Assembly (NCBI GenBank): GCA_963514005.1
Contig: OY740814.1
Location: 3,782,001-3,846,000 of the forward strand
DNA: 64,000 nt
Reading direction: 5' to 3'
DNA from: Raja brachyura
Taxonomy: Eukaryota
In this document: piece after piece, positions 1 to 64,000 of the stretch
Position numbering within the stretch: position 1 is the stretch's first letter
Layout of the letters: each line of letters begins with the position of its first letter
The notes under the pieces: model-generated
What the model was told of the DNA's origin: nothing
What the model saw: only the letters and a program-made list of their open reading frames with translations
Databases searched by the model: none
Program-made: the position numbers and the translations under genes

Positions 1-216
1 CCACAAATTTGTTTTTATCATTTTACTATGTCAGCAGGTGAATGTGGAATGCAATGTGTTTGAAGATCATTATTAATTTTGGTGCTCAGTTGTATTCCCA
101 ATCAGTGCATAAAACAATGTATGTGGGATTGATTAGACTGTAACAAATGGGATTTTAATTGTTTATTTGCCAAATTATTATTTCCATCAAACACAATGTT
201 TAATATACCAAGAAAA

Positions 217-328
217 GGGCGGCATGGTTGCACAGTGGTAGAGTTGCTGCCTTACAGCGCTTGCAGCGCCAGAGATCCGGGTTCGATCCTGACTACGGGT
301 ACTTTCTGAATGGAGTTTGTATGTTCTC
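217..328 (+). mobile_element. HE1-like tRNA-derived V-SINE, 5' fragment
   Basis: GGGCGGCATGGTTGCACAGTGGTAGAG (A-box-like) ... GGGTTCGATCC (B-box) ... TGGAGTTTGTATGTTCTC (start of V-domain); matches the copy at 632. Confidence 0.75.
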
Positions 329-332
329 TCTT

Positions 333-566
333 TCATTCAGCCCATCAGTCTACTCTGGCAATTCAATCATGGCTGATCATTCTTTCTTTCCCTTCTCCTG
401 CCTTCTCCCCATAACCCCTGCCATCCCTCACTAATCAAGAATCTCTCCATCTCCACCTTCAAAATATCCTATGACCTGGCTGCCACAGCCGTCTGTAGCA
501 AACGATTCCACAGAATCACCACCATCTGATTAAAGAAATTCCCTGTCATCTCCTTTCTAAAGGTAC
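333..566 (-). mobile_element. CR1-type LINE 3' end fragment
   Basis: Reverse-complement similarity to the CR1 3' end at 1780-2005 (CAATCATGGCTGATC, CCTTCTCCCCATAACCCCTG, ATTCCACAGAATCACCACC). Confidence 0.75.
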
Positions 567-631
567 GAGAAGATGAAGATGTTGCAAGCAGATGTGTGTC
601 AACAAATGGTGTGGGGTTTATATTGGGTGAT

Positions 632-925
632 GGCAGCACAGTGACACTGTGGTTGATTTGCTTCCTTACAGTGCCAGAGACCCAGGTTTGATCCTGACTA
701 TGGGTGCTGTCTGTATGAAATTTGTAGGTTCTCCTTGTGACTGCGTGCTCTATTTCCTCCCACGCCCAAAGATGTGTGTTTTTTTAGGTTAATTGACTAT
801 GGTAAAAAGTTTTAATTACCCCAAGTGTGCAGGATAGTGCTAGTGTATGGGGTGATCACTGGTTGGAGTGGACTCGATGGGCCAAATGGCCTGTTTTTGC
901 TCTGTATCTCCAAAGTCTAAAATAA
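632..925 (+). mobile_element. HE1-like V-SINE, near full length, diverged
   Basis: Has a tRNA-like head, a V-domain (TTTCCTCCCAC...CAAAGATGTG...AGGTTAATTG), a CR1-derived tail (GATGGGCCAAATGGCCTG) and a TCTAAA-type terminus. Confidence 0.75.
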
Positions 926-937
926 AATCTAAAGTAA

Positions 938-1460
938 AACTCAGCAGATCAGGGAGCATCTGGGGAGGAGATAAATAGGTGAAACTTTGGTTTTGGACCC
1001 TTCTTCTGACTTACTGTAGTAGGGAGGAGAAAGCTGTGAAAGATAGATGGGGCCAAGACAAAATATAGCAAGTGATAGGTGGATACAGGTGATGGGAGGA
1101 GGGGTGGGTTGGGGGGGGGGGGGGGGGGAGTGAGGTGGGAATAAGTTACAAAGGTTGGGATTGAAAAGTAGACAAAAGGACATCAGATAAGAAGATGGAT
1201 GAAATGTAAAGCTAGTGGGAGGGGTATTGGTGGAAGGGACAGTGTGGAGGGGAAAGAGGGGGTGGTGATAAGTAATTGAAGGACTCATGGATGGGAGATA
1301 AGTGTAAAAAGTGAAGAGAAATGAAAAAGGTGACAGGGAGGAGGGAGATAGTGGGAGAAGTGGAAGCACATGGATGGGAGAGATGGTAGGGGTGTATTAC
1401 TTGAAATTGGAGAATTCAATGTTCATACCAATGGGCTGTAGGCTACTAAAGTGGAATAGT
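938..1460 (-). mobile_element. Penelope-like element 3' end (ORF C-terminus, purine/pyrimidine tract and terminal repeat)
   Basis: Minus strand ~1400-1460 reads ...SLQPIGMNIEFSNFK*, like the L-x-P-x-G-[LM]-N C-terminus of PLE GIY-YIG domains. It is followed by the terminal repeat that recurs across the window. Confidence 0.65.
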
Positions 1461-1656
1461 ATCATCTCAATGTTATTTTAATTATTTTGGATAAATAACT
1501 TTTTCTTTTGTACTATTCAATCTCATAATGTTCTGCCCATGACAACTATGCTCTGGTGATTGCTAACATCACTGCGTTATTGATGGTACCAGCAGTAACT
1601 CTAGACACAAGAATCTTTAGTTCAAATGACCTTGACATACCTTCCTTTACTGAATA

Positions 1657-2005
1657 GTGAAAGACCTGGATAGAGTGGATGTGGAGAGGATGTCTCCACT
1701 AGTGGAAGAGTCTAGGACCAGAGGTCACAGCCTCAGAATAAAAGGACGTTCCTTTAGGGAGAAGATAAGGAGGAATTTATTTAGTCAGAAGGTGGTGAAT
1801 TGTGGAATTCTTTGCCACAGAAGGCTTTGGAGGTCAAGTCAGTGGATATTTTTAAGTCAGAGATATATAGAATCTTAATTAGTATGGGTGTCAGGGGTTA
1901 TGGGGAGAAGGCGGGAGACTGGGGTTAGGATGGAGAGATAGATCAGCCATGATTGAATGGTGGAGTAGACTTGATGGGCCGAATGGCCTAATTCTGCTCC
2001 TATTT
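1657..2005 (+). mobile_element. CR1-type LINE 3' end
   Basis: ORF2 C-terminal motif DRVDVERMSPLVEESRTRGHSLRIKG...FSQKVVN, followed by the tail GATGGGCCGAATGGCCT. Confidence 0.85.
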
Positions 2006-2826
2006 GATCATAAAAACAAAGCCATTAACTCTTAGCATTACCCACATTTGTTTTTTATCATTTTACTATGTCCGCAGGCGAACTTATCGGATGTGCAGAA
2101 GAACAAATGTCTGGGTGTGAAAATACTCAAAGACATTTCAACTTAGTTATTAATTTTTTTGTTTTACATTCAGAAGGTTTTGGTATCCCTTTGAAGCATG
2201 CTTCAACTTAGAGATAACCGTTCCCACGCCTTGCCCTCATACCCTTAAAGGCTGTGTTTGTCTTTATAAATCGGCCTTATCAGTGCTAAATACAATGATT
2301 CATAATGTTGAAATGTGCAAAAGTAAACCTGACCAAAATGCCATTAAAATGGTCTAACCTTTCTTGAGGTTGATAAGGTGCTGATTTCACTTGTTGCAAC
2401 TTCCCTTAATCTCCAAATCATTATCAAAAAAATATTAATAGCTAATGTTATCGTTGATTCTTATAACCTTCGTTGACCTGTTTGACTATGTCATATCCAG
2501 AGCTGCCCCTTTGTTCACCTTGGTACGACCTCGCACCCTGTCTGCACTGAGTCATGTGTCAATATTATATATGTCATGACGCCCTCTCTAGGCTCTATGT
2601 ACTTAGGCTGATAGATACATTTCCAGGGTGAACTGATGGACCTCCTGGAGTCTTTCAGACATTTTTTGGCAATTAAAAAAAAACATATTGAAAAGCAAAC
2701 ACCAAGTCTCTGTGTGAGTTGCTGTGCCTTAATGGCAGTACACAATGCTATCATCCAGAGGATGTGTCATGGTGAATACTGGGAATGCAAAAATACATTG
2801 GCTTACGATAACAACTGACCTATCAG

Positions 2827-4145
2827 AGACATAGAAACATAGAAAATAGGTGCAGGAGGAGGCCATTTGGCCCTTCGAGCCTGCACTGCCATTCATTCTG
2901 ATCGTGGCTGATCATCCACAATCTGTAACCTGTGCCTGACTTCTCCCCATGTCCCTTGATTCCGCTAGCCCCTGGAGCTCTATATAACTCTCTTTTAAAT
3001 TCATCCAGGAATTGGCCTCAACTGCCTTCTGTGGTAGAGAATTCCACAAATTCACAACTCTCTGGGTGAAAAGGTTTTTTCTCATCTCAGTTTTAAATGA
3101 CCTCCCCTTTATTCGTGGCCCCTGGTTTTGGACTCTCCCATCATTGGGAACAATTTTTCTACATCTAGCTTGCCCAGTCCTTTTATAATTTTATATGTTT
3201 CTATAAGATCCCCTCTCATCCAAATTCCAGTGAATACAACCTTTAACATCTTTCCTCATATGACAGTCCACCATCCCGTGGATTAACCTTGTGAACCTAC
3301 GCTGCATTGCCTCAATAGCAAGGATGTCCTTCCTCAAATTAGGAGACCAAAATTGCGCACAATACTCCAGATGTGGTCCCACCAGGGCCCTGGACAACTG
3401 CCAAAGGACCTATTTACTCCTATACTCAAATCCTCTCATTATGAAGGCCAATATGCCATTAGCTTTCTTCACAGTCTGCTATACCTGCATGCTAACTTTC
3501 AGTGACTGGTGTACAAGGACTCCCAGATCTCATTGCACTTCCCTTTTTACTAATCTGACACCATTGAGATAATAATCTGCCTCCTTGTTCTTGCCACCAA
3601 AGTGGATAACCTCACTTTTATCTACATTGTACTTTTTTCTCTTAACATAACTAAATAAGCTTTTACTATCCTTCTTTGGCCAGCTTACTGAAGAAGGGTC
3701 TCGACCCGAAAAGGCGCCTATCTCCTTCGCTCCTTAGATGCTGCTGCACCCGCTGAGTTCTCCAGCTTTTTGTGTACCCTTACCCTCGTACTTCATCTTT
3801 TCACCCTGCATTGCCCCTTTTGTTACCTTCCGTTGTCCTTTGAAAGTTTCCCAATCCTCTGGCTTGCCGCTACTCTTTGCTATGTTATACACCTTTTATT
3901 CTAGTTCCGTTTCATCCCTAACTTCTCTTGTCAGCCACGGTTGGTTATTACTCTCCTTAGAATCTTTCTTCCTCTTTGGAATGAAATGATCCTGCATCTT
4001 CTGGGTTATGCCCAGAAATTCCTGCCATTGCTGTTCTACCGTCATTCCCGCTGGGATCCTTTTCCAGTCGACCTTGGCCAGCTCCTCTCTCGTGCCTTCA
4101 TAGTCCCCTTTGTTCAACTGCAACACTGGCACTTCTGATTTAATC
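2827..4145 (-). mobile_element. CR1-type LINE, internally deleted
   Basis: (CATAGAAA)n tail at 2827 and RT C-terminal peptide PHLEYCAQFWSPNLRKDILAIE. At ~3630 it jumps to an upstream ORF2 segment (LNKGDYEG...W...IPKRK...PWLT). A PLE fragment is nested at 3689-3778. Confidence 0.85.
3689..3778 (+). mobile_element. PLE terminal-repeat mini-insertion nested in CR1
   Basis: TGAAGAAGGGTCTCGACCCGAAAAGG...GCTGAGTTCTCCAGC, flanked by a CTTAC duplication (3684-3688 / 3779-3783). Confidence 0.7.
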
Positions 4146-5377
4146 CTCGTTGGGGAGAGAGAAAGCAAACACAAATCTTTCCCTAAAATACACCCTATTG
4201 ATTACTATCGTCTAGGGTGCCCAGACGGAGTGTATCAAATAGTTCCCAGCCAGTCAGTCCCTATACTGAGGGGTATAGAGAGGAGAGAGGGGTTGGAGGG
4301 GCGGGGGGTTCAGAATAGCACCACCATGGTGATCCCCTAAGGTTTGGCGAGGCAACCAGTCATCAAGGGATGCGGCAGATTTTTTCGCAAGGTTTTGAAA
4401 GTAAGGTCGCACGCTGCTGTACGTAGTTCATACATCAATCCCGAAGCGAGGAATGTGACTCGTAGACTCATAGTTTTCTCCGTAATCAATTGGCTGAAGC
4501 AGCTCCAGATATAGATTGAGAAAATAGGCAATGGTCGTGCATCTTAGCGGCGAGGGACATTTAAACGGCAAGGAGAATTAATTTGTTATCCTGTGATACT
4601 GCCAAGATTGGGCTAAAACAGTTCCAGGCGGATTCAGGACTAACTTCTGTGGAAATGGGGCAATGGGACGGTGACAACGGGGAGAGCGCTGTACATTGCT
4701 TAGCGAATGTTTACAAATCGGCCGCCTGACAATTCATCCAGCATTTCTCAAATGAAAGTCCAACAGATTTTTAAACCATTATAATTATCACTGAGACAGA
4801 TTTTTTTTTTAAACGGTTTGCAGTTCGCATTGACCGGAAATCTGAATGGAATATAATTTAGCTTTCCTGGAGTTATGTCATTAATATTGAGCCATAAAAT
4901 GCTTGTGATGCTTAGGCCTGTCTCTACTCAATGAAGTCATGACATCGGTTTGATTTATGCTCCTATTCCAGATCTAAATCAGCAATGACACTAGTTATAT
5001 TGTTTTAACCTTAGGAGATTGTCTTTTTTTTCTTGATTAATATTTAATTCATAGTCCAAGCGTTTTATGTTACAGTTTAAAAAATGAATGAAATACTTTG
5101 CTTTGAAATCAATGGATGTGCATTCAATCCTTGTGAGAAATATATTAATTAAGGAAGAGTATGATTATGTTGATACGGATCAGTGGGTAATATTTGCTTG
5201 GTCTGGCAATGTTTATTCCGTACCCAAAATGTGTTGCCATTTTTTCATCGTGGTGGGGGTGCGTTGGGACGAATTGTGCCCCCAAATAAATAAAGAAATC
5301 CAGAACTGCTCAATAGCTGCGAAATCGGGGGGGTTGCCTCTGTTGGCAACCCTAATAAACAGCCCAGCCCGATGGAA

Positions 5378-5561
5378 GGTTGACAAAAATGCTGGAGAAA
5401 CTCAATGGGTGAGGCAGCATCTATGGAGCGAAGGAAATAGGCAACGTTTCGGCCCGAAACGTTGCCTATTTCCTTCGCTCCATAGATGCTGCCTCACCCG
5501 CTGAGTTTCTCCAGCATTTTTGTCTCCCTTCGATTTTCCAGCATCTGCAGTTCCTTCGTAA
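5378..5561. mobile_element. Palindromic PLE terminal-repeat insertion with 14-bp TSD
   Basis: 71-bp inverted arms (5382-5452 / 5454-5524) with a 1-nt spacer; CCAGCCCGATGGAA at 5364-5377 and 5562-5575. Confidence 0.8.
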
Positions 5562-5609
5562 CCAGCCCGATGGAACACTGGATTCCAATGGTTATTCCAC
5601 TAATCTATA

Positions 5610-5790
5610 GGTAGACACAAAATGCTGGAGTAATTCAGCTGGACAGGCAGCATCTGTGGATAGAAGGAATTGGAGACGTTTCGGGTTGAGACCCTTCTTC
5701 AGACTGAGTCCGGGGAGAGGGAAACAAGAGATATGAAAGGGTAAGGTGTGAAAACGAGAGATCAAAGGGGCGACGGTGAAGGAAAATGCA
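5610..5790 (-). mobile_element. PLE terminal-repeat fragment with hammerhead-like core
   Basis: Minus strand reads AGTCTGAAGAAGGGTCTCAACCCGAAACGTC at ~5676-5706. Confidence 0.7.
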
Positions 5791-6654
5791 GTTGGGTCTC
5801 CCTGGAGTGGATAATGCTGAGGCAGCGAGCAAATGCCTTGCACCACTGAATTCTCTGATCCCAAGGAATGGGGGCGGAGGATCAGGCGTTGTAGGTGGAG
5901 GGACACTCAATCAACAGTCCAGCATTTATCCCTTGAGCCTTCGAATGGGGCAACTGGTTGTTGATGGGCTATTGTACCACATTTACATGTGAAATGTACT
6001 TAATAATAGTTCAATCAGCGAGTCTATGAAACAGACAATCATATTTGTAACCGTCTTTAAAAAATCGTGATTATCCGGAAACGCTCCATGTTGCTGAACC
6101 ACATTTATCTCGATAAGAAGTGGTGCCCTGTAAAATATAATTATGACAGCGCTAATGCATTATGCAAACGAACTGCAAAATGCAATTGGGGTATACATTG
6201 TTAAGAAAGATTTCCATTAGGTTCCTCTAGGCTTATGACAGATAATTGGACCACGATTTATTCGTTTAGTTTAACGAACACTTGTCAATTCTTCAATTTT
6301 CCCGACACTTATCGAAACAGAAGCTTACCTGTGTACATCTAACAATGAAACATTCGAGACAGTAGGCGGAGGGCGAGAAATTGATATATTTTGAAACTGT
6401 ACAGATGGAACAAGGTTCTGAACTTAAAAATATAATGGTTTACGCTTCTTGCTGTAAAAAATCATGCCGTAGGTATGGAATTAACATTCTGGTTCCTGAG
6501 TCTAGAACTCTGTTTTAGAATCGGTAACATTGACAAAAATTAACAGGTAGTCACTCAACAAATGAGAAGTGTTGTCCTTTTCTAGACTATTGGGTTCTGT
6601 AGTGCCAGGGACAACTTTCACCGTAAGATGCTGCAAGTCATAGGATCTCGGGGA

Positions 6655-6768
6655 ATAGACATTCCTTTTGCTTCTCTCCAGGGATGTTCCCTGACCGGCT
6701 GAGTTACTCCGGCATTTTGTGCCTATTTTCGGTGTAAACCAGAATCTGCAAATCATTCCTATACACAC
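6655..6768 (+). mobile_element. PLE terminal-repeat fragment (3' part)
   Basis: CTCTCCAGGGATG...GCTGAGTTACTCCGGCATTTTGTG...TAAACCAGAATCTGCA, the same family. Confidence 0.65.
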
Positions 6769-7080
6769 TTCTAAAGGTAGTCGCTGACTCAAATGATGGA
6801 CCAAAAACTCAACTGATTGAGAAGCTTTTGATGCGCTATATCTTTAAGCAAGGTACTTAACCTGAGCAGATAGGATGTGTCTATACACTTCATAATTCAC
6901 TCATGTTGAGCTGCTGCATTGATGGGCATGGATGCCCCAATGTTGGCCGTTCTCGGGCAGATTTGGCCTTGGCTGACCCGAGAACTAAATTACAGTGAAG
7001 TTCTTGGGATCGTGTAATGAAGTGGGAAGAACAAGTGCACGGCCCACATTGTTACTGGGCCGCCACATGTTCAGTATGTA

Positions 7081-7268
7081 CAGTGCCCTCCATAATGTTT
7101 GGGACAAAGACCTATCATTTATTTAATTGCCTCTGTTCTCCACGATTTGAGATTTGTAATAGAAAAAAAAACCACATGTGGTCAAAGTGCATATTGTCAG
7201 ATTTTAACAAAGGTCATTTTTATACATTTTGTTTTCACCATGCAGAATTTTCAGCTGTGTTAATACAT

Positions 7269-7301
<33 letters not shown>

Positions 7302-8742
7302 ACCATTTCAGGGCACCATAAAGTCTGGGACACAGATGCAGATATAAGCGAGCTCTCAGCACTTAGTCTTTCCTCTAGTCTTTCCATCACCTTTGGAAAC
7401 TTTTATTGCTGTTGATCAACGTGAGGACCAAAGTTGTGCAATTAAAGTTAAATAAGCCATTACGAGGACTGAAAAACAAGAATAATACTGTTAGAGACAT
7501 CCACCAACCATAGGCTTACCAAAATCAACTGTTTGGGACATCATTAAGAAGAAAGAGAGTACTGGTGAGCTTACTAATCACAAAGGTACTGGCAGACCAA
7601 GGAAGACATCCACAGCTGATGACAGAATTCTCTGCATAATAAACAAAAATCCCCAAACACCTGTCCAACAGATCAGAGACACTCTTCGGGGGCCAGATGT
7701 GGATTTCTTAATGACCACTGTCCACAGAAGACTTCATGAACAGAAATACAGAGCTACACTGCAAGATGCAAACCACTGGTTAGCTGCAAAAATAGGATGG
7801 CCCAGTTACAGTGAGTATTTAGCCAATGAGTACTTAGAAGAGCAACCACAGTTCTGGAAAAAGGTCTCATAGACAGGTGAGACGAAGATTAATTTATATC
7901 AGAGTGATGGCAAGAGCAAAGTATGGAGAAGAGAAGGAACTACCCAAGATCCACAGCATACCACCTCATCTGTGAAACACGGTGGTGGGGGAATTATGGC
8001 CTGGGCATGTATGGCTGCTGAAGGTACTGGCTCATTTACCTTCATTGATGATACAATTGCTGATGGAGCAGCATAATTAATTCTGAAGTGTATATACACA
8101 TCATATCTGCTCAGGTTCAAACAAATGCCTCAAAACTCATTGGCTGGTGGTTCATTCTACAGCAAGACAATTATCCCAAACATACCGCTAAAGCAACAAA
8201 GGAGTTTGTCAAAGCTAAAAAATGATCAATTCTTGAGTGGCCAAGTCAATCACCCTATCTGAACCCAATTGTGCATGTCTTTTACATGCTGAAGAAAAAA
8301 ACCCCTTGTTTTCGGGGCTAGTCCTGCTAGGAACAGGACTAGCCCCCAAAACAAGCATAAGCTAAAGATGGTTGCAATACAGGCCTGGCAGGGCATCACC
8401 AGAGAAGACACCCAGCAACTGGTATTGTCCATGAATCGCAGACTTCAAGCAGCCATTGCATGCAAAGGATATGCAACAAAATACTGAACATGACTACATT
8501 CATTTACATTACATTGCTGTGTCCCAAACATTATGGTGCCTGAAATGGGGGGACTATGTCTCAACACTGTTGTATCTTCTACATGGTGAAAACAAAATGT
8601 ATAAAAATGGCCTTTATTAAAATCTGACAAGGTTCACTTTAACCACATGTGATTTTTTTTTCTATTACAAATCTCAAATAATGGAGTACAGAGGCAAATC
8701 CATAAATGACGGGTCTTTGTCCCAAACATTATGGGGCCAATG
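7081..8742 (+). mobile_element. Tc1/mariner DNA transposon (IR/DR type), full length but inactivated
   Basis: TA duplication (7079-7080 / 8743-8744). TIRs of ~230-250 bp start CAGTG (7081-~7335 and ~8517-8742) and contain internal direct repeats (CATAATGTTTGGGACA). Confidence 0.92.
7421..8487 (+). pseudogene. Degenerate Tc1 DDE transposase
   Basis: Frameshifted fragments include LPKSTVWDIIKK, GRPRKTS, ETKINLY, VKHGGGGIMAWACM, QQDNYPKH and WPSQSPYLNPI, with several stops and indels. Confidence 0.88.
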
Positions 8743-9612
8743 TATTACTGGCAGCTGTTACAAGCGCTGTTATCAGGAACTAAATCATTTCAAATTCCAT
8801 TAATAGTTATATTGTGTATTCAATGTTCAATTGAAACTCTTATTGAACATACGAATTGGTTGCTTAAATACCAATCTTATTATACACGTTATGAAAATTG
8901 GGAGCTATTTGGAAATGTTCCCACCATTTCAGTTGCAATTTCAAAGTAATTTAACTGCTGATTTCAAATAGTATTATGAAACAAAGTGGAACAATTCTGA
9001 TTTTAGTGTCCTCGCCTCCTGCAATATGGGAAACGTAATGGACCTCTTTCTCTCCCTTTATAACTTCTGCAATGCAATTTTCGCTTGATATGTGTCAAAT
9101 CCTGATGCTTCCTTTAACTTTTACATTTACCAGAAAGCAAATTAGTTCCCTAATGGGGCAGACGGCTTCTCTCTGGGTTAGAAATAAATAACGTCGTTGG
9201 GATCCTAACTGGTAGCACATGGAGCCTAGATATGTTTTACGAAGCAATGTAACAATTTTCGTGGAAACTTGAATGGTGAAGTGGCGGTGTGTCTGTAATG
9301 GAACAGTAGGGAATGAAAGAGGGGTGGCTGCGAACGTTTGAGTGGTTTATTTTTGCAGCCACCAATGTATTATCGTGAGCAAACACGCAGAATTAAACTT
9401 GCGGCATTTCTANNNNNNNNNNNNNNNNNNNNNNNNNNNNNNNNNNNNNNNNNNNNNNNNNNNNNNNNNNNNNNNNNNNNNNNNNNNNNNNNNNNNNNNN
9501 NNNNNNNNNNNNNNNNNNNNNNNNNNNNNNNNNNNNNNNNNNNNNNNNNNNNNNNNNNNNNNNNNNNNNNNNNNNNNNNNNNNNNNNNNNNNNNNNNNNN
9601 NNNNNNNNNNNN

Positions 9613-9706
9613 AGTCTGAACAAAGGTCTCGATCCAAAACGTCACCTATTCCTTTTATCCGACGACGCTGCCCGACCCGCTGAGTTACTCCAGCATTTTG
9701 TGTCTA
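9613..9706 (+). mobile_element. PLE terminal-repeat fragment
   Basis: AGTCTGAACAAAGGTCTCGATCCAAAACGTCACC...GCTGAGTTACTCCAGC, immediately after the gap. Confidence 0.65.
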
Positions 9707-10844
9707 TACATCTGAAAGTGGTGGGTGTCCAACAGTTCCCTTCAAACGACTTTGGTTCGGAATTATTCTGGGCATGAGACGGAGAAAGGTACAAGTGCGT
9801 GTTAGGCGTACGGGGTGAGAGGGGATAGAAGAAGTCGAGGTGAAGGCACGAAGAAGAGGACTAAATGGGTAGGCAAGTAGGGCCGGTGGAGAGGGGTAGA
9901 AGTAAAAGGAATTGATGAAATGTGAAGAGGGGGGAGGAAGAGACTGACTGAGGAAGATGAACGTAGCGGGAGGTGAAACTGGAGCTGGGAATGGACCTGC
10001 TTTCCCGTAATCAGTCCTCATTAATTTGTTTTGAGGATATCGTATTAGTCATGGAACGTGCTTCGAGTGTGTGAGCTGATTAGGCCAAGGTAGTGTTTAG
10101 AGCTTGTTTAGGGACGGGGTAGACTGCGCGATTGAGTGGAGAAAAGCTGATTACATCAAGGAATTCTGTATACCTATATTTTTCAGATCATTAGTGAGGG
10201 CTTGGGCTGATTACTGAACGGGCTGTTCTGAACGTGGGATCCCCCTTGTTGTGTTCGCCAAGTTCCCCCAGCCTCTCGCTATTCTGTCATAGCCTGTAAT
10301 AGAATGCTCTTTGACAGGAGTTAAACTCTATCGACCATCCGATTCATTTCTAACTGACAGGGAGGACACATAACATACATATAGCTTTTTTCCCCCAAAT
10401 GAATGTAATAAAGCAATGACGTATAATGCATTCTCAAAGCAATGGGAAGAGATTCCAGTTGAGTGTATTGGTCACATTTTAATGTTTAATGCACAACCTA
10501 ATAGAAATAGGCTGCAGAATAGCGTGAGATCTGTGCTATTCTCGCCGATTATTGTCCTTTCAATTGGTAGACAAGGCATCTCACTCGTATATTTTCTTCA
10601 TGCAGATATCAAAGGTCTTCTGGTCAAACCGATGGGAGGTCATTCCAATAATACCCAAGGTCAGTTCGGGGAGCCAGTGAGTCTCATAGTCATTTTTCAT
10701 TCGCTTGCGACATTAAGTGACAGTTGCAAGAGACTGGATGTTGCTGGCGACCAGCATCGTGTGATGTCATCAGCACATGCCAAGGGATTATAAAGCACAA
10801 CGAGCCACGGGTCTGTAGATTAAAAGGGAGACAGAATTAGGTTT

Positions 10845-11210
10845 AAGCTTTATTATTGTCACATGTATCGCGGTACAGTGTCATTTATTTTTGTTGCATA
10901 CTATCCTATACATGAATGCAAACAAGTCAAACTCGTGGGTAACAGAGAGAGCTAAGGGGGATATAGAGCGTGAAATATAGTTTTCTGCATTTTAACATCG
11001 GTTCCATATCCAAAGTCCAATTCCCACAATGGTGTTAGAGGGGAATCGAACAGTATTGTGTCTTACGGAAGGGCCGTTCAGAAGCCTGATGACAGAGGGG
11101 GAGAAGCTGTTCATGAGTCTGGTGGGGCATTCTTTCAAACTTCTGTATCTTCTGCCTGACGGGAGCAGGGAAAGGAGGGAATAAAAGAAAGGCGACGACA
11201 AAACTACATC
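10845..11210 (-). mobile_element. Rex1/Babar-like LINE 3' end
   Basis: Peptide LLPSGRRYRSL...TRLMNSFSPSVIRLLN; the 3' tail CACTGTACC...CATGTGACAATAATAAA is shared with other copies. Confidence 0.7.
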
Positions 11211-13412
11211 TTGTGAACAGTATTCGGTGACGGAGGGTTTCCAATACACTCTAATGCTCAGTGCAGACCTTTCCTTGGCGCTGCTCCAGAAAATCTACCG
11301 TATGGCCATTGGTACCACGGTTAAAAGTCAACACGGTTCAGTGACTGGGTCTCGGGGAAAAAAAAACAAACGCCGGGATTGTCGCTTGAACATTTATCTA
11401 ATAAAGTGTGTGTGCCGACATTCTTCACGACATCCCTGGGACTCCCTATTCCTTCCTGCCCCGTTCAAGCAACCCCCACAAAAATACAATGCCAAGACTT
11501 CAGGCTCCATTGCCTTCTTCCGATGTTTGATTTACATCTCGACTGTAATTAAACAGTTGAAGAACGACAATGTAGACAAATTCCAGCTGAACTTAAGTCT
11601 GCCTCCCTGGCCCTTCATTAGATACTTTCCTCTTGGAGCGAAGGTCAGGGAGTATAAATATAAATTGCATTTTGCATTACTTCTAGATGAGTGAAGCTGT
11701 CAAAGCAATAATACTAGCTTTCAGTCCCACTTTCTGCCACTTCTATCCCATATTTCGGCCAACAGGTCATGCGCAAATTAAAAGTGACAGCCCAGCCAGT
11801 ATGTCCAACAGACTTATATTGTTACAGGTTTCTGTCTTGGCCGAGATCTTAGATCACAGCCTTAGACTGTCTCCGTGTTCCCGGTGCCTGCTGCAGATAC
11901 TGCCAGCGTTAGAACAGCAAATAAAATCCCCACACACAAAACACAACGAGCGTAGGCATGTGGCCATTATTGGTGACGAGGAGAGGGGAACCTTTTATTG
12001 ACAAGATGAAGGGGTGACCACATTTGTGACCCCGTCTCTTCCCTCTGCGGCACAGACAGATGCCAACATCTGTAACAACTGGCAACTGGAAATATCAACA
12101 TGTTAACGATTACATGAAAAGGGGATGGCAAATGTGTTCATTTGCTGTGATCAATTGTGTCTTTCTCTCTCTCTCTCTCTCTCTCGTGCCTGATATTAAA
12201 GACTTTATAACTGGAGCCTAAAGGCTTGGTTTGTCTGCAAATCATTTGTTTGCCATATTTTCGTTGACAGGTTTCAGTTTGATCGCTGATTGATGAATGA
12301 TTTCATATCAAAGCTGGACAAATGTACTTTGTCATTGCCTACAGTAGTTTAGTTATGCCTTCTTTAGTGGTAATCTCCTCAAACTTACAGGTTTCGCTCC
12401 TGGCGTCAATGGTGCTTTCGTCAACTTTTACCAAATGTTGGGACTTCCGGAGTGAAGCACAACGTTCCTTTGGTCCCAGAAGTGAATGCAAACAAGTGAG
12501 GGTGTAGTAATTCAAGGCGCCCCCGTAATATCGAAATCTGCAAAAAACAAACAGCGAAAATTACTGTTCGCAAGTTGATGAATCGAGCGTTTCAATGGCA
12601 CTCTGTATAAAATACAAATGGATAGGCCGATGAGTTTGTATTCTTAAAACTATACAACAACCTTTTCTGTGTTCTAAACTATTCCACTATTTCAATATTT
12701 AAAGTTATTTTACTTTTGTTGCAGATTAAATGCTCTTTCAGGATACTTGCACGCCGGAACAATGAGCCGGTGCATAATACTGCCACCATTTCGTTTTAAT
12801 CCGACAAGTTTGTACAAGAGGCAGTTACTGAAAAATAAATAATGTGAAAATGTACATATTTTAATTGAATGAGAGGTGATTACCCCTAAGCTGTTAGTCA
12901 TTTTCCTGCCAGAATTTTGCATTAATTATCTTGCAACTCCAGCTATCTATTGGGCACTACAGTGCGACACTGATCCTAGAAGTGATTCTCTCTACACTTT
13001 GCAGAGGCCCACGCTTAAGCGGCGCGCAAACTGAAGTACGCTGGAATGCAAACATTAATTGTTTTGGTACGCAATTCTGTTACACATTTTGTTATTTCCA
13101 TTCTGGTTAAATGTCTTCATTCCTCAATCTTCTTGGGATCGGGTCCCAATCTCTCATTACTTCATCTGAGTCGCTTGGATTAAAATGTAGTCTATTAAAA
13201 TGAGCGTTGACATGTTCCGGTCACGGGGGCAATCACACCCGATCAAGGCCTCACCTGTGGTCCAAGGAAGTCGAGGTCTTTGCATAAAGATCAGCTCCGA
13301 GATCCCTGGTCAATTCTCCTCACCTCCACCATGGAACCATATGAGTAGTTCCAGTACAGAGAAACTGTCAGAGATCACAATCATTAATACAGCACATACA
13401 CACACCCAGGTT

Positions 13413-13556
13413 CTGAACAAAGAGTCTGAAGGATGGTCTCGACCCAAAACGTCACCCATTCCTTCTCTCCGGAGATGCTACCTGTCCCGCTGAGTTACTC
13501 CAGCATTTAGTGTCTATCTTAGGTGTAACCAGCATCTGCCGTTACTTCATACACTT
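13413..13556 (+). mobile_element. PLE terminal-repeat insertion with 11-bp TSD
   Basis: ACACCCAGGTT at 13402-13412 and 13557-13567 flanks a family copy. Confidence 0.75.
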
Positions 13557-13749
13557 ACACCCAGGTTACTTGGTTTCAGAAAAACACTGCCCCTCAATAT
13601 GTCCTCAGTATGCATCGCCACTGCGATGGTTGGATGGGTCAAAGGATGTTATAATCTCAGAGTCAATACCATACAGCGCAAATTAGATTCTTAAAGGGAA
13701 TCTTTTCCTGCCCAATAAGTTAAAGTCGACCTATAACAAACGGGGGAAA

Positions 13750-13960
13750 GCAGAGGCTGCAGATGCTGGAATCCTGAGCAAAAAAGTAAACACAGTGCGG
13801 GAAGAGCACTGTGCATCGGCAGCATCTGCGGAGGGGAAAGGGCAGATGAGGTTTTGGGTGGGGAAACTTCAGCAGTCTGTGGAAAGGGTCCCGATCCCAA
13901 ATGTCTTCTGTCCATTCCATCCATAGATGGTGCATGACCCGTTGAGTTCATCCAGCACCG
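13750..13960. mobile_element. Older inverted pair of PLE terminal repeats
   Basis: Minus copy (CTGCAGATGCTGGAATC...GGCAGCATCTG) followed by a plus copy (AGGGTCCCGATCCCAAATGTC...TGAGTTCATCCAGCAC). Confidence 0.55.
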
Positions 13961-14013
13961 TGCACTGTGGATGGCCCAATTGTAATCATGTATTGTCTTT
14001 CTGCTGACTGGTT

Positions 14014-15012
14014 ACATAGAAACATAGAAAATAGGTGCAGGAATAGGCCATTCGGCCCTTCGAGCCTGCAGCGCCATTCAATAAGATCATGGCTGATCAT
14101 CCAACTCAGTATCCTGTACCTGCCTTCTCTCCATACCCCCTGATCCCTTTAGCCACAAGGGCCACATCTAACTCCCTCTTAAATATAGCCAATTAACTGG
14201 CCTCAACTACCTTCTGTGGCAGATAATTCCAGAGACTCACCACTCTCTGTGTGAAAAATGTTTTCCTCATCTCGGTCCTAAAGGAATTCCCCCTTATCCT
14301 TAGACTGTGACCCCTTGTTCTGGACCTCCCCAACATCGGGAACAATCTTCCTGCATCTAGCCTATCCAACCCCTTAAGAATTTTGTAAGTTTCTATAAGA
14401 TCCCCCCTCAGTCTTCTAAATTATAGCGAGTACAAACCAAGTCTATCCAGTTTTTCCTCATATGAAAGTCCTGACATCCCAGGAATCAGTCTGGTGAACC
14501 TTCTCTGTACCCCCTCTATGGCAAGAATGTCTTTTCTCAGATTTGGAGACCAAAACTGCACGCAATACTCCAGGTGTGGTCTCACCAAAACCCTGTACAA
14601 CTGCAGTAGAACCTCCCTGCTCCTATAGTCAATTCCTTTCGTTATGAATGCTAACATACCATTTGCTTTCTTCACTGCCTGTTGCACCTGCAGGCCTACT
14701 TTCAATGACTGGTGTACCATGACACACAGGTCTCGTTGAATCTCCCCTTTTCCTAATCGACAATGTAGATAACCATTAAGATAATAGTCTACCCTCCTGT
14801 TTTTGCCGCCAAAGTGGATAACCTCACATTATATTGCATATGCCATGCATTTGCCCACTCACCCAGCCTATCCAAGTCACCTTGCAGCCTCCTAGCATCC
14901 TCCTCACACCTAACACTACCCCCCCCCCCCCCCCCCAGCTTTGTGTAATCCGCAAACTTGGAGATGTTGCCTTCAATTCCCTCGTCCAGATCATTAATAT
15001 ATATTGTAGATA
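14014..15012 (-). mobile_element. CR1-type LINE 3' portion (RT domain and tail)
   Basis: IYINDLDEGIEGNISKFADYTKL...LQGDLDRL and LYRVLVRPHLEYCVQFWSP, with a (CATAGAAA)n tail. It splits a Rex-like 3' tail (13964-14013 and 15013-15076, ending (CTAAA)n). Confidence 0.9.
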
Positions 15013-15369
15013 GTACGCAACCAAAGCTTTTCGTTGTACCTCGACACACGTGATAATAAACTAAACTAAACTAAACAACACACTTTGTATTATGGTTTTT
15101 TTTCAAGAAATTGGATTGTGTTTTCTTTCGTCGGGCACTCGGTTTGTGTCATGGCGTCATTTTCAATTGGAATCCATGATTGAACTTTGTAACTCTGGAA
15201 TTCCCCATTTCTTCCCCGTGTATTCCACGAGTTAGAATGTTCAATCGTGGATTCCAATTGAAATTCCTTTAACTCCACGAATCGGTGGACTTTACTGAAG
15301 CGACCATGTAACCTGCGGTGAATAATGTTATACTATAATAGTGTGCAAAGAAGTGATGGAGGGTCTCTG

Positions 15370-15550
15370 GCGTCAGGCAGCATCTGTGAAGGGAATGGAC
15401 TGGCGACATTTCGAGTCAGGACCGCTTCTTCAGACTGAACAAGAGGCATCGTCTGTCCACTCCCTGCCCCAGATACTCCCTGGATCATCGTTGTCCTCCA
15501 GCGCTTTGTTTCTTTGTTGTTTGGTTATGATTTCCAGCATCTGTGGTTTC
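15370..15550. mobile_element. Diverged inverted pair of PLE terminal repeats
   Basis: CAGGCAGCATCTG...GACATTTCGAGTCAGGACCGCTTCTTCAGACT, then plus-strand CTCCAGC...TTCCAGCATCTG. Confidence 0.55.
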
Positions 15551-16119
15551 TTGAGTATCTATAATAGTAGAAATCTTTCAGTGGAGTAATAGGAATTCGC
15601 ATTTTCACAATGTTCCCATGGTTATCAATGTTCTCATGGTTATCCCGATATAGATCTCCGCAATTATTAACATTAATTATAACACGTTTTTCGATTTTAA
15701 AAAACCCATTGTTTAATTCGCGTGTTATTGTTGACTGATCTGGAACTCAAGGGTTGGAGGTGCGGTTAAATGTCCAGTGTTGTCAACAAGGAGTGAAAGT
15801 GGAAACGGGCTTTAGTGCTGACATTAGTTTCAGAAAAGAAACGTCGAAAGCCTCTGATTTCCAGAGAGAAGCGCGGTTTGTGAACGTTGTGGCATCTTCA
15901 CGTTCCATTTCGTGAATCCCAAACTAATCTCTGCCGGTTAGACACTGGTTCTGCTACTTCCAGGATCTACGTCCACCCATAATCCCGATCATTGCACCAT
16001 TACGTTGTGGTACCTGTTGTGTCGCCCAGAAGGGTCAGAGCAAGCGCGCTAAATTGTGGTTACCATTTTTACTGTTCCCTCAAAGGTGCCCGATTACACG
16101 TATGGTGGCTTGCACAAAG

Positions 16120-16882
16120 GGACACAGAGTGCTGGAGTACCTCAGCGGGTCAGGCAGCATCTCTGGAGACCACGGAGAGGTGATGTTTCAGCTCGGAACC
16201 CTTCGTCAGAACGCTATAACTCAGTTATGTAGGCAGTGGGTGGACGGGGGACAGTGTGTGTGTGGGGGGGGGGGGGGGGGGGGGCGTGGCGTGTAATAGG
16301 TGGGCACAGGCGGAGGGTGGAGGGGGCGGGGGTAGGTAGGCAGATGGTTGAAACAAAGGCTAGGGAATAAAGCACAAAGTGTGAGACGTATTGTTTGAAG
16401 AGTTGCGTATTGTGAAGCCAGAGGAATGAATGTCGGAGGAGGGTGAGGGGAAAAAAAGGCGTGAATCTAGGAGTCCAGGTGGGGCACAAGGGAGGGCGGA
16501 GGGAGGGGGGGAGGGGGCGAAAGGGAGGACGGGGTTGATAGAGATTACCTACAATTACAATCCAGTTGTATGAATATTGATTTCTATAACTTAAAGTAGG
16601 CCCGGAATTGCCTCTCTCTCTATCCCTCCCCCACCCCAGTCACACCAGCTTCTCGTTTTCACCCAACAAACAGATAATATTGGTCTCTTTCCTTTACCAT
16701 CGTCGTCTATATCCCCCGTGTCCCTTTCCCGTTACTTTCAGTCTGAAGAAGGGTCTCGACCCGAAACGTCACCCATTCCTTCTCTCCAGAGATGCTGCCT
16801 GTCCCGCCGAGTTACTCCAGCCTTTTTGTGTCCACATTCTGCGATTCAATGTTCAGACCGTTAGGTTGTAAGATACCCGAAT
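16120..16882. mobile_element. Two nested PLE 3' ends (plus copy ~16557-16835 inside a minus copy)
   Basis: The minus copy's C-terminus LQPNGLNIESQN|CR* is split between 16836-16872 and 16545-16556. The plus copy reads MNIDFYNLK*, then an intact CTGAAGA-stem-GAAACGTC core at 16743-16770. Confidence 0.7.
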
Positions 16883-17685
16883 ACATGTGATGATTTCACC
16901 AAGCGATGACTTCACAACAAAACGTTGGCATTTAACCTGGGCCTTCCAGTTTTGCTCTAAAGTTTTATGATTCTGTAGCTGAATAACAAATTGATTCATC
17001 CGGTTACTGTTTTACCAGAAACAGTGCAGATGATTTGCGAACGTAATATTCCACAGTAGCTGGGCTGTGCTTCCCCGGGTTACAATAACTCACCCCCCAA
17101 ATATCATAAGTAACTCGCGTTTAATATAAATTGATATAAAGAAAGAAGCTATGTTTACAAAATTGAATCTCAGCCAGATACAGATGCACATGCACGCAGT
17201 TCCACGTGAAGCTGCTTTATCTGTGGGTCCACATCAAACCAAGTATGCAAGTTGTTGTTGAACATTAATACAACAGTCAAGCGAGGCATCCAGAACTATG
17301 TATAGTGTTTATATTCAGGCCTGGCTCACCTTGACAATACCAACATCTATGCCAGGATTCTCTTCATTTACTAGAGCCCAGCCTTCACCACCGGGATATT
17401 GAATAAGATAATTCCTAAATCTCTGGTCGGTAGCCTTGGAACTCCATCAGCAAGTGGCTTTTAGACTGCCTAACCAGCAGGCTTTAGTCCGTTTGAATTG
17501 GTCATAACATTTCCCCCACCCTGGTCAAAAGTGCAACACTGGTATCCATCACGGGTGTGTTCTCAATCCCTTGATCTACCCCCTGTACACACATGACTGT
17601 GGGGCCATGCACAATTCCTACTCAATGTCCGAAGAAGGATCCTGACCCGAAAAGCCACATATTCCTTTTCTACAAAGATGCTGCA

Positions 17686-18085
17686 GGACAAATGTTCCCA
17701 ATGTTGGGCGAGTCCAGAACCAGGGGCCACAGTCTTAGAATAAACGGGAGGTTAAATAAGACTGAGGTGAGAAAAAACTTTTTTTTGCCCAGAGAGTTCT
17801 GAATTTATGGAATTCCCTTCCACAGAGGGCAGTGGAGGCCAAATCACTGGAGGGATTTCAGAGAGAGTTGGATAGAGATCTTGGGGCTAGTGGAGTCAAG
17901 GGATATGGGGAGAAGGTACACTGTACACTGACAATGACAATTAAAATTGAATCTGAATCTGAATCTGAAGGTAGGCACGGGTTATTGGTAGCGGACGATC
18001 AGCCATGATCACAATGAATGGCGGCGCTGGCTCGAAGGGCCGAATGGCCTCCTCCTACACCTATGTTCTATGTTTCTGTTTTCTA
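17686..18085 (+). mobile_element. CR1-type LINE 3' end nested in a PLE fragment
   Basis: MFPMLGESRTRGHSLRING; tail GAAGGGCCGAATGGCCT...(TTCTATG)n. Confidence 0.85.
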
Positions 18086-18389
18086 TGACCCGCTGAGTTA
18101 CTCCAGCGTTTTGTGTTCAACTCAATGTACAAGTTCACCAATGGTCCCACCGTTGTCGGCACAGACCGTCAATTATGCTGAAACAACGTATTTGAAGGGA
18201 TTGAGAACCTTGTGTTATCGTGTCAGGACAACCACCCACCCTTTAGTCAGCAAGATGAAAGAGTTAGTTATTGACTTATGGAAGTGAGGGGCTTCATACA
18301 ATCCTGTACTCGTCAATAGGGCTGCCACGGAGATGGTCGGCGGTCTCAAGTTCCTATGTATCCATATCATCAGCATCCAAACATGATGC

Positions 18390-18524
18390 CATTGATGAAG
18401 GCTCTCGACCCATGAAACGTCACCCATTTCTTTTCTCGTGAGATGCTGCTTGGCCCGCTGAGTTACTCCAGCTTTTTGTATCTACCTTCCATTTAAAACA
18501 ACATCTGCAGTTCCTTCCTACACA
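18390..18524 (+). mobile_element. PLE terminal-repeat fragment
   Basis: TGATGAAGGCTCTCGACCCATGAAACGTCACC...CATCTGCAGTTCCTTCCTACAC. Confidence 0.7.
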
Positions 18525-18994
18525 TTAATGTTGTATTCTAGGAAGCGCCTCCGTTTATTTAGCTTTGTTAGACATCTTTCTTGGAAACGATTCTGGGTGC
18601 ACACAGGATTTACTCAAACATCTACTGATGAGTTATAGTAAATATTCTGACTGGATGCACCTCTGCGTGACACGGCAACTTCCCTGCTCTTGCCCACCTG
18701 GTCCCGCAGACCGTGGTGAACACCACCCATCCGTTCACAAGCTCATCGCCTCCTTTCATCCTCACTGTGGATTAAATCAAGAAGGCAGAAAATATTGCCA
18801 AGGATGCCTTCTCCCTTGGCCCATTCCCCTTTCTTTTTCCAGCTCTGGGAGAAGATACCTCAGGTAGGTTGAAGCCCCGGGACCTCCAGACTTGCGAACA
18901 ACTTGCTCACGGCTATCAGACTCCTGAATCAATCACTACTTTCACACCCAATTTCCAGAGGCGCGGCCACACATTTGTCCTAAGTACAGTCTGT

Positions 18995-19152
18995 ATCTCT
19001 TCCTCTTTCCCTTGTCTCTCAGTCTGAAGAACGGCCACGGCCCGAAACGTCACCTATTCCTTCTCTCCAGAGATGCTGCCTGTCCCGCTGAGTTACTCCA
19101 GCTGTATATGTCTCTTTGCGGTTTAACTAGCATCTGCAGTTCCTCCTTACAC
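18995..19152 (+). mobile_element. PLE terminal-repeat fragment
   Basis: AGTCTGAAGAACGGCCACGGCCCGAAACGTCACC...GCATCTGCAGTTCC. Confidence 0.7.
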
Positions 19153-19454
19153 ATTCTCACTCTTAACCCAACCAAATTTGGTTATCCTCTGTTGCACTTG
19201 AATATTTTCACAAGACATCGGATTGCACTTCAGGCTTGTACCATTCTGTTACTTGTTTTGCTAACTGGTGTTTATATCGTTGTATTTATCATTACCGTGA
19301 ACTTCACGCGACGATGGAATTCCGTTGCCAATTGGTGTTCATGACAACTAATCTGTACCTACAGTTAAGTATTGAGTATTCTCCTACCCTCCGAACTACG
19401 CACACGGTGCATTGCAGAGGTACATTTTAGGCATAACCAGTTGGAAAGATTACC

Positions 19455-19556
19455 CGAAGATAGACACAAAAAGCTGGAGTAACTCAGCGGGTCAGACTGC
19501 ATCTCCAGAGAGAAGGAGTAGTTGACGGGTAGTTACGGGTTGAGACCCTTCTTTAA
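19455..19556 (-). mobile_element. PLE terminal-repeat fragment
   Basis: GAAGATAGACACAAAAAGCTGGAGTAACTCAGCGGG...GAGACCCTTCTT. Confidence 0.65.
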
Positions 19557-20209
19557 ACTCAAGGTTAGCCCATGGCAATGCTTCACCTAAATACATAATG
19601 CAACTGTTTTCGTTTGAGAGGAAAATAAAGAAATGTGAAAGCAAGAATAATGGAAATGAGACACAAGGGCCCCCGTCCAAATAGTAACAGTTACTAGCAA
19701 AGCATCAGAAGACAGAGTCCACTGTTATAGAAAACAGCTCTGGGATTTGAAAGCTGTGGAGCTGGAAATGCAATAAATACACCATAGGTCGGGGCAGTAT
19801 CTGAGGAGAGACACTCAGGCTGAACACTGCACATATTCGGAAGATTAACGGATGGATGCGTTGGCAAGTTTTCCATCTCCACCTATGCTACACGGGCGAA
19901 CATTTCTTACCTACCATTTTCACTATAATACAATTCTGATGCGCAGTTTTAATAGCGGTTTATCGTTGTTTCTCATTTCTCTGTTTCTCAACAGTCATAC
20001 ACTCTCAAGGTATGAACGAGAACAGATGTCGCAGTCGGATGGCCACGCAGATCTATGGTTTATATGAGGCAATCGGCAGTGCCAAGCGGTGAATTTTCAA
20101 CCCATGCCCAAATGAATCGAGAACATCGCAGCCACGCTGCCTGATAAAGTCAACACATTTCAGTCCCACTCCTGTTTAAAGCGAGGGTGTCAACGCATCT
20201 CAGACGTAA

Positions 20210-20745
20210 TGTGCAGGAAAGAATTGCAGATGCTGGTGTGCACAATAGATGGGTACAAAAAGCAGGAATAACTCAGCGGGTCTGGCAGCATCTCAGGAGA
20301 AAAGGCATAGGCGACGTTTCGGGTCGAGACCCTTCTTCAGGCTGAGAGTCAGGGAAGAGGGAAACGGGAGATATGAAAAGATACATTGAGCAAATGAATG
20401 CAAGATATGCAAAAGGACAAATCAAAGCCAGTAAGGATGATCAAGGGAAGGTGGAGCCCACAATGGTCCATTGTTAGCTGTCGAGAAGGTGATAAAGAAT
20501 GGATACAAACAGTGCATTGCAGAAGATAGACACATAATGCTGGAGTAACTCAGCGGGACAGGCAGGCAGGCATCTCTGGAGAGAAGGAATGGGTGACGTT
20601 TCGGGTCGAGACTCTTCAAGGGTTTCGACCCGAAGGGTCACCCATTCCTGTCTCCAGAGATGCTGCCTGCCTGTCCCGCTGAGTTACTCCAGCATTATGT
20701 GTCTATCTTCGGTTTAAACCAGCATCTGCAGTTCCTTCCTGCACT
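20210..20745. mobile_element. Minus PLE 3' fragment (20210-~20511) followed by a palindromic PLE insertion (20524-20745)
   Basis: TSD GTGCATTGCAGA at 20512-20523 and 20746-20757; inverted arms span ~20522-20710. Confidence 0.75.
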
Positions 20746-21254
20746 GTGCATTGCAGATCCAAGCTGTGATTCAAATCTGCTGTTGACCATCTCATTAACC
20801 TCTAACGCTAAAGCGGGTGTATGTTGGTGCTTTCAGCGTGGAACAAATTGTGATAGTGAGATTAGTATTTGCGTTCAATCTATGCCCCACCGCACCCACT
20901 CATCCATAAAGTTTTGACGCAAGATAAAATACTTGCGTCCCCATTCTTGGTATGGTCCGAGGTGTTTCGTGGTCAATTTATTAATAGTCGAAGTAATGAT
21001 CGTTGTTAAGGAGACAACTGCCCGCCCAATTTGTGCAGCAAATTAAACAAATTGCCATTTAATTCGTTTTGGTCGAGGCCTCTACGTTGAGAGGTCGGGA
21101 GGAAAGTCGCTGCTGTTCTTCATTTACTGAAAAGGATATTTTACATCTATCCCGAACAGACAGACAGACAGTTTAAGGTCCAATTTGAGAACTGTTCTTC
21201 CAAAAAGGAAACGCTATTACTTTGAGCATGAGTTTAAATTATGTGCTGAAATCT

Positions 21255-21485
21255 GGGCGAAGAATGCTCTCGACACAAAACGTCACCCATTCCTTCTATC
21301 GAGAGATGCTGCCTGTCCCGCTGAGTTATTCCGGAAATTTGTGCCTATCTTCGGTTAAACCGGCATCTACAATTCCTTCCTACACAACAAATATTTACAC
21401 TGTGCAGGAAGGAACTGCAAATGCTGGTTTTCACCGACGATAGACACAAAATGCCGGAGTAACTCAGCATTTTGTGTCTATCTTG
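21255..21485. mobile_element. Convergent PLE terminal-repeat fragments
   Basis: Plus copy 21255-21385, minus copy 21401-21468, then a short CAGCATTTTGTGTCTATCTT fold-back. Confidence 0.6.
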
Positions 21486-21778
21486 AAGAAAGGGGAATCA
21501 GGAACTCTGCGACTGAGCCGGGAATCACTGCGAAATGTCAACAACATGACTGTTGTCCGAAAAATCCGTGAGACAGATTATTTTAAAAATCGAAACCTGG
21601 CTTGGTATTTCTTCTGGTCCATGAAACGAAACATTCTCGTGTGTGTAGAATATATTAGATCGGCGCCACTCGTTTGTTAACAGGTCTCTTCCACGTTTCA
21701 TTTCGCGTGTCTAAATCTGGTAAAATATAAAATACTTGGGGAATGTTCGGCGGTGGCTTCAACAACTGAGCTAGAGTC

Positions 21779-22020
21779 GTGTAGGGAGGAACTGCAGATG
21801 CTGGTTTGTTGGCCGAAGATAGACACGAAAAGCTGGAGTAACTCAGCGGGACAGGCAGAATCCCTGGAGAAAATGAAAAGGTGACGTTTCAGGTCGAGAC
21901 ACTTCTTCACACTGAAAGTATTTTTTCGCCTTAACGTTCAGTCTACAGAAGGGTCTCAATCATTTTCTCGAGATATGCTGCCTGTCCCGCTGAGTTACTC
22001 CTGCTTTTTGTGTCTATCTT
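21779..22020. mobile_element. Inverted pair of PLE terminal repeats
   Basis: Minus copy 21779-21915 and plus copy 21940-22020; AGCTAGA is repeated at 21769-21775 and 22021-22027. Confidence 0.7.
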
Positions 22021-22475
22021 AGCTAGAACTAGTCGCAATTTCACCATGACTAAATAAGAAATGCCTCCTGTACATCAGATGGAACATATTTGTCACCTCA
22101 ATAACATCAGGTGCAGCATTTTAGCATCACGCCCCAAAAGCCATTGAGTGTGATATAACACAAATGTTCGGTCGCTTATTTCACTTCTGAGGGCAAACTC
22201 AGATACGAGGACCTTACATCTGATGGACAACCTCTCTATCCTGTTCTTACAGGACTTCGTGCTTGTTTAGCTTGTGCCTTCATCAGAAATTAAACACACC
22301 TCGTTCACAGCACAAAATGGGACGGTCATGGAGCAATGTCTCCACAAAAACTTTCTTGCGGTGGGTCCTAGACGTATTTGCATTGGTCTGCACGACAGGT
22401 AACAATCTAGAGTGTAGCTGTACATGGGATCCAATCGACCCGAATCGTATATGTAGCTGCATTCGCAGAAAGTTA

Positions 22476-22553
22476 TAAGAAGGGCCTCGACTAGAAGCGT
22501 CACCTATTCCTTGTCTCCAGAGATGAGTTACTACAGCTTTTTGTATCTATCTT
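22476..22553 (+). mobile_element. PLE terminal-repeat fragment, internally deleted
   Basis: AAGAAGGGCCTCGACTAGAAGCGTCACCTATTCC...CCAGAGATGAGTTACT. Confidence 0.6.
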
Positions 22554-22942
22554 AAGTCATATAACAATTTGCATTGATATCAATCTCCTTTGGATTCGCA
22601 ATATCATTCGGCAGTCACCCCTCTGTCTATCTGTCTGGTTAATTGAAGCGTATGCACTTGCATACATATCAACAGTCAGTACACTCCAGAAGTAATTCAT
22701 TGCGTGAAGTGCTTCGGGATGCCGCCGAGCAACAATTATGTATGGAAATGTAAGTGCTCTTATTGTATGGAGTCAGAATATGAGCGAACCCTCTCCAGCG
22801 ACCTGCCGCAGTTCGCCGGGGTCGAAATATAACCTCAGCCAAGGGATATCTTGCATTTAAAAACTGTCCCACCAGACATCTGCATTTCAGCAAACCTCGG
22901 GTCCTTCAACGTTTTGAAGATAAATGAACAACTTCTCCGTAG

Positions 22943-23240
22943 CTCTGGAGAGAAGGAAGAGGTGACGTTTCGGATCGACACCCTTTTTCAGACAAGAAGG
23001 GTCACGACCCAAAACGTCGCCAATTCCTTCTATCCAGGGATGCTGCCTGTCCCGCTGAGTGACTCCAACATTTTGTGTCTATCTTCGATGTAAACCAGCA
23101 TCCTCAGTCCCTCCGTACACGCAACTTATCTCAGTCATTTGTTAAAAACACAAAGTGCTAGAGTAAGTTCACTGGTCAGAGACCCGCTGAGTTACTCCAG
23201 CACTTTGTGTTTTATTCTAGATTCCAGCATCTGCAGACCC
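22943..23240. mobile_element. Cluster of PLE terminal-repeat fragments (inverted pair plus remnant)
   Basis: GTGACGTTTCGGATCGACACCCTTTTTCAGAC is directly followed by AAGAAGGGTCACGACCCAAAACGTC; a further fragment lies at 23145-23240. Confidence 0.65.
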
Positions 23241-23591
23241 GTGTGCCTATTCCTCTATGTGATGTATTCCCTAAAATGCAAGGTTCTACTCAACTGCACA
23301 AGTATAGGTATATATTTATATTTAGTATAGGTATAACTCCAATAGATGGACGAAATTGACCGCTGATATTTTGAGTCAAGGTCCTTCTATTTGGGCTGTT
23401 CAATACAGGGAATTTCCAAGTACAGCATTGTCCATGCAGAAAAGGAGCGGCAATATAAATAAACCAAGTGGATTTTTAGAATACCTACAAGAATGGCAAT
23501 TTTGTAGGTTCTATACAAATATATTCAAAGTTAAAAGCATAAATTAAGACGTTTTTATAGTAAAATGTGTGGACAATCCCAGGTTTGTGAC

Positions 23592-53155: not shown

Positions 53156-54576
53156 TTAGAAAAAGTGTAGGATTAAATATATGACACCCGCACTAGCATG
53201 GGACCTTTAATTAGAGAGCATAGGTTATGACCTGACCTGGTCATTGCATCTTGCAATACCGAAACCCAGCCCAGCAGACGCATATTATTACAGGCATCAA
53301 AGAAAGCACAAAGCACAGATATAGCAACCATTCACAGCCACATTTTACATAATACTTTTTGGCGTTTGTAAACTTAAACCAGATTTAGCCTGCACTGGCG
53401 AGCANNNNNNNNNNNNNNNNNNNNNNNNNNNNNNNNNNNNNNNNNNNNNNNNNNNNNNNNNNNNNNNNNNNNNNNNNNNNNNNNNNNNNNNNNNNNNNNN
53501 NNNNNNNNNNNNNNNNNNNNNNNNNNNNNNNNNNNNNNNNNNNNNNNNNNNNNNNNNNNNNNNNNNNNNNNNNNNNNNNNNAATGCCCACAAAACAGTGA
53601 GCTTGCTTCGTTGCACACCAGGCCTGACATTTTACAAATAGTAATAAATTAACTGCAATGGTAATGTCATCGATTGCTCCTGGTTGAGTAGGATCAAGTA
53701 GACTGAACAAACAAAATAAACCGCATAAAATTTAAAAGTGTTTCCAAGTCGGTCAGTAATTCAAGTATAAAAAAAGACTAAGAAAAATACTACTTCATAA
53801 AAGCTGGCATGTGTTAACTTAAAGCAAACACACAAAACGTCACCCTCACTTAAGCTCAGTGGCCTGAATATTGTTTTTCTCTAACTAGATGTTCACTTTC
53901 ATTTGATTAGTTTGGTTAAAAAAGACATTTTGGAAAGGCGTCGTTTTTATGTGTGAGGTAAGAATATATATATATAAAGGAAGTTTGGGTCACGACTCCT
54001 GCACTTGAAAAGGTCCAGGGAGTCCTCTAGATCCCCAGATCACTCTGACACAACAAGGAAGGGATTGTGGACCGCTTACTCACATAAACTGTTTTTTTTC
54101 TGTTTGCTGATATCAATCCTTGAACGCACTATGCCAGCTCTAGATGAGCGGCTGTGGTAATATTATAACTTAAGTGCAGCAATTCTGAACACAATATAAA
54201 TGGGAATGACTAACTGGAACACGTGAAAAATGAAATGTATATATAATAATTTACCCTCCTTCAATATTTACAACTGCACAGCATTTTTCTTTTAATAATA
54301 ATGTACATTCCCATGCAATGTGTTGGGGAATATGCAGCAATTGCTTATGCCACGGATCACTGCAAATGGTTAAAAAGATCACTGAGTGTTTTCATCATAT
54401 TTTAAAACTTATATTTTGCTCCAGAAAATGAAGACTCTTTTTTCCAGCCATTTCAATATTAAGGGGTATTATGTGGAGAGTGTATGCCAGCACTCTAAGT
54501 GCATGGAAAATGAGGCTGAATATTTGCCTGAATCTCCATTCTGATATGATATCATGGCTGTTTTGATTACAGATCA

Positions 54577-55182
<606 letters not shown>

Positions 55183-55935
55183 TCATTTTCAGACAGTTTT
55201 GCACACAATACACCCCCCCCCCCAAAAAAAAAATGCAAGAGCTGCCGCACACTGCCTTTTTGTTTAATAAATCTCACCTATGCCGCAACAGAATGGTGCA
55301 TATTTTAAACCACGACTGCATAAGCTAAGCCAAGCACCGCAATGCAATTTTGCTATGTCATTTCCCTAACGCGTGTACAAACTGATTAAATATTTTACAA
55401 CAATGGCTGATTTATTTTTCCTATCTGGACTTTGCAAACTGCTCCAACTTGCATGGTGCATTAGTAGCACCCTGCTCTCTTCTCCTGCGGTTGCGTGTGT
55501 AACCTAGCACATTTTACCAAATTAGATTACAATCAAAACATGCTTTCTATGGTTATTCTACANNNNNNNNNNNNNNNNNNNNNNNNNNNNNNNNNNNNNN
55601 NNNNNNNNNNNNNNNNNNNNNNNNNNNNNNNNNNNNNNNNNNNNNNNNNNNNNNNNNNNNNNNNNNNNNNNNNNNNNNNNNNNNNNNNNNNNNNNNNNNN
55701 NNNNNNNNNNNNNNNNNNNNNNNNNNNNNNNNNNNNNNNNNNNNNNATTTGCAAGAACACTTAACTGAGTTTCTCAACCATAAACTGCACAGACAGGCGG
55801 TAGCAATTGAGTGAAACATGCAAGCATGGTAGCCCATTTTAACTTTATAGAATCTAACATTTCAGCCTCTCTTTTTTAAGCTAGGTCGGCGGGTAAGAGC
55901 GGTTCAAACATTTGAAATAAATTAATTCTCAATAC

Positions 55936-56347
55936 CTTCCCGTCTCATGCCGACTTTCAGGCATTTTTTCAGGCGACAGTACTGACACTGATTGCGGTGG
56001 TGTTGGTCTATGGGGCAGGTCCTGTTGGCACGACATGTGTACGTCAAGTTTCTGCGCACACTTCTTTTAAAGAAACTCTTGCAGCCCTCGCAGGTGAACT
56101 GGCCGTAATGTTTGCCGCTCGACTTGTCCCCGCACACCACACACTCGATATGCTGCTGCTGTTTCTCGCTCTGCTGCTGGTTAGACTGGGCCGGCGTGCC
56201 CGGACCTCCAGGTTGGCCGGGGGTCTGCGGGGTAAGGGGTGCTCCAGAAGGCTGTTGCGGTCCTTGCTGAGGCGGAGGTGGCTGTGTGACTTGAGCTCCG
56301 GCCACGTCGTCTTGCGGGTCTCGCCACGTACTAACTACCATTGCCAT
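55936..56347 (-). CDS. NR2F2: NR2F2 coding exon 1, N-terminus and C4 zinc-finger DBD
   Basis: [13 protein letters not shown]...[31 protein letters not shown]; donor G|gtatt; 412 nt. The three exons total 1215 nt, giving 404 aa plus stop. Confidence 0.97.
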
Positions 56348-56861
56348 ATCTCGGGCAGAGTGTTATCAGGCAGCGAAAAAAAAAACAAAACAAAAAAAAC
56401 ACACACAAAAAGAACAGGTCTTGTCTTTTGGATCGGGGGTGGGGAGAAAATGAAGGAAGGAGAANNNNNNNNNNNNNNNNNNNNNNNNNNNNNNNNNNNN
56501 NNNNNNNNNNNNNNNNNNNNNNNNNNNNNNNNNNNNNNNNNNNNNNNNNNNNNNNNNNNNNNNNNNNNNNNNNNNNNNNNNNNNNNNNNNNNNNNNNNNN
56601 NNNNNNNNNNNNNNNNNNNNNNNNNNNNNCAGACCCGATCGGAAGAGAAGATTCGATTGTCGGGGGGCCACGACCAGGGCAACACGCAGTCAGCCATTCA
56701 GGAAACCCATCAAAAAAGGAAAAAGAGGGACGAAAGGTTAAAGACTGAAAGCAAAAAAAAGGCTCGACTCTCGCAGGCAGATGCACGAACCGGAGTACAA
56801 GTGACCGACCATCAACTGATCATAGATTCTTCGCCGTACCGGTAGTGCTGGAACTGCACAT

Positions 56862-56862
<1 letters not shown>

Positions 56863-56892
<30 letters not shown>

Positions 56893-56949
56893 CACACACG
56901 CACACACACACACACACACACGCACTCACACACACACACACACACGCAC
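56863..56949. repeat. (CA)n microsatellite within the inferred NR2F2 5' UTR
   Basis: Read directly from the sequence. Confidence 0.9.
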
Positions 56950-57187
56950 GATGAGAGTCAACAACTCGCCAGCGAAAAAGGACTACAAAAAAAAAGAGTC
57001 GACGTCGTGCAAAAAAAAAGGGAAGAGCTATGCAACCTCTCTCATGCGAGAAGAGGCAGGGAAATAAAGGAAGCGAGGAGATAATCAAACTGATCAAATA
57101 TGCAAAAGGGGTTGGAAGTGAATCCGATTTGAACGAGCGAGCTTGCGGAGTAATTTTTCTGAAAGGGGGAATCTGCGCGGATGGCTG

Positions 57188-57207
57188 TATATAGTGAACT
57201 TTGACAC
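57188..57207 (-). promoter_or_regulatory. NR2F2 core promoter: DR1 element abutting a TATA box
   Basis: Minus strand reads GTGTCA-A-AGTTCA-C-TATATA (DR1 57195-57207; TATATA 57188-57193), which places the TSS near 57160. Confidence 0.75.
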
Positions 57208-57244
57208 GACTATTCAAACTGACACGTTTCTATGGAGATGATTT

Positions 57245-57254
57245 CCTTATAAGG
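57245..57254. promoter_or_regulatory. Perfect CArG box (SRF consensus)
   Basis: CCTTATAAGG fits CC(A/T)6GG and lies ~55 bp upstream of the TATA box; a minus-strand CCAAT is at 57367-57371. Confidence 0.5.
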
Positions 57255-60200
57255 CGCTGCCGAGTGACGGAGCCAAGCGCCTGCTTCTGGCGACTGACAA
57301 TCAAAGCCGACTGGTCAGAGCTTTAGGTTCGAGGGGCTGGAACTTGTAGCACGCCCCCTGCACCGCATTGGATGGGCACCTTCCATATTATCTAACACAT
57401 CCTGGCCGCCAGCAAATTTACATGAAATCCATGCGCAGAGGGTGCACTTTGAAAAATAAGTTTCCCCCCCCCCCCAAAAAAAAATAAACCTCTTCTCCCC
57501 CCCCCACACTCCACGCCACAGACACCCCCAAACCTCCCTTCACTTTTTTCCTTTTCATTAAAAATAAATCTTCAAAGATGGGTTTTTTGATGGGTGCGAC
57601 GGTAGATTTTTCTTTAATAAATGCAACTTTCTCAAATGAGCTACCCACATATACAAATTAATACACAGATTATATTAAATCAACTAATAAAGGATATGAA
57701 ATTTAAAAGCAACAGCAAACTCATGCAACAGCAGACATTGAATATTCCCAATTACAATCATACATGCAAGCGCGCCTTGTGAGGGTGGAATTTTGAAATA
57801 TGAAGAGTATATTTGGCATTATTATTACTCCAGAGTTTACAATATGCCTACTATGTGTATACAATTTTGAAGGATTCTATGATAAGCCTAATGCTGCAAA
57901 TGTGTAAGGTCCGGCAAGACAAAATTATTACAGAAAAACGCATCATTTTTTTAAATCAAAGGCCGAAGTTGATGCTGAAGATGTAACATTAGCGACGATT
58001 GCTATGATATGAGTTGGGACATCCTAACGCTGGCTAGATTTTTTTTTTAGGAAACTTAATAAATGCGGCCAAATGCAACGAAGTGAAATAATGTCAGAAA
58101 TCAGCTGCGGTCAGTTTATGGGGAAGAATTGTTTCTGTACGTTCGACAAGGTGACTAGCCTTGGAAAAAAAAACCCATGAATACTCGAGAGAATCTCATT
58201 CATCTGATGAACCATTATTAATTCGGATAAATAACGCGTTAACTTTGAAATACTCAAGAGTGATAAAGAGCTTTGAAGAATGCATATAACTGATCAGCTA
58301 AATATATTGTAACATATAGGAAGACTGATATAGACATGAGGATATGTAGTTATGCATCAACATGCCCGAAACTATATGGAAGACGGACGATGCTTTAGAA
58401 TTGAGTTGTTCCGATATGATTTTCTTCCTAGTCTCCCAATATTAATGGATTTCAGTGTAGCATGTGTTTATTTTGGGGGAAAAATAGACATTCTCATTGA
58501 TGTCACATTAGGTACAGTGGTTACTCTGGACATGGGGCTGCTCTATTGGCAAAGCTACTGGAGTTAACTCGAATTAACTGACAGAATTTACTAATATTGT
58601 CGTGAGGAATATTCAAACTTACGTAAATTCAATGGTTTTTTGAGTGTCCAGTCGTCTTATAAGCAATATTTTAATGCAGCAATTAATACTTCCAGAAAAA
58701 TTATATAGTATACTAAATAACTGCATGGAATTGAATGGGTATGTATGAAGGAATAGGCATTATTGTCGGACGCTTGGTGCTATCAATAATCCACTCGCGC
58801 CCAATTGTATCTTCACATTTCACGGTACTTTAATTTAAAAAAAGTCTACAATTTAATACACACGCACTTTGAAGTACATGTCAGATGCATCCTTTACCCT
58901 TGATATGTCCGTTCAAAATTGATATAATCGTATGTATTACCGAGAATATTCAGAAATTCTCACCCCTGTCGATGCTCGCATTGTTACGCGGTTAATATAT
59001 AAAATAAGGAATTATGCCCGTCGAAGGATATAACGCACACACATGGGGACATTGCATTAAACAGGTGTTTACTTTGAAGTCCAATGGGTAGAATGTTAAA
59101 TACCGTTACTTGGAGGGAGGAACAATTTTCATCTCTCCTCTCCTCATCTATCACATATCTACCCGAATGCACACAATATTTGGGTACAGTTACCACTGTA
59201 GCCTCCCAGAGATTACTGGCAGGTGATAAAAAAATTACCTCCGTGTTTACTTGGAGTTAAATAACCCCCCTTTTCTTGAAATGACCAGTGCACAATTGTA
59301 CAGCAACTATGCTCACTTGGGTCGGTAAAGACACGGACACAAACCCTCTCGTTAAGCGGTCCGACAACATATATGTTGCAACTTACAGGAACATGTACGC
59401 GTGGTTTTAACTTCATCGGCTTCAAAGTGCCTGGGAAAATTATTAATTTAATTTGAGCAGATAGTTGACAGACTGGAGTGCACTGGGCGGTTAGTTTGGG
59501 GAAATGGGAAATTAAGATATTTTGTTAGTAATTAAACTCCAGCGTATCAACGTTATCCAGCCAAGGATGCGTGTTGCTAAGCGCTCATTTAAGAGGTGCA
59601 GGCAAAAGTTTGAAACACGTTTTCTGGTATAAAATTGAATCGCTGTTTAATATTTTTAATAAGACAGTAAGGATACACTTTATATGTTACTGTCAAAAGT
59701 AAGTTTGAGTTGTTCCGACACCAAACTAAAGAGACAATCAGAAACCAATCAGCGGAGTTTAAATAGTTTCCAAGGGATGAAGGTGTACAGGATTTGGTAA
59801 ATTAATATTGTGTTGCATGCCAACTGTGGCATATTTATTGAAACGTATTTCTACCACGAACTAGATGCCACTTATTGTCCAGTTGTTCTCTGATAACCAG
59901 CTAAATCTATTGAATTTGAGTTCCCTGTGAATTCACCCTGTCCCCCCCTCTCTCTTGCTCTCTCCCCCTCTCCCACCCTCCCTCTCCCTCTCTCTCTCTA
60001 CATCTCAACACAATGAATAGGGGAAAGTGGCTCCCATTGTGTCCCGGTGATCTCAAAGTCATTGCAGTTTTTAAGCGGTGACTTGTGGCACTTTGATAAC
60101 CGCCGGGAGCTGTCAGTGCAGCGGGCTTCTGAAAAATTTACAGTGTTAAATCGCAGCATATGCTGGAGAATTTGTCAAAATCTTGTACAGTATCCGGCTG

Positions 60201-61360
60201 CCACCTAGCGTATGGAGTGTCGCTATAGAAGTCCGGAGCTGAACAGCCATTCAAAGCGATCGCGGCGCCTCCTCGCTCACAACACGTCCTTTATATCCCG
60301 AAAAAAAACTTCTGCACCTTTAATATGATTAATTCTTTAGGATTTTTCTCTAATTGATTCGGACATTGCTGAGCGGGTCTGCGTGATCTCCGTCGCTTTG
60401 TTTTGTATAGATCTGCCTCTACGCTTGGGTTGACTTAAGTGCCAGGAATTGGTCTTATTTCCAAAACAACCGATTGCTAATTGACTTTTTTCCCCCTTCT
60501 AAAAACGGTTCATCTAAAACAGTAAAGCCAAGCCAAAATGATGCCGGCTCCTTCGCCCCTCAATAAATAAATATACATTTCCCACACAAAAATCATCAGA
60601 TGAGTATCTGGATCTAGATTAAAACGGTGAGTACCAATTTCTAATACACAGTTCAAATTAAATCTGTTGATTGTAGCAACGTTTTACTTGATAGATTTTG
60701 CGACGATTCAGTTCTTATTTCTTATATTGAGAGAAAAGTTGTTTTTAATGAGCTCGCCGGCGATATTCAACGTTGTAAATCAGACCACTATTACACAGCA
60801 ATTTAGCAATGATTGAAAAACAAATCTAATTCATTGAAACACGGGGTTAGAGGCGCTGGATTTTTGCGTACACGACTGGAACCTGGTTTAGAAAGATTCC
60901 AATCCCCTTGGTTTATTTCGGGGTTGGCGAGTATGCTTATTTCTGCTGGTCATTTTGCATATTTCCCAATATTACACTGTCGTGCGGCACAGTAATCCAT
61001 TCGCTGTTCAATTGGATCTCCGACCGGTGCTATCCATTTGGAAACACGTATATTAACTACCCGGAGCATAAGAACGGAGCGTTGGATTATCAAAATAATC
61101 AGAAAGAGAACCCGACCTTGATTTAATGATTTTTTGCCATTACACCTAGAAATAATTAAAGCAAAACTTTAATTGTTTAAACTGATATTCAATAGGCCAC
61201 AGATTAGAAGTATGTGTCGAAATTCAAAACCTGCTTCGTGTGAAAATAATATAGATTAATTAACACAGGTGTTTAAGAACGATAATGTTTTGAGCAAGAA
61301 AAACGTATTTCCCCCTCGATTAAGTAAACAAAAGTACATATATATTTATTAAAAACATAC

Positions 61361-61412
61361 CAAACATCATTGCTTGCAACTGTCTTTGTTCAGTGTCCGA
61401 AATTATTTGCAT
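61361..61412 (-). CDS. NR2F2: Putative alternative first coding exon of NR2F2 (DBD-less isoform)
   Basis: The ATG has A at -3. It encodes MQIISDTEQRQLQAMMF plus G|gtatgt; 52 nt, phase 1, in frame with exon 2. It resembles the human isoform b N-terminus as recalled (MQAVWDLEQGKYGF). Confidence 0.7.
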
Positions 61413-61645
61413 CGTGAAGGATTGGAGACTCCGCTGGACACAGGAAGTTGTGAATCTTGGCGGAACCGCGTTGGAAAGTACTGAGTGAGATGAATCTTTT
61501 TTTTCTGGCAGGTGAACTGAAGGAGGGCTAGTCTCCTCCTCACCTGATCAATTTGCCTATTGAAGAGAATCATTCATTTAATCGACCGTCATCTGTTTGC
61601 ACGACCGATAGTGTAAACTGATAAATAAAAACAAGGTTGCCTTTG

Positions 61646-61647
<2 letters not shown>

Positions 61648-61689
<42 letters not shown>

Positions 61690-61712
61690 GAGAGAGAGAG
61701 AGAGGGGGAGAG
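61648..61712. repeat. (GA)n microsatellite
   Basis: Read directly from the sequence. Confidence 0.95.
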
Positions 61713-64000
61713 GCTGATATAAATATTCAGAAAAAACAGGGAAGTACTTTCGATTTTCAATTTAACTTTCGCTCAGTCTTTACGTTTAAACTTTAAGGGC
61801 CTATCGATAATCGCTGACCTGCGGAAAAGTGCAGTGGGATGCGATGCGCGCCTTTTAAACCCCCGAGCCACTAATACCAATCTCCTGCGCAAATTCGCTC
61901 CTTTGCTCTGGTCAGTTCGGGTTTGTAAAAGTTTCCAATATATGGTTTTTTTTTTTGGGGGGGGGGGGGTTGGGTGTGGGGAGGGTGAAGGGGGGGGGGG
62001 CGGTTGAAGGTGATGGAAGGCCAAACGTACATGTCTCAGTTAAAAAACAAGAAATACGTTGCGACTATTTCAATAAGACAAGGAGAGGAGGGAATAAAAA
62101 AACATTAAATTACCATCAACACCCTAATCACCCCCCCTCTACCCGTCGCCTATAGTGGCTGATTTGTGTGGTTTCTGGAGTTTCGTGAACTTTATGTCAA
62201 AGTTAATTTATTCCTGCTATGTTTCTCCTATGAAGTTGTTTCAGACCCGGGGTATAAAAGTGAGCCATTCCCCCAAAGATTTTAACACCCCGCCCTACCC
62301 CATCAACGGCTTGCAGAAGAGTAAATAATTATTTGAGATTTGACGAGATCTGGTGATGGTTTGTGTCCAGTGTAAAATTATCTCCGTGTTTTCCAAAAGG
62401 GTATCTGTAGCTGGTGGAGAATCCTTCCAGCCCCAGGCCTTTGTCTTGGCAGAGTTGAGAGGGGATTGTGTGTGAGTCGTGTGAAAAGGACGGCCAGGGT
62501 CGCTTCAGATCGATTTTTATTTGTCCCCTCTGTCTTTTCGGATCAGCGCCCTTCAATGGACACATAGGCGCTCTTTCAAGAGAAAAATCTTGTGCAACAT
62601 TTCTGGCCTGATTGCAGCTCACCCTCCGTATTCTGGGGTTGGAATCTGCTGCAATTAAACCATTAAGTACATGTGCACTTCCAAGTCTTGCCAGTATTAG
62701 CCGCTCCACCACTTTTCCACACAGCCACTTCCAATGGCACAATAGATATCTCAAGCCACCCATCACATAGCCATTTCTGCTGGACATTATTATATACCTA
62801 TAGCATATACGGACAGCACAGTGCTTTAAAAAACTAATATTAGTGTGTTCAGAGGATGAAACTTGCCAAACGAAGGGGAACAATTTAAAGTATATTGAAT
62901 ATAAATCTCATCGTTAATATGGAACACTGGTTTAATTGTTGATAATATGACCACTGCTTATTTTGAAGGTGTTTCCTCTCTCTATACCTAACTGTGTTAA
63001 ATGTGTGTGACACTGAATTTGTTCATTGACTTGAGGTTAGATTGTGATAAGGCCAATTAATACGTGGAACGTATTATTTCTTTAATACGAAGCTAGAATG
63101 TATTTAATGTAACCATAACGGTTCGTTTGAGCCAAAAATAATGTTAAATATATTGAGTTAATACTTTAATTTAAAAAAAAAGTCAACAGCGACTGATTGT
63201 ATGGAATCAGGCGCAACATGTGAGACATTCAATAATTTAAGGTAGTTGTCAATGAGAGAACACACCAGGGCTGTTTGACAATGAACAACAACGCTAACAG
63301 CGCTGCAGTGGATATTAAATAATATCTCTTTAATTCCTAAGATGATTTTCAGCAGTCAAAATAATGACGGATGTGCGAACTTTATTCAATAGCGAAATTT
63401 TCAATAGTGAAAAATTACCTTTCGCAAATAACAATTTTAATAGCCAAATGCAGCATTGGCAGAAATAAACTCTAGACAATTTTATTTATTGGCCAATGCA
63501 TAGTCCTTGGAGTGCAGGGCGCCACTAAAATTAGGATCATTACCAATAGGCACTTGGATAAAGCTAATAGGTAGTAATCTATAGTGTCGCTTTGATAAGA
63601 TGCTCACATTTTTTTCATGACTGGAAAGTTGATGATAACAAGACAAACGGTTTATTATATATCGTGTCGCACTGAAGGTTTATTGGCGTGACTCAGGGGT
63701 TGAGGCGAGAAGAAATTGATCTTAACCGAGGAACAGAAAGAAAGAAAAAGGCTTGAAAGGTACACGTAGAGAACAGTAGACAATGGTTGTCTACAGATTA
63801 CAACATGCCGCCTATTGGGTCTTGTATCGATTGGGAGGGATGCTGAAGATGTCACCACACTAAATATTTACTGATCACACACAAATAACACGGGCATATC
63901 GATTGTTTTTCGCTGGTGAGAACGGAGCAAAGGGGTAAATCATTGTGTGTAAAGAGAGGTTTTAAAAGGCATGTTTCAGATGTGGGGATAACAGGATAAA

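What the first reader, a model, noticed from the sequence alone, without database searches (positions are those of the whole stretch)
61361..61412. Hidden upstream exon encoding a DNA-binding-domain-less NR2F2 isoform in a cartilaginous fish
Seen: the minus strand reads ATG CAA ATA ATT TCG GAC ACT GAA CAA AGA CAG TTG CAA GCA ATG ATG TTT G|GTATGT. That is 17 codons plus a phase-1 donor ~5 kb upstream of the canonical ATG, too short for the ORF track. Splicing to exon 2 gives MQIISDTEQRQLQAMMF-AVQRGR..., a 284-aa protein with no zinc fingers. Recalled knowledge: human NR2F2 isoform b starts MQAVWDLEQGKYGF-AVQRGR from an upstream exon. The shared pattern is MQxxxDxEQ...F. Inference: the two-promoter, LBD-only design may date to the jawed-vertebrate ancestor.
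Basis: partly seen in the sequence, partly recalled or inferred. Interest (0 to 1): 0.75.

Follow-up and report, generated by a model that had tools for sequence, protein, structure and literature searches.

The report
Ancient short-form exon of NR2F2
This fish (likely a skate) has an upstream NR2F2 exon whose peptide matches the start of the short mammalian form that lacks the DNA-binding domain, so that form likely dates to the first jawed vertebrates; database gene models of skates and sharks already contain the exon, and its splicing in this species is untested.

Summary
In detail: ATG at 61412, 17 codons, a phase-1 GT donor at 61360, and an in-frame exon-2 acceptor at 55133, giving 284 aa. 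The peptide ranks 1 of 1,186 ATG…GT candidates in the window against bony-vertebrate isoform-2 (V2) N-termini, so it is very likely the orthologous exon. It is not hidden. Database models of thorny skate, whale shark, horn shark and sawshark already splice this exon to exon 2; the skate peptide is identical. No spliced junction was seen in 4 runs laid, a weak test. The likely product is an LBD-only NR2F2 that dimerises with the full-length protein, as shown for human Iso2. I found no paper stating the isoform's jawed-vertebrate age. A modest, real result.

The parts
61361..61412 (-). Coding core of the alternative first exon: 17 codons plus 1 nt; matches the V2/Iso2 N-terminal peptide. ATG has A at -3.
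   Evidence: identical to residues 55-71 of XP_032906397.1; alignment
61355..61360 (-). Phase-1 splice donor GTATGT
   Evidence: relatives' models switch to exon 2 at this point
61413..61573 (-). Upstream part of the same exon. ATG 61573 (T at -3) starts the database models of relatives; here it opens a 56-codon out-of-frame ORF that stops at 61403, overlapping ATG 61412
   Evidence: 26 of 26 residues match the skate model before the A-run, 28 of 28 after it in the other frame
61497..61504 (-). Run of 8 A; 9 would put ATG 61573 in frame
   Evidence: contigs of organism A carry one more letter here (table 4)
61648..61712 (.). CT/GA microsatellite just upstream of the exon; transcription start not located
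55936..56347 (-). Coding part of canonical exon 1 (AF-1 and both zinc fingers), skipped by the short isoform
   Evidence: 133 of 137 residues identical to Narcine NR2F2, 117-121 to three chondrichthyan NR2F1
55134..55154 (-). 21-nt extension from a second exon-2 acceptor (adds 7 residues); the skate X3 model joins the upstream exon to it
54606..55133 (-). Exon 2: hinge and most of the ligand-binding domain
   Evidence: 175 of 175 identical to skate model; PDB 3CJW, E 1e-95
52829..53103 (-). Coding part of exon 3, with the two dimerisation leucines (234-235 of the 284-aa form; 231-232 in 281-aa mammalian V2)

Best explanation
The stretch 61412-61361 encodes a peptide matching the NR2F2 isoform-2 (V2) N-terminus of bony vertebrates and is likely the orthologous alternative first exon, predicted to splice over the zinc-finger exon into exon 2 and give an LBD-only protein that would dimerise with full-length NR2F2 and shift its activity. 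Shown: the frame, donor, acceptor and peptide match, and database models with this junction in 4 named elasmobranchs. Inferred: a separate promoter above 61573; splicing in this species; and leaky scanning past three weak upstream ATGs (61592, 61577, 61573) to ATG 61412, giving 284 aa here. The dimer mechanism is carried over from human Iso2. The product class (no DNA-binding domain) holds whichever start is used: 61573 where in frame, 61412, the Met pair at 61370/61367, or the exon-2 Met at 55116.
For: Rank 1 of 1,186 candidates; scores 0 to 21 against 13 V2-type proteins versus -3 to -27 against 11 other LBD-only N-termini of NR2F1 and NR2F2. 6 of the first 10 residues are identical to the sturgeon/paddlefish isoform. 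V2-type N-termini are annotated in mammals, birds, turtles, lizards, frogs, caecilian, reedfish, sturgeon, eel and killifish. The same exon is joined to exon 2 in XP_032906397.1 and XP_032906396.1 (Amblyraja radiata, two acceptors), XP_048471873.1 (Rhincodon), XP_067873881.1 (Heterodontus) and a Pristiophorus UniRef entry. Among 4 species the 17-mer differs at 1-3 positions, with no indel. In organism A all 9 gap letters of the contig over 60020-61640 lie outside 61361-61412 (tables 4 and 8). Human Iso2 co-precipitates with Iso1 and needs Leu231/Leu232 (PMC10073109 section 12); both leucines are kept.
Against: The Met at 61412 is Thr in whale shark and horn shark, 2 of 4 named species. No 284-aa elasmobranch model was seen, though only 15 of the 136 members of the main LBD-only cluster were listed. 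In 2 of 4 runs laid (X1, X4) one contig runs unspliced across the donor and no joint or loose end is listed there; exon 2 was outside the stretch and 88 loose-end rows were hidden. The peptide is 3 residues longer than V2 and only 3-7 of the aligned residues are identical (21-50%). The whole 1.6 kb around the exon is constrained, not the exon alone (25 of 1,621 versus 93 of 1,665 substitutions). The models are computed; that NCBI variants rest on RNA-seq junctions is my recall, not a call.
Confidence: 0.8

Rival explanations
1. The true elasmobranch product is the 338-339-aa form from the upstream ATG (61573), with a 54-55-residue leader; the 8-A run in this window is an assembly slip or a species-specific loss, and ATG 61412 is internal.
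For: All 5 elasmobranch model sequences start there and are in frame. Two species lack the inner Met. Organism A has the ninth letter (table 4). The whale shark leaves the frame and returns to it within the leader.
Against: That ATG has T at -3, against A at 61412. Pipelines favour the longest ORF (recalled), so in-frame species are over-sampled. The whale shark's shifted segment and 6-16 differences in 56 leader columns suggest weak constraint on leader residues. All 13 bony-vertebrate V2-type proteins start at the inner Met.
Confidence: 0.25
2. The exon is real but its peptide hardly matters: translation starts at the Met pair near the donor or at the exon-2 Met (a 261-aa form like human Iso3/4), and selection acts on the promoter and splice site.
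For: Loss of the first Met in two sharks. The Met at 61370 is kept in 4 of 4 species and has G at -3. 261-aa forms from the exon-2 Met are widely annotated. Teleost peptides have drifted (scores 0-10).
Against: The Q-x-x-x-D/E-x-E-Q pattern persists from skate to primates, with one glutamate invariant in 13 of 13 rows, which fits a translated peptide.
Confidence: 0.15
3. The stretch is conserved regulatory or antisense-transcribed DNA; the database junctions are rare splicing noise and the likeness to V2 is coincidence.
For: Unspliced contigs across the donor in X1 and X4; constraint spans 1.6 kb; human NR2F2-AS1 runs opposite over the upstream region (PMC5997157 passages).
Against: 8 of 20,000 shuffles and rank 1 of 1,186; same side, phase and acceptor as V2; the junction recurs in 4 species and with two acceptors.
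Confidence: 0.06

Closest known systems
Human/mouse NR2F2 isoform 2 (COUP-TFII V2, NM_001145155)
   Same: Alternative first exon, no DNA-binding domain, same LBD (PMC7016888 and PMC10073109 passages); matching N-terminal pattern and junction; dimerisation leucines kept.
   Different: 17 rather than 14 exon-encoded residues; an upstream ATG that can add 54-55 residues; first Met lost in two sharks; promoter, expression and dimerisation not shown here.
RefSeq COUP-TF2-like isoforms X4 and X3 of Amblyraja radiata (XP_032906397.1, XP_032906396.1; also XP_055517018.1 and XP_055517017.1, species not displayed)
   Same: Same exon and junction; identical over the 17-mer, exon 2 (175 of 175) and exon 3 (90 of 90).
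   Different: 338 and 345 aa from the upstream ATG, which is out of frame in this window by one base.
COUP-TF2 isoform X3 of Rhincodon typus, Heterodontus francisci and Pristiophorus japonicus
   Same: Same exon and junction.
   Different: Thr in place of the inner Met in Rhincodon and Heterodontus; Met kept in Pristiophorus.
LBD-only isoform models of the paralogue NR2F1
   Same: Short leaders joined to exon 2, no zinc fingers.
   Different: No sequence likeness to this peptide (scores -3 to -17 for 6 proteins); shared origin not shown.

Membership tests
NR2F2 orthologues | Closer to NR2F2 than to NR2F1 | tested here: met
   Exon 1: 133 of 137 to Narcine NR2F2 versus 117-121 to three chondrichthyan NR2F1; exon 2: 173 versus 169 of 175. 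No tree or synteny was run.
NR2F2 V2/Iso2 isoform | Separate first exon upstream of canonical exon 1, joined in phase 1 to exon 2 | tested here: met
   Donor 5,014 nt above the canonical ATG, frame compatible; junction present in relatives' models.
NR2F2 V2/Iso2 isoform | N-terminal peptide homologous to V2 | tested here: met
   Rank 1 of 1,186; 8 of 20,000 shuffles; alignment.
NR2F2 V2/Iso2 isoform | No DNA-binding domain, intact LBD and dimer surface | tested here: met
   Zinc fingers lie in the skipped exon; LBD matches 3CJW; both leucines kept.
NR2F2 V2/Iso2 isoform | Translation starts at the V2 Met | tested here: inconclusive
   Met present here and in 2 of 4 named elasmobranchs, Thr in the other 2; models start upstream.
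NR2F2 V2/Iso2 isoform | Spliced transcript is expressed in this species | tested here: inconclusive
   4 runs of three other organisms, contigs only, exon 2 outside the stretch; no junction listed.
NR2F2 V2/Iso2 isoform | Own, methylation-controlled promoter | not testable with these tools
   No 5'-end data. CpG ratio 0.72-1.18 over 60001-62000 against 0.68 in the first 50 kb does not single out an island.
NR2F2 V2/Iso2 isoform | Binds and modulates full-length NR2F2 | not tested
   Shown for human Iso2 (PMC10073109 section 12); a complex prediction would only mirror solved COUP-TF structures.

The most novel reading that the evidence does not exclude
The DBD-less NR2F2 modulator is a jawed-vertebrate invention whose dose is tuned in elasmobranchs by start-codon turnover inside one exon. 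One base in an A-run flips an upstream AUG between an in-frame 54-residue extension and an overlapping repressive ORF, and galeomorph sharks replaced the ancestral Met codon by a Thr codon, forcing an upstream, near-cognate or downstream start.
Probability: 0.2. Interest if true: 0.5.

Novelty: new member of a known kind. Interest (0 to 1): 0.32.

Why it matters
Reviews treat the DBD-less COUP-TFII variants as found in mouse and human, with unknown purpose (PMC7016888 passage). The Nr2f evolution paper does not use the word 'isoform' in its main text (PMC8608329). [quoted passage not shown] That argues for a normal developmental role, for example in neural crest where human Iso2 is unmethylated, and not only a tumour one. 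It makes isoform-specific tests in fish embryos worthwhile. The impact is modest because the isoform is known and the exon already sits in public gene models.

Tried and rejected
No whole genome is held for this window. Run search: no RNA holder on record; 18 of 24 runs are guessed RNA. Laying 4 runs over 57000-61640: X5 and X9 do not cover the exon, which is no evidence either way. Contig depths differ along the stretch but cannot rank parts and were not used. Substitutions inside the exon in organism A were among 107 rows not shown. A search for short proteins (30-184 aa) carrying the leader or junction gave 4 candidates, none at E <= 1. No model with this exon was seen for the chimaera Callorhinchus (its X3 uses a donor inside exon 1) or for Narcine (15 of 17 cluster members listed); the listings are partial, so this is not absence. 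Rfam: 0 matches in 50000-64000. CpG profile uninformative. Earlier scan findings: none. Paper searches showed, by listing, no paper on this isoform in fishes; subscription papers are mostly absent, Rosa and Brivanlou 2011 was not held, Yamazaki 2013 was seen only through a review, and no supplements were read, so a conservation figure there could have been missed. The canonical exon-1 end was set one base wrong; that translation was discarded and the correct frame used.

Full report
Observation. The minus strand reads ATG at 61412, 17 open codons, one G, then GTATGT. Joined in phase 1 to exon 2 (55133-54606) and exon 3 (53103-52829), the frame gives 284 aa. The zinc fingers lie in canonical exon 1 (coding 56347-55936), which this form skips. 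The donor is 5,014 nt above the canonical ATG; the intron is 6,227 nt. The gene is NR2F2: exon 1 matches Narcine NR2F2 at 133 of 137 residues and three chondrichthyan NR2F1 at 117-121. The animal is likely a skate, inferred from identity with Amblyraja radiata over exons 2 and 3 (175 of 175, 90 of 90), against 173 of 175 in exon 2 for three sharks.

More than chance. Protein searches and cluster listings returned V2-type isoforms from primates, carnivores, bats, birds, turtles, lizards, frogs, a caecilian, reedfish, sturgeon/paddlefish, conger eel and killifishes. I scored every ATG…GT phase-1 candidate of 8-30 codons on both strands against the 12 distinct N-termini of 13 such bony-vertebrate proteins; no cartilaginous fish was in the set. 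The finding ranks 1 of 1,186 (13.3, next 8.8, mean -9.6), and 1 of 339 length-matched; 8 of 20,000 shuffles that keep the first M and last F reach it (a first run with 10 N-termini gave the same rank). Eleven other LBD-only N-termini of NR2F1 and NR2F2 score -3 to -27. Sturgeon shares 6 of the first 10 residues. The likeness is thin in absolute terms (21-50% of aligned residues, a 3-residue insertion, one invariant glutamate), but it sits at the same side, phase and acceptor.

Not hidden. One search returned database models with this exon joined to exon 2. They are XP_032906397.1 and XP_032906396.1 of Amblyraja radiata (two acceptors; each with a second accession whose species was not displayed), XP_048471873.1 of Rhincodon typus, XP_067873881.1 of Heterodontus francisci and a UniRef entry of Pristiophorus japonicus. 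The skate 17-mer is identical to the window's; among the four species it differs at 1-3 positions with no indel. These are computed models. That NCBI builds such variants from RNA-seq junctions is my recall.

Two corrections. First, all 5 elasmobranch model sequences begin 54-55 codons upstream. The window has that ATG at 61573 and encodes the skate leader exactly (26 of 26 residues before an A-run, 28 of 28 after it), but in two frames, because the run at 61497-61504 has 8 A where 9 are needed. As assembled, 61573 opens a 56-codon ORF that ends at 61403 and overlaps ATG 61412. Contigs from a relative (organism A) carry the ninth letter (table 4). Whether 8 is real was not tested. Second, the Met at 61412 is kept in Amblyraja and Pristiophorus but is Thr in Rhincodon and Heterodontus. 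The shark codon was not seen.

RNA evidence. None of the 24 runs listed is on record as RNA. I laid 4 of them (three organisms, contigs only) on 57000-61640, which excludes exon 2. In X1 and X4 a single contig runs unspliced from about 60020 to 61640. No joint or loose end is listed at 61361, but 88 loose-end rows were hidden and contigs drop rare forms. This counts weakly against abundant splicing in those libraries. The same contig has 25 substitutions in 1,621 bases against 93 in 1,665 further down the intron (Fisher p 2e-10), and its 9 gap letters all lie outside the 52 nt. The constraint covers 1.6 kb, so it points to regulatory DNA as much as to the exon.

How it likely works. Shown in human cells: Iso2 lacks the DNA-binding domain, enters the nucleus, co-precipitates with Iso1, and loses binding and effect when Leu231/Leu232 are mutated (PMC10073109, passages and section 12). 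It lowers or raises Iso1 activity by cell type (PMC7016888 passage; PMC12319391 passage). Shown here: the LBD matches the solved COUP-TFII LBD and both leucines are kept. Inferred: an upstream promoter makes a transcript that skips the zinc-finger exon. Ribosomes would pass three ATGs with C or T at -3 and start at 61412 (A at -3), giving an LBD-only partner that dimerises with full-length NR2F2. Any of the possible starts gives a protein without the DNA-binding domain, so the class of product is firmer than its length.

Known and new. It works like, and is most likely the orthologue of, COUP-TFII V2. Position, phase, peptide and domain content were tested and met; start site and expression are inconclusive; promoter and binding are untested. 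Eight paper searches (listings only) showed no paper on this isoform in fishes. A review names it only for mouse and human, and the Nr2f evolution paper has no 'isoform' in its main text (PMC8608329, passages). Subscription papers and supplements were not seen. No model with this exon was seen for chimaera, and lamprey was not examined, so the age is a minimum: the elasmobranch-bony vertebrate split.

Verdict. A real feature, correctly spotted, already present in automatic annotations of relatives. The added value is the link to V2 and the unstable start codon. Interest 0.32.

Noticed in passing
window 56697-56629, minus strand (5' UTR of canonical exon 1, running into an N gap): An ATG-led frame matches the N-terminus of coelacanth COUP-TF2 isoform X3 (XP_005993516.1) at 13 of 23 positions. 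That model joins this leader to exon 2, so it may be a second old DBD-less isoform from a donor inside exon 1, or a conserved upstream ORF. The donor would lie in the gap.
   Followed up: partly
window 55154-55134, minus strand: A second exon-2 acceptor adds 7 residues; it is used in Amblyraja X3 with the upstream exon and in Narcine full-length models.
   Followed up: partly
P0260 (Callorhinchus NR2F2 X3) and P0267 (Albula, NR2F1-like): Both models leave exon 1 inside the first zinc finger and join exon 2, another route to a form without a working DNA-binding domain.
   Followed up: no
P0135-P0147 (NR2F1 models): The paralogue NR2F1 also has several LBD-only models with short leaders in birds, turtles, lizards and mammals, unlike the NR2F2 peptide.
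   Followed up: partly
window 60020-61640: About 1.5% divergent from organism A against 5.6% at 57542-59206; runs of two other organisms match short pieces at 59547-59793, 60116-60295 and 60494-60626. Likely conserved regulatory DNA.
   Followed up: partly
window 57542-61640, runs X1 and X4: Long unspliced contigs cover the DNA between the two first exons; strand unknown, so nascent sense RNA, an antisense RNA like human NR2F2-AS1, or DNA are all possible.
   Followed up: no
window 7495-7872 (+), 14421-15070 (-): Short frames resembling a Tc1-type transposase piece and LINE reverse-transcriptase pieces (likeness recalled, not searched).
   Followed up: no
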